In this document: positions 1-64,000 of the stretch, in pieces
How positions within the stretch are numbered: position 1 is the stretch's first letter
How the letters are laid out: each line of letters starts with the position of its first letter
Origin: a virus
Taxonomy: Duplodnaviria > Caudoviricetes
Virus record (IMG/VR): IMGVR_UViG_3300042268_000564
Reading direction: 5' to 3' (one strand)
DNA length: 64,000 bases
The notes under the pieces: generated by a model
What the model saw: the letters and a program-made list of their open reading frames with translations, nothing else
Databases searched by the model: none
What the model was told of the DNA's origin: nothing
Made by a program: the position numbers and the translations under genes

Positions 1-421
1 TGTCTACAGGTGATGCAAGCATTTCAGTTAGGATAGAGTCGGGTTCATCGAGGACTTTTTCTTCTTTATCTTCCAGCCATTCTTCGAAGTGCATTGCGAA
101 AGCGTATGATTCCATATTTGGTGCGTCACCTTCAAAAAGGATGTGGTAGAAATTGAGATTATATTTTGATGCGAATTGGAATATGTGGTTTAGAATTTGG
201 TATTCAGCATCTTCAAGGGATTCAAATTGTTTAGGATTTACGTCATGGCCGTCTTCTTTCATTTGGTGGTCATAGTAATCCATTGCTACGTTTTGGAAGT
301 AATTGTAGAGAAGCAGGAGGTCTTGAGCTTTTTGGGTATTAGTCCCTTGTGGTCTTTCTGGTCGGATGTTCGGAAATTGTCTCAAGTAGTGCGTACAGCA
401 CATTTTCGGTCGGGTGGTCAT
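1..421 (-). CDS. hypothetical acidic protein, runs off the left edge of the window
   Basis: Open minus frame from ATG 421 (MTTRPKMCC...EMLASPVD) with no stop before position 1; AGGTGG upstream; absent from the ORF track because it is truncated. Confidence 0.6.
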   Translation of the reverse strand, partial: MTTRPKMCCTHYLRQFPNIRPERPQGTNTQKAQDLLLLYNYFQNVAMDYYDHQMKEDGHDVNPKQFESLEDAEYQILNHIFQFASKYNLNFYHILFEGDAPNMESYAFAMHFEEWLEDKEEKVLDEPDSILTEMLASPVD

Positions 422-915
422 AAAAAGCCACCTGCACCTTTGTCGCCAGAAATGCCGACATTGGGTGCTATCCGAGAATCTACGGCGAAATTCCGTGGTG
501 CGAATCGTCATCAGAACTGTTCGGGTGACGTGGGTAACTCTAACGAGCTACCTTAAAGTTTAAGTTTTTATAACTTTGCTTGAACGGTTCTGGGTTGCTG
601 GCAAGCTGGATTGTATCGTAGATAGAGTGGCAACTATCTCATACTAATAAAAGGTGATGTAAGCCAATGAGATTATATTCGATGAGCACGCCTTTCGCAG
701 GGAGATAACAAAGAACGAGTGTTCTTACAGGTGTAAAATGTGCCTTCATTTTATGGTTGTTTACAAATAAAGATTGACATCGGAATAGGTGATACGGCAT
801 AAAGCCGTGAAATAGATAAGAGAAGCTTGGTAAGAGTTCAGCAATGTGTGGCTGAAAATTTTTTGCTGTACGGCGATTGGCATCGTTGTTGTAATTGTTG
901 AATTGTGCCTTATAG

Positions 916-948
916 AAAAAGAGCCTGACTTTGTTTCAGGCTCTTTTT
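916..948. terminator. bidirectional intrinsic terminator
   Basis: AAAAAGAGCCTGA-loop-TCAGGCTCTTTTT. Confidence 0.75.
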
Positions 949-1361
949 GCGTGAGAATTATAATTAAAAATTTTTGTCTGAGTGGCAGATTAGTTGAATG
1001 CCAATTTAGGCAAAGGTCAATCTGCGCACTCCTTACTGAATAAAGTTATTTTTAATCATATTGACCCTCCAAGGCTGGTTACGGTTTTACGAGGTAAGAA
1101 TACTTTTCTGTTCTGCTGAGAGCAGATGTTCCATCCAAGTTGCAAGTTTAAAGGTGAGAATGTCGCAGTGAGTAGCTTGGACTCTGCCTTTGAAAGTTAA
1201 GGCTTTTTTAGGAATCCAGATACTTTCGTTGTTTGCATTTGTAAAGCAGACAGCTTTTTTTGTTTCTACTGCTTTAACAAAGGTATTTGACTTATTATGG
1301 TTGTTGAGAGAAATTGCAGCACGATTGGTTTCAGAGATAGAGTTGAAATTCATAAAGCCTC

Positions 1362-1598
1362 CTATGAGTCCCATTCGTTATACGTTCCTCTGAAAGTAAG
1401 GGTCGCTTTGTATACTTTTATGGTCACTGCATTGTCTCTTTCATGAAGATTAACCATCACCCAATGGGGCAATTCCCTCTTGAGCACGGCAGCGACTGCA
1501 CGTCTATTCTCACATGGGAGCTTGGCAAACAAGGTGTCAATCTCGTCAATTGTCCATGAAAGTTCATTCTTTACTATCTCAAAATTAGGATTGCTCAC
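1362..1598 (-). CDS. hypothetical protein
   Basis: GTG start with AGGAG SD directly behind the promoter cassette at 1606-1664. Confidence 0.65.
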   Translation of the reverse strand: MSNPNFEIVKNELSWTIDEIDTLFAKLPCENRRAVAAVLKRELPHWVMVNLHERDNAVTIKVYKATLTFRGTYNEWDS

Positions 1599-1605
1599 TT
1601 CGTTT

Positions 1606-1664
1606 CTCCTTTTTTGTTTTTTCTTATACTTTTATTATAACGAAATGTAAAAAAGTGTCAAGTG
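1606..1664 (-). repeat. promoter-leader-RBS cassette, copy A
   Basis: CACTTGACACTTTTTTACATTTCGTTATAAT...AAGGAG on the minus strand; closely matches copies B-H. Confidence 0.85.
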
Positions 1665-1714
1665 TTTTTTATAAAAAAATTGACAATGTGTCAAGTGAGG
1701 TTATAATGAGGGTA

Positions 1715-2764
1715 ATGAATGATAGAACAGCAAATAATTGTTTTGTAATTTGTCAGAATTACCATGTCATGTATCAATGTGCGTGGAAATTTGTCATTTT
1801 AGTTGAGGGTTCTATAAGGAATAGGGAGGTCGAGGCAGTTCATTGTGAGGGACTGATAGATAACCTTAAGACGTTTTGTAGTTATTTGGAGCCGTATGCT
1901 ACGGATGCAGGTGTTGCAGAGTATGGTAAGTTACAGGACATAATCATTAAGCCTGCCAAGACAGATAGGGACATTGATTATATCTACGAGACAGCCAACA
2001 GGTTGTTAAGAGATAGAATATTGATTAATGTTGCTTATTCAAAGATATTGAGTGACTTGAGATTTCTTGCAGAGACATATTATTCATTTGCTACATCCAG
2101 ACATATTGATTATTTGAAGAAGGTTCATGAGATAAATGAACGGGCTTTTACGGATTTACTGTCCATTCAATCTAAGCAGAATGTATCTAATGAGTATGAA
2201 GTTGGGATTGTTTCAGCAGGGGTTATATTGTCTGTAATTAATTTTCCTTATCTGGTTTCAGCTCTCGCTTTTTTCCCCGTATTAGTTCAAGGTGGGATTT
2301 CCATTGCGACTTGTATCACCCTATTTATTCTTTTTAAAAAAATTAAACCACTCAAGATAAAAAGATTGATTCTATCCCCCCGTGACAATGATAAACTCTG
2401 GAACGAAAAATTCCTCCATTCTATTACAGGCGCAAGCATCATCGTAAATGCTTGCCTGCTATTTTATAAAGTCCCCGCAGCCCTCGCCATAACTAACCTC
2501 TCATTCTTTGTTTCTTGCACTCTTATAGGGATTATGATGGCAAAATGGTTCGGTAAAACATATACATCCATTCCAACAATAATTATCACTATTTGTTTGT
2601 TAATGTCGCCTGTTACTATTTGGTTGGGATTGAGTTCTGTTATATTGCATAGTCTGTGTGGATATGTAGGGAATCGAGTTGGTGGTTTGACGTCGTTGAG
2701 TAGTGACAGCTTGCTTCATTTGGAACATTTGGGGAAGGATAAGCATGATGACGAGATTTGGTGA
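1715..2764 (+). CDS. membrane protein with several C-terminal TM helices, probably leaderless
   Basis: Hydrophobic C-terminal half; ATG 1715 lies 7 nt after TATAAT of promoter 1680-1707. Confidence 0.7.
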   Translation: MNDRTANNCFVICQNYHVMYQCAWKFVILVEGSIRNREVEAVHCEGLIDNLKTFCSYLEPYATDAGVAEYGKLQDIIIKPAKTDRDIDYIYETANRLLRDRILINVAYSKILSDLRFLAETYYSFATSRHIDYLKKVHEINERAFTDLLSIQSKQNVSNEYEVGIVSAGVILSVINFPYLVSALAFFPVLVQGGISIATCITLFILFKKIKPLKIKRLILSPRDNDKLWNEKFLHSITGASIIVNACLLFYKVPAALAITNLSFFVSCTLIGIMMAKWFGKTYTSIPTIIITICLLMSPVTIWLGLSSVILHSLCGYVGNRVGGLTSLSSDSLLHLEHLGKDKHDDEIW

Positions 2765-3398
2765 TAAGGGTTGGCTTCCGATGGCTCATTATGTGACTAA
2801 GCATATTCAGGCTTATTACAAGTCTTTGTTTCAGGGACATTTGGTGCCCATAGACGACGTAACTACTATTGTTGTTCAGAAGGTGCCGAGACTGACCTCC
2901 CATGCAAGCATGAATAGTCTCCAAGAGAAAATTACAGCAGCACGGAGAGAAAAATATCCCAATGAGGATAAACATCTATTTGTTGATGTGGATGGCGTGC
3001 TGAACACGCTCGCTTGTCGCTGCCGGGGGCAAGACTTGGATATTCATTCAATCGAGACATTACGGGCGTTACAACAGGAGAATGATTGTAAGGTTCATAT
3101 ATTGTCTGCTGGTTGGTCGAATAGTCCACGGACGTCGTCGATACTTCATGCATTTGGGTTGGGTAGGTTTGAGATTGTTAAGTATGATGCAGGGACGGGG
3201 AGTAAGAGTATTTCACTTTGTAATTATTTGATGGCTCACCCTGAGATTCATCGGTTTCTGATTTTAGAAGATGAACCAAGCGAGTTCTTTAACTTTGCTC
3301 GCCATGTTTATCATGTGAATGGTCATGTGGGTTTATTTTATAGGCAAAAGAAGGAAATACTTGAACAGCTTGACTCACTGTTTGATAAAATAAAGTGA
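2745..3398 (+). CDS. HAD-superfamily hydrolase (Swiss-Army-Knife RNA-repair HAD-like)
   Basis: LFVDVDGVLNT motif I and FLILEDE motif IV; AAGGA SD before 2745. Confidence 0.75.
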   Translation: MMTRFGDKGWLPMAHYVTKHIQAYYKSLFQGHLVPIDDVTTIVVQKVPRLTSHASMNSLQEKITAARREKYPNEDKHLFVDVDGVLNTLACRCRGQDLDIHSIETLRALQQENDCKVHILSAGWSNSPRTSSILHAFGLGRFEIVKYDAGTGSKSISLCNYLMAHPEIHRFLILEDEPSEFFNFARHVYHVNGHVGLFYRQKKEILEQLDSLFDKIK

Positions 3399-3811
3399 GT
3401 AATATTTAACAAGTCTATCGAAGTCTTTGTTGAGATACATATCGAGTATGGTGGTATCGGCAAAATCTTTAAGAAGCCCTGAATTGAATCCGACTCTTTT
3501 ATAGCCGTTGCCCGTAAGGGCATCGTATACGAATTTGTAGGCAATGCTGTCGAATCTATCTTTCTTGAATTTTGCCTTGTCTGCATCACTTGTGGCGATG
3601 TCTATTGTCCAGCTTAAAACGACACTATCATTGTAGTCTGTGTCAAAGTAAGCATTGTCAGGGACATTATTACTTTTCATAAAGGCAGCAAGGTCTATTG
3701 GCTTAACATCGGCAATGTTGATATGTGTAGGAACCTGTTTTGTATTAGGAATCTGCTTTTTTTACGGTCTTTGCTTACGATAATCCATACAGGTTCGAGT
3801 TTGACTTCCAT
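3375..3811 (-). CDS. hypothetical protein, possibly frameshifted at the A7 run 3757-3763
   Basis: SD and ATG at 3811 open a short frame; the 3375..3680 frame is open up to a TAA lying exactly at the A7 run. Confidence 0.45.
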
Positions 3812-3838
3812 ACTAAGGCTCCTTTATAAAGTTTTTTT

Positions 3839-4009
3839 CTATAGCATATTTATTACAGCTTCCTCGCCAAGCTCTCGGAGACGTTCATAATATATCTTCT
3901 CTTGAGCTTGCAAAGAATGAATAAGCTTTTCCTTTAAGTCGTCTATCTTTGCCATCTCTATAAGAAAGGCTTCGATATCTTTATCCCGACATTTTGTATT
4001 CCGTTTCAC
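3839..4009 (-). CDS. 56-aa protein ending AVINML* (not in the ORF track)
   Basis: GAGG SD, GTG start, downstream of promoter 4038-4065. Confidence 0.65.
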   Translation of the reverse strand: MKRNTKCRDKDIEAFLIEMAKIDDLKEKLIHSLQAQEKIYYERLRELGEEAVINML

Positions 4010-4284
4010 GCCATCCTCGTATTATAAAGCTATAATTATTATAAATCCTTTAGAGTGGTTGTCAAGCAATGTGTATCTTATATGCCCTCAAGCTTTGGAA
4101 GAAACACGGCGGACGTCTCCTTTTTACATTCCAACCCGGATTCCATGTGATGCTAATAACGCCTGAAGGTCGGATTTTACATGGAACAACCCGGAGCAAT
4201 GATGGACGTTGGTGGGTAGAGGAGATAAATGTAGAGGCTTTTGCCCGGTGGCTATCGAGACGAAGTCCTAGAAGGAGAGAGTAA

Positions 4285-4836
4285 ATGCGAGCAAATTCAG
4301 CAGAGTATCATGCAATGATGAGACAACTTGCTTCTATGATGGACAGAGGTATGGATGAAGCGGGTAAGGATATAAAATGGGCAAAGTCGATTTTAGATAA
4401 AACAACGTTAGATTTGAAAGACCCGGTGATGTTCAATTGTTTCGTCCGGGACAGGATAGACGCAAAGGCAGACACCTTGTTTCATATGCAGCACATGGAT
4501 AAGATGCCCTCGAATGTATTTTACACGCTTCAATTTATATATTTGAAGTATGATTTTATTGAGGCACATCTTAAATGTCTGATAGATAGATTTGAAGGTG
4601 CGCCGTATGGCGACGACCGGGTCAAGACAATCGTTCGGATGGCGGTGAAGATGGTTCGGTCTGGAACTTTGTCTGATGTTAATGATTCTTTGAATCCGTC
4701 GTGGTATGTCCCGAATCATTTGGGATTATGGATAAAGATGGTAATAGCTCTGTGGGACTTATACTATGGTGATGCAAAGAATTATTTGCGTGTGAGAGAT
4801 GAATTACGAGCTGCTTACGAGACTGCTGAGGATTAA
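4285..4836 (+). CDS. hypothetical protein
   Basis: 183-aa ORF with AGGAG SD. Confidence 0.7.
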   Translation: MRANSAEYHAMMRQLASMMDRGMDEAGKDIKWAKSILDKTTLDLKDPVMFNCFVRDRIDAKADTLFHMQHMDKMPSNVFYTLQFIYLKYDFIEAHLKCLIDRFEGAPYGDDRVKTIVRMAVKMVRSGTLSDVNDSLNPSWYVPNHLGLWIKMVIALWDLYYGDAKNYLRVRDELRAAYETAED

Positions 4837-5117
4837 AGTAAGAACTCCTCGGCTTCTCTACGTCTGATTTCGCCGAATGTTGCAGCTACAGCCCCAACGA
4901 AGCTGTCCTGTTTGATGGTTTTGTAGGGTGTTGGAGTTCCATGCCAGCCGGGTTCGAAGAATGTTACAGTAACTTCGCCATTGTCCTTATTCGCTTCCAT
5001 GCAAATCCATTCATCAATCCACACGGTATTGGGTTCATCCTCATCAGTCTCGGTTCCCATGTCGACATAGTTGAATTCAGTTGCGGCTCTGTTAATGAGA
5101 TTAATCAATTCGTCCAT
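4833..5117 (-). CDS. hypothetical protein ending EEFLL*
   Basis: In an operon behind 5120..5419. Confidence 0.7.
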   Translation of the reverse strand: MDELINLINRAATEFNYVDMGTETDEDEPNTVWIDEWICMEANKDNGEVTVTFFEPGWHGTPTPYKTIKQDSFVGAVAATFGEIRRREAEEFLL

Positions 5118-5119
5118 TG

Positions 5120-5419
5120 TTATTTCCCTTTCAAGCGATAAGCATAGATTTCGTCTACCATACCGGAGCTTGCTGGCGACACATCTTCAATTCTTTCAAG
5201 CAAGCCCATTGAAATAAGTTGTTCCACTACGGGTGCGTTCTCACTCCAATGCTTTACAAAAAACACATCGTCGGGAAGCATATCAGTTTCTGGAAGCCTT
5301 ACGCTGATAGTAGAGAACGGCATACCTTGCTCTGTAAGCAATACTGCCATGCCGCCATCAACATAACGATTGGTAACTAGCTCTACATCATAAACCTCAT
5401 CATAAAGCTTAATCTGCAT
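5120..5419 (-). CDS. DUF4313-like protein
   Basis: FSTISVRLP...FFVKHWSEN...LISMGL pattern; AGGAGG SD; promoter 5449-5476. Confidence 0.55.
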   Translation of the reverse strand: MQIKLYDEVYDVELVTNRYVDGGMAVLLTEQGMPFSTISVRLPETDMLPDDVFFVKHWSENAPVVEQLISMGLLERIEDVSPASSGMVDEIYAYRLKGK

Positions 5420-5484
5420 TAACTTCCCTCCTGTTTTATTATAATTTTATTATAAACAGACGATAAAAAATGTCAAGTCTTTTT

Positions 5485-6102
5485 TTAGAGAAGTTCTTTT
5501 TCTTGTTTGGTAGGTTTATGTCCCCACATTTCTATTTCTTTTGTTGTGAATATGGCATATGTTCCTTTTGCGAACCAGAAGTCTCCCTGAGCGGGAACTA
5601 ATTTGGTTCTTTTTGTACTCATATTGCCATCCCGGAGGTGAGCTACAAGCTGAAGATTGATTTCGTTGTAATTTTCCAACACAGATTTCTCTAAATCTCT
5701 GATAAATTCTTCTGCACGGTCACAAGCCATAACATGTTGAGGTCTCGGCACCGACCGGGCACGCTTTATTTTATGTGCTTGTCCATATTCAAATATCAGG
5801 TGATAAGACGTTATGGTTAAAATTGTGCAAATTTGCCATGTAAGAGTGTGAATGTCAAAATCTCTGATACTGAATCTATTGAGACTGTTAGTAGAGTCAA
5901 ATACTGCAAGAGGTGCTTTGTCTTTATTGGCATAGAAGGATATGTGGTGTATTTCGTCTATGTCGAGGTAGTGATTGATGTGGGGGACAAGAGTCCTGTA
6001 TCGCAAGACACAGTCGAGAGTGTCTAATTTGTCTTCAGAATAGAAACCGACAGCCTCTATTTTTTGCAAATATTCATTAAAAAGCTCATCTTGATAGCTC
6101 AT
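5485..6102 (-). CDS. hypothetical protein ending KELL*
   Basis: 205-aa ORF, ATGA-coupled to the upstream gene. Confidence 0.7.
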   Translation of the reverse strand: MSYQDELFNEYLQKIEAVGFYSEDKLDTLDCVLRYRTLVPHINHYLDIDEIHHISFYANKDKAPLAVFDSTNSLNRFSIRDFDIHTLTWQICTILTITSYHLIFEYGQAHKIKRARSVPRPQHVMACDRAEEFIRDLEKSVLENYNEINLQLVAHLRDGNMSTKRTKLVPAQGDFWFAKGTYAIFTTKEIEMWGHKPTKQEKELL

Positions 6103-6416
6103 GGTTCTATATTATCACCAAGGATGGCTACAGGGTTATTGTTTATTATCAGAATCTTTACCTTGTTGCCGGGTTCTATCCACCTATACTGTCTGTAAGA
6201 CATTTTGAGTTGGTAATTCCCACCACAATAATTCACTATACAGAAATAGTTGCCATTATATGGCTCTAATTTGTAAACAATTGTCCCTGTCGTTCGTATT
6301 GCCCTGTTTTCTGAACTTTTTGGTCGATAAAATAAACTGAGACTAATAAGCAAGACAATAATCACAACAATAAGTATGTTGCGTGGCGAATCTTGTTCCG
6401 TCCTAAAAATCTTCAC
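6099..6416 (-). CDS. single-TM protein whose original start (7672) was displaced by the IS
   Basis: Removing 6398-7668 restores ATG GAA CAA GAT (MEQDSPRN); an in-frame GTG at 6416 with AGGA lies inside the IS end. Confidence 0.65.
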   Translation of the reverse strand: MKIFRTEQDSPRNILIVVIIVLLISLSLFYRPKSSENRAIRTTGTIVYKLEPYNGNYFCIVNYCGGNYQLKMSYRQYRWIEPGNKVKILIINNNPVAILGDNIEP

Positions 6417-7668
6417 AAACAATCCTGTTTGTTAGATTTAATTCCTGTTTCATAGAACCATTTCTAGGAACACAGGTCTGCTCCCCCGAAAGAGGATTCT
6501 CCGCAGGCTTAACATTCGGGGGAACTCCCCGTACAAATTTATTATATGCAGCCAAATTCATAGCTGCATTAATATCTCTATCGTGCGTAATGCCACAAAT
6601 AGGACAAGTCCATGTCCTAACGTGTAATGGCATCTTGTCCTGTTTGTAGCCGCAACTCGAACATAGCTTAGAACTTGGATAGAATGTATCTACTTTAGTA
6701 AGTGAACTGCCATACCATTCCGTCTTATATTCAAGCTGCCTGATAAATTCTGACCAAGAAGCATCTGATATGCTAAAAGCTAATCTCTTATTTTTAAGCA
6801 TATTGGATACTTTCAATGTCTCCACTACAATTTCTTGCTTGGTTTTCGCAAGGAATGTAGTCAATTTATGCAGAAAATCCTGACGGATATTTCTTACACG
6901 GCTATATGTTTTGGCAAGCTTTATTCTTGCTTTTTGGCGATTCTGAGAAGCTTTCTGCTTCTTGGCTAATCGTCTTTGCAGTTTTTTGATTTTCTTCAAA
7001 TATTTTTTCAATATTTTTGGATTATCAATTTTTGTTCCATCGGATAATGTCGCAAAATGTATCAAGCCGAGGTCAATGCCCACGACTTGTCCATTTTGTA
7101 TCTTTGGCTCTGGAATGTCTTGTTCTGTCGTAAAAGAAACATACCATCTGTCTACATCTTTAGACACAGTTGTAGAAATAATTCTACCTTGTATTTCTCT
7201 TTGCTCTTTGAGTCTCACTTTGCCGATTTTCGGCAGGTGAGCATAATTATCTTTGCAATATGCCTTTTCGTCGAAAGAAAAACTTTCTCTGGAACTTTTT
7301 TTCTTATACTTCGGGAATCCAGCAGGCTTTCCTTGTCGTATATTTCTAAAAAAGTTTTTAAAAGCTTTGTCGAGATTGCGCAAAGCTCCTTGTGGTGCTG
7401 ATTTACTTACTTCATACATCCAAGGAAACTGGTCTTGTTTGATTGCGCACAATTCTTTGTGCTGTGTTATTGCTGATGTAGATTTTTTCTCTGCCTCGTA
7501 AAGCTTAATGCGTTGTGCTAATCCCCAATTATAAGCGAACCTTGCTGTTCCGCAAGATTTATTCAACAAAACAATTTGTGTCTTGTTGGGCTTCAATTCT
7601 ATTTTGTAAGCTTTGTGAATAATCATATTTTAATATTTTGCAAGCAATTTTAACAAACAGCAATAAAA
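6398..7668 (-). mobile_element. non-autonomous IS607-type tnpB-only element
   Basis: Bounded by GG at both junctions; 14-bp subterminal repeats 6408-6421 and 7646-7659 (12/14 identical); no tnpA present. Confidence 0.75.
6403..7626 (-). CDS. tnpB: TnpB RNA-guided endonuclease
   Basis: N-terminal KAYKIELKP HTH; RuvC-I GIDLG, RuvC-II VVETL, CxxC/CPxC zinc finger, RuvC-III DRDINAA; C-terminal SMKQE. Confidence 0.95.
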   Translation of the reverse strand: MIIHKAYKIELKPNKTQIVLLNKSCGTARFAYNWGLAQRIKLYEAEKKSTSAITQHKELCAIKQDQFPWMYEVSKSAPQGALRNLDKAFKNFFRNIRQGKPAGFPKYKKKSSRESFSFDEKAYCKDNYAHLPKIGKVRLKEQREIQGRIISTTVSKDVDRWYVSFTTEQDIPEPKIQNGQVVGIDLGLIHFATLSDGTKIDNPKILKKYLKKIKKLQRRLAKKQKASQNRQKARIKLAKTYSRVRNIRQDFLHKLTTFLAKTKQEIVVETLKVSNMLKNKRLAFSISDASWSEFIRQLEYKTEWYGSSLTKVDTFYPSSKLCSSCGYKQDKMPLHVRTWTCPICGITHDRDINAAMNLAAYNKFVRGVPPNVKPAENPLSGEQTCVPRNGSMKQELNLTNRIVCEDF

Positions 7669-7790
7669 CCATTATTTCTTGTTCCTTATATTTCTTATTC
7701 TTTCCCACAAAAAGATAATTTATAAAAAGTTTTCGATGGTAGAATATAGAAAAAGCGCAGTGCGCTATCAATTTCTCGGAGGAATTCCAA

Positions 7791-8066
7791 ATGAATAAAG
7801 CTGAAACTATCCAAACCCTTGCAACTAAGGCTGACCTTACCCAAGCTCAAGCAAAAGCTGCCCTTGAAGCTCTTCTCGCTGCATGGACTGAAGCTCTCGC
7901 TGGCGGCGAAGTTATCGCCCTTGCTGGTTTCGGGAATTTCAAGACAACACAAAGAGCTGCCCGTAATGGTATTAATCCAAAGACAAAACAGCCTATCAAA
8001 ATTCCTGCAAAGACTGCTGTAACTTTCAAGCCAGCGTCTGCTCTTAAGGAAGCTGTAAACGAATAA
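7791..8066 (+). CDS. hup: HU family DNA-binding protein
   Basis: MNKAE start; GFGNF...RAARNGINPKT...IPAK..VTFKPA; GGAGG SD. Confidence 0.95.
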   Translation: MNKAETIQTLATKADLTQAQAKAALEALLAAWTEALAGGEVIALAGFGNFKTTQRAARNGINPKTKQPIKIPAKTAVTFKPASALKEAVNE

Positions 8067-8092
8067 TCACCTCTCTGTTATATTTGTGTAAG

Positions 8093-8118
8093 GAGCCGTC
8101 CTTGTGGCGGCTCTTTTT
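8093..8118 (+). terminator. intrinsic terminator
   Basis: GAGCCGTC-loop-GGCGGCTC-TTTTT. Confidence 0.75.
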
Positions 8119-8167
8119 ATTGACATTAGTCTTATTACATTTATAATAAGCAAAAAAGGAGTATTTT

Positions 8168-9280
8168 ATGCGAAATGATGTATTTATTCCTGAAAAGATT
8201 AATGTTGGCTTTCAGAAGCGTGATGGCACTTACACTGGAAAGCTTGCTTATGTTGTCTACTTTGACAATAAAGGAGTGCTCAGGAAAGAAAAGTCGTGGC
8301 AATCATGGCGTGACAAAAATATCCCCAATGAAATCTATGAGAATAAGCCTACAGAGGGCTTTGTCTTAAATAAGAAAGTGGGTGGAACTAAGTGCCACTG
8401 GAATCCACGTCAGACATATGTGAGGGTTTACGACCCTCGTGGCTTTGAGTTCGAGCTAACCGTTCCGAATCTGTTGTATATCCTTGAAAATACCAGTTCT
8501 ATCAAGGGAAAAGGTCTGGAAGGTGAATTTGTTTATGGTTATTCAGGGACAGACCTTGTGTTAATTCCAACCTCCTCCCCTGATTATGAGGAGTTGATGG
8601 ATTTTAACGCCAAGCTCAAGACAGAGAACCCAAAAGCAAAAGATTTGGTGCTCGGTGGGACATATCTGGACAATAAAAATCAAGAATTGATTTACATGGG
8701 TAGATTTGATTATTGGACAATAAATTATGGCGAAAGCCGCTATAATTACACCACTCGTAGTTATGAGTATACTCCGAGTAAAGACGTGAATAAAGGCTTG
8801 CATCATATTTTTGCCCAAAAGAATAGCAGAGGTGGCTATTTTTACACGCAAATGAAAAGCATTTCCAAGCGAATCATTTCTGTTGTATCTGCTGAACCAA
8901 GCCCTGAGTATCCAACAATATTTGAGGACATGGAATGTCAGACATGGTATTCCCCACTTGATGAGTCGAAAACAGAATATGTTTCTTTTACCTTTGATGA
9001 ATTTATTGAAGCCGCAAAAGGGGATAAATGGATTAGAATTTACAACTATAATGGGAGTCAAGATGATTCATTACACTGGGCATTACGTGGGCACGACAAT
9101 CAATTGCAGGCTCTCGTGTTGGAAGAAAGGAAGAATAATCCTGACTTCGAGCTAAGTGAGGTAATAAAGCAAGAAGCAGACCCACATGCCGAAGGTTCAT
9201 GGTGTAAAAAAGCATTTGCGATTCTTAATCCTTATCACAAGTATCAGTATCTTAAAAATGGAAAGAAAATGAAGGAGTAA
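8168..9280 (+). CDS. conserved large-phage hypothetical protein
   Basis: 370-aa ORF; promoter 8120-8147 and AGGAG SD. Confidence 0.75.
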   Translation: MRNDVFIPEKINVGFQKRDGTYTGKLAYVVYFDNKGVLRKEKSWQSWRDKNIPNEIYENKPTEGFVLNKKVGGTKCHWNPRQTYVRVYDPRGFEFELTVPNLLYILENTSSIKGKGLEGEFVYGYSGTDLVLIPTSSPDYEELMDFNAKLKTENPKAKDLVLGGTYLDNKNQELIYMGRFDYWTINYGESRYNYTTRSYEYTPSKDVNKGLHHIFAQKNSRGGYFYTQMKSISKRIISVVSAEPSPEYPTIFEDMECQTWYSPLDESKTEYVSFTFDEFIEAAKGDKWIRIYNYNGSQDDSLHWALRGHDNQLQALVLEERKNNPDFELSEVIKQEADPHAEGSWCKKAFAILNPYHKYQYLKNGKKMKE

Positions 9281-9286
9281 AAATAT

Positions 9287-9700
9287 ATGAGTAAGAATGA
9301 CAAACGTATTCTTGACCTGCAAAAGAAGATTGACGAGAAAGAAAAGATTCTCGAAGCTGCAAAGAAACGATTTGCACCCACTACCAACTGCCTGCTCCAG
9401 ATGGACGGCAAGAGCTACAACCTCCATGCTCTCTCAGGGGAAGAAGTTACTTTGATGCTTGTCAGAATCCATGCTCTGGTGATGGCAGCAAAAGACATGA
9501 AACTTGACCCGGCAGAGGTAAAAATCTCTGGATTCACCTTGAATGACTGGAAAGCCGACCTCGAAGCTAAACGTGCCAGCGGCAATATCGCCAAAGAAAC
9601 CGCAGCTCTCAAAGCAATGAAAGACAAATTGCACCAGCTTCTTTCAACTGATAAAAAAGTTGAACTAGAAATCGATGATATCGAAAAATCTCTGAGCTGA
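9287..9700 (+). CDS. hypothetical coiled-coil protein
   Basis: AAGGAG SD; operon with 8168..9280. Confidence 0.75.
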   Translation: MSKNDKRILDLQKKIDEKEKILEAAKKRFAPTTNCLLQMDGKSYNLHALSGEEVTLMLVRIHALVMAAKDMKLDPAEVKISGFTLNDWKADLEAKRASGNIAKETAALKAMKDKLHQLLSTDKKVELEIDDIEKSLS

Positions 9701-9756
9701 TGGTATTATGTAGTTAAGTATTATTTGTGTTTGTGGTCATAGAACCTCCTAGATTT

Positions 9757-9790
9757 AAGAAGGCTCTCCTGAAAAGGGGAGCTTTCTTTT
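9757..9790 (+). terminator. intrinsic terminator
   Basis: AAGAAGGCTCTCC-TGAAAA-GGGGAGCTTTCTTTT. Confidence 0.75.
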
Positions 9791-9889
9791 ATGGATGAGA
9801 TAAGACACAATACAGCCTTTTGGCAGGCGATACCTCTCCCTCCGAATAAAAATAGTTGACGTTCAGGTCGGATTGGTTATAATGCAATT

Positions 9890-9970
9890 ACGTGCAATGG
9901 AATATTTGACATATATTTTATTGCCTCCTTATCCTTGTTAGCCCCGCCACCGAATCGGGGCTACTTTTTT
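9890..9970 (+). ncRNA. candidate ~80-nt sRNA carrying an anti-SD sequence
   Basis: Own promoter 9856-9883 and terminator 9939-9970; no SD-led ORF; contains CATATATTTTATTGCCTCCTT. Confidence 0.5.
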
Positions 9971-10016
9971 ATTTGACAAACATACCTATTTGTTTATAAT
10001 AAGCATGAGGTGAGTT

Positions 10017-10205
10017 ATGAAAGTCAGGAAGATTACAGAATATGTTGCAGATGATGGCAAAGTTTTCGCCGACAAGGCTGAGTGTAAGCTTTATGAAGCT
10101 CTTGTAGCTATTGTGGATAGAGAAGGCTATAGAGGGATGGATAAAGACGACGTCGTTGAAATGCTGATGGCTAACAGGGACGACATTTTAAAAGCATTAA
10201 AATGA
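10017..10205 (+). CDS. small phage protein
   Basis: Promoter 9973-10000; GAGGTG SD. Confidence 0.7.
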   Translation: MKVRKITEYVADDGKVFADKAECKLYEALVAIVDREGYRGMDKDDVVEMLMANRDDILKALK

Positions 10206-10221
10206 TAGGAACTTATTCCTT

Positions 10222-10698
10222 ATGATAGAAACTCATTTCTTTGTTGAAGAACAGTATAGTGCTCTTCTTGAAGGCTGCAAAACATTGTTAATGGTTGCAA
10301 GGACAATTCAAGCAGAGGCAAGATGTTCTTTGCCAAAGAGATTAGCACCACAATACGAAAGCTTTATGGCGGAAGACCTCCTATTTACGCCGAGTACTCT
10401 TAGATTTAATGAGCGACAAATCGGACTAATCACTATGATTGACACGCAAGACGAAGCGGAGATACCATTTTTCCTCCCGTATCAATCTGAAAAAGACATG
10501 AGGTTCATCTTGTCGGAAAACCTTGATGCCCCTAAAGTTTGTTGGAAATGTTTTGATTTAATTAGCAGCCCTGCACTATTTCAAATGCGGGTGCCAGTAT
10601 TTGTGGTGAATTCTCATGAACATTGCTGGATGTGTCCTGCTTGTGCTTATAAATATCTGAAGGACGAGAAGCATAAGGAAGGATTTAAGCTTTTATGA
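10222..10698 (+). CDS. zinc-finger paralog 1, ends FKLL*
   Basis: CWKC...WMCPAC. Confidence 0.7.
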   Translation: MIETHFFVEEQYSALLEGCKTLLMVARTIQAEARCSLPKRLAPQYESFMAEDLLFTPSTLRFNERQIGLITMIDTQDEAEIPFFLPYQSEKDMRFILSENLDAPKVCWKCFDLISSPALFQMRVPVFVVNSHEHCWMCPACAYKYLKDEKHKEGFKLL

Positions 10699-11162
10699 TG
10701 CCATCAGAGATGTATTTGCTTGCCGAATCATTCATGACCGGGATATTGCGGAAGAATTACCACCGGGTCTTAACATTGGCATTACGAATGCAGCGTAGAT
10801 GGGCAAGTGAAAGAAACCCGCCGCCACCATATTCCAGAGAATTTATGTCACAAAACTTGGGTGTTTCCAAAAATGAGGACGTGATTATTGATGGCGGTGA
10901 GGTCGGCAGCTTTAATGAAAGAAGTAATCCCGTTGTTGTCCACGGGGGCTTACTCTTTGAAAAAGACGAGTCTGTTGCACCAATCCTTCTCCATAATTTT
11001 ACAAATGATAAAGCTTGTGAGATGTGTGGCGGCTATTATTCCCAAAAAACCTTAAGGACAGTATTAGTCCCAACTCGAATAGATGGCGCAGGAATATGGG
11101 TGTGTTCAGGTTGTTGGTTTGAGAACCTTACAATGGAAACACAGCAGGATATAATGCTATGA
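10695..11162 (+). CDS. zinc-finger paralog 2, ends DIML*
   Basis: CEMC...WVCSGC; ATGA overlap. Confidence 0.7.
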   Translation: MMPSEMYLLAESFMTGILRKNYHRVLTLALRMQRRWASERNPPPPYSREFMSQNLGVSKNEDVIIDGGEVGSFNERSNPVVVHGGLLFEKDESVAPILLHNFTNDKACEMCGGYYSQKTLRTVLVPTRIDGAGIWVCSGCWFENLTMETQQDIML

Positions 11163-11854
11163 TTCACGTCACCTACACAGAATCAATCCCATTCTATGGA
11201 CAACCCCAACACACCAAACGATTCAAAGAACTCCGCCAACAATTGACAGGTGTGATTATATCAGGCGACTCAGCATTAAAAGAATTAGTGAATTATATGG
11301 GGCTTGAGGATTATATTGAGGTTGAATTTGATTTGGAGCAGGTCAAGATTACTCAAGAGGGAGTCAATGCTTCTTATCACACATCCAGAAAGTTTAAGCC
11401 GAGCTTTACTTTAACTTGCCGAGGATTTGGGACTGATACTGGCACTCGCTGGGGAATTCCTTTAAACCAGTTGAATAAGAAGCGCAGAGGTTTAGAGCTT
11501 TTGCCAATCTTTAAATTATCCATGAATAAGTTGCACGAATGTTTTGTGGAATGTCGTCCATTACCATCTGAGACTGTAGAGTTCTCTGTTGCATATAATA
11601 TTGAGAAGATTCCTCAGAATATTTTGGCTGCATTTTCGGTATTTATCTGGTGCGTAACTGCCGGACAAATAACAATACCACAATGTCTAATCCCAAAGGC
11701 TAGAGAAATCGCAGAATCTTTTCTTTCAAAGTTTATGACTGGCAACTTAAGACGATTGCAAGACAGATGCGCTATCATATACAGCTCAGGCTCATTTAAC
11801 TCCTACGAAAGAATCATCACGCCTCAAGAAGCTCAAGCAATTCAAATGTTATAA
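11159..11854 (+). CDS. hypothetical protein, ends IQML*
   Basis: ATGA overlap; no zinc finger. Confidence 0.7.
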   Translation: MIHVTYTESIPFYGQPQHTKRFKELRQQLTGVIISGDSALKELVNYMGLEDYIEVEFDLEQVKITQEGVNASYHTSRKFKPSFTLTCRGFGTDTGTRWGIPLNQLNKKRRGLELLPIFKLSMNKLHECFVECRPLPSETVEFSVAYNIEKIPQNILAAFSVFIWCVTAGQITIPQCLIPKAREIAESFLSKFMTGNLRRLQDRCAIIYSSGSFNSYERIITPQEAQAIQML

Positions 11855-11889
11855 GTTGACAATCATTGAACGTCTTTTATAATATTATT

Positions 11890-12417
11890 ATGGATAAAGT
11901 TGTATTACAAGCTTATGATGATTTGTGCAACCAGATGTGCCTTAGAGTTGTGGCACTGACAAAGGCTGTATTTACTGCTGTTACTTTTGCACATAGTGAG
12001 GGAATTATAGATTATGATGCTTATCGCAATTATGAGAAGTTTCAACTATTTTCACCAGCGGCGGTAGTGCCCAGCGACATAGTGTATTATAAGGTCTACG
12101 CAAGAAATAATGTTGCGTCGGACTTGAAAGTGTTCGTGATTCCCAAGTTTTTCTTCAGTATGCCACGAGACATATTGGACAATACATTGACAGTTAATCT
12201 TGACCCGGTATTCGAGTGTGATATTTGTCAAACTAAATCATCATTTTCTGCATATATTAAGCAAGGTTCCTTCCAAGCTATTCAAGACATTTTTCTATCT
12301 TTAATAGTCCCAATCAAGATGAATGATGGCGCCGAGAAATATATGTGCTCGGACTGTTATTATAAACACTGGAGCCAGACTATCCTTGCAGCCTCAAAAG
12401 AAGCAGAGTTATTATGA
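11890..12417 (+). CDS. zinc-finger paralog 3, leaderless, ends AELL*
   Basis: ATG 6 nt after TATAAT (promoter 11856-11883); CDIC...YMCSDC. Confidence 0.7.
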   Translation: MDKVVLQAYDDLCNQMCLRVVALTKAVFTAVTFAHSEGIIDYDAYRNYEKFQLFSPAAVVPSDIVYYKVYARNNVASDLKVFVIPKFFFSMPRDILDNTLTVNLDPVFECDICQTKSSFSAYIKQGSFQAIQDIFLSLIVPIKMNDGAEKYMCSDCYYKHWSQTILAASKEAELL

Positions 12418-12899
12418 AAATCAATAATGATGCTCTCTACTACTTCCAAGAGATTGACAAATTACTTCGTCACAGGCTTGTCCTCCTTGCCGACCTTTCT
12501 CACGACTTTGCCATCCGATGCAATAAAGAAGGACTGTTGTCCACAGGGATGTTTCAAAACTTCGAGAGAAAACAACTCCTTAAACAAGATATTCCCGATT
12601 ATCAAATCCAGATTGAGGGTGCGGAGATTTTTGTCAGCCGGGTTGAAGGTATGGATGGGCATAGGTATGTGATGCCCCGTGAATTGTTTAAAATGGACGA
12701 ATCTGAATTGAAAGGTGTTTTCGACCATAACATCACTGACGGATATTGTATAGCTTGTAGGAACAGAGATAAAATGTTGGACTGTTTAAGATTTGGCAGG
12801 CTCTCGGATTTATTTGTCGACATTGTTTACCCGGTCAATGGGTTCTGGGTATGTCACTTCTGCCATAATTACGCCACAAAAAAGGTAGAGGTTCTATGA
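12414..12899 (+). CDS. zinc-finger paralog 4, ends VEVL*
   Basis: CIAC...WVCHFC; ATGA overlap. Confidence 0.7.
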   Translation: MKINNDALYYFQEIDKLLRHRLVLLADLSHDFAIRCNKEGLLSTGMFQNFERKQLLKQDIPDYQIQIEGAEIFVSRVEGMDGHRYVMPRELFKMDESELKGVFDHNITDGYCIACRNRDKMLDCLRFGRLSDLFVDIVYPVNGFWVCHFCHNYATKKVEVL

Positions 12900-13468
12900 A
12901 TAAGGACATGGTAGAATTAGCCCTAAAGCTGGACTTCGAGTTAAAGCAGCAAGCTTTTTTGTTGTGTTGCACGCTCAATAATTTTATAACAGAGCTTGCT
13001 CTTTTAAAAGCTATTACACGAGAACAATATGTAGTCTATGAAGAGAAACGTCCTATTGATTCGGCAAGTTTATTTTCAGAGTTTTTTATCCGGGTTCATT
13101 CAGACGATTTGTTGTGCGTGGTGACCATAGATACGTCCAGCAATCGCTTTAAATATTGTTACATCCCCAAACCTTTGTTTTATGAGAGCGAGAATGATAT
13201 CAAAGCTATCCTTAGAAAGAATGTGGATAAAGAAGGACTCCTTTGCCGCAACAAAACGTTCTACAGACCTTTGCAATGTGATTGCTGTAAACGAATCGGA
13301 GGACTGGGCAGAGTCGTGGCTGGACTCGAAATGTCAGTAGGATATTCCATGACATCTATCTATGAAATAATAATCCTCCCCTATATCATTGACAATAAAG
13401 AACACTGGCTATGCCTTGAATGCCACAAAGATACCATAGAAAAAATACAAAAAAATTCAATGCTATAA
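12896..13468 (+). CDS. zinc-finger paralog 5, ends NSML*
   Basis: CDCC...WLCLEC; ATGA overlap. Confidence 0.7.
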   Translation: MNKDMVELALKLDFELKQQAFLLCCTLNNFITELALLKAITREQYVVYEEKRPIDSASLFSEFFIRVHSDDLLCVVTIDTSSNRFKYCYIPKPLFYESENDIKAILRKNVDKEGLLCRNKTFYRPLQCDCCKRIGGLGRVVAGLEMSVGYSMTSIYEIIILPYIIDNKEHWLCLECHKDTIEKIQKNSML

Positions 13469-13474
13469 AAATAA

Positions 13475-13527
13475 CTTGACACTTTTTTATATTTCGTTAT
13501 AATTGAAATATAGAAACAAAAAAGGAG
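13475..13527 (+). repeat. promoter-leader-RBS cassette, copy B
   Basis: CTTGACACTTTTTTATATTTCGTTATAAT...AAAGGAG. Confidence 0.85.
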
Positions 13528-13590
13528 CCAAGTTATGAGTATCACAAGAAAAGAATGGCTCCAAGATTACAATTAGAAAGGACTAATATC

Positions 13591-13860
13591 ATGGAAAGAC
13601 CTATAGCTGAATTCCTTACAAATATTCTCATTGATGATGGCTTTGACGCAACTGTGCGTGAATACTCAGGTAGAGGCATGTATGGTAAAACTACTATTGC
13701 CATTGAAACTGATGCTACTCTTGGCGACTTGATTCCAGCTCTCCTTAGAGCGAGCGATGATATCCATGACTTCTATGAAAATGACGACAAAGACCTCATC
13801 GGGACAATGCCATCTATCAAATCTGACAATCTCGGATTGAACAGGTATATTTATTACTGA
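13591..13860 (+). CDS. phage protein with a YSGRGMYG motif
   Basis: AAGGA SD before 13591. Confidence 0.65.
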   Translation: MERPIAEFLTNILIDDGFDATVREYSGRGMYGKTTIAIETDATLGDLIPALLRASDDIHDFYENDDKDLIGTMPSIKSDNLGLNRYIYY

Positions 13861-14517
13861 TGCAATCTTAAAAAGTGTAAAAAAGGCGGGAGTAAATTAT
13901 GACACCTGAACAAGTGCGCCAACAATTAAAAAATGAAGCCCTCAACAAGATTCGTAAATTGTTTCGACCTGAAGCAAAGTTCAGCCAGCATCTGTGGGAT
14001 GGCTCCAAGTCTGAACAGCAGATGGAACGTATAGAGAGTATCATCGAAAGCCTTGAGAAAGACCTTGCAGCACTGAAGGAGAAAGCCAATGAAAACCCTA
14101 GCTGATGGGACTGAAGTTCCCTCAAGAATCTATTACTACTTGCTTGACTTTAATGACTGTGATAACTGGGCAACAATGAAAGCCCTCTTTAACAAGGACA
14201 AGCTCAAAGACCTTGATATCGAAGACTTCCTTAGACTATTCAAAGTTGCCTCAGAAAAAGACTTTAACACTCTTTTGGAGAAATACTAAATGCAAACAAC
14301 AGAAGAATATCTTAACAATATCGGACAAAAAGGCTCGATAAAACGGCTCGAAGCCATTGCCAGCATGAATCTCGGCAAGCGCAGTGAAGCAGCAAAAGCT
14401 GTATGCGAAAAAAGAGCCAGACGTAAAGAACTTATGGATATGGGACTCTCTTATGAAAGTGCCATCCTAATCACTAAACAAGAATATCCAGAATCTAAAT
14501 AATTTTTTTGCTAACCT

Positions 14518-14569
14518 ACTTGACACTTTTTTATATTATGTTATAATTAAAGTATCAAGAAAAAAGGAG
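14518..14569 (+). repeat. promoter-leader-RBS cassette, copy C
   Basis: ACTTGACACTTTTTTATATTATGTTATAATTAAAGTAT...AAGGAG. Confidence 0.85.
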
Positions 14570-14576
14570 CAACGAT

Positions 14577-14915
14577 ATGAATATCCAGAACTTTGAAAAG
14601 AGCTTAAGCCCATTAGGTTTTGTAGCTATCCAGAGTGAAAGAAAAGCCCCTGAAGCTTCAGGGTTCTGGTTTGTTCTTGGACAGAATGGCAATGATGGAT
14701 GGTGGAATAGTGGCAGCAAATCAGAAATCTTTGTTAAGAATATCGAAATCACTGGACATTCACAATCATTCTTCAGAGGTAGCGCAGTAGAGGTAAAGGT
14801 TACATTCACTAACAACAGAACCAATAGCCCCGAAATAACCAAAAAAGCATGGATGTACATGGATAAAAAAGTAACATTCGAAAATGTTACTGAATATCTC
14901 AAAAATATTGCATAA
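14577..14915 (+). CDS. hypothetical early protein
   Basis: Directly follows cassette C. Confidence 0.7.
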   Translation: MNIQNFEKSLSPLGFVAIQSERKAPEASGFWFVLGQNGNDGWWNSGSKSEIFVKNIEITGHSQSFFRGSAVEVKVTFTNNRTNSPEITKKAWMYMDKKVTFENVTEYLKNIA

Positions 14916-14917
14916 TT

Positions 14918-14971
14918 ACTTGACACTTTTTCTGATTTTATTATAATAAAAGTATAAGAAAGAAAAAGGAG
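14918..14971 (+). repeat. promoter-leader-RBS cassette, copy D
   Basis: ACTTGACACTTTTTCTGATTTTATTATAATAAAAGTATAAG...AAGGAG. Confidence 0.85.
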
Positions 14972-14978
14972 CTTAACC

Positions 14979-15299
14979 ATGAAAAAGGGAACCAAAGTAA
15001 TCGAGCAGAGATATTTCACAGGTAGCCAGTCAGTGAATTACACTGAAATTTACAGCAAGAATGACAAAAAAATCAAGATTGAAATCAAATCTGATGCTTA
15101 CCAGAGCCAGAGTTATGCCAGAGGCTCAGTATTTGATGGTGCCAAGTGGCAGCCAGTATACAATATCCCCTCAAGCCAGATGCATACCGAAGTAGGGCTT
15201 ATCTATACCAACTGCAAACAAAAGCCAGAGATTGCAGCCTCAGCAATGGCAAAAGATATCGCTGAAGTAATCGAAAAAACTGAAAAAATTCTGTTTTGA
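14979..15299 (+). CDS. hypothetical early protein
   Basis: Directly follows cassette D. Confidence 0.7.
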   Translation: MKKGTKVIEQRYFTGSQSVNYTEIYSKNDKKIKIEIKSDAYQSQSYARGSVFDGAKWQPVYNIPSSQMHTEVGLIYTNCKQKPEIAASAMAKDIAEVIEKTEKILF

Positions 15300-15308
15300 G
15301 GTGAAAAT

Positions 15309-15632
15309 ATGCCAGAAAATAAACCGCATCCGAAATGGACATTAACCGATGAACTGCTTGCCAGTGACGTAGTCGCTGAAATCAAAGCCTTTATAGAACA
15401 ATATGAAGCCAATCCTACGGAAGACGAGCAGGTTCTTGAACTTACAGACAAGGGAATAAATGTAATCCAGCTCAAGCTGTTGCTTCAAAAGTTAGGATAC
15501 GAAGAAATTGGACTGGATGCTAATGGGTGGCAGGTTGACTACTGGTATTACTTCCACAAAGACAAACATAAAGCCGTTATAACAGGGACGATGATTGTTT
15601 CTATTATGTCTCTTTGTCTCACCCCGCAATAA
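15309..15632 (+). CDS. hypothetical protein
   Basis: GAGGTG SD. Confidence 0.65.
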   Translation: MPENKPHPKWTLTDELLASDVVAEIKAFIEQYEANPTEDEQVLELTDKGINVIQLKLLLQKLGYEEIGLDANGWQVDYWYYFHKDKHKAVITGTMIVSIMSLCLTPQ

Positions 15633-15678
15633 CGCAACCTCTGCACGATAACATCCACAATGTTAAAATGCAAAAAGC

Positions 15679-16107
15679 ATGTTAACCACAGAAAGGATAA
15701 CCAAAATGATAGACATACCTTTTCCGAAAGTTTGGCCATTCGCCCTCATAAGAAATGACGAATGGTATATCATTAAAGAACCTGCCAATATCAAGAACCT
15801 TGCCAGCAAAGAAGGCATCGATATTAACGCAGAGCTTAATGGCAAGACTATTGAACGACCTTTATCATTCATCTATGTAGAACTGCTTGAAAAAGGATTC
15901 GAACTTGATGAGGGTGACTTCAATAAAGTGATTGATGTTACCAGTATCAACAATGACGGAGAACGAACATTTCAATCCGACTACACTGGAACTAAAGCTG
16001 AGGTAATAGACACCTTCCTTGAACATTGTAAGGCAAGAAAGGTTAAATGGGCTAATCTGTTCAATGAAGCGACAGGTGAACTAATTCAATCATATAAAGA
16101 CATGTAA
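15679..16107 (+). CDS. hypothetical protein
   Basis: 142-aa ORF; exact start uncertain. Confidence 0.6.
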   Translation: MLTTERITKMIDIPFPKVWPFALIRNDEWYIIKEPANIKNLASKEGIDINAELNGKTIERPLSFIYVELLEKGFELDEGDFNKVIDVTSINNDGERTFQSDYTGTKAEVIDTFLEHCKARKVKWANLFNEATGELIQSYKDM

Positions 16108-16109
16108 AC

Positions 16110-16725
16110 AACAAATATCACTAAATCATACAAAATCACTAAAAATCACATTTTTCATAAAAATACACATTTCTGTATTTTTCACTTTTTAGCTTTTTGA
16201 CAAAAAAATAAAAATTTTTCAAAAGTTTTTTCAGAATCTTCCGAAAAAACCAAGCAGCCACGGTGGTCCGAAAATACGGGAGCGAGGTCTGCAAGCGAAT
16301 TTTAGGGCAAAATTTAGGCGTAGAGGGTTCATTCTTTGTATATTGCATAAAAAACGCAGACATGGTTCTTGACGTTTGTTATAATGATGTTGGGGGGGGG
16401 TGATAAATTGTATTTCATTAAAAAACTAAAAAAATTTTTAGGCATAAAAACCCTCCGAGGGGTAATTGATGTGAGGGTAGGGGGGGGTGTCGACTTACGT
16501 AAATTCCATTTCCTAAAAAATTTTTAGGGCAAAAATTTTCGTGTAGGGGTAAATTTGTTGGCAGGTTTGAGGGACTTACGTGGTTTTAACGCCTTAGACA
16601 AGACCGATTTTAAGTTTTGTGAGGGTGGGGGGGGTAGAATAGGTGGCTATCGAAAAGCTAAAAAAATTTCAGGGTAAAAAAGTTGGGTTAGGGGTAAAAA
16701 ATGGGAAAGCACGGACTTACGGTAG
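16110..16725. other. noncoding locus with G8-9 runs, A/T tracts and short direct repeats (candidate origin, terminus or packaging site)
   Basis: GACTTACG x3, AAAAAATTT..AGG x3-4, three G-runs, switch from A/C-rich to G/T-rich plus strand. Confidence 0.45.
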
Positions 16726-16953
16726 CGGAATATGCGCCACTAGCAATAAATAGATGGTTTTCCTGATATTGTTAAGTGGTGGAATCCAAAAGATAGAACA
16801 GACGTGAATGGCATATCTGCCTCTGATTCATTAAAACGTAGCTTTTATTGCCCTGTTTGTGGTGCAGAAAAGATTACCTCAGTAAAGAATATGACAAATC
16901 ATCACAAGAACGGGCGATGTAAAGTCTGTAAAAAACAAAAAACTCTTGCTTGA
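16701..16953 (+). pseudogene. broken zinc-ribbon (DUF4379-like) gene
   Basis: MGKHGLTVAEYAPLAINRW in one frame, then FPDIVKWW...FYCPVCG...RCKVC in the +1 frame without its own start. Confidence 0.4.
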
Positions 16954-16998
16954 CAACTGGCATCTCGGATTTATAATAAGTTGAAAAAGGGGGGGAAA

Positions 16999-17979
16999 AT
17001 GCAGGAACAAATATCGGCTTTTGCGAGACTTGTGGAGGTTATAGAGAGTATTGATATTGAAGCCTCTGCTGCTGTAGTTGATGAGGCAGAGATTGCTAAG
17101 ATGGAAGGGATACAAGAAGCAGTTGACGGAACACAGTTGTTTATTTCTGACGAGCCTATGACTACGCAACGCACTTTTAGCGAGCTGCCATTTTGCCTAC
17201 CACCATTTGAAAAAACAACTTTGTTATTTCCTATCAGGTCGGATGACGGGTCAGACGTGCCATTTGCTATAATTCTTCTTACGCAGCCCCAAGATGAAGA
17301 GGATAAAGATGATATTCTTGTTCCCCCATCAGATTTGCCTGTGGTTTACGGTTTTATTGCCAAGGGGTCTTATGACACTGGCAGATTAGAATATGACCTC
17401 CCACAGTGTATTGTTAAGATTAGTGCTATTCACACGAGCGCAGAAAATGCTCTTAATGTTGCGAATTTGGACGAATATAGAGATATGGCAAAAGCTATGT
17501 CAACTGCTTTTGGGATTGATTGCCCAGAAATAACTGAGAATGATGTTGCCAGATTAAATCGTATTGGCGAATTTGGAGATACTGCGTTTTATCTTTTTTT
17601 TGACAGGGATGGTAAATTATCGACTGAAATGCAAATAGAAAGCATCCCATTATTTTTATGTATTAATGAAATGCTTGAGCGGTGTAGTCCGCAGAGACAA
17701 AATTCAAATTATAATGTAGTAAAAGATGCTGTCCCATTAATACGTTGTAGTAAAAAAGAAAAAAGATGGCGCATGAGATACAGAGTGTTACCTATTACGG
17801 ATAAGACCTACAAAAAAACGGACATGGTAAAATCTTTCAGCGAGCGGAATAGCCCTGCAATGCACGAACGCCGTGGTCATTACCGTCATTTGCAAAGCGG
17901 GAAGATTGTATGGATTAAATCATGCACAGTCGGTAAAATCCAAGACGGTATAGTTGTAAAAAGTTACGGTGTAAGTTGA
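16999..17979 (+). CDS. phage protein with a C-terminal SPxxHxRRGHxR motif
   Basis: SPAMHERRGHYRHLQSGKIVWIKSCTVG; promoter 16950-16977. Confidence 0.75.
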   Translation: MQEQISAFARLVEVIESIDIEASAAVVDEAEIAKMEGIQEAVDGTQLFISDEPMTTQRTFSELPFCLPPFEKTTLLFPIRSDDGSDVPFAIILLTQPQDEEDKDDILVPPSDLPVVYGFIAKGSYDTGRLEYDLPQCIVKISAIHTSAENALNVANLDEYRDMAKAMSTAFGIDCPEITENDVARLNRIGEFGDTAFYLFFDRDGKLSTEMQIESIPLFLCINEMLERCSPQRQNSNYNVVKDAVPLIRCSKKEKRWRMRYRVLPITDKTYKKTDMVKSFSERNSPAMHERRGHYRHLQSGKIVWIKSCTVGKIQDGIVVKSYGVS

Positions 17980-18095
17980 CTATATTATATCACGTCAAAC
18001 CCTGATTGTCACAGGGTTTCAGCGAAAATAAAAGTTGACAATTTCGGAATCCTCGATATAATTTGAATAACCAAATGTAACGAGGAGGAATTGTT

Positions 18096-18719
18096 ATGGT
18101 GATTAAGGTACCTTATAGTGTTGTGAGTGTGGCTTACCCTGACGAGGCAAAGAAATTGGTGGCTGAGATAGATAGGCATAGGGGACGGGCTAGATTTAGA
18201 GGTGGTGAGCATTGTGACTGGCATTATGTAGGTCGTGTTAGTGATTATAGCGGACTTGATTTTTATTTGAATGCAGCTACTACGGATAGCGAGAGGGCTG
18301 CAATATGCCGTAAGTATGTAAAATTTGGCATAAGAGCCAGTAGCCGTGGTATGAAAATGACATCAAAAGTGTTGCAGGCGGAAACAAGAGATATTTGTGG
18401 TGAATTGCCATTGCCGATAATCAAAATGCTTGTATTGATGGCGGATACAAAAGCAAGAAAGCAGCTTGACGGTATAGTTTCTGTTTTTCTGTCGTCCTTG
18501 ATGGAGATGGAAGAAGACACCGAGTGTGATAAGTGTCGTAAGTGGGTAAGAAAATATATGGAAGCGATAGAAACGGTAAGGCACCTTGCGTGCAATGAAA
18601 TAAAGTCAGCAAGGACACTTGTCCAGACTGAAATAAAAACAATCCTTGAATCAGCAAAAAGTGTGGATTGCGACCCTACGGATTTTGATAGTGTTGCTGA
18701 TGCAGTGTTAGGTAAATAA
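18096..18719 (+). CDS. hypothetical protein
   Basis: Promoter 18035-18062; GAGGAGG SD. Confidence 0.7.
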   Translation: MVIKVPYSVVSVAYPDEAKKLVAEIDRHRGRARFRGGEHCDWHYVGRVSDYSGLDFYLNAATTDSERAAICRKYVKFGIRASSRGMKMTSKVLQAETRDICGELPLPIIKMLVLMADTKARKQLDGIVSVFLSSLMEMEEDTECDKCRKWVRKYMEAIETVRHLACNEIKSARTLVQTEIKTILESAKSVDCDPTDFDSVADAVLGK

Positions 18720-18742
18720 CAAGAAAGCAGAAGAATTACGTT

Positions 18743-19015
18743 ATGAAAATAATGGAACTTGAACCAGTATTTGTTGAAGGGTTTATGCCTGAAAAACTGG
18801 AGCAGGGTAAGCTCTATATTTCAGAAGAATATTGGCCTGTCTTACATTTATGTTGTTGTGGGTGTGGGAAGGTAACAAGCACGCCAATTGGCATTGAAGG
18901 GTGGAAGCTTACAGTTACTGATAAAAAGGTGACTCTTTCGCCATCTGTTGGAAATTTTCAGTACCCGTGTAAATCTCATTACTTTATTCGGGATAACAAA
19001 GTTGTTTGGTGTTGA
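18743..19015 (+). CDS. DUF6527-like Cys/His-rich protein
   Basis: HLCCCGCG...TLSPSVGN...CKSHYFIRDNKVVWC. Confidence 0.7.
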   Translation: MKIMELEPVFVEGFMPEKLEQGKLYISEEYWPVLHLCCCGCGKVTSTPIGIEGWKLTVTDKKVTLSPSVGNFQYPCKSHYFIRDNKVVWC

Positions 19016-19086
19016 TGGTATTATAAAAATTGCTAATAAAAATTGTTTCACTGCCTCATATTCTGTTGAATTGGGGCAGTTTTTTC

Positions 19087-19629
19087 TTACAGCATTTCAT
19101 ATGCAACGATATCGGCAGGTGATATAATGATTTCGCCAACTTTTGGTTGCAGGGCATAAAAGTGGCTATGTCCTTGATGTAGATGTTTAAGCGTGAAGTT
19201 GTCATAAAAGGTCTCGAATAGGTCATTTTTTTGCAGGATTTTTTTGAGAGCAGATAGCCAGTCGCTGATAATGATTGAATCATTGTCGAGGAAGCTGATG
19301 CAATATTCAGAGGGAAGTAGCAGGAACATTGCCGCTACGAGTTCCATACAGGCAGATGTTTTCCATTCATTTTTATTTTTAGAGATATCCAGTATCTTAT
19401 GGTCGATTATATTGACGGTTAAGGTTCTGAGATATGAAATTTCCCAAAAATCTGCTTGTACTTTATTCTCGTGTTTTTGGTATTCACTTTTAATGATTGA
19501 AAATCTTCCGTCATGTAATTCCACACAGCAAGAAATATCAGAAATGTCACCTTCGACATATAAACGATTTGCAGAGAATGAGATTATTCTGCTCGCTAAT
19601 GGATGTTGAAGGAAAGTGATTTGTGACAT
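19087..19629 (-). CDS. hypothetical protein, ends YEML*
   Basis: TAATG coupling to the upstream gene. Confidence 0.7.
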   Translation of the reverse strand: MSQITFLQHPLASRIISFSANRLYVEGDISDISCCVELHDGRFSIIKSEYQKHENKVQADFWEISYLRTLTVNIIDHKILDISKNKNEWKTSACMELVAAMFLLLPSEYCISFLDNDSIIISDWLSALKKILQKNDLFETFYDNFTLKHLHQGHSHFYALQPKVGEIIISPADIVAYEML

Positions 19630-20267
19630 TACAATATCTCACTCGTGCGGTTCATTTCAAATTGTTCTGCGGGGGTCAATCTGATTTTTTGTTTTTTGAT
19701 TACATAAACTTCATAATCAGTAAGGTAATGGTCATAATCTCTTGCTATCTCAAATTCGGTAAAAAAGGGGTGGTACAAGTTATTAAGTCGTATGAGGACA
19801 TTTGTTTCATTAAAGAATCTTTTTGCAAGGTCTGGCTTGCTGGGAAGTGCTATTGCATAATTGCGTGGAAGTAAAGCAAACATTGCTACGATTACAGGGA
19901 AAGAAAGCTCTAAGCCATGTTGTAACTTAGCGGGGTTGATTGTTTTGTGTCCATGGTTGTATTCATAAGCATCATGGTAATGATTTGTCATTCTGATAAG
20001 CTCGTGACGACTAGTGCTGATTAAGTCTATTTTCAAAATGTCGCCAGTGAGCTTGCAAAATCTTATAAGCTCACTATTTGTGCTCAAGTCGGCTACAAAA
20101 TATTCACCTTCCTTGCGTTGAACCACATAATTCTTATTTTCTTCCACAAATAGAGAGAGTGGGTGAGGGTTATTCTTTTCCATTTGGGTGTAGAGAGGAA
20201 AGATGACATTACAAGTCGGGTCATCTTCCAAAGGTCTTTCATAAGGAATAAATAATACATGTGTCAT
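19629..20267 (-). CDS. hypothetical protein, leaderless, ends SEIL*
   Basis: ATG 6 nt after TATAAT (promoter 20274-20301). Confidence 0.7.
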   Translation of the reverse strand: MTHVLFIPYERPLEDDPTCNVIFPLYTQMEKNNPHPLSLFVEENKNYVVQRKEGEYFVADLSTNSELIRFCKLTGDILKIDLISTSRHELIRMTNHYHDAYEYNHGHKTINPAKLQHGLELSFPVIVAMFALLPRNYAIALPSKPDLAKRFFNETNVLIRLNNLYHPFFTEFEIARDYDHYLTDYEVYVIKKQKIRLTPAEQFEMNRTSEIL

Positions 20268-20644
20268 GCTCTTATTATATAAAAGGGCTTTCGATTGTCA
20301 ATAGAAAAACTAATTGACAATTATTAACCCCTTTTTATAATAATGCTAGAGGTAAAAATGAGTGATTTCATACTAGTTGTTGAGGTTGTAAAAGCTGGAC
20401 AGTGGCAGGAGCAGGTAAATAAGAAAGGGCAAGATTTTAAATTAACTGTGACAAAATTGCAGGGAATTGCAAAAATCACAGATTTGACCACATTTGCTGA
20501 CAACCTTGTTAAAGGATACGGGGTGAAAAAACGATTGGGATTTGGGACTTTGACATTCTCACCTTTTGCATGGCTTTAAAGCTGATTGATGATGGAATAT
20601 TAGTTTGAGCGATATTGCCCGATTGCAAGACGAGCGGATGGTAA

Positions 20645-21094
20645 TTACAGAAGTTCAAGTTTTTGCATTGGTCTGCTTAAATCATACCAGTATCCTAACA
20701 GATTAATTGCTTGAAGAATGTCCAACATGTATTTATCTGCGTTATCAGCAGTTAAGTGTTGCCATTTTTGCTTGTCCAGTTGTGGATAAATGCAAATCAA
20801 ACAAGTATTATCGTAGATTCCATAATCCATATTGAAATGGCTTTTTGTTAGTGCCACATGGAAGGCACCACCGGGCATATCGGCTAATGCCTTGTTTCGG
20901 TTTACCCGTGCACCAAAAGATTTAGGGTCGTCAAGAGCAGGGTCAATCATTTTGGCGAGCAATTTGTTTCTGATGATTATGTTCACTTCGCAATTGTCTA
21001 TTATGACACGAGGCTTTATCTCTCTGTGAGTTTTCTTGCTGAAGATTTTAACAGCCTTAAGCCGGGTTAAAATACCCTCAATAAATACATTCAT
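20645..21094 (-). CDS. hypothetical protein, ends LELL*
   Basis: ATGA overlap. Confidence 0.7.
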   Translation of the reverse strand: MNVFIEGILTRLKAVKIFSKKTHREIKPRVIIDNCEVNIIIRNKLLAKMIDPALDDPKSFGARVNRNKALADMPGGAFHVALTKSHFNMDYGIYDNTCLICIYPQLDKQKWQHLTADNADKYMLDILQAINLLGYWYDLSRPMQKLELL

Positions 21095-21678
21095 AGCATG
21101 TTTACTTCAGGGTGGTCGGCAGGGTTAAAAATCTTGTATTTTTTTGAAATATTGTTTTTGATAATATCAACTATTTTATAGAGGTTACTTCCCTCAAGAA
21201 GCAGCCAAGCATAACCTTGATAGTGTTTTTTGTAGGAATCTACAGTGCTGCCATAGTAAGTGCTGATATAGAAAGCTTGCACAGATGTATTCTCTTGTGT
21301 TTCAAAGCGATAATTGAAATGTATTTTTTTCCCTTTCCTCATAATGAACGGCAAGAATTGGTCTACAAATGGATATTTTGTAAATATGAGTGGGCATCTC
21401 TTTTCCATTGCAACAACATATTCTATGTCTTTGCGGTAAGGCTTCGCATTTCTATTGCCTGATTTGTAGTCTTTTTGCGAGCTTGTAGTTGGTTTCTCTC
21501 TCGGCAGGATGATGGTTGCCAGTATGTGCCGCCGTAGGCTCACAATGATTTCCCTATTATTCCGAGCTATCTTAAGGGGCACCTGATTTCCCGTGTCAGG
21601 ATTAAGAATAGAAAGCCCATTAAGCTCGTTCAGAAGCTCTTGCACCAATTCTGCTTGACTCGCTTTGTAGTTTTTCAT
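21091..21678 (-). CDS. hypothetical protein, leaderless, ends VNML*
   Basis: ATG 6 nt after TATAAT (promoter 21685-21712). Confidence 0.7.
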   Translation of the reverse strand: MKNYKASQAELVQELLNELNGLSILNPDTGNQVPLKIARNNREIIVSLRRHILATIILPREKPTTSSQKDYKSGNRNAKPYRKDIEYVVAMEKRCPLIFTKYPFVDQFLPFIMRKGKKIHFNYRFETQENTSVQAFYISTYYGSTVDSYKKHYQGYAWLLLEGSNLYKIVDIIKNNISKKYKIFNPADHPEVNML

Positions 21679-21713
21679 AGTTATATTATAAATAAAGGAA
21701 AAAGATTGTCAAG

Positions 21714-21744
21714 AAAAAACCTCCCCAAAAAAGGGAGGTTTTTT
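21714..21744. terminator. bidirectional intrinsic terminator
   Basis: AAAAAACCTCCC-loop-GGGAGGTTTTTT. Confidence 0.8.
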
Positions 21745-21767
21745 GAAGGAATTTATTGAGATATTGA

Positions 21768-23108
21768 CTATGCAGCAGCCTTGAGTTGAGCCTTTTGCTC
21801 TGTAGTGGTAGTAATTATGCCATTTTCATAATCAAGTTTGTCTTTTGCTGCCCTGAAGGTTGCCAATCTTACACTTGGGGCTATGCCCACTTTATCTGTA
21901 AAGTTCTTTATATGGTAAGCCAAAAAACCAATTCTTAAGCTTACATGGCTGTCTCTTGTTGAGCACCCTTTTAAGTAGTTTGTAAGTTCTGTGATATACG
22001 GCTTAATTACGCCGTTGTAAATTTCTGTTTTGAAAGCTTTGATTGTGTCAGCAGTCAATTCACCTTCGTCATGCAGGATGGCAAAAACTGCCAAGATGTC
22101 TCTTGTTATGTTATCATTAGGGTGATTGGTTTTCTGTAAAGTTGCCAATTCTGCGGGGTTTACGTTGTAACAATCTGTCAGTGCACTTGCAACCTTTTTC
22201 AACACGTTACTTACAGGCGCCATTCCTAATGACTTGATATGTTTTTCAGCACAGAGAAACTTTGTTGTGGGGGTTATGTCGAGGGTATCTTTGACTAACT
22301 CTCTGATTTTATTTTCGAGTTTACTTGCATTTTGCCTCAGAACGTCAGATGATGTTTTGCGTGCGATAATGGTCAGGAATTCCTTATCGTTCATTTCATC
22401 GCCAGCAATCATTGACATGGTTTTGTGAACGAATCGGACGTGCTTGTTTTTTGATTTGCTGCCTACTGCATTCATGTGCTGGCTTAATCCTGTTTGAACC
22501 ATTGTTGTGTCAAACAGGTAGTCAAATAAAGCCCCAGATAGGAAATGTTCGCCGTAGATTTTTTCATCTTGAGTCAATGACACTTGCTTATTGACGCTTT
22601 GGAAGATTGCCACCATTACATCCAGTGGTGGGTTGTGGAACTTTACGAGTGTCAATTTGATGTCCAGAACAATACCAGCTTGTTTGTTCTTTTTCAGGTC
22701 ACGGTAGTAAACTTTTTCTTTTTTTCCCGTTTCTTTGTTGTACATGAAGATGTAGAATCCATTTTTTTCATCCATGAACTCATTTATAGTAGACAGTCTT
22801 TGCTTGCCATCAATAATAATAAGCTCATCTTCGCTTTCATCTCTTGTTGCCACATATATTCCGGGAATTGGGAAGCCAGCGATGCTATTTTCGATGAATT
22901 CCCGTTTTCTTGGCATGTCCCATACATTTCCTCTTTGGAAAACAGGGTCAAGAATTGGCGTATACACTTTGTTGAATACTTTGACAGTAACGGTGTCTGT
23001 GCCTGATTGGTATTTGTTCTTCGCTTCTCTGCACATTTCTCTGATACTTTTAGCCTTAGCGGCTTCTTCTGCCTTAGTCTGTTTTTTCGTTTTTCTTGTT
23101 GATGTCAT
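21768..23108 (-). CDS. DUF262 (ParB/Srx-fold, GmrS-like) protein with no recognisable nuclease domain
   Basis: PVFQRGNVW...FPIPGIY...IIDGKQRLST; ends LKAAA*. Confidence 0.8.
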   Translation of the reverse strand: MTSTRKTKKQTKAEEAAKAKSIREMCREAKNKYQSGTDTVTVKVFNKVYTPILDPVFQRGNVWDMPRKREFIENSIAGFPIPGIYVATRDESEDELIIIDGKQRLSTINEFMDEKNGFYIFMYNKETGKKEKVYYRDLKKNKQAGIVLDIKLTLVKFHNPPLDVMVAIFQSVNKQVSLTQDEKIYGEHFLSGALFDYLFDTTMVQTGLSQHMNAVGSKSKNKHVRFVHKTMSMIAGDEMNDKEFLTIIARKTSSDVLRQNASKLENKIRELVKDTLDITPTTKFLCAEKHIKSLGMAPVSNVLKKVASALTDCYNVNPAELATLQKTNHPNDNITRDILAVFAILHDEGELTADTIKAFKTEIYNGVIKPYITELTNYLKGCSTRDSHVSLRIGFLAYHIKNFTDKVGIAPSVRLATFRAAKDKLDYENGIITTTTEQKAQLKAAA

Positions 23109-23285
23109 AAAAATTCTCCTCGGTTTGGTTAAAGTTTGGTGCCTTAAAACTTATTGTAGCCAAAGTCTCTTTTTCGTCAAGGGAAAATGACAAAAAAAGT
23201 TGTACGTACAGAAAAAACCTCCCTTTCGGGAGGTTAAAAGTCCTATAAAGAAGCTACCTTCTTCATTTATTATTATAGCATAATT

Positions 23286-23774
23286 TCACTTTGGCAACCA
23301 TCCACCCATTCTTCTGTATTCTCTTGCAAGCTTTGGAAGATTGAGTTTGTCATATCTGTTACTGACTTGTAATGGATGAGTGGAATAACATAATTTCGTT
23401 AAACAAATATCTTTCTTCTGAAATGTTTTTATTACAAAATCAATAGCCACTTTCTCTGATTCTTCTAATTCATATAAGTCTTGATTTCTCAAAGTTGTTG
23501 AAATTCTATCGGAGTTGAAACGTGGCAAAAATCCATCACAATTCCGTAGAAATACAGGCGACTCTGTAACAGCTTCTTTAATGTGAGGGGAGTGGGCACC
23601 CCACATCTCAAATATCCAGTCCATGCCTTTACAGATAGTCCTCTCAGTAGTGAGAGAGTGTCGCCAATCAGCAAGATAAATTATCATTCTTAAGTCTTCT
23701 GCGTCAATAGTTCCAAGTGCTTTGAGAAACCTTACGATTACTTGCTGTAGCTTGATTTGTTCTTGTAAATTCAT
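23286..23774 (-). CDS. Panacea/SocA (DUF4065)-like antitoxin
   Basis: IIYLADWRH...W..EMWGAHSP...LCYSTHP resembles the family pattern. Confidence 0.55.
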   Translation of the reverse strand: MNLQEQIKLQQVIVRFLKALGTIDAEDLRMIIYLADWRHSLTTERTICKGMDWIFEMWGAHSPHIKEAVTESPVFLRNCDGFLPRFNSDRISTTLRNQDLYELEESEKVAIDFVIKTFQKKDICLTKLCYSTHPLQVSNRYDKLNLPKLAREYRRMGGWLPK

Positions 23775-24277
23775 TTTGTCAGGGCAGCAATTTCGTCCAA
23801 AAGCAGTTGAGCTTTTTCAAGCTCTTGCTTATATGAATCGTGTCTTTTCTGGATATGTTTAGGATTAATGGTGATTCCCCATTCCTTTATAAAGGTTTTC
23901 ATGGTGCCAGCAGGGTCATCACCCTCAAAATGAAGATAGACGTCATTATCACAAAGATGAAGTTCTACATCATCTTCGATTTCAATATGAGCGTGATAAT
24001 CTGCGAATCGTCCAAGTGAGTCATACAATAAAGGAAGCCGTTCTTCTCGATTGGAAAGCCGTTCAGAGCTTTCATAGCCCCAAGCATGAGCAGACAATAC
24101 CTTATTTTCTTTCATGATGGCAGCTCGAATCTCTATTTCATCATTTCGTAAATCACCAGCTTCTTTCGCCAAAATATGTTGTTTTTCATGGCATTTTGTC
24201 AATTGTCTGTCTATTTCAAGAAGTTTTGCAGCTTGGTCATCCGTAAGTTTCAATTCAGGTTTTGGTTGTCTATACAT
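23771..24277 (-). CDS. hypothetical protein
   Basis: Promoter 24301-24328; GAGGTG SD. Confidence 0.7.
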   Translation of the reverse strand: MYRQPKPELKLTDDQAAKLLEIDRQLTKCHEKQHILAKEAGDLRNDEIEIRAAIMKENKVLSAHAWGYESSERLSNREERLPLLYDSLGRFADYHAHIEIEDDVELHLCDNDVYLHFEGDDPAGTMKTFIKEWGITINPKHIQKRHDSYKQELEKAQLLLDEIAALTK

Positions 24278-24702
24278 TTTGCACCTCATTTCTTAGCTCT
24301 ATTATATGGCGACAAGGTGGGATGTCAATCTAAAACCAAAAAACCCCACGTATTGTGGGGTCTCTGGAACCAAAAAACATAGGAGCAGACATTGTGTGTT
24401 GTCTATTGATATGTTATCAGGGATTGAGACATTTGTAAACCTATTTTTTTATAGCAAGACATGGCTTGTCTATGTATATATCAGCATCGCCTATAGCTCC
24501 CATCAGGACGCAGCCACATTCATATTCGATATCCCAGCCGTGCAGGGAACTGCCATCACGAATCTGTTTTGCTTTGCAAATTGGACAAAAAGTAAGGTCG
24601 TTTGAGTCCTGTGTAAGTTTTATCATATTTTTATTCTACCATTAAAAACATGTTGACATTGTATCACAAGCTTTTATAATAACAACAAGGAGAAAAAAAG
24701 AT

Positions 24703-25347
24703 ATGGACAGAGAATATGAAAAACATCCAGCACAAGCTCTTGTAAGATTCTCACGGGTACAGGGGAGTGCAAACTTTTACGGTTCCGACATCTCATGTAA
24801 CTCTTATATTGAGATGAAAGTATCTACCTCTGTGAAAACACGTTCTAATAACTGTGACCGTTTCATAGAAGATGGCACTATTCTCAGATTAAGAATGTCG
24901 CCGAACCAATTCAGTGAACTTATCACCACTCTTAATGTAGGTGAAGGTGTTCCTGCTACTCTGGAAATGTTCTTCGACCAGAATCTGCCTAAAGGTGAAA
25001 TCCCACGGTTGCCGGTACAGAGCAAAACTGAAACATTCAGGGCAGAGCTTGGCGATATAACTCAGGAAACTGTGGAAAAGATTCAAGCACTCAATAAGAG
25101 TATTGATGAAATCACCATGCCTAAAAAGAATAAAGAAGCACTTAAATCCCAAATTACACAGATTTTGAATAACCTTCAAAGCAATTTGCCTTACATTTTA
25201 ACATGTGCTAATCAGCAGCTCGACAAAGCCGTTGCCTCTGCGAAAAGTGTTATTGATAGTTTCTACACAGGGCTTTGTGTAAGACTTGGTGTAAAATCAC
25301 TTCGAGAAGGCAACGTAAAATTAATAGATTCAGGAGACAAAGAATGA
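24703..25347 (+). CDS. hypothetical protein
   Basis: Promoter 24653-24680; AGGAG SD. Confidence 0.75.
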   Translation: MDREYEKHPAQALVRFSRVQGSANFYGSDISCNSYIEMKVSTSVKTRSNNCDRFIEDGTILRLRMSPNQFSELITTLNVGEGVPATLEMFFDQNLPKGEIPRLPVQSKTETFRAELGDITQETVEKIQALNKSIDEITMPKKNKEALKSQITQILNNLQSNLPYILTCANQQLDKAVASAKSVIDSFYTGLCVRLGVKSLREGNVKLIDSGDKE

Positions 25348-25601
25348 AAGAACCTCAGATTATTATTCCTTTAACCACCAAAGAATGTGCAGCTTTTAAA
25401 CGTCCTATTAACGGACAAGGTGGCTTCCAGAACTTGCTGAAAAGGTTGAATAAAAAAATCGACCCAATAACCAAAACAATCACAGTATCTGTATCAGATG
25501 TACATTACATCAGGAAGTATGCCACAAAGTTTGGACAAGGTGGCTTTCAGGATAGGCTGGCACCAATTATGAATGCTTGCGAGATGTTTTCAGAAATTTG
25601 A
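25344..25601 (+). CDS. 85-aa protein with two GQGGFQ repeats
   Basis: AGGAG SD; ATGA overlap. Confidence 0.7.
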   Translation: MKEPQIIIPLTTKECAAFKRPINGQGGFQNLLKRLNKKIDPITKTITVSVSDVHYIRKYATKFGQGGFQDRLAPIMNACEMFSEI

Positions 25602-25651
25602 TTTGACATTAAAGACCTCTTGTTTATAATAAAGGCAGGAGGTCTTTTTTT

Positions 25652-25924
25652 ATGCGATTATACATAGATGGGGGCAAGATTCCTGTAACAAAGTGCAAGC
25701 GTCCTTCTTTTAAAAATGTTCGTGGTAGAACATGGGATAAAGCAAATATTACCATTGACGGGAAAAATGTAGAAGCTTACCTTGATACCACATGGGGGCA
25801 CTATATTTATCTATTGCATGACAATCAATGGTATAAATTCAAATTGTGGAGCAATCCATTGCTGCCAATTGAACAACAATACAACATAAACAATGATGGC
25901 GATAAGCTCTCAACTATGCCATAA
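25652..25924 (+). CDS. hypothetical protein
   Basis: Promoter 25603-25630; AGGAGG SD. Confidence 0.7.
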   Translation: MRLYIDGGKIPVTKCKRPSFKNVRGRTWDKANITIDGKNVEAYLDTTWGHYIYLLHDNQWYKFKLWSNPLLPIEQQYNINNDGDKLSTMP

Positions 25925-25949
25925 AATTTTTTATATTTTTTTCTCAAAT

Positions 25950-26006
25950 CACTTGACACTTTTTTGTATTTGATTATAATAAAAGTATAAGAAAAAAACA
26001 AAGGAG
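25950..26006 (+). repeat. promoter-leader-RBS cassette, copy E
   Basis: CACTTGACACTTTTTTGTATTTGATTATAATAAAAGTATAAG...AAAGGAG. Confidence 0.85.
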
Positions 26007-26013
26007 CCGAGCG

Positions 26014-26385
26014 ATGAAAAAGAATATAAAAAAAGAAAGAAAACCTCTTGGAAGCAAATGCTTCAACGCTACTGTTGAAGTTAAAGGTGTTACCTATGAT
26101 GTGGAAGCCATTGACCATGTAATGTCAGTATTCAAAGATGGCAATTATGGTGCTGATGCTGATGGCAACCGTGGCATGAGCGTTACTGAAATTGAAGAAA
26201 CTGAGATTGAAATCGAATCAATCTATGTTGGCGACACAGATGTTACTGAAACTCTTGATGCCGATACCAAAGAACTTATCATTGAAGAATTGATTTCCAT
26301 CGCAGAAGATTTCAGCATGGACGATTATGGATGGGACGAGGGAGACGAATGGACTGAGCCTTTAGGATTCAGAGAGGACTACTAA
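26014..26385 (+). CDS. highly acidic early protein
   Basis: Follows cassette E; very D/E-rich. Confidence 0.7.
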   Translation: MKKNIKKERKPLGSKCFNATVEVKGVTYDVEAIDHVMSVFKDGNYGADADGNRGMSVTEIEETEIEIESIYVGDTDVTETLDADTKELIIEELISIAEDFSMDDYGWDEGDEWTEPLGFREDY

Positions 26386-27005
26386 ATCAAGAGTCCTGCA
26401 TCAATAAGAGCTACGGGCGCAGTGGACGGATTATCCGAGCCACTGCTTCTCATTTCTATAGTATGTACCAAAGCAGTTTTACGTTTTGTCCATTGCAGTG
26501 ATGGATGTTGTAAGCCATACTGCTTGGCTATTCTGAGCTGTATTAAACTGAATATTGCCAAGATACATCTTTCCCAATCATCCAAAGTAATAGTGGGAAT
26601 AGGAAGTATTTGCTGATTTTCATCTTGAGGTGGAATAGGGTCAACCAAAAGAGCAGCTTTGTCGCACATGGTAAGAACATATCCCAATAATTCACACCAG
26701 ATTGTGAAAATATCATTTCTAATATCTGACTGATTGATAATTATTGGCGATGGAAGGGCTTGATTCGGCAGGTATGGCAAAGTGATAATCTGCCCGGAAT
26801 GTGCAATATGCCAGTCAGTGCTACTTTGGTAGCTAAAGACGCTCTTCAATGATGTAGACTCAAGATATCGGAACATATGTTGTCCTGCACCTATAGCGAT
26901 ATCTGGCCATTCTTCAGGTGTTATTTTTTTATGATTGTCTAGCTTAAACATCATTTTGAGATGAGGAAAAACATTGGCGAATTGATTTAGCTCATTTACT
27001 GCCAT
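26382..27005 (-). CDS. hypothetical protein
   Basis: 207-aa ORF. Confidence 0.65.
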   Translation of the reverse strand: MAVNELNQFANVFPHLKMMFKLDNHKKITPEEWPDIAIGAGQHMFRYLESTSLKSVFSYQSSTDWHIAHSGQIITLPYLPNQALPSPIIINQSDIRNDIFTIWCELLGYVLTMCDKAALLVDPIPPQDENQQILPIPTITLDDWERCILAIFSLIQLRIAKQYGLQHPSLQWTKRKTALVHTIEMRSSGSDNPSTAPVALIDAGLLI

Positions 27006-27141
27006 GAATTATTCCCCACGATATCGTGTATTTCCGTAAGACAATCGGATGAAAACAACATGAGCACATTACTCGCATAGTGCATACGTCCTCATGCTGG
27101 TATTGCTGATTATGTCCGCAGTTTTTACATTTTACTGTCAT
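26992..27141 (-). CDS. 49-aa leaderless zinc-ribbon peptide (not in the ORF track)
   Basis: MTVKCKNCGH...MCSCC; ATG 6 nt after TATAAT (promoter 27148-27175). Confidence 0.6.
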   Translation of the reverse strand: MTVKCKNCGHNQQYQHEDVCTMRVMCSCCFHPIVLRKYTISWGIIHGSK

Positions 27142-27158
27142 GCTTTTATTATAAAGAG

Positions 27159-28253
27159 TTAAAGCATAATGTCAAACGTTTTTTCCGGCAAAGGCTTATG
27201 TTTTCCACTTACAAGAGCAATCACGAGGAAGGTTTGTTTGCAACCTGTTTTTGACGTGCGTGGCGTGGTGATTTTGTAATGGCTGAGGCAATTGTCCAGC
27301 TCTTTGTTTATTGTTGGTGCCGAGGTTGTTTTAAAGGTAAGTTCTTGCTTTGTAAGCCATCCAATATAAGGGAAAAGCCCTGAGAGATATTTCCAAAATT
27401 TGAAAAAGAAATACTTGTGGCAATCCTTTTGAAATAAGGGGTCGAGCTGACAATTTTCAAGCGATTCGCCTAACATTATTTGATTTGAGGAATACATGCT
27501 TTCTCCCTCTTTTTTTTTGGCTTTGAGGTTTATGACATTTGTCTTAATAACGTTGTAGGGGTTAGCATGGTTCTGGCAGAGGCTCATCTTGGCACCAACA
27601 TAGGATACATGGTTTGTGCCTTTGTTGAAGGATGTTAAGATTGATGGAAGTGAGTCCCCTGAGAATAGAAAGTCTTTCAGGAAGTCTATGGTGTCCTTGT
27701 TGAATTGCTTGGTGTCGTCAAGGTTCACATCTAACATTGTTGAGTCGGGGAACTGGGAGAAGTTGCATAGCAGATGTGTTATCTCGGTATTTTTCCACGT
27801 CACATCAAGTTTTTTGTATCTATTAAAAATTTGGCAGAAAGCTAAAAATACAGTAATCATAGATGTTTCAGTAGCGTCATAAATGTCAACATCCAGCAAT
27901 TTCGTGAATATGATTTTGTTTTCCACATCATCTAAAAGGTAATTGTAACATGAATCAATAAATAAGAGCGTTCTTCCTTCGACTTCGCATCCAAAAACAT
28001 CCAGACCTTTAACACTTACCATTCTGCGTCTAGGCGTGAAGTCTCTGCGAAGGCAATGCGCTCCTGCCGATATAACTCTTATTGTGTCTTCGGTACATAT
28101 AAATTTTACAGGTGATTTGCTGAATAATATGGCATTCTCGTAAGCCAGCTTTTTGAGGTCGGCTTGAATATCCTTAATCTGTCTAGCAAGGATTTTTTTA
28201 TCTGAGTAAAGCCTTTTTTCTCTAAGTATTATTTCTGCCTGTGCCGCAAGCAT
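27159..28253 (-). CDS. hypothetical protein, ends DIML*
   Basis: 364-aa ORF. Confidence 0.7.
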   Translation of the reverse strand: MLAAQAEIILREKRLYSDKKILARQIKDIQADLKKLAYENAILFSKSPVKFICTEDTIRVISAGAHCLRRDFTPRRRMVSVKGLDVFGCEVEGRTLLFIDSCYNYLLDDVENKIIFTKLLDVDIYDATETSMITVFLAFCQIFNRYKKLDVTWKNTEITHLLCNFSQFPDSTMLDVNLDDTKQFNKDTIDFLKDFLFSGDSLPSILTSFNKGTNHVSYVGAKMSLCQNHANPYNVIKTNVINLKAKKKEGESMYSSNQIMLGESLENCQLDPLFQKDCHKYFFFKFWKYLSGLFPYIGWLTKQELTFKTTSAPTINKELDNCLSHYKITTPRTSKTGCKQTFLVIALVSGKHKPLPEKTFDIML

Positions 28254-28254
28254 G

Positions 28255-28755
28255 TTATTTCTCTGCCATTAAAAGTGCTCTTACTCTGTCCAGCTCTTCC
28301 TGAGTATGAGGTGTCCCTGCGCCGTTAAATTGTAGATACCATTGTAACACTTCTTTGCGTGTTTTCAGGTTGTTAACGTTGATGCTGAGGCAATATGTTA
28401 AAGGAATGAACTTGTCCTCGAAGTCTTTTAAATAAACTTTGTAAGCAGGGATTTCATTGTTCACGAATCGTAAGAGAGCTGTCATTCGTTGTAGCCCGTC
28501 TACGCATATCATGTCCGTGTCGCCGCCATTGAGGTATTTTGGACCGTTGAAGAAAAAGTCCCGTCCAGTAATCCCGCCAGCAAGGAACCACTCTACAAAA
28601 GCAATTTGCTGTTGTTCTGTCCAAACGTGCCCTCGCTGGAAGTCAGGGTTCATGTCTGCAACGTTTTCATCCACCCATCTCTTGAGATGTCCGAGATGGA
28701 TATGAACGTGATAAACACCGTTACCTATCATTTTTGGTAAATCATCGAATTTCAT
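28255..28755 (-). CDS. stand-alone DUF262 protein
   Basis: NPDFQRGHVW...CVDGLQR; GGAGAG SD before ATG 28755. Confidence 0.8.
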   Translation of the reverse strand: MKFDDLPKMIGNGVYHVHIHLGHLKRWVDENVADMNPDFQRGHVWTEQQQIAFVEWFLAGGITGRDFFFNGPKYLNGGDTDMICVDGLQRMTALLRFVNNEIPAYKVYLKDFEDKFIPLTYCLSINVNNLKTRKEVLQWYLQFNGAGTPHTQEELDRVRALLMAEK

Positions 28756-28756
28756 A

Positions 28757-28903
28757 TTAACTCTCCATCCATTCTTCCCACTCCTGCTTTGACCATTCTT
28801 TGTTGTTGTAGAAATGCCAGCCACAGGTGGGGCAATAGAAATGGCGTTTTTTGCCAAGTCCGTGAGTAAGGTCTTTTTTGTTTTTATGATTGCACTTTGT
28901 CAT
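28757..28903 (-). CDS. 48-aa leaderless Cys/His peptide (not in the ORF track)
   Basis: MTKCNH...FYCPTCGWH...WMES*; ATG 6 nt after TATAAT (promoter 28910-28937). Confidence 0.6.
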   Translation of the reverse strand: MTKCNHKNKKDLTHGLGKKRHFYCPTCGWHFYNNKEWSKQEWEEWMES

Positions 28904-28933
28904 GAATTTATTATAAAAGTCGGCAAAAGATTG

Positions 28934-29500
28934 TCAAGTTGTTTTTATATATTCATCGAATGGCATGTTGGCAAGGTCTAGCACCATTGGGACTTTACAC
29001 CCCAAAATATAATAAGCCAGCCTCATTGCGGACATGTGAGGTAGCAGATGATTGTGATTGATGGCGTTATCTTTTGTCTCTATTGTGGGGGTGAGAAGTA
29101 ATAAAAGTCCTCCATCTAATACGGCACAGCTCATAGTCTTCATTGTGTGATTTGGGGTTTGAGAAGAATAGATAAATACTTGCCTTACTGTTTTTTCATT
29201 CATCAGGAGCCAATCTGTAAGTTCCCACATTTTTCTTTTTGTTAATCTGGAAACATTAAATGTGATTCGATAAGTAGGCAGAGTAAACGCATCGGGGTTC
29301 AGAATATTTTCTATATAATTGCTTTGTTGCATGATTTTAAGACAATCGGTAAAATGGTCTTTTTTGTGTAATAGATGCATCGCACCCATACAAATAGGGT
29401 CATTAAGCAATTCTAACGTCGTGGCTATCTGTTCTTTTAATTCTGGAACCGTATCAATATTGTAATAATTCAAATATGGGAATGGTAACGTGTCAGTCAT
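28934..29500 (-). CDS. hypothetical protein
   Basis: ATGA overlap. Confidence 0.65.
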   Translation of the reverse strand: MTDTLPFPYLNYYNIDTVPELKEQIATTLELLNDPICMGAMHLLHKKDHFTDCLKIMQQSNYIENILNPDAFTLPTYRITFNVSRLTKRKMWELTDWLLMNEKTVRQVFIYSSQTPNHTMKTMSCAVLDGGLLLLLTPTIETKDNAINHNHLLPHMSAMRLAYYILGCKVPMVLDLANMPFDEYIKTT

Positions 29501-30039
29501 AGCATCTCCAATCCCTTTTGTTGGTGTTTATAATTGCTGAAAATCCTGCAATTTATTGCTTCTATCTCTGCGAATTTTTGGCGACTGATTGTTAGCATTA
29601 ATTTTTTAAAGGGTGTTATATTCTCTTTAATTTGGGGGAATATTAATTTTGTTGAATCGTCTGCGAGCATTCCAAAGTCTATTGTTTTATAGAGCATAGC
29701 GGCGAATGTGAAGTCCTGTATTCCTAATCTGTCGCTTGCAGTTGTTTTCAATAGCAGTGTTTTCATTGTTATTTCCATTGGCTGTTTGAATATTGGAACT
29801 ACACCAATTGGGATTTCAAGAACCTTCTTTAAAGACATGAACAATGTTTTTTTGCTGGCTTTGGGCAACTCTTTGAAAAAAAATAATGAATCATTAAGAT
29901 TGTCAGGACGTGCCAACCATTCTATCAGGTCTAATTGGTAATCAAGGCTTAAATCTTCTACGTCCAGTATTGCTATCATATTGGAATGATAGGGCAATGC
30001 TTTGTAATAGAAATTTTCAAGCTTTGTTAGCCATGTCAT
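29497..30039 (-). CDS. hypothetical protein, ends LEML*
   Basis: ATGA overlap. Confidence 0.7.
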
Positions 30040-30470
30040 AGAGTTTTTATTGCTTCCCTTGCAAGCTCATCACACCTTTCATTTTGCGGGTGCCCACTAT
30101 GCCCTTTAACCCATCGCCATTGGACTTGATGAGGTTTCATGGCTTTGAGGAGTTCTTGCCAGAGGTCAGGGTTTTTTACGCCGTTCCACATTTTGGCTTG
30201 CCAGTTCACTATCCAGTTCTTAAGAAAAGCATCGGCAACATATTTACTGTCAGTGGTAACAATTACATCACATGGCAATTTTAAAAGCTGCAAAGCCTTA
30301 ATTACTGCTGTAAGCTCCATTCTGTTGTTCGTGGTATGCTCTTCTGCCCCAGATAATTCTTTTGTTCTTATTACCTTGCCATTCTTGAGTTGATGCAAAA
30401 TCGCGCCCCAACCACCCTTCCCCGGATTCCCACTACAGGCACCGTCGGTATAAATACTAACTGTTTGCAT
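30036..30470 (-). CDS. rnhA: ribonuclease HI
   Basis: [39 protein letters not shown]. Confidence 0.97.
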
Positions 30471-30744
30471 TCTTATGTTTCCCTTCCATTACCATTGCTT
30501 CTTTCTGTTGCCTCACAGATTCGGCTATTTTTTGAATTGACCACTTCCACGAAAATTCTCCGTATAAAACAGCCTCTATATAAGCATCAGAATAACCAGC
30601 GGCTAACATTTTCTTTACTTTACCTTCGAGCGTAGGTTCTGACATGTGAATCTCACTTGAAAACATTATTTATTTTCCCCCTTACCCATAATAAGGACAT
30701 TCTTATTATAAACAAGTAGTCCCCTATGTCAAATTGTTTTTTAT

Positions 30745-30799
30745 CACTTGACATTTCTTTATGTTTTGTTATAATTATATTATAAAGAAAAAAAAGGAG
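30745..30799 (+). repeat. promoter-leader-RBS cassette, copy F
   Basis: CACTTGACATTTCTTTATGTTTTGTTATAAT...AAAGGAG. Confidence 0.8.
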
Positions 30800-31481
30800 C
30801 TACCAAATGAGAAAGATGACAGCCGAGCAAGAAAATGACCTGATGGATTCATTTTTTCGTGTTTCAATGGCGATGGAGCCTGAAAATCTTTACTGTGATG
30901 GTGAAGTTTCTCATGCAGAAGCCATGAGAAAACTGAAAAGCCTCCAGAGGACATGGGCTAATCTGGAAAAACAGATTGGCAGACGTGTGACCGAAAATGA
31001 AGTTTATCAATGGTGGGATAAGAGGAGCGTCTGATTGTGGCAAAAATACAAACATGGTCGCTTATGAACCAAAATAATCAGTTCTGGACTGGTGCTGGCT
31101 GGAATGAGTCGCTGTCGTCTGCTAGAAAGTTAAGTATGAATAATGCTCTTGCTACGGCTAAAAATATGGCAAAAGTTATGAATAAGCCGATTGCTGTAAT
31201 AAAAAATTATGGTTTGCCGACAGAAAAACGGATTACAATAAGAGCCTAAAATTAAAAATACGGACACTTTATTGCTAATTTTTAAAATAGGAACTCCTTT
31301 CATAGAGTGTCTATTTGTGTCCGTATAATTTTATTATACGTTAGGCTGCACAAAATACTATTTTTTATTATCCTAGACGATATTTGGCATCGCAGAGGCT
31401 GGCAATAGTTAATTTTAATTTGACAATTTAAAACAAGTAGATATAATGTGTTTAACTTAAAATATATAGGAGTTTTTGCGT

Positions 31482-32613
31482 ATGGCAAAATCATTGGTTT
31501 TACCCGTTGCTGAAAAGCACAGTGGCTTGCTTGTGGATGTTTGTTACGATGTCCAACGACAACTTGTTAAATCGCCTGCGATGATTGGTGCAATCAGGAA
31601 CTTGTTTGTGGTGCAGGACAATGCAGTAACTGAACACGATGAGGCTGTTTTTTACGTCTCGTCATAAGGACAGTGGGATAGAGCTGCCGAAGTATGAGAG
31701 TTTGTCGATACCGGGCAAAAAAAGTAGAAATAAGACTCTCAGAGCTGGCTCAGTTATAAAAGACCAGATTGTCAAAACAATCAAATATCTTTTTAACATG
31801 TGTCACCAAGTTACTCGACACAGAAATGGGCAGGATGAATGGCACCGCATTATTCAATTCGACATGATTGAACTTAATGTTGTCGATTGCACAGGGAAAT
31901 CCCCTCAAGCTAAAAATCTGCTTGAAATTGTGGGCTATCATTCTTTTCTTGAGCTTATTGAATTTTCATTGGCAGCAATAAGGAAAAAATATCCGCAATC
32001 TATGAGTAAATTGGTCGACGTTTTTGTTCAGGCACTTATTAAGGGCTATGAGCAAAAAACCCATGATGTCATTTGGGATGGGATGGCTACAATCCAAAAA
32101 GCCCGTGAAGATGCAAAAGAAAAAGTGCATACTTTGTTAAAATTTGCTGTAAAAAATTGGCGCAATTACAAAGCCAAGCGTGGCGACATGGCGAACTTTT
32201 ATGCTCTTTGCTACTACAACTACAAACATGGATTAGAAGTCAAAGATGTTAATGAATACTCAATCAAAAAGCCTGAATACGCTGAGAAAGACCCTGAATT
32301 TATGAAAACAGCGGAACCTAAGCCTGTAGAGCAAAAAGAATTTGTGTTCGACACTAAGGCTCAGGTTGAAAAGATTGCCAGCAATGGAAATGGCAAAAAG
32401 AATCCATACTTCTTGCCAGAGAGTATGAAATTCATTGACCCTGCCGTAGTAGCCGATATCTTGCATAAGAGTGGCTGCAAATGGCAAGATTTTGACGGAC
32501 GTATTGTATATTCTGCCACAGCCGAGCAACACGAACAGGTAAAAACATTGCTCAATAACCTGTTTACCGCAATTCTGGAAGGGCATACCAAAGTTGAAGG
32601 TGTAACCTGCTAA
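31482..32613 (+). CDS. hypothetical protein, probably one gene split at T6 31648-31653
   Basis: Promoter 31419-31446 and SD precede 31482; ATG 31639 has no SD; the two frames overlap at the T-run. Confidence 0.5.
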
Positions 32614-32627
32614 TATAGAGTAGATAA

Positions 32628-32660
32628 GAAAAAGGTGTGGTATTTTTACCACACCTTTTT
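32628..32660. terminator. bidirectional terminator between convergent genes
   Basis: AAAAAGGTGTGGTA-loop-TACCACACCTTTTT. Confidence 0.85.
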
Positions 32661-32670
32661 TATTTGTAAA

Positions 32671-33090
32671 TCATAGGAGATTCATTGACGCTTTGTCTGC
32701 GGGAGTTTGTCTGAAAAGATATTTTTGTTGGAGGTACAAGATACAAGTTAAGAGTTTGTAGATTCTTTTGAGGATTTTGTGGTTCAATTTTGTTTCGTTA
32801 TCTTCTGTGTTGCCGTTTCTTTCGATGATGTTTATCATTAGCCTAAGCTCATCTTCAGGGACGGTATGGAGATACGCTACGTGTTTAATGGTTCTGCAAT
32901 GGATTTCTAATCTGTTGAGGTTGTTAGATGGTTTAACCTCATCACAGCAAGCTTGTTTTTCCAATTCATCAGGAAGCCACTGTCCGTTAAAAGTTAAGAT
33001 TCCTACGGGGTGAGCCATTCTCAACTTGCGTTGGATGTAGACCTGCGCTGCCAGTTGTAAATGTGTTGTGTCAAAAGAATGAAAGGGCAT
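32671..33090 (-). CDS. Cys/His-containing phage protein, ends MNLL*
   Basis: HPVG...WLPD...ACC...HCRTIKH. Confidence 0.7.
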   Translation of the reverse strand: MPFHSFDTTHLQLAAQVYIQRKLRMAHPVGILTFNGQWLPDELEKQACCDEVKPSNNLNRLEIHCRTIKHVAYLHTVPEDELRLMINIIERNGNTEDNETKLNHKILKRIYKLLTCILYLQQKYLFRQTPADKASMNLL

Positions 33091-33577
33091 TTATTTTTTT
33101 GCTTTGTAATTGTTCCAGTATTCTACCAAACGTGCGACAGACTTTTGAGCTTGCTCAACAATCTCATCCGTTAACGTTTCATTTGTATAACGATGGACGC
33201 CTGTGTCGCATCCCCCGCTACACCAAACATGATGTAAAGCATCAAGCTCAAGATTTTTTTTATGAAGAGCTTCTTGTTGGATTGTAATCTGATGTTTTTG
33301 TTCCGAGAGTTTATGTTCAAGTGCTTCTAGCCGACTCGAACATTCAGTTCGTGGCGCAGTCTTAAAAGACAGTTGAAGCAGCAGGGTCAATAATTTTTCA
33401 TTATCTTGGATAATAGTTAAGATTTGTTCCACACGATAAGGAACGGCGATACAGTCACCTTTAATGTCGGCTTCTGGATAATTTTTTATTAAATTTGTGA
33501 TATGCTCTCGCAGTTCGTTCTTGGTATTATGTTTCCAACATTCAAGAGCATCCTCGAATATAGTGCCATCTTTTGCT

Positions 33578-34336
33578 TTATACGCTTTTATTTCCTGCAT
33601 TTGCAACCTCTTTAAAATAATAAAAAGCAGCTATCATCATTTGTGGCAAAATTTTATGGTCATTGAATCCATAAAGTCCACATGATACCAACGGGTGAAC
33701 CTCAATTACAAATGTTCCCTGTTTGTTTATCCCTACATCGAGTGTATATGCTGGCGGACAATCGTTGTAAGTGTCGACCATCTGCTGTATCAGGGGAACG
33801 TCGGGGAATAAAGTAAATTCTCCAAGATAGTGTTGCAGCCCGACCAGTTTTTTGTGCCAGACAAAAGCTCGCCATTCACTATCTATCTCAATTTCTTCAG
33901 ATATGAAGTAAAGGTCTGCTGGAATTTTTGTATTACTTGATGTTACATCAGTAAATTTTTTGTAAGCTGACGCAGATTTGATAAATAGTTTTGCTGGAGC
34001 TGGTGATTCCTCTGGAATCGACATAAATCCCACTTTGCGTTTAAGAAAAGTTTCTGTTTTAAGCTCTGTGGGAATGTTAATAGGCTTCGGTGGTGGTAAG
34101 TGTAGAATCTTGTCCATAAATTCAAACACAAATTCTAAAGTGCCTACGGGGGTATAATTTCCCCAATCATCTATAGGATGAAGTTCGGGCATATCTTTTA
34201 TTTGATTTAATTCACATTGCTGGTAAGAAAATTTAGGAATGCCAGCATACCAATTCTGATAATTAATTGATTCTATCAAATCAAAGGCGAAGTCGTGAAC
34301 AATACGATTGCCTACGGTTTGGATTAAAAATGTCAT
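33578..34336 (-). CDS. ATP-grasp protein (DUF4343/R2K-like)
   Basis: FIKS; SEWRAFV; YTLDVG...VIEVH...SCGLYG. Confidence 0.8.
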   Translation of the reverse strand: MTFLIQTVGNRIVHDFAFDLIESINYQNWYAGIPKFSYQQCELNQIKDMPELHPIDDWGNYTPVGTLEFVFEFMDKILHLPPPKPINIPTELKTETFLKRKVGFMSIPEESPAPAKLFIKSASAYKKFTDVTSSNTKIPADLYFISEEIEIDSEWRAFVWHKKLVGLQHYLGEFTLFPDVPLIQQMVDTYNDCPPAYTLDVGINKQGTFVIEVHPLVSCGLYGFNDHKILPQMMIAAFYYFKEVANAGNKSV

Positions 34337-35600
34337 TCTGCAAATACCTTTTCGTATTCAGCCTCCATTTTTTTAGGGCTTGGAAGCGATTTTTTGGGCA
34401 CTACAGGATGTTTCTTTGCATCTTTGATGATTGTATTCATTAATGCAACAAAATCATCGACAGAGGCTGCATTTATTTGAGCGTCCTGATAAAGCCAAAT
34501 TGTAGGTTTACGTTTTCCTATTTGTTTCCAGAACACTTCTTTCAAGGTGAGGTATTCATTGCCATCAGCATCAAAATCTTGAACAAGCTGGTAATACCAC
34601 CAGCGTTTTATGTTTTTACTCATGATATGTTATCCAGTGTGTCTTCCGCATCTTTTTGATTGTCTACAGTTTTCATGTTGCCGTCGCATATAACTTCGAT
34701 AGCGAGTCTTACATCATTTTCACCGAAGACGCTTATGAGCTTATCGTAAAGCTTCATACAGGTTTCTTTTGTCATTGGCTTTTTTCCTGTTAATTGAACA
34801 ATGTTGCTCATGCAGCTTTTTCTCCTGACTGCGGTGTTTTATTTTCTGTAATTATACCTGCTGCTTTTGGCAGTTTTTTAAGGAACCTGAACACGAAACG
34901 TCTGGCAGGTACAAAAAAGCATTTAAGTAATTTGTCTGCTGATGTTGGGAAACGATAAGCCTCTTTGAATTCGGTCTTAAACACATTTACGTCATTCTCG
35001 AATTCTTTTTTAGAGGATGGTTTGTGACTCATTACAAGAATATTCTGCCCAATCTGCTTGTTTCTACAGTAAGCAACGGCTACCAAGTAAACGGTTTCAC
35101 CCTGCTGGACTAATTGATAGGCATCTTGTTTTTTCATAACTGGCTCCTTTTACATTTATTATAAATGTGAGCCAAGGCATGTCAAGTTATTTCTTCTAAT
35201 CTAAGAAAACAGACCAAGCAAAATGCAAACTTAGCTTCAAGAGGTTTAATATAAAATGTGCCAGCATCTTGTTGCCCACAACAATCACACTTTAATGAAT
35301 CAGACTTTTTTGCCAATAAGAAACATGCGCGGCATACAGTGTAACCGTCGTAACATAAAATCTGTTTATTCTGGCAGCAAGTCTTCGTCATAATCTACAG
35401 GCATTAACTCATTCTTTTCAAGCCAGAGTTTTAATCTGGCGGGTGTGTCTTTACCTTCCTTTACAAGCCTTACAAGGTAGGGTGGGATTTCATTAGGCAT
35501 TATCATCATTTCTACAATTTCTACAATGTGTCCATCTTTTGTTTGATAATATTTTGGCAAAGCAAGGTCGCTCCATTCTGTAGCTATTCTATGTAATACT

Positions 35601-35966
35601 TTAACGTATTTTGATTGTTGCCTCCGGGTCAGCAGCCATCACGATTTTTGCCAACGCCAAAAGATTAACAAGGGCAAGCCTTGCGTTGCCTTCTGTGCCG
35701 TCCCAGTAATTATCTGTCTCGGTTTCAGGTGATAGCTTATTGATGGCTGTTTCTAAAATGGTAATAATTTGTTCAAGTGATTTTCCCTGTAGGGAATAAA
35801 TACCATTCGGCATTATCTTGTAATAATGAGAGCTGTAATTGTAGGTAATATTCAGCCAAGCTTCATCAGTGCCGCCAAGTGCACAAATGCCGCCACTGAG
35901 TTCGTGTTTTTGCCCTAATATTACGGGGCCGCCACTTTTCTTGTCGAAAGACACATCATAACTCAT
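35601..35966 (-). CDS. conserved phage protein
   Basis: NITYNY...NYWDGTEGNA; promoter 35984-36011. Confidence 0.65.
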   Translation of the reverse strand: MSYDVSFDKKSGGPVILGQKHELSGGICALGGTDEAWLNITYNYSSHYYKIMPNGIYSLQGKSLEQIITILETAINKLSPETETDNYWDGTEGNARLALVNLLALAKIVMAADPEATIKIR

Positions 35967-36234
35967 AATTTCACCTCAAGCTCATTATAAAATTTAAGGC
36001 TTGAATGTCAATTACAAAATTTCTGAAATAAATAACATGTCACAATCCAACTTTAAGAACAAAGGAACATTTCTTAGTATCAACTTTGTTGAACATCTTC
36101 TTAGCCATACTGTAATATTCAGCCTGAAACGCTGCAATTTCAACCATCTGTTCTTTGGGAGTAAGAGTAGAAAGCTCTTTTACCACCTGAAGTTTGTTGT
36201 TATAGCTTGCAGTTACAGTTGCGTTCATGTTTGA

Positions 36235-36299
36235 CTCCTTTGTTTTTTCTTATATTTCTTATACTTTAATTATAACAAAATACAAAAAAGTGTCAAGCG
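36235..36299 (-). repeat. promoter-leader-RBS cassette, copy G
   Basis: Close match to copy E, including the upstream T-rich tract. Confidence 0.85.
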
Positions 36300-36343
36300 A
36301 TTTAAGAAAAAAATATGGTAGATTTCTCTACCATATTCAGGAT

Positions 36344-36595
36344 TTATATTTTTCTTATGTTGATAATCACGCCGTTTTTTTGAGGATAAAACTCAACCAG
36401 AACCTCATCGTCAACTTTTGGGACAAAGTTTAACTGTTGTATCAGCTTTTTGACGAGCGTGGGTTTCCCGTTCAGGTCGAAAGTTACCTCAATTTGCATC
36501 CTTGACTGTAGGTCAGGGTAAATGCCAGTAATTTTGCCCTTATATCTTTTGGGTTGAATCTTGCTTTTGTCTATATTTTTACGCCAATATGTCAT
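36344..36595 (-). CDS. small OB-fold-like protein resembling a baseplate-spike N-terminus
   Basis: FVPKVDDEVLVEF; ATGA-coupled to the FN3 gene. Confidence 0.45.
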   Translation of the reverse strand: MTYWRKNIDKSKIQPKRYKGKITGIYPDLQSRMQIEVTFDLNGKPTLVKKLIQQLNFVPKVDDEVLVEFYPQKNGVIINIRKI

Positions 36596-37395
36596 TGTTC
36601 TTCCTGCGTCCAAGTAATGGTCATGTCGTGAGTTTCTTGGTCGACCACAAGGTCAATGTCGGCAGGAGCTGGCAGAACAGTTTGACCGCCAGCAGATGCG
36701 CTAAAGCTTACGTTTCCCGGAATCTTTAATGGTGTCGAGTCACCTCTTGCATCAGTAGCCTGTATCGCAAACCAATAAGTTGTGTCTGCGAGCAGATTGT
36801 AAAGCGTAAGAGATGTTTCAGTTTCAGCAACAATTACAGGTGAATTGGCAGGTATTAACCCATCGGCATCAAGAGTTAAGCCTGTGCCGTTATAATCGCT
36901 ATGGTAATCCATTTTATATAAAACCTTGTAACCAGTTGCGCCAATTACAGATGCCCATGTAAGCGTAATGCTGTTGTCTATATTGCGGATAATGTCTGCA
37001 TTTGCAGGTTGGTTGATTAAATTTAAAGTTGTAAAATTTTGAGACTCGACCGAAATGGTACCATTGCCAGTAACCGACCAAGAATATGTTGTATCTGAAT
37101 CGAGATATTGGTTCAACGTGGCACTTGTTACATCTGTAACGTTTTGTTGAATGTTGTTTATGCCATCCGTAACAGATAACAGGTAATTATTATCAAATGT
37201 CTTTACATCAAACCTGTTCGGGAATGTGTATGTGTCTGGCTGGTCGTTTATAACAGTTTTAATTCGCCAGTAATAAGTCCCTGATGGCAACGTAACGTTA
37301 ATTGCAGACAGAGAAATTGAATTTCCTGTTACAGCTATAGAGTGCAAAACGGTTGAAAAAATCTGATTGTCTGAAATTTGCAAATAATTTAGCAT
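36592..37395 (-). CDS. FN3/Ig-like protein with partial domains
   Basis: YLQISD..F...GTYYWRIK; LLADTTYWFAIQA. Confidence 0.75.
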   Translation of the reverse strand: MLNYLQISDNQIFSTVLHSIAVTGNSISLSAINVTLPSGTYYWRIKTVINDQPDTYTFPNRFDVKTFDNNYLLSVTDGINNIQQNVTDVTSATLNQYLDSDTTYSWSVTGNGTISVESQNFTTLNLINQPANADIIRNIDNSITLTWASVIGATGYKVLYKMDYHSDYNGTGLTLDADGLIPANSPVIVAETETSLTLYNLLADTTYWFAIQATDARGDSTPLKIPGNVSFSASAGGQTVLPAPADIDLVVDQETHDMTITWTQEEQ

Positions 37396-37410
37396 AAGAA
37401 TCCTTTCCTC

Positions 37411-40400
37411 TTAAGGCACTGTCACAGTAACAGTAACAGGCTCTGAGTTAGCATATGTAATGCCATTTGTTAGTTCATATCTGTTTTTAACGACAATGTT
37501 ATATGTTAATACTGTGCCCGATGCTTGACCTAAAATCGCATCCGTATGACTAAATGTTGTTGCAGATTTGTCAGCCATAATATCAAGTCCTGTTTCAGCG
37601 CAAGTGATATGGTAAGCATAATGCAATTCCAAGCCATTAATAACATACTTAAGATGAAACCAGTTCAAATCAACGTTGTTCCCGTTAAGAGAAGCATTAA
37701 ATGAAGAAACAGGGTTTATTTGCGTATACATTCTTTCTGGCACAGGATAGCTACTGGCAGGGTCGTAATAGTAAGACAGCCCTGTGGATGATGTTTTTGG
37801 CTTGACAAGGATGTCAAATTCTAACCCGTCAGTTATAGATAGATTGGTAAATTGATAAACATCTGGAGTAGTGGCGATGTTTGTAGCTTGCACTACACCG
37901 CCAACTAATGCTTCTACTGTATAATCAGTTGCGCTCGGTGAAGATGTCCAGCTAATATTTAAAGTTTCAACATCGCTGCTAACATGTTGTAGTTGTAAGT
38001 TTTTAGGTGCAGTATAAGCTGTTATTGGGGCACTAGCCACAGACAGATATGGGTTGCCTTGCTTTTGAATTTGTGCAGTGATTGAAAAGGTTTCGCCAGT
38101 AGAGTTTTCTGGCGAAATAAAGCTGGAAATATTCTCTGCATAACTTGTAGCTGGCAAAGAAGAGGTTGTTTCTTCCATAGTAGATAAATTCACGAGGTGT
38201 AATTGTAACAAATCGCCAGATTCATAATTACTGCCATCCCAGCCCACACGAATTGTGTCAGTCTGAATTGAGCCAGTTTGTGAGAGTCCAGTGATGGTTG
38301 CAGGTGCGAGTTGTAATGCTACAGTTGGATGCCCTGATGTCATTGTTGCGCCATCACCATTATAAGATTCGACTTTAGCAAATAAATTAACAGCAGCAAC
38401 AAGCCCCGTTATTTCATATTGAGTGTCGACTGTTTCACCTGCTAATGTCCAAGTAGAGCCGTCGCCATAATAAACTTTGTATAATGTTGCGCCGCTGGAA
38501 GCAGACCATTCGATTGAAGCACTCGTTTCAGATGCATCAAGCTGTAAAAGATTGGTTACAGGCAATACTAATGGCAATAATGTAGTAATGGAGAGCGTAT
38601 TTGATGGAGTAGACCTTGTATTTATATCATTGTTGTTTTCTTTATATACAAGGAATGAAAAATCTTGCGCACATGCCAAAGTTAACGTTTTTTGTGTGCC
38701 TTCATAAACATTATGAATTTCATCAGTCGTCAAATTATGGAGATAGTAATAACCGACCACACCCTCAGACGAGAGCCATGTTAATGTAACCTCGCAATTT
38801 AATTCATCAATAGTCTGTTGTGACAGCAATGTCAAGGCGGTAGGTGCAGCGCATAATGTATTTGCCACTAAAGATGTTTCCGCTGAGACAAGGCTTTTTC
38901 TCTCTGATGTTATATAGCAATTAAAATACTGCCCCGCATCTATTGCAGCTAAGGTTATTATTGCTGAATTTGTGCCAGCAGGATAATTTTGGTCAAATTC
39001 AATCACGCTACTGCCTTGTTTTGTAGCCCAGACTCTATATGACTCTGCGTTAGACGATTCAACCCATCCCACCTCAATTGATGTTTCAGTTTTTGATAAT
39101 ATTGTGAAATCTGTTATAAGTTCAGGTGGGACACTTGCAGTTGTTACATTCAAAATGGGTGTTTTTTCAGAGGGCTGGATAGCATTGGCTGAACTTGGAT
39201 TGCTTGCGAGTGAATACATTTGCCAATCATAATTCGTCTCAGGAGTTAAATTGGGCACAGTAAAGTGGTATTCCGACGAGGAGATTACGAGTATTCCTCC
39301 ATAATCATCAGTATTTAAAGATATGTTCCCATCCGCAGTCTCGAAAACATACCCGTAAGCATCAGCATTTGAATAAGAGCCTGTATATGACATAGGTGTC
39401 CACGCAAAAGTAATTGACTCAGTCGTTGTAGATGAAACTATTAGGTCGTTGATTGGCGGAATGGCGGTAGTAACCCATATGTCTACAGGTTCGGAATATG
39501 TCCCATTTTTTATGGAGGTTATTGTATAGTGATAATTTCCATATGTTAAGCCCGTATGGATGTAATTTGTGTCTGTCGGGAGAGGTGTAAATGTTGCATT
39601 GGACGTCATATTAGTTTCAACAATGTGAAAGCCATCAACATCTGTTTCAGCATCCCATGTTAGCTCTATAGATGATGCAGTGACTTCGCCAAAGCTTACG
39701 TTCTGAACTGGAGCTGGCAACGTCGTTATCTGCAATGGTGCCGAAGGAACGGATTCTATGCCATATTTTATAGCTACAAGATAAAGATTATAATTGGTAT
39801 AAGACGTAAGCCCTGTTATTGTTCGAGAAATAGTTGTTGGAAAAGAAGTTGGCTGGTCAAAAAATTCATTTACGAGTCCTGTATCGTCATATATTCTATA
39901 GCCTTCTACCGCTGCAATTGCATCAAAAGAAACTGTTGCAGTAGTTGATGTCAATCCTTGTACAGATGGCGACACTAGCGCAGTGGTTTGTGTTGCGGTT
40001 TTAAACACTACAGCCTCTTGTTCTACACCGTCTTTTATCCCTGCGAGATACAGTATATATTGTGCCCCCACAAACAACCCTGTTAGCTCTAATGTAGTCG
40101 AACCGGACGGCAACGTCTCGTTAATATTACTTCCACCTGAGATACAATTACCCCATATATGATAGCCATTATTACAGCAGCCGTTATGGTTCCAATTTAA
40201 AGTGAAACTGGTTGTCGTTACATTAGTAGCGTTAATCCCTGTGACTAGCGTTGAGGCCAAAGTTTGCACAGTTACTTCACTAGTTGCTGATTCTACGCCG
40301 AGAGAATCTATTGCCGACACGCCAAGTGTGTGCGATGAACATGGTGTTAATGTGGTAAATGAATATTTCGACAATAGATTGGATACATTCTCTACCAGCA

Positions 40401-40593
40401 CAGAATCTTTGTAAATATTGTAACTGACAGCATATGGGTCAGGTTGCCACATCAAATCGCAACTTTCTGCCTGCAAGTTTAGAATTTTAAGAGTGGGCGG
40501 CGACTCTGTTGAGACGACCCACTTAAAAGTTAAATCTTCAAAATTATCTGTTGAATTATGCGCTGGGCTAACAAGTGTTATTTGTCTTGTCAT
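37411..40593 (-). CDS. large fibronectin-III repeat protein (about 10 domains), likely virion surface
   Basis: Repeated T.TSI.L.W...Y.I...TGL....Y units; acidic and Thr-rich. Confidence 0.85.
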   Translation of the reverse strand: MTRQITLVSPAHNSTDNFEDLTFKWVVSTESPPTLKILNLQAESCDLMWQPDPYAVSYNIYKDSVLVENVSNLLSKYSFTTLTPCSSHTLGVSAIDSLGVESATSEVTVQTLASTLVTGINATNVTTTSFTLNWNHNGCCNNGYHIWGNCISGGSNINETLPSGSTTLELTGLFVGAQYILYLAGIKDGVEQEAVVFKTATQTTALVSPSVQGLTSTTATVSFDAIAAVEGYRIYDDTGLVNEFFDQPTSFPTTISRTITGLTSYTNYNLYLVAIKYGIESVPSAPLQITTLPAPVQNVSFGEVTASSIELTWDAETDVDGFHIVETNMTSNATFTPLPTDTNYIHTGLTYGNYHYTITSIKNGTYSEPVDIWVTTAIPPINDLIVSSTTTESITFAWTPMSYTGSYSNADAYGYVFETADGNISLNTDDYGGILVISSSEYHFTVPNLTPETNYDWQMYSLASNPSSANAIQPSEKTPILNVTTASVPPELITDFTILSKTETSIEVGWVESSNAESYRVWATKQGSSVIEFDQNYPAGTNSAIITLAAIDAGQYFNCYITSERKSLVSAETSLVANTLCAAPTALTLLSQQTIDELNCEVTLTWLSSEGVVGYYYLHNLTTDEIHNVYEGTQKTLTLACAQDFSFLVYKENNNDINTRSTPSNTLSITTLLPLVLPVTNLLQLDASETSASIEWSASSGATLYKVYYGDGSTWTLAGETVDTQYEITGLVAAVNLFAKVESYNGDGATMTSGHPTVALQLAPATITGLSQTGSIQTDTIRVGWDGSNYESGDLLQLHLVNLSTMEETTSSLPATSYAENISSFISPENSTGETFSITAQIQKQGNPYLSVASAPITAYTAPKNLQLQHVSSDVETLNISWTSSPSATDYTVEALVGGVVQATNIATTPDVYQFTNLSITDGLEFDILVKPKTSSTGLSYYYDPASSYPVPERMYTQINPVSSFNASLNGNNVDLNWFHLKYVINGLELHYAYHITCAETGLDIMADKSATTFSHTDAILGQASGTVLTYNIVVKNRYELTNGITYANSEPVTVTVTVP

Positions 40594-40611
40594 GTTTTAT
40601 ACTCCTCTGCT

Positions 40612-51229: not shown

Positions 51230-51940
51230 TCAATCACCTTCAATGTGTAGGTGATGCTTGCAGAATCCACACCTGCACTCAGCATCGACCATGTCAGGGA
51301 GTCCTTTTATTACGGCATTAACAAATTGTTTTATTGAATTTTCCATAATTTTGTCAAGTTTTTCTGTAAGCTCTTCAAGAAAAACTTGTTTTTTATATAT
51401 AGGCAATAAATTTAATGAAACATCATAGCACTTCGTGCTGTCAGGCACTAATTTGAATTTTTTACGAGCGTTTCTGGCAAGATTCACCAATGCTTCAATC
51501 CTTGAGTTTTTCTCAATTTCTAACAGCGTCTTTTTAGCTATCCAAAATTTGTCCCATGCGTCACGAACGCCTTTAATTTTGTTTGTGTAAATTTTTAATT
51601 TGGCTCTACAATTCATATTGGGGCAAGTGATATCTTCAACTTTTTCGAGGACTATTGGCGTGTGCTCTCTTATGTAAGAGAATAAAACTTGTGAGCTTGT
51701 GTCCCATATTCCTTCTGCGCCAGTTTTAACATATTCCCTTTGCTTTGCTTCAGCATGGTGGCGAGATGGTGTAATGTCGCTATCGAGGACTAAGCACATT
51801 CTGTTCTTTGTCCATGTCCATGTATCGTATACATTTTCAGCAAAATTTTCAGCAATCGCTACAGTTTCTCTGCGGAAATCACTTTCGCACGTAGAAATAT
51901 CTTTTTTAGAAGGTTCTGTTGCCAGTGTTACTTTAAGCAT
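51230..51940 (-). CDS. hypothetical Cys-containing protein
   Basis: CPNMNC...CGFC. Confidence 0.6.
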   Translation of the reverse strand: MLKVTLATEPSKKDISTCESDFRRETVAIAENFAENVYDTWTWTKNRMCLVLDSDITPSRHHAEAKQREYVKTGAEGIWDTSSQVLFSYIREHTPIVLEKVEDITCPNMNCRAKLKIYTNKIKGVRDAWDKFWIAKKTLLEIEKNSRIEALVNLARNARKKFKLVPDSTKCYDVSLNLLPIYKKQVFLEELTEKLDKIMENSIKQFVNAVIKGLPDMVDAECRCGFCKHHLHIEGD

Positions 51941-52667
51941 TCGATTGTTCCCCCGACTTATTTTTTGTTTTAATTTCAGACAAGAATTTTTGCCACGCAT
52001 CAAATCTTTCTCCAGTCTGTTGAAAATTCACAGGACAAAGCACACACTCAAACAACCATGAGCCTAATTCCCAACTACCATTACGTTTTGGGCATGTTTT
52101 TGATAAAGGTTGTTCTGGAAGTTCTTGCTTCTCCCCATCTATTTCTTTGAAGCCATCACCACCAGCATTAATATTAGCCTGTTTAATAGTTAATGTATCG
52201 CACAAATACAATTCATCTCCTGCAAGTTCTTGATGTAGGTTAAAAACGGTTAATGATAAGTTCGCAGCTTTTGTAATCAGTGGTTTCAAGTCCTCAGAGG
52301 GCAAAACTGTTCGTCTCCCAGTTTGGTTATTTTGACTAACTTGTGGCTTGCTTATTAATAACAAGTTTTCGGGTAATGTCAAATTGTTATTTTGTAACTT
52401 TTTTTCCAAATCAAACAAACATCCCATGAAATCAGAATCGTCGAGTGAAATGTTTTGTTGAAAAACATCTGCCTGTTGAATAATTTGACTCGGCGCAGAG
52501 GCGTTCTTGTTGAAATTTTGTCGTGGCATTTCATCAAAAATGTTATTTGTTTTGCCTTCTATATCTATAATTTTTCTGCGTCCTTCATTTATGAAACGCT
52601 TTTCTCTTATTTCTTCCAGTAGTAGAATCAGTTCTTTTTCTTTTTCCCATAATAGTTCCCACGACAT
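51933..52667 (-). CDS. hypothetical protein
   Basis: GGAGG SD; C-terminal Cys cluster. Confidence 0.65.
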   Translation of the reverse strand: MSWELLWEKEKELILLLEEIREKRFINEGRRKIIDIEGKTNNIFDEMPRQNFNKNASAPSQIIQQADVFQQNISLDDSDFMGCLFDLEKKLQNNNLTLPENLLLISKPQVSQNNQTGRRTVLPSEDLKPLITKAANLSLTVFNLHQELAGDELYLCDTLTIKQANINAGGDGFKEIDGEKQELPEQPLSKTCPKRNGSWELGSWLFECVLCPVNFQQTGERFDAWQKFLSEIKTKNKSGEQSNA

Positions 52668-52779
52668 AAGACAGCCCTCCGTGTGTGGTTTGGTTATTTA
52701 TTATATATAATACGCACAATAAAAAAGCCAGAGAGCTTTTTCACTCTCTGGCTCGTGTATGTATACTGTATTTTAGCTT

Positions 52780-53328
52780 TTAGAATGATGTTGTGAAGTC
52801 CATTTGCCTGATATCGTTAGTGTTCAATCTGCGTGGCACTTCTTTTACGGGCACCGTTTTGCCAGTTTCTTTTATGCGTTTGGCAACTTCACGGGCTTGA
52901 GATAATGGCACCCATACGTATGTGTGTCGGTCTTTAGGGTTAAACACCATGATATGTTTTTCGACCTTGCCTGTTTCTTTATTGACTTTTGGTCGAATCA
53001 GTCCTTTCTGCGCAAGTAGCTCTTCAAAGTTCGTGGTGTCAGCGGTAGTTACATATTGGTAGGTAAAAACACCAGTATTATCTTTTGTCATCATCATGAT
53101 GATTGCGCTGCCACTGGCATCAACCTGCGTAGTTGTTTTCAAGACACCAAGTGATTCAAACAGTTCAATTTGTTTTTCACGTTCTTTTGCAACTTCGTCT
53201 TCTGTTTTTTCTGCCTGTTTCGGGGTAATGGAATATCCAAACAGGTCAAGAGCGGATACAGGATAGGCAAGGATAAGAACAAGGACAAGGCTCAATACGG
53301 TTCTTTTCATGGGCAGGCTCCTTTTCAT
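52780..53328 (-). CDS. signal-peptide-bearing protein
   Basis: MKRTVLSLVLVLILAYPVSA|LD. Confidence 0.65.
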   Translation of the reverse strand: MKRSLPMKRTVLSLVLVLILAYPVSALDLFGYSITPKQAEKTEDEVAKEREKQIELFESLGVLKTTTQVDASGSAIIMMMTKDNTGVFTYQYVTTADTTNFEELLAQKGLIRPKVNKETGKVEKHIMVFNPKDRHTYVWVPLSQAREVAKRIKETGKTVPVKEVPRRLNTNDIRQMDFTTSF

Positions 53329-53744
53329 TGTCTTTTTAACATTTCTTTATAAGCATCTTGTGGCATGTACACCGTTGACGCTTTGTTTCCTGTTACAAAT
53401 AATACGAAACCGTCTTCTTTTGCATGAACATTCACTTTGCAGGTTATAGAATTTATAATTTCTTGTTTGTCATTTACACAACAATGTAATGGAACCACCA
53501 ACGAGCGGTCTTTAGTCTTGCAGTAGATTCCATCAGTGGGAACATTCAGTTCTATGTCCTTCCAGTGGAAGTTGGTTTCTTTGGGTAACTTATATGGCAA
53601 AGTTACGAAACCTTTGTCAATAGAATCCTCAACAATATTCAAGCTTATACCATCTTTTTCTGTTTTTATTTCAGTCAAAACAGTCCAAGTTCGTATTATA
53701 AGTTCATGCAGTATTAATTGTTGCAATTCTTTCAACAGTTTCAT
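53325..53744 (-). CDS. hypothetical protein, leaderless
   Basis: ATG 6 nt after TATAAT (promoter 53751-53778). Confidence 0.65.
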   Translation of the reverse strand: MKLLKELQQLILHELIIRTWTVLTEIKTEKDGISLNIVEDSIDKGFVTLPYKLPKETNFHWKDIELNVPTDGIYCKTKDRSLVVPLHCCVNDKQEIINSITCKVNVHAKEDGFVLFVTGNKASTVYMPQDAYKEMLKRQ

Positions 53745-53963
53745 ACTGCTATTATAACCAAGCATAAAAAAATGTCAAGGGATAAAGAAAAATGAAAACC
53801 AAACTTGTGTCGAGCTTGTCCAGTTTTACTCAGAACGAAAATGAATCGAAAGAATTGAGCGAGGTCTTTGATGCCTACAAGTATTATTTAATGTATGGCG
53901 CAAAAGTAGAAACTACTTTGTGGACTAACAGGCAACTTGAGTTATACAGGATACTATTGCAAG

Positions 53964-54494
53964 ATGAGCAAGGCAGCGAAAACGATATTGTTACTTGATA
54001 GAGCTTATACTCCTTTAATGTTTATAAGTCGACGTAAGGCTTTAAAAATGGCTTTTACTGGCAAAGCTGAATTCCTTATGGATGAAGAAGTGTTAAGACT
54101 GCTTCATAAGATAATGCATAATCTTAATCAGTTCAGGGTTGCTCGCAAGAGACGTGGTGAATATGGCATCAAATATTCCATATTTTTGCGAGATAAAGAC
54201 ATCTGTCAATACTGTGGACGGCAACTGAATAAAAAAGAACGGACACTTGACCATATTCTTCCGAGAAGCAAGGGCGGTGAAACCAGTTTTTTAAACTGTG
54301 TTGCCGCATGTAGAAAATGTAATCAGTCCAAAGGTGATAAATCAGCTCACGAGGTTGGTTTAACCTTAATAAGAGAACCTTATGTTCCTACTCGCACAGA
54401 GTTATTGCAAGCTATGGACAAAGGTGGGATTTGGTCTCGCTTTGTAATCTGGCTAGAGGAAGGCTGTGGAATGCCTCAAGCGGAGGTCGCATGA
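53964..54494 (+). CDS. HNH endonuclease
   Basis: RD..CQYCG...TLDHILPRSKGG...NCVAACRKCNQSKG. Confidence 0.92.
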   Translation: MSKAAKTILLLDRAYTPLMFISRRKALKMAFTGKAEFLMDEEVLRLLHKIMHNLNQFRVARKRRGEYGIKYSIFLRDKDICQYCGRQLNKKERTLDHILPRSKGGETSFLNCVAACRKCNQSKGDKSAHEVGLTLIREPYVPTRTELLQAMDKGGIWSRFVIWLEEGCGMPQAEVA

Positions 54495-55345
54495 AAAGAT
54501 TAAAATTGTCTGCCATCAGGAAATTCTCATATTGTCCAAGATGGTATTACATCCAATATATCTTGGGCTTTAACCCAAAATCTCCAGTTAAATCGAAATT
54601 TCCTATCTTTGACGCTATAAGAGGCTGCGTTGTTAAAGGTAGCGATGAGGGCTATAGAGATAGAATCGCAGGCTTGATGGTTGGCGAAGAGTCGAAAGAA
54701 GAAGATGCCCCGTTCCATGAAATGGTTAGTAGAGGCGAGCTTTTATTAAAGCAAGCTTTAGATTGGCGTAAATCTTTGGACGAAATAATCTGGGCAGAGC
54801 AACTTATAGAATATAAAGTAGAAATTTCAGACGAGATGTCGCTGCCAGTTGTGGGCTATCCAGACATTCTTGCGAAGCATCAGGGCAAAACAAAGCTTTT
54901 CAACTTCCGAATGGGTTACACAGCCTATGGTGAAAGAGAAATTTATGGCGACATGTTGGAGCTTTATGTCTATAAAAAAGGTTTGGAAAAACATCTTAAA
55001 ATTGAGATAGACGAGGTAATAGTTCTTGGCATGATATTACGAAATCGTAAAGAGCGCAATTCTAAAAGAGCTACTACGCCAGTAACTGAGATTCAAGAAC
55101 ATGTGTTGGGCTTTGAAGAAGGATTTGGTGATGTGGTTGATACTACATTGCTTGGCGTGGCAGGGGCAATTGAAGCAGAAGCTTTTCCTGCATTAGGGCT
55201 GCAAACAGGCGTTTGTTCGTGGTGTCCTAACCGTGCAAGCATACATGGGCAAAGGTTTTGTTTTTTTTCGGATGAAATATTGAGAAAATTCGCTCAATCA
55301 TCTTTGCAACGAGCCAGTATAGACAAATGGCGAGACGATTTTTAA
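54491..55345 (+). CDS. PD-(D/E)XK Cas4/RecB-like protein with an altered active site
   Basis: S.I..F..CPR, GYPDIL, CSWCP...C; NFR where D/E-x-K is expected. Confidence 0.7.
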   Translation: MKRLKLSAIRKFSYCPRWYYIQYILGFNPKSPVKSKFPIFDAIRGCVVKGSDEGYRDRIAGLMVGEESKEEDAPFHEMVSRGELLLKQALDWRKSLDEIIWAEQLIEYKVEISDEMSLPVVGYPDILAKHQGKTKLFNFRMGYTAYGEREIYGDMLELYVYKKGLEKHLKIEIDEVIVLGMILRNRKERNSKRATTPVTEIQEHVLGFEEGFGDVVDTTLLGVAGAIEAEAFPALGLQTGVCSWCPNRASIHGQRFCFFSDEILRKFAQSSLQRASIDKWRDDF

Positions 55346-55355
55346 GGAGCTTTTT

Positions 55356-55640
55356 ATGAAACAGGCTTATAAGCATCTCAAGACAGGGAACATTTATTAT
55401 CTTGTAAAAGCGAATGTAATCTCTGCCACCAATGGCGACACAAATGAGGGCAAGTTACACGCTCTTTATGAAGACAAGTTCGGAAATCAATTCATAAGAG
55501 AATTGAAAGAATTTTCTCAGAAATTTAAGCTTATTTCTTGTAGGGATTGCGCACGGTTTTCGGGCTGGTGCAACGATTGTCGAGATTGTGAAGATTTTGC
55601 CAAGCATCAAAAGTTTGAATCTGTAGAAGATATAGCGTGA
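55356..55640 (+). CDS. DUF1653-like protein
   Basis: YKHLKTGNIY...LYED...FIRELKEF. Confidence 0.7.
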   Translation: MKQAYKHLKTGNIYYLVKANVISATNGDTNEGKLHALYEDKFGNQFIRELKEFSQKFKLISCRDCARFSGWCNDCRDCEDFAKHQKFESVEDIA

Positions 55641-55851
55641 GGTAGAGAAATGACATCTTTACTCATTTGGTGCATTGCATTGCTATTAATCCTTTTAATC
55701 ATCAAAGGACGCTTCCTGATTTGGAATGTTTATCATTCCATAATTATACATCTTGCCATCAGGAAGGCTCAAAAGCGATTGCGAGCAATTGGCAAAGATG
55801 ATATAGCCAAGAATCTAACTTGGGACAAGAAATGGTACGGATATTAATAAT

Positions 55852-57180
55852 ATGGAATACAAAAGCTATCAATTAGAAAAAAAACTACTTGGCCAGCCAG
55901 CAAGTTTCTGGGAAACGTCTGTTTATTTGTTTATTGGAGAAGAATCTTATTTAAAAGAAGATTTGCTTTCCACTGTGATGAAGAAATTAAAGGTGCCAAG
56001 AGATGGGGCAATGAGGCTTGACGCTGCTACTTTGTCGGGTGAGGAAATATTTTCATCTCTGAATACAGCTCAGTTGAGTGATGAGCGGGTTATTATTATT
56101 GTCGAAAATGCAGACAAGATTCCTGCTGATACATGTCAAAGCCTTTATAATTTATGGGAAAAGAATGGTTTCCCTGAAGATTCTCTCCCTGTATTTATAG
56201 CTCAATCTGTCACAAATAGAAAATTGTGGGGATTGGTCAAAGAAGAAGGCATTTGGTGTAAATTTTATCAGATGTTCAGTGATGGCGTGCCACGTTGGAC
56301 ATTGAATAAAATGCAACAGGCAGGCATTAAGGCAGAGCGTGGGGTTGAGTTTATTATAAGTAGTCTTTGTAATCTTAACTTGCGACATATAGCAAAAGAG
56401 GTCGAGAAACTGGCAATCGCTGGCGACTACCTTACCGCTGACAATATTAAAAATTACATAAGAGGTACAGAGTCTTATGATAGGTCAACAGTGGAAGATA
56501 GTTTTATGGGCAGAGATTTGATAAGGTGCAGAACTTTATTGGGTAAGCTCATTGAGGTCGGTGATAATTCTGTTCGAGATTTCATTTTAAGCTTTAGCCG
56601 AATCACGAGACATGCGATTCAAGCAAAATATAGTCTCGATAATAAGGTGGCAGGAGCGCCAATAATTGCAAATCTCGGTGGACAATTACTTGGATTGACT
56701 GCTGGTGATTGGAACACTATTTCAAAGAAAATTGAGGTGGCGAAGCAGGGCAGCAGTCTTGTAGACAAAATTCCAATGGCAGAAAAAATGCGGTGGACTG
56801 GCAAGCTAAGTTTCATTCAAGAAGCCCAAGATGAGCCGAGTGATGCAGACGAGGGAACCGATAAAAAGGGACGCCGGAAATTACTCACTTACGACGTGGA
56901 TAAAGAGAAACGTCTGGCAGAAATAGAAGCGCAGAAAGCCTTGAGAAAGTGGGAAGAAACAGAACTCTATAATCATAATATTTGGTATCAAAAAAGCGTC
57001 TATGGGATTTTAAAAACATTCCACATGGCGACAGTTTATACAAAAGACGAATTGAGTCAAATGCTTGCAACTCTCTTAAAAATTAATGAATCTCTCTATT
57101 ATCAAGGCGAGTTTCAAATGCAAGAAAAATTGGATTGTTTGTTGATTAAATTGATGCAAGGTAAGTGCTTAAAGGCATAA
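55852..57180 (+). CDS. holA: DNA polymerase III delta (clamp loader)-like protein
   Basis: VYLFIGEESYL; ERVIIIVENAD; NLRHIAKEVEKL. Confidence 0.75.
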   Translation: MEYKSYQLEKKLLGQPASFWETSVYLFIGEESYLKEDLLSTVMKKLKVPRDGAMRLDAATLSGEEIFSSLNTAQLSDERVIIIVENADKIPADTCQSLYNLWEKNGFPEDSLPVFIAQSVTNRKLWGLVKEEGIWCKFYQMFSDGVPRWTLNKMQQAGIKAERGVEFIISSLCNLNLRHIAKEVEKLAIAGDYLTADNIKNYIRGTESYDRSTVEDSFMGRDLIRCRTLLGKLIEVGDNSVRDFILSFSRITRHAIQAKYSLDNKVAGAPIIANLGGQLLGLTAGDWNTISKKIEVAKQGSSLVDKIPMAEKMRWTGKLSFIQEAQDEPSDADEGTDKKGRRKLLTYDVDKEKRLAEIEAQKALRKWEETELYNHNIWYQKSVYGILKTFHMATVYTKDELSQMLATLLKINESLYYQGEFQMQEKLDCLLIKLMQGKCLKA

Positions 57181-57211
57181 TAAAGGTATACGAATTTCTC
57201 TGGAGGAACGC

Positions 57212-58579
57212 ATGGAATTTTATTTTTTAAACGCAGATGGCAAAGTTGTGTGTTATACTCCGTCTCAGTCGGAAATATTCACGCAGAGCAAGGGACGCAA
57301 AGATGTTACGACAATGACTGCCGAGTTCTGGGATAATGTTGGCAGAATTGGCGGCGTAATTGATAATGGGATGCAAAGTGACGTGGTAATCCAGCCTACA
57401 AATGACAACCTTCAAACTATTGGGGTGAGATATGTTGTGAGTCGTGGTGTAAATACTTATGTGGGCTTTGGTTCCAGCAATGAATACTCAACCACAAAGT
57501 CCGTAAGTAATTTTAATGATAAGTACGGCAATCCCAAAACTAGTGTTTCAGGGTCTGCGGTTCACGCACTCGAAATGGCTGTTAAAAGAGCTAAAAATAA
57601 AGCTATTGCAGCGGCATTAGGCTTGCCGCATGGCGAAGTGCACAGCGATAAAATTATCAGCATAGACTTGATAGCTCAAGGCATTTCAATTGATAGCCCC
57701 GACAAAATCACTATTTCAAGAGGCAGCGCACCTACGAAATCCTATAGCAGCAACAAGTCTTACAACAATAAGCCATCAGGCAATAACGACACGCCTAGTT
57801 GGGGAAGCTCATCTACAAAATCAAGTGGCACCTTTGCATCTAAAAATGGGGTTGCTCCTATAAGAAATAATGGCAATGAATCAAATTCACCACAAACCAC
57901 AAAAACGGTAAGCAAGCCAGCGTCTGCTGCTCCTACCTCTAACAATGCAGCTTCTGGTTCTGGCAACGATGACCCTGCTGATTTTGTCCTAACTTTTGGA
58001 AAGCACAATGGTAGAACTCTAAGAGATTTACTGTATAACAAAAGTGATAAGGGTTACATCTCATGGCTTGCAAAAGGTGAAAAAGATACGCCAGCAAAAA
58101 GAGCAGCTATAGCTATGTTGGAAAAGTATGGCGAGCTTTTTAATGATAGTGCCACATCAACCAACAATGTCGCAGATACGATTGATTACAGAGCGCAGCT
58201 TCAAATGGAATGGAAAAAACGTGGCTATGATGACACCAATGATGATGGTCGAGCAAAGATTAAGGAGTCTATAGGTTGGGCACTTAAGATTGACGGCAAT
58301 TTTAAATGGGAAGATATTACACAAGAACAAGCCCACAGCATCTTGAACCAAATAGACGTAGTATTCCCAGATGCAAATCAACCAGCACAAAAGATTCAGC
58401 ACGGAAAAGAAATAAGGTGCGCAGGGGTTAAAGAAGATGGCACGCCTTGCAACGAACTCTTGCAACCGCCTGTCGTAGAATTTTGCAAAAACAATGCAGA
58501 ACTTTTCCAGAACAATTATTATTGTTTTGCTCATCAGAACAGCTTTTTCGCTACAAGTAATGATGGCGAAATAATGTAA
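57212..58579 (+). CDS. SSAP-like multidomain protein
   Basis: MAVKRAKNKAIAAALG; Ser/Asn linker; FGKHNG.TL...YISWL module; C-terminal Cys/His cluster. Confidence 0.5.
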   Translation: MEFYFLNADGKVVCYTPSQSEIFTQSKGRKDVTTMTAEFWDNVGRIGGVIDNGMQSDVVIQPTNDNLQTIGVRYVVSRGVNTYVGFGSSNEYSTTKSVSNFNDKYGNPKTSVSGSAVHALEMAVKRAKNKAIAAALGLPHGEVHSDKIISIDLIAQGISIDSPDKITISRGSAPTKSYSSNKSYNNKPSGNNDTPSWGSSSTKSSGTFASKNGVAPIRNNGNESNSPQTTKTVSKPASAAPTSNNAASGSGNDDPADFVLTFGKHNGRTLRDLLYNKSDKGYISWLAKGEKDTPAKRAAIAMLEKYGELFNDSATSTNNVADTIDYRAQLQMEWKKRGYDDTNDDGRAKIKESIGWALKIDGNFKWEDITQEQAHSILNQIDVVFPDANQPAQKIQHGKEIRCAGVKEDGTPCNELLQPPVVEFCKNNAELFQNNYYCFAHQNSFFATSNDGEIM

Positions 58580-58646
58580 AAGAAAGTCATTCTGAGAGTA
58601 ATATAAAAGTCGGGGCAAAACCCGACTTTTTTTAACCAAGCCGAAT

Positions 58647-58922
58647 ATGAGACATTCAGATTTACTACAGAAATGTGCAGACAGAACGGGAGTATCGCTT
58701 CCAGTTGTAAAGCTCGTGGTTACAACTCTTTTTGAAGAGATACTGATTGCTTTATCCCTGCATAAAAGGGTCAAGATATCCAAATTTGGCATTTTTGAAC
58801 TTCGCAAGAAGAAAAACAGTGAATCGGCAGGTTATATAAAGATTTCTCAAGTGAGACTCGTGAAAAAGCTATTTGAACTTTTAAAAAACATAGGAGATAC
58901 CAAAAATGGCAAAAAAAGTTGA
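58647..58922 (+). CDS. HU/IHF-like protein with a shortened arm
   Basis: VKISKFGIFELR; lacks the RNPKT arm. Confidence 0.65.
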   Translation: MRHSDLLQKCADRTGVSLPVVKLVVTTLFEEILIALSLHKRVKISKFGIFELRKKKNSESAGYIKISQVRLVKKLFELLKNIGDTKNGKKS

Positions 58923-60210
58923 CCTTTCCTCGGTAGACAAAGCAGAAGCTATGCGCTTGGCAATGGAAGCTTTCAAAAAAGATTACGGCGAAAGCGTTGT
59001 GTCGGGCGACAAGTCGATTGATGAATTGCGAGAGACCTTAATGAATGTCTCGGTTATTCCAACTGGCAGTTTATCTCTGGACAGCTCTTTGGGTGTGTGG
59101 GGTTTTCCTCGTGGCAGAGTTGTAGAGCTTTATGGGAAAGAACACTCAGGAAAAACATCTATCGCTCTTAGCACTATTGGTTGTTGTCAGAAAATGGGCG
59201 GCAAAGCTGTTTTTATCGATGTAGAAAATGCCCTTGACCCATTGTTTGCTATCAATAACGGGGCGGATTATAGTTCTTTGATTCATGTTAAACCAAAGTC
59301 TGGCGATGATGCAATGAACACTCTGGATTTTTGGTTGAAACAGAATATTGCAGCAGGGCAGTGTCTTGTTGATGTTATTGTAGTTGACTCAGTAGCAGCT
59401 CTTGTTACAGAAGGACAGATTGATAATGATATCGGAAAAGTTGACGTGGCTGTTGCAGCTCGTTTAATGTCGCAGACTATGCGCAAAATAACACCTCACC
59501 TCGGCGAAACAGTTGTCATCTTTATTAATCAGATTCGTGAAAAGCCCGGCGTTATGTTTGGTCCAACCGAAGACACCCCCGGCGGCAAAGCCCTTAAGTT
59601 CTATTCATCTGTAAGATGTGCGGTAAGCAAGAAAGAATCTCTCTACCTTATGGCAGACGGTAGCATTGAGGGCTACAATGATTCCAGCAAGAAAAAAATC
59701 AAAGAGATTGGTCGTAGAGTAAGGGTTAAGATTGACAAGAATAAAGTTGCGCCAAAAGGTATCGAGGCTGAATTTGACTATGTTGAGGGGACAGGTATAG
59801 TAAGAGAAAGAGAAATCGCATTACTCGGTATAGAGTATGGTGTAATTTCTCAGGGTGGTGCCTATTATTCTGTTCCGGGCAGAGAGAATAAGATACAAGG
59901 ACTTGGCAATCTTGTTAATGAAGTGGCAAGTGATGAAAAGCTGCAAAACGCAATCTTGAATGAAATCAAAACGGTTGTATACCAATTGCGCAAAAATAAA
60001 GTGGAAGAAGCTTTGAAAAAGATTCAGGAAAATGCTACCAGTTCTGGTGGAAACATTTTTAATCTATGGGCGCAAGGTGAGACAGAAAAAATTGATATCT
60101 TTGACAATGACCAGCAGACCCCACCGAAAGAAGAGCCTGCAAAGCCCGAAGATAACAATCCAAAGCCAGACGGTAAAAGCGATATGAAATCCTCTCGCAG
60201 ACGACGATAA
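58906..60210 (+). CDS. recA: RecA
   Basis: IPTGSLSLD, GFPRGRVVELYGKEHSGKT, VVDSVAAL, ARLMSQ, FINQIR, GGKALKFY, KNKVAP. Confidence 0.97.
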   Translation: MAKKVDLSSVDKAEAMRLAMEAFKKDYGESVVSGDKSIDELRETLMNVSVIPTGSLSLDSSLGVWGFPRGRVVELYGKEHSGKTSIALSTIGCCQKMGGKAVFIDVENALDPLFAINNGADYSSLIHVKPKSGDDAMNTLDFWLKQNIAAGQCLVDVIVVDSVAALVTEGQIDNDIGKVDVAVAARLMSQTMRKITPHLGETVVIFINQIREKPGVMFGPTEDTPGGKALKFYSSVRCAVSKKESLYLMADGSIEGYNDSSKKKIKEIGRRVRVKIDKNKVAPKGIEAEFDYVEGTGIVREREIALLGIEYGVISQGGAYYSVPGRENKIQGLGNLVNEVASDEKLQNAILNEIKTVVYQLRKNKVEEALKKIQENATSSGGNIFNLWAQGETEKIDIFDNDQQTPPKEEPAKPEDNNPKPDGKSDMKSSRRRR

Positions 60211-60232
60211 TTAACCAAAGGAGCAACTAATA

Positions 60233-60625
60233 ATGAACGATGAAATGATGAACGATTCTACCTCTATGGATATTCCCGAAGATGCAGCCGAGCTTGATAT
60301 CCAACTCAAGAAAACTAAGCTCAGTGAAACTTATGCCATTAACGGCGCGGACGATATTGACTCCGTCAAGTCCAGACTGGATGAAAAATATCTTGACCCA
60401 TCAATATCCGTAAAAAAAGCAGTGCTTACCCTGAAGGTGAATATGGAAGCCAACCCGACTGAAAAGTCGCCTGCTAAAATTACAAGTTTTGCAGAAACCT
60501 ATAAGATTGACAGCCATGATGACCTTGAGGCATTTATTACAGTGTCGAAAGAAAGATTGAGCGATGAAAATCTTATCTTGAAATCTGCGAGCATTGCTTT
60601 TAAACTGGATTACGAAACTGAATAA
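60233..60625 (+). CDS. acidic protein with an internal duplication
   Basis: ETYxIxxxDD(I/L) occurs twice. Confidence 0.65.
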   Translation: MNDEMMNDSTSMDIPEDAAELDIQLKKTKLSETYAINGADDIDSVKSRLDEKYLDPSISVKKAVLTLKVNMEANPTEKSPAKITSFAETYKIDSHDDLEAFITVSKERLSDENLILKSASIAFKLDYETE

Positions 60626-60638
60626 TGGAGGGCAACTA

Positions 60639-62750
60639 ATGGCGGTTAGAAAAACGGCGGGTAAGCCAAAAACAGCCACAAAAAAGAGCAGCACCAAAAC
60701 AACAAAAAGTTCTGCACCCAAAAAAGCCCCTGTGAAATCGTCGGGTGGGTTTAAGAGAACAAGAAGTGCTGCTCCAAGAGTGTCAGGGTCAGGCGACAAA
60801 TTGGTTATTCTTGAATCGCCAAATAAGATTGCCAAGGTAGCTCATTATTTGGGCAGCGGCTTTCGGGTCGCTGCTTCTTGTGGGCATGTAAGAGAAATTC
60901 CAACCAAAACTGTAAACAAGAAAAAGCCTCTGGACAAAAAAACTTGGGATGTGAATTTTGTTGTTTCTGATAGCAAGAAAGATATCGTAGATTTTTTGAA
61001 AAAAGAAGCAGGGACTGCGAAAGAGATTTATCTGGCAACTGACCCTGACAGAGAGGGTGAAGCAATCGCATGGCATCTTGCAGAACTTTTGAAGGGTTCT
61101 ACTAGGGCACCGTTTTATCGGCTTACATTTAACGCCATCACACAGCAGGCTATTCAGCAGGCACTGAAGAACAAGTCCAGTGTTAATATGGACATGGTTG
61201 AATCGCAGAAAACTCGACAGGTTATGGACAGGCTTGTTGGTTTCAGCCTCTCACCTCTGGTACAAAAAGCAGAGGGTGGCAAGAGTGCAGGTAGAGTTCA
61301 GAGCGTTGCATTAACTTTTGTAGCAAATCGTCAGAAAGAAATTAACTCGTTCGTTCCTGATGAATTTTGGGAACTTGACCTTGTTGCAAGCCTTGACGGA
61401 TTCCCTGCAAAAATGAGGCTTTTTAACTATAAAGATAAGCCTATCAAAATCACCACAGAACAAGATGCTATAAGAATTTGCGACGAAGTTACCAAAATCA
61501 AAAAAGCAAGTATCGTGGAAGTAAAAGAAGTTGACAAGACTCGAAAGCCGAAAGCACCTTTTACTACCTCAACAATGCAGCAAGCTGCATCTACATTTCT
61601 GAACATGTCATTGAAGCAAACAATGGATGCTGCACAGAAGCTTTTTGAAGGTGCTCATATTTCTTACCATCGTTCCGACTCGGTGAGATTAGAGCCTGAG
61701 CAAATTGACGCAGCAAGAGATTTAATCCTTCAGAATTATGGTAAAGCTTATTTGCCTGCCAGTCCTATCATCTATACTCAAAAATCAGCAAGTAAGGTGC
61801 AGGATGCACACACTGCTATTCAACCAACCCACCCAGACGTATCATCAATCACTGGTAGCTCGGCAGAACAGAAACTTTATGCCCTTATCAGAGAAAGATT
61901 CCTTGCATGTCAGGCAGCAGATTGTAAATACAAAACTAAGACTATCATCGTGCAGATAGGCGATTATAAATTCAAGCTTGCAGGCTCTCACATAACTTTT
62001 GATGGATTTTTGAAGGTTATGGGTAGAGATGACGAAGATGAATCTGATGGGAATATGAAAGTGCCCGATGTAACCACAAAGTCCCTTGTTGGCTTTGTGA
62101 AGATGGATAAGACGCAAAAATTTACTAACCCACCGCCATATTTCAATGATGCAAGCTTGGTTAAAACATTGGAAGCGAACGGCGTTGGTCGTCCGTCTAC
62201 GTATGCAAGTGTTATCGACACTCTTCTTGACAGGAAATATACTGAAAAAGACGGCAAGAAACTTGTTGCTACTGAGCTTGGCATAAAAGTAAGCGATTAT
62301 TTGCAGACTGAATGTTCAGATTTTATCAATGTTGGATTCACTGCTGATATGGAGAACCAACTCAATGAGATTGAAGATGGAAAGAAGAAGTGGACTGGCG
62401 TTCTTGATAAGTTTTGGCTCAAACTTGATACCAGTGTTAAAGCCGCTGATAAGAAGCTTGGTGGTTTTCAAGACACTGGTAAAAAGTGTCCTGACTGCGG
62501 CTCAAGTGTTGTTAGCGGCAACGGTAGGTTTGGGCCTTTCTGTAAGTGCTCAAATGAGGACTGTAAAACCAAGTTTGATAAAGAGGGAAATTACAAGGCA
62601 CCTTTGCCAGTGGTTGGCACATGTAAAAAATGTGGTTGTGATGTTGTGGAGCGACAAAGCTTCAAAGGAACCTTTCTGGCATGTTCTGGGTTCCCAAAGT
62701 GCAGGACAATCTACGAGCTTTCATCGAAAGGTGAGTTAATCGCTAAATAA
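60639..62750 (+). CDS. topA: DNA topoisomerase I (type IA)
   Basis: ILESPNK, ATDPDREGEAI, SAGRVQS, ISYHRSDS, GRPSTYA, C-terminal zinc ribbons. Confidence 0.97.
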   Translation: MAVRKTAGKPKTATKKSSTKTTKSSAPKKAPVKSSGGFKRTRSAAPRVSGSGDKLVILESPNKIAKVAHYLGSGFRVAASCGHVREIPTKTVNKKKPLDKKTWDVNFVVSDSKKDIVDFLKKEAGTAKEIYLATDPDREGEAIAWHLAELLKGSTRAPFYRLTFNAITQQAIQQALKNKSSVNMDMVESQKTRQVMDRLVGFSLSPLVQKAEGGKSAGRVQSVALTFVANRQKEINSFVPDEFWELDLVASLDGFPAKMRLFNYKDKPIKITTEQDAIRICDEVTKIKKASIVEVKEVDKTRKPKAPFTTSTMQQAASTFLNMSLKQTMDAAQKLFEGAHISYHRSDSVRLEPEQIDAARDLILQNYGKAYLPASPIIYTQKSASKVQDAHTAIQPTHPDVSSITGSSAEQKLYALIRERFLACQAADCKYKTKTIIVQIGDYKFKLAGSHITFDGFLKVMGRDDEDESDGNMKVPDVTTKSLVGFVKMDKTQKFTNPPPYFNDASLVKTLEANGVGRPSTYASVIDTLLDRKYTEKDGKKLVATELGIKVSDYLQTECSDFINVGFTADMENQLNEIEDGKKKWTGVLDKFWLKLDTSVKAADKKLGGFQDTGKKCPDCGSSVVSGNGRFGPFCKCSNEDCKTKFDKEGNYKAPLPVVGTCKKCGCDVVERQSFKGTFLACSGFPKCRTIYELSSKGELIAK

Positions 62751-62777
62751 AAAAAGGGGCTTTTAAGCCCCTTTTTT
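62749..62777. terminator. bidirectional terminator
   Basis: AAAAAAGGGGCTT-TT-AAGCCCCTTTTTT. Confidence 0.85.
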
Positions 62778-62789
62778 GTTTCAGGTTGA

Positions 62790-63410
62790 TTATTCGATAA
62801 TCATTTTTTCGAGTGCAGTTTCATTAGCCATGTCTGCTGCCTTAGCGTCTGCGATAACTTTTTGCAGATTCATTCTTGATTTGATAAGGTCGAACACCTT
62901 ATTTTTAATCTGGCGAACACGCTCTCTGGTAAGTCCTACTTCTTCTGCAATCTGTGCACCAGCTCTACCATTACCTTCAATATGGCTTCTCAGGTAAGCT
63001 TTTGTAACTTTTTTTTCAGTCTCTGGCAGAGATTCAACAACTTTTCTGATTGCGGCTATGATGTCTCTTGTTACTACAGTTTCTTCAACATTTTCATTGC
63101 TTTCTATGAGACTGTGTAATGTCGAAGGGTTGCCATCAGTATTGCTAATTTCCATGTCGAGAGAAACCATATTTGTGATTTCTCTTTTGCGAGCAGTGAT
63201 GTAACGTTTAATGTTTCTTGGAACGAAGTAGCATACCCATGTTTCAAGAGCTGCACCACGAGTAGCATCGAAAGCCATGATGGCATCAGCAACTACGTCC
63301 TGAAGCACTTCCATCTGTCTCATTGTGATGGGGAATTTCTGCCAACTTCTTATGGCTGCGATTATCATAGCGGTATCTATATTGTAGATTTTGTTTCCAA
63401 TAGTTTCCAT
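62790..63410 (-). CDS. sigma-70-family factor
   Basis: FDATRGAALETW, VSLDMEI, IAEEVGLTRERVRQI. Confidence 0.85.
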   Translation of the reverse strand: METIGNKIYNIDTAMIIAAIRSWQKFPITMRQMEVLQDVVADAIMAFDATRGAALETWVCYFVPRNIKRYITARKREITNMVSLDMEISNTDGNPSTLHSLIESNENVEETVVTRDIIAAIRKVVESLPETEKKVTKAYLRSHIEGNGRAGAQIAEEVGLTRERVRQIKNKVFDLIKSRMNLQKVIADAKAADMANETALEKMIIE

Positions 63411-63418
63411 TTGATTCA

Positions 63419-63483
63419 CCTCGGTTTGGTTTTTTGTTTTTTCTATACTTTTATTATAATCAAATATAAAAAAGTGTCAAGTG
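63419..63483 (-). repeat. promoter-leader-RBS cassette, copy H
   Basis: CACTTGACACTTTTTTATATTTGATTATAATAAAAGTATAG...GAGG. Confidence 0.85.
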
Positions 63484-63526
63484 GTTTAGCAAAATTATTT
63501 TATTTATTTTTTATGGGGGTGGGAGA

Positions 63527-64000
63527 TTAGCTGTTAAGGCTTACTTCGGCAACAATTTTTTCTTTTACGGTTTCGAGTAAATCTTTAACTTTACTGGTGG
63601 GAATGTTTAATTGCTTTGCTGCGAATGTTGCATTATTCTCAGCGCACAATCTCAACACGGCTCTGTCTCTCTCAGAAAGTCTCCCCATAACAGTAAAGAG
63701 AGCTTGTTTTTCGATATTTCGAGTTACTGTGTCTAAAATATCATCACTTGCGCTGTCCGACACAACAGTAAAGAACTCAGTTTCATTGTCGTCCATTACT
63801 GCATTGAGAGAAACAATTTGTTTTTTCTTCTCTCGAATCAGTTTCTGATAATATTTTGAAATTGCAAACCTTGCTCTACTAAACATAAAAGTGGACATTT
63901 TTGTATTCTTGGTGGGGTCAAATTTGGCTATCCCCTGCGAAATGCCTTCCATGCCTGCTGCAACCATTTCCATAAAAATGGATTCCATCTCGAAATTATC
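63527..64000 (-). CDS. sigma-70-family factor, 5' end outside the window
   Basis: GIAKFDPTKNTKMSTF, VSLNA, LSERDRAVL. Confidence 0.75.
   Translation of the reverse strand, partial: DNFEMESIFMEMVAAGMEGISQGIAKFDPTKNTKMSTFMFSRARFAISKYYQKLIREKKKQIVSLNAVMDDNETEFFTVVSDSASDDILDTVTRNIEKQALFTVMGRLSERDRAVLRLCAENNATFAAKQLNIPTSKVKDLLETVKEKIVAEVSLNS

What the first reader, a model, noticed from the sequence alone, without database searches (positions are those of the whole stretch)
6378..7672. IS607-type tnpB element inserted within a start codon, supplying a replacement SD and start; guide and TAM predictable
Seen on the minus strand: left junction AAGGAACAAGAAATA-ATGG|TTTTATTG (7672-7669) and right junction TTTAGGACGG|AACAAGATTCG (6398). 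Joining at the shared GG gives ATG GAA CAA GAT TCG (MEQDS...), restoring the membrane-protein gene. The right end carries AGGA-6 nt-GTG in frame with that gene. Known: IS607 serine transposases cross over at GG, and TnpB uses an omega-RNA from the right end whose guide is the flanking DNA. Inference: guide about AACAAGATTCGCCACG, TAM ending ATGG, cleavage of element-free alleles (homing in co-infection), and a nearly harmless insertion without an intron.
Basis: partly seen in the sequence, partly recalled or inferred. Interest (0 to 1): 0.7.

Follow-up and report, generated by a model that had tools for sequence, protein, structure and literature searches.

The report
Phage TnpB transposon on a start codon
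A 1.27-kb transposon remnant carrying an RNA-guided nuclease gene (tnpB) sits exactly on the start codon of a small membrane-protein gene in a 394-kb wastewater phage, and its right end offers that gene a replacement ribosome-binding site and start codon; it is a well-anatomised new member of a known kind, and its activity has not been tested.

Summary
On the minus strand, window 7668-6398 is a tnpA-less TnpB element. It is flanked by ATGG|TTTTATTG on the left and GGACGG|AACAAGA on the right.

- **Right end:** in 19 relatives, conservation and a covarying guide-RNA (omega-RNA) fold stop at an invariant ACGG.
- **Left end:** it follows the clade rule GG|T...CWGTT.
- **Family:** the TnpB lies in a 100/100-supported clade holding every relative that has a serine-recombinase TnpA, so "IS607-type" stands. 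The RuvC triad and zinc finger are intact. The phage has no tnpA.
- **Host gene:** joining the flanks gives AAGGA-N10-ATG GAA CAA GAT, in frame with the membrane-protein ORF. The right end does carry AGGA-N6-GTG in that frame, but inside the last omega-RNA hairpin.
- **Not shown:** no empty allele turned up in any collection or in wastewater runs. Homing, TAM, use of the GTG and harmlessness remain inference.

Two additions. First, at least 5 of 18 clade members sit at starts of co-directional genes (nusB, nurA, an SNF2 helicase). Their G-rich, Shine-Dalgarno-like left flank explains this. Second, the phage has a promoter-driven solo copy of the omega-RNA scaffold elsewhere. This scan has already reported solo omega-RNAs and gene-end-restoring TnpB elements in other phages.

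The parts
7743..7771 (-). Promoter-like site (TTGATA-17-TATATT) of the interrupted gene. It is the likely source of the transcript that now reads through tnpB.
   Evidence: Consensus scan, 10 of 12 matches. Not tested.
7683..7687 (-). Native Shine-Dalgarno AAGGA, 10 nt before ATG 7672.
   Evidence: Read from the sequence.
7669..7672 (-). Left flank ATGG. It holds the native start codon plus the GG crossover dinucleotide, and is the predicted TAM.
   Evidence: The clade's left flanks are A(G/T)GG.
7627..7668 (-). Left end (42 nt), TTTTATTGCTGTT..., with the clade motif T-N-CWGTT. tnpA is absent, and the tnpB ATG sits where tnpA starts in complete relatives.
   Evidence: Comparison with the left ends of 10 tnpA-bearing relatives. 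A profile HMM of the left end was too weak to score it.
6403..7626 (-). tnpB, 407 aa. RuvC D185/E269/D351 and the CxxC...CxxC zinc finger are intact.
   Evidence: Pfam, NCBIfam guided_TnpB at 344 bits, alignment to ISDra2 TnpB D191/E278/D361 and invariant columns.
6398..6533 (-). Omega-RNA scaffold (about 136 nt). It overlaps the last 44 codons of tnpB and ends at the invariant ACGG.
   Evidence: 19-sequence alignment. 23 of 24 consensus pairs show compensatory changes. nhmmer finds it in 20 or more relatives.
6414..6426 (-). AGGA-N6-GTG inside the right end, in frame with the host gene. AGGA lies in the apical loop and GTG at the foot of the last omega-RNA hairpin.
   Evidence: Gene callers use this GTG. 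The base rate of SD plus start in relatives' right ends is 4 of 54 element-phase combinations.
6382..6397 (-). Predicted guide, and target in an empty allele: AACAAGATTCGCCACG.
   Evidence: Position directly after the conserved right end. The rule comes from the TnpB literature. No other GG-flanked match exists in the phage.
6099..6397 (-). Body of the interrupted small membrane-protein gene (EQDSPRN, then a hydrophobic helix). It has no relatives in the databases searched.
   Evidence: The only hit among 5.8 billion proteins is itself.
7559..7672 (-). 37-codon ORF now opened by the orphaned native SD and ATG. It runs through the left end and overlaps the tnpB start out of frame.
   Evidence: (ORF 7559-7771).
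7677..7693 (-). AAATATAAGG plus AACAAGA: an upstream copy of the first 7 guide bases behind a GG, 15 nt left of the real junction. Unexplained.
   Evidence: Anchored-match test gives k=7 against a null of 6 or less in 342 pairs. The same 10-mer plus guide copy precedes the solo omega-RNA.

Best explanation
Window 7668-6398 (minus strand) is a non-autonomous, tnpA-less member of an IS607-associated TnpB clade.

**Insertion (inferred).** A serine-recombinase TnpA supplied in trans, or homing from an occupied allele, placed it at a GG formed by the last base of the start codon and the first base of codon 2 of a small membrane-protein gene.

**Expression (inferred).** The host gene's promoter now transcribes the left end, tnpB, the omega-RNA and the rest of the gene as one RNA.

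**Nuclease (inferred from the family).** TnpB has an intact catalytic triad. It should bind the about 136-nt scaffold at the 3' end of its own message. That RNA continues into the flank as a guide of about 16 nt, AACAAGATTCGCCACG. The complex should cut element-free alleles that read A(T/G)GG followed by this sequence, for example in a co-infecting related phage. Repair from the occupied genome would then copy the element in.

**Host gene (inferred).** It is most likely kept alive by AGGA-N6-GTG in the right end, which adds six residues (MKIFRT) in front of the original residue 2.

**Status.** Shown here: the boundaries, the RNA fold, the family placement and the reading frames. Inferred: the transcription pattern, cleavage, homing and use of the GTG.
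For: **Right boundary.** The invariant ACGG in 19 relatives marks the end of similarity. A two-copy comparison gives GG|T...ACGG|.

**Omega-RNA.** 23 of 24 pairs show compensatory changes.

**IS607 association.**
- A resolvase-domain TnpA lies directly upstream of the closest genomic relatives, which are 46-55% identical.
- The tree has a 100/100 split. All 10 relatives with a serine TnpA lie on the window's side, and the relatives with a Y1 TnpA lie on the other side.
- The GG core, the absence of a target-site duplication and G-rich TAMs are published properties of IS607.

**Nuclease.** D185/E269/D351 align with D191/E278/D361 of ISDra2 TnpB.

**Host gene.** The join gives an SD plus an in-frame ATG. 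AGGA-N6-GTG is in frame.

**Fixation.** Every contig of this phage that was shown or laid carries the element. Contigs from four further wastewater runs cross one or the other junction in the occupied form.
Against: - No empty allele was found, so the pre-insertion sequence is reconstructed, not observed.
- No tnpA of either type exists in the phage. Mobility today would need a helper or homing.
- The left end could not be scored by a profile.
- NCBIfam scores the protein higher on its IS200/IS605 TnpB model than on its IS607 model. Relatives that sit beside a serine TnpA behave the same way, so this ranking does not discriminate.
- An in-frame start in a right end of this clade is common: 13 of 18 relatives have one in the same phase. 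Only the added SD is unusual.
- The SD and GTG lie in the omega-RNA's terminal hairpin.
Confidence: 0.8

Rival explanations
1. The true left junction is the upstream GG (7685-7684). The empty site would read ATATAAGG|AACAAGATTCG, and the gene would originally start at the in-frame GTG 7708 (MGKNKKYKEQDS...). On this view the element did not hit a start codon.
For: - The 9-nt direct repeat GGAACAAGA lies at 7685-7677 and 6399-6391.
- The frame is open upstream to 7771.
- The same AAATATAAGG plus guide copy precedes the solo omega-RNA.
Against: - The clade's left-end motif (T...CWGTT) starts at 7668, not 7683.
- GTG 7708 has no SD, whereas ATG 7672 has AAGGA at 10 nt.
- No relative shows 15 extra bases between the GG and the left-end motif.
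Confidence: 0.1
2. The element is a fixed, domesticated nuclease-guide module that no longer moves. The phage uses it, together with the solo omega-RNA, as a weapon against related phages or other DNA. The host-gene junction is then only a historical scar.
For: - No tnpA of either type is present.
- The element is present in every sampled contig, which come from ten or more wastewater runs.
- A second scaffold at C1:135567-135707 has a strong TTGACA-16-TAAAAT promoter, no tnpB and a different guide.
Against: - Both guides match only their own flanks in this genome.
- No target in another genome was identified.
- This overlaps with the main explanation rather than excluding it, because homing and exclusion use the same mechanism.
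Confidence: 0.3
3. It is an IS200/IS605-type (Y1 transposase) element. Its ends would be defined by subterminal hairpins, and its TAM would be AT-rich.
For: - NCBIfam scores the IS200_TnpB model at 392 bits against 274 for IS607_TnpB.
- The closest solved structure is ISDra2 TnpB, an IS605 element.
Against: - Relatives that carry a serine TnpA give the same NCBIfam ranking.
- The tree puts the Y1-associated relatives across a 100/100 split.
- Both ends abut GG.
- Y1-type relatives in the same search have quite different ends, TTTA|TTTTATC... and ...GTTCACT|.
Confidence: 0.04
4. The membrane-protein gene is simply inactivated. The in-frame GTG is a coincidence, and the ORF is intact only because the insertion is recent or the gene is dispensable.
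For: - Starts without downstream stops occur in 23 of 57 element-phase combinations of relatives' right ends.
- The protein has no relatives and no known function.
- All copies are identical, so no selection signal is available.
Against: - SD plus start occurs in only 4 of 54 combinations outside the window.
- AGGA and GTG are both specific to this copy.
- Relatives tolerate insertion directly before nusB, nurA and an SNF2 helicase gene. This argues that downstream translation survives such insertions.
Confidence: 0.3

Closest known systems
IS607-family elements with a serine-recombinase TnpA and TnpB (for example the Clostridium botulinum CboIStron/IS607 studied in bioRxiv 10.1101/2023.11.20.567912)
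   Same: - GG at both junctions, with no inverted repeats and no target duplication.
- A short left end. About 40 bp suffices in Cbo.
- An omega-RNA at the right end whose guide is the flank.
- A G-rich TAM ending in GG (TGGG in Cbo).
- tnpA-less copies that keep an intact tnpB are known.
   Different: - No tnpA and no group I intron here.
- The TnpB belongs to a different lineage, close to ISDra2.
- The predicted TAM is A(T/G)GG.
- The gene is rescued, if at all, by a start signal in the right end rather than by splicing.
ISDra2 TnpB with its omega-RNA/reRNA (IS200/IS605; PDB 8EXA, 8BF8, 8H1J)
   Same: - It is the closest solved protein (E 5e-92 over residues 1-363).
- It has the same catalytic triad and zinc finger.
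- Its omega-RNA also overlaps the 3' end of tnpB.
   Different: - ISDra2 moves with a Y1 TnpA.
- It has hairpin ends.
- Its TAM is TTGAT.
IS607 TnpBs guided by RAGATH-18-derived reRNA (ISFba1 type; PMC11061315; PDB 8IAZ is probably this type)
   Same: They are IS607-associated RNA-guided nucleases with G-rich TAMs (AGGAG or GAGGG, per PMC13565253).
   Different: - The protein is much more distant (E 1e-44).
- No RAGATH-18 match was found in the region, even at E up to 1.
Stand-alone omega-RNAs and gene-end-restoring mini elements in phages
   Same: A solo, promoter-driven scaffold with its own guide occurs in the same genome as a single matching tnpB.
   Different: Here the solo copy is flanked by a duplicated copy of its own guide sequence.

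Membership tests
TnpB / OMEGA RNA-guided nuclease | HTH + RuvC (OrfB_IS605) + zinc-ribbon TNB architecture | tested here: met
   Pfam PF12323, PF01385 and PF07282 all score above their cut-offs. NCBIfam guided_TnpB scores 344 bits against a cut-off of 100.
TnpB / OMEGA RNA-guided nuclease | Intact RuvC D-E-D triad | tested here: met
   D185, E269 and D351 align to ISDra2 D191, E278 and D361. They are invariant in the 6-sequence alignment.
TnpB / OMEGA RNA-guided nuclease | Structured omega-RNA at the 3' end of tnpB, ending at the transposon end | tested here: met
   23 of 24 consensus pairs show compensatory changes in 19 sequences, and all end in ACGG.
TnpB / OMEGA RNA-guided nuclease | RNA-guided, TAM-dependent DNA cleavage | not testable with these tools
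   This needs a cleavage or TAM-depletion assay.
IS607 family | Serine-recombinase TnpA in the element | tested here: not met
   No PF00239 match in the element or anywhere in the 394-kb phage. The element is therefore at most a non-autonomous derivative.
IS607 family | Nearest relatives are bona fide IS607 elements (TnpA_S directly upstream of tnpB) | tested here: met
   Nine upstream ORFs carry the Resolvase domain, two of them also MerR. All 10 relatives with a serine TnpA lie on the window's side of a 100/100 split.
IS607 family | Ends abut a GG core dinucleotide, with no inverted repeats and no target-site duplication | tested here: met
   The junctions are ATGG|T and ACGG|A. The same holds in 19 relatives and in a two-copy pair. 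The upstream 9-nt repeat does not abut the left end.
IS607 family | Excision to a circle and a scarless donor joint by TnpA_S | not testable with these tools
   No empty allele or circle junction was seen in contigs.
IS200/IS605 family | Y1 (HUH) TnpA, subterminal hairpins and an AT-rich target | tested here: not met
   No PF01797 match in the phage. The Y1-associated relatives form the other clade and have different ends.
TldR (nuclease-dead TnpB-like repressors) | Loss of RuvC catalytic residues or a truncated C-terminus | tested here: not met
   The triad and the zinc finger are intact.
IStron | Group I intron fused to the IS | tested here: not met
   No intron family was found in 5500-8500 at E up to 1. 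The left end is only 42 nt.

The most novel reading that the evidence does not exclude
This IS607 clade may be adapted to live in translation-initiation regions.

- Its G-rich target and TAM (GAGGG, AGGG, ATGG) coincide with Shine-Dalgarno sequences and ATG-G starts. Copies therefore land between the SD and the start codon, or on the start codon, of co-directional genes. At least 5 of 18 copies do so, including insertions before nusB and nurA.
- The G-rich right end (GGAGAACGG; here AGGA-N6-GTG in the loop and foot of the last omega-RNA hairpin) acts as a built-in replacement ribosome-binding site. That would make it an intron-free counterpart of the IStron solution.
- The price would be competition between guide-RNA formation and host-gene translation.
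- The guide duplications seen to the left of both omega-RNA units in this phage would then be footprints of imprecise homing.
Probability: 0.25. Interest if true: 0.6.

Novelty: new member of a known kind. Interest (0 to 1): 0.42.

Why it matters
It gives a fully delimited, compact (407-aa) TnpB with a covariation-supported omega-RNA, a predicted 16-nt guide and a predicted TAM (A[T/G]GG). All of these can be tested directly. It also adds a concrete case to the idea that transposon nucleases act as homing or exclusion devices between co-infecting phages.

The wider point is how a selfish element can sit on a start codon in a densely coded genome. The clade's Shine-Dalgarno-like target and right end suggest one way. 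That idea could be tested with simple reporters. It would also set up a measurable conflict between guide-RNA biogenesis and host-gene translation.

Tried and rejected
**Empty alleles: none found.**
- The membrane protein has no homologue except itself.
- Exact look-ups of the HU and 205-aa neighbours read 12 contigs each. Every place shown is occupied.
- Four lower-share wastewater runs gave no joints. Their contigs cross the junctions in the occupied form.
- A pattern covering both candidate empty sites found nothing in viral contigs. It found one unrelated chance match in metagenome contigs.
- Distant jumbo-phage relatives keep the 370-aa and 137-aa genes but not HU or the membrane gene, so there is no syntenic site to compare.
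- The solo omega-RNA locus is also uniformly occupied.

**Other searches that led nowhere.**
- No RNA holder is listed among the sequencing runs.
- Rfam has no family for this omega-RNA, including RAGATH-18. Only sub-threshold chance hits appeared.
- The GenBank phage collection holds no near relative of the locus.
- The left-end profile HMM gave no significant hits.
- The complete Atabeyarchaeia genome holds a single copy, so it gave no extra boundary test.

**Ideas rejected.**
- ATATAAGG is not a general promoter motif of this phage: 20 copies against about 24 expected.
- An unanchored alignment of the two left flanks is not significant.
- The NCBIfam IS200-versus-IS607 ranking is not a discriminator.

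Full report
**Setting.** The window is the start of a 393,839-bp virus record rated complete. The phage recurs in wastewater metagenomes. The finding lies between a divergent HU gene (7791-8066, plus strand) and a run of minus-strand genes with no known relatives.

**Observation.**
- On the minus strand, the native-looking AAGGA (7687-7683) is followed after 10 nt by ATG (7672-7670) and G 7669.
- TTTTATTGCTGTT... then begins at 7668.
- tnpB runs from 7626 to 6403 (407 aa).
- The sequence ends ...TTTTTAGGACGG at 6398, and the flank AACAAGATTCGCCACG starts at 6397.
- AGGA (6426-6423), 6 nt and GTG (6416-6414) are in frame with GAA CAA GAT and the 99 codons that follow.
- Public gene calls start the protein at that GTG (105 aa).

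**What the protein is.**
- Pfam finds the three TnpB domains. NCBIfam's general TnpB model scores 344 bits.
- The closest solved structure is ISDra2 TnpB (E 5e-92).
- The alignment puts D185, E269 and D351 on the catalytic D191, E278 and D361. The four zinc-finger cysteines are kept.
- It is therefore a presumptive active nuclease, not a TldR-type repressor.

**Right boundary and guide RNA.**
- TnpB relatives at 46-55% identity were fetched from viral and genome collections.
- The last 140-150 nt of the element align across them, and similarity stops after an invariant ACGG.
- RNAalifold on 19 sequences predicts four helices. 23 of 24 pairs carry compensatory changes.
- This is the omega-RNA scaffold (about 6533-6398). 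It overlaps the last 44 codons of tnpB.
- By the family rule, the guide is the flank from 6397.

**Left boundary.**
- Relatives that still have tnpA show ...(A/G)GGG|T, followed 4-9 nt later by AAC(A/T)GTT or CTGTT.
- Two 88%-identical copies in one Thorarchaeota contig are alike only from GG|T to ACGG|.
- The window has GG|TTTTATTGCTGTT.
- A profile of this short, variable end had no power. The left junction is therefore supported less formally than the right.

**IS607 or IS605?**
- The phage has neither a serine nor a Y1 transposase.
- Nine ORFs directly upstream of the closest genomic relatives carry the Resolvase domain. One more distant relative carries a Y1 transposase.
- In a maximum-likelihood tree of 45 TnpBs, a 100/100 branch separates two groups. 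One holds the window and all 10 relatives with a serine TnpA. The other holds the Y1-associated ones.
- NCBIfam ranks its IS200 model above its IS607 model for the window. It does the same for TnpBs that sit next to a serine TnpA. That ranking says nothing here.
- The element is thus a tnpA-less derivative of an IS607-type lineage whose TnpB is close to the ISDra2 type.

**Host gene.**
- With these boundaries, the reconstructed empty site reads AAGGA-N10-ATG GAA CAA GAT TCG. It is in frame with the membrane-protein ORF.
- The upstream frame happens to stay open to 7771 and contains GTG 7708. That codon has no SD and lies near the predicted promoter (7771-7743). ATG 7672 is the best candidate for the native start.
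- The orphaned SD and ATG now open a 37-codon ORF through the left end. It overlaps the tnpB start out of frame.
- tnpB has no SD of its own, and it sits where tnpA starts in complete relatives.

**The replacement start.**
- The GTG and the AGGA are both specific to this copy. Relatives have TAT or GGT in place of GTG, and AAGA or TAGA in place of AGGA.
- The T-to-G change that makes the GTG also turns the TAA that ends tnpB in L008 into GAA. tnpB is thereby lengthened by three codons.
- Across relatives, a start with no later stop is common in this phase (13 of 18). SD plus start occurs in only 4 of 54 element-phase combinations.
- The fold puts AGGA in the loop and GTG at the foot of the terminal hairpin, CAAACA-GGAU-UGUUUG. 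TnpB binding or scaffold folding could therefore compete with initiation.
- Use of the GTG is plausible but unproven.

**Population.** Every contig shown or laid carries the element. Contigs from four further runs cross one or the other junction in the occupied form, and none joins across it. Pattern scans for either candidate empty site gave nothing relevant. Homing therefore remains an inference from published TnpB biology.

**Wider pattern.** Among 18 non-redundant clade members, several sit at the start of a co-directional gene:

| Copy | Position relative to the gene |
|---|---|
| Window | On the start codon |
| L011 | After codon 7 |
| L013 | 9 nt before the ATG of an SNF2 helicase gene |
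| L048 | 9 nt before the ATG of nusB |
| L056 | 5 nt before the GTG of nurA |
| L050, L008 | Possible further cases |

- The left flanks are GAGGG-like, that is SD-like. The right ends are G-rich too (GGAGAACGG).
- This suggests that the target preference itself steers these elements into ribosome-binding sites, and that the right end substitutes for the displaced SD.
- The held literature does not link IS607 with Shine-Dalgarno sites in this sense.

**Second locus.**
- At C1:135567-135707 (minus strand, outside the window) lies a 70%-identical copy of the scaffold alone. It keeps 17 of the 24 consensus pairs.
- It follows a TTGACA-16-TAAAAT promoter and precedes a 37-codon ORF. It is present in all sampled contigs.
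- Its guide would be CAGGAGAATACGAAAA.
- Directly upstream of the scaffold is AAATATAAGG plus an 18-20-nt degenerate copy of that guide.
- In the window, the same 10-mer plus 7 guide bases lies 15 nt left of the junction. Both exceed a cross-locus null.
- One possible cause is imprecise repair of TnpB-cut empty sites. This fits the 5'-truncated solo copy well and the window less well. It is recorded as unexplained.

**Verdict.** The element is a new, cleanly delimited member of a known kind. This scan has already noted TnpB elements that spare gene ends, and solo omega-RNAs, in this phage and in others.

Noticed in passing
L002:1471-1640 (= G000:C1:135567-135736, minus strand; outside the window): A solo omega-RNA scaffold, about 70% identical to the window's and with no tnpB. 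It follows a TTGACA-16-TAAAAT promoter and precedes a 37-codon ORF. It is flanked on the left by AAATATAAGG plus a degenerate copy of its own guide (CAGGAGAAT..GAAAAAAT). It is present in all sampled contigs.
   Followed up: partly
window 7677-7693 and 6391-6399: A 9-nt direct repeat, GGAACAAGA, lies 15 nt left of the left junction and across the right junction. In the reconstructed empty site it forms a 15-16-nt tandem duplication (AAGAAATATAAGGAAC / AAGAAATAATGGAAC). Its cause is unknown.
   Followed up: partly
L048:1549-2020, L056:4214-5380, L013:3767-5561, L011:3738-4577: Relatives of the element end 5-9 nt before the start codons of nusB, nurA and an SNF2 helicase gene, or after codon 7 of a phage gene. 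Their left flanks are Shine-Dalgarno-like (CAGGG, GGGAGGG). This suggests that the clade targets translation-initiation regions.
   Followed up: partly
L008:2471-3754: In this phage relative, the ATG of the left flank (ATGG|TAGAAG) is in frame with tnpB. It adds 10 residues, so the host gene's start codon may drive TnpB translation directly.
   Followed up: no
G000:C1 82775-83965, 89533-90684, 356719-357786, 360210-361472: Four further, mutually diverse TnpB-like ORFs lie in the same phage. No transposase of either type is found anywhere in the genome.
   Followed up: no
window 7754-7766 (minus strand): A terminator-like hairpin (AGCGCACTGCGCT plus a T-run) overlaps the promoter-like site in the HU / membrane-gene divergent region.
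   Followed up: no
window 1-933: The first 933 bases of the window are not the start of contig C1. The first 100 bases match C1 at about 393,712, so the window wraps around the end of the record.
   Followed up: no
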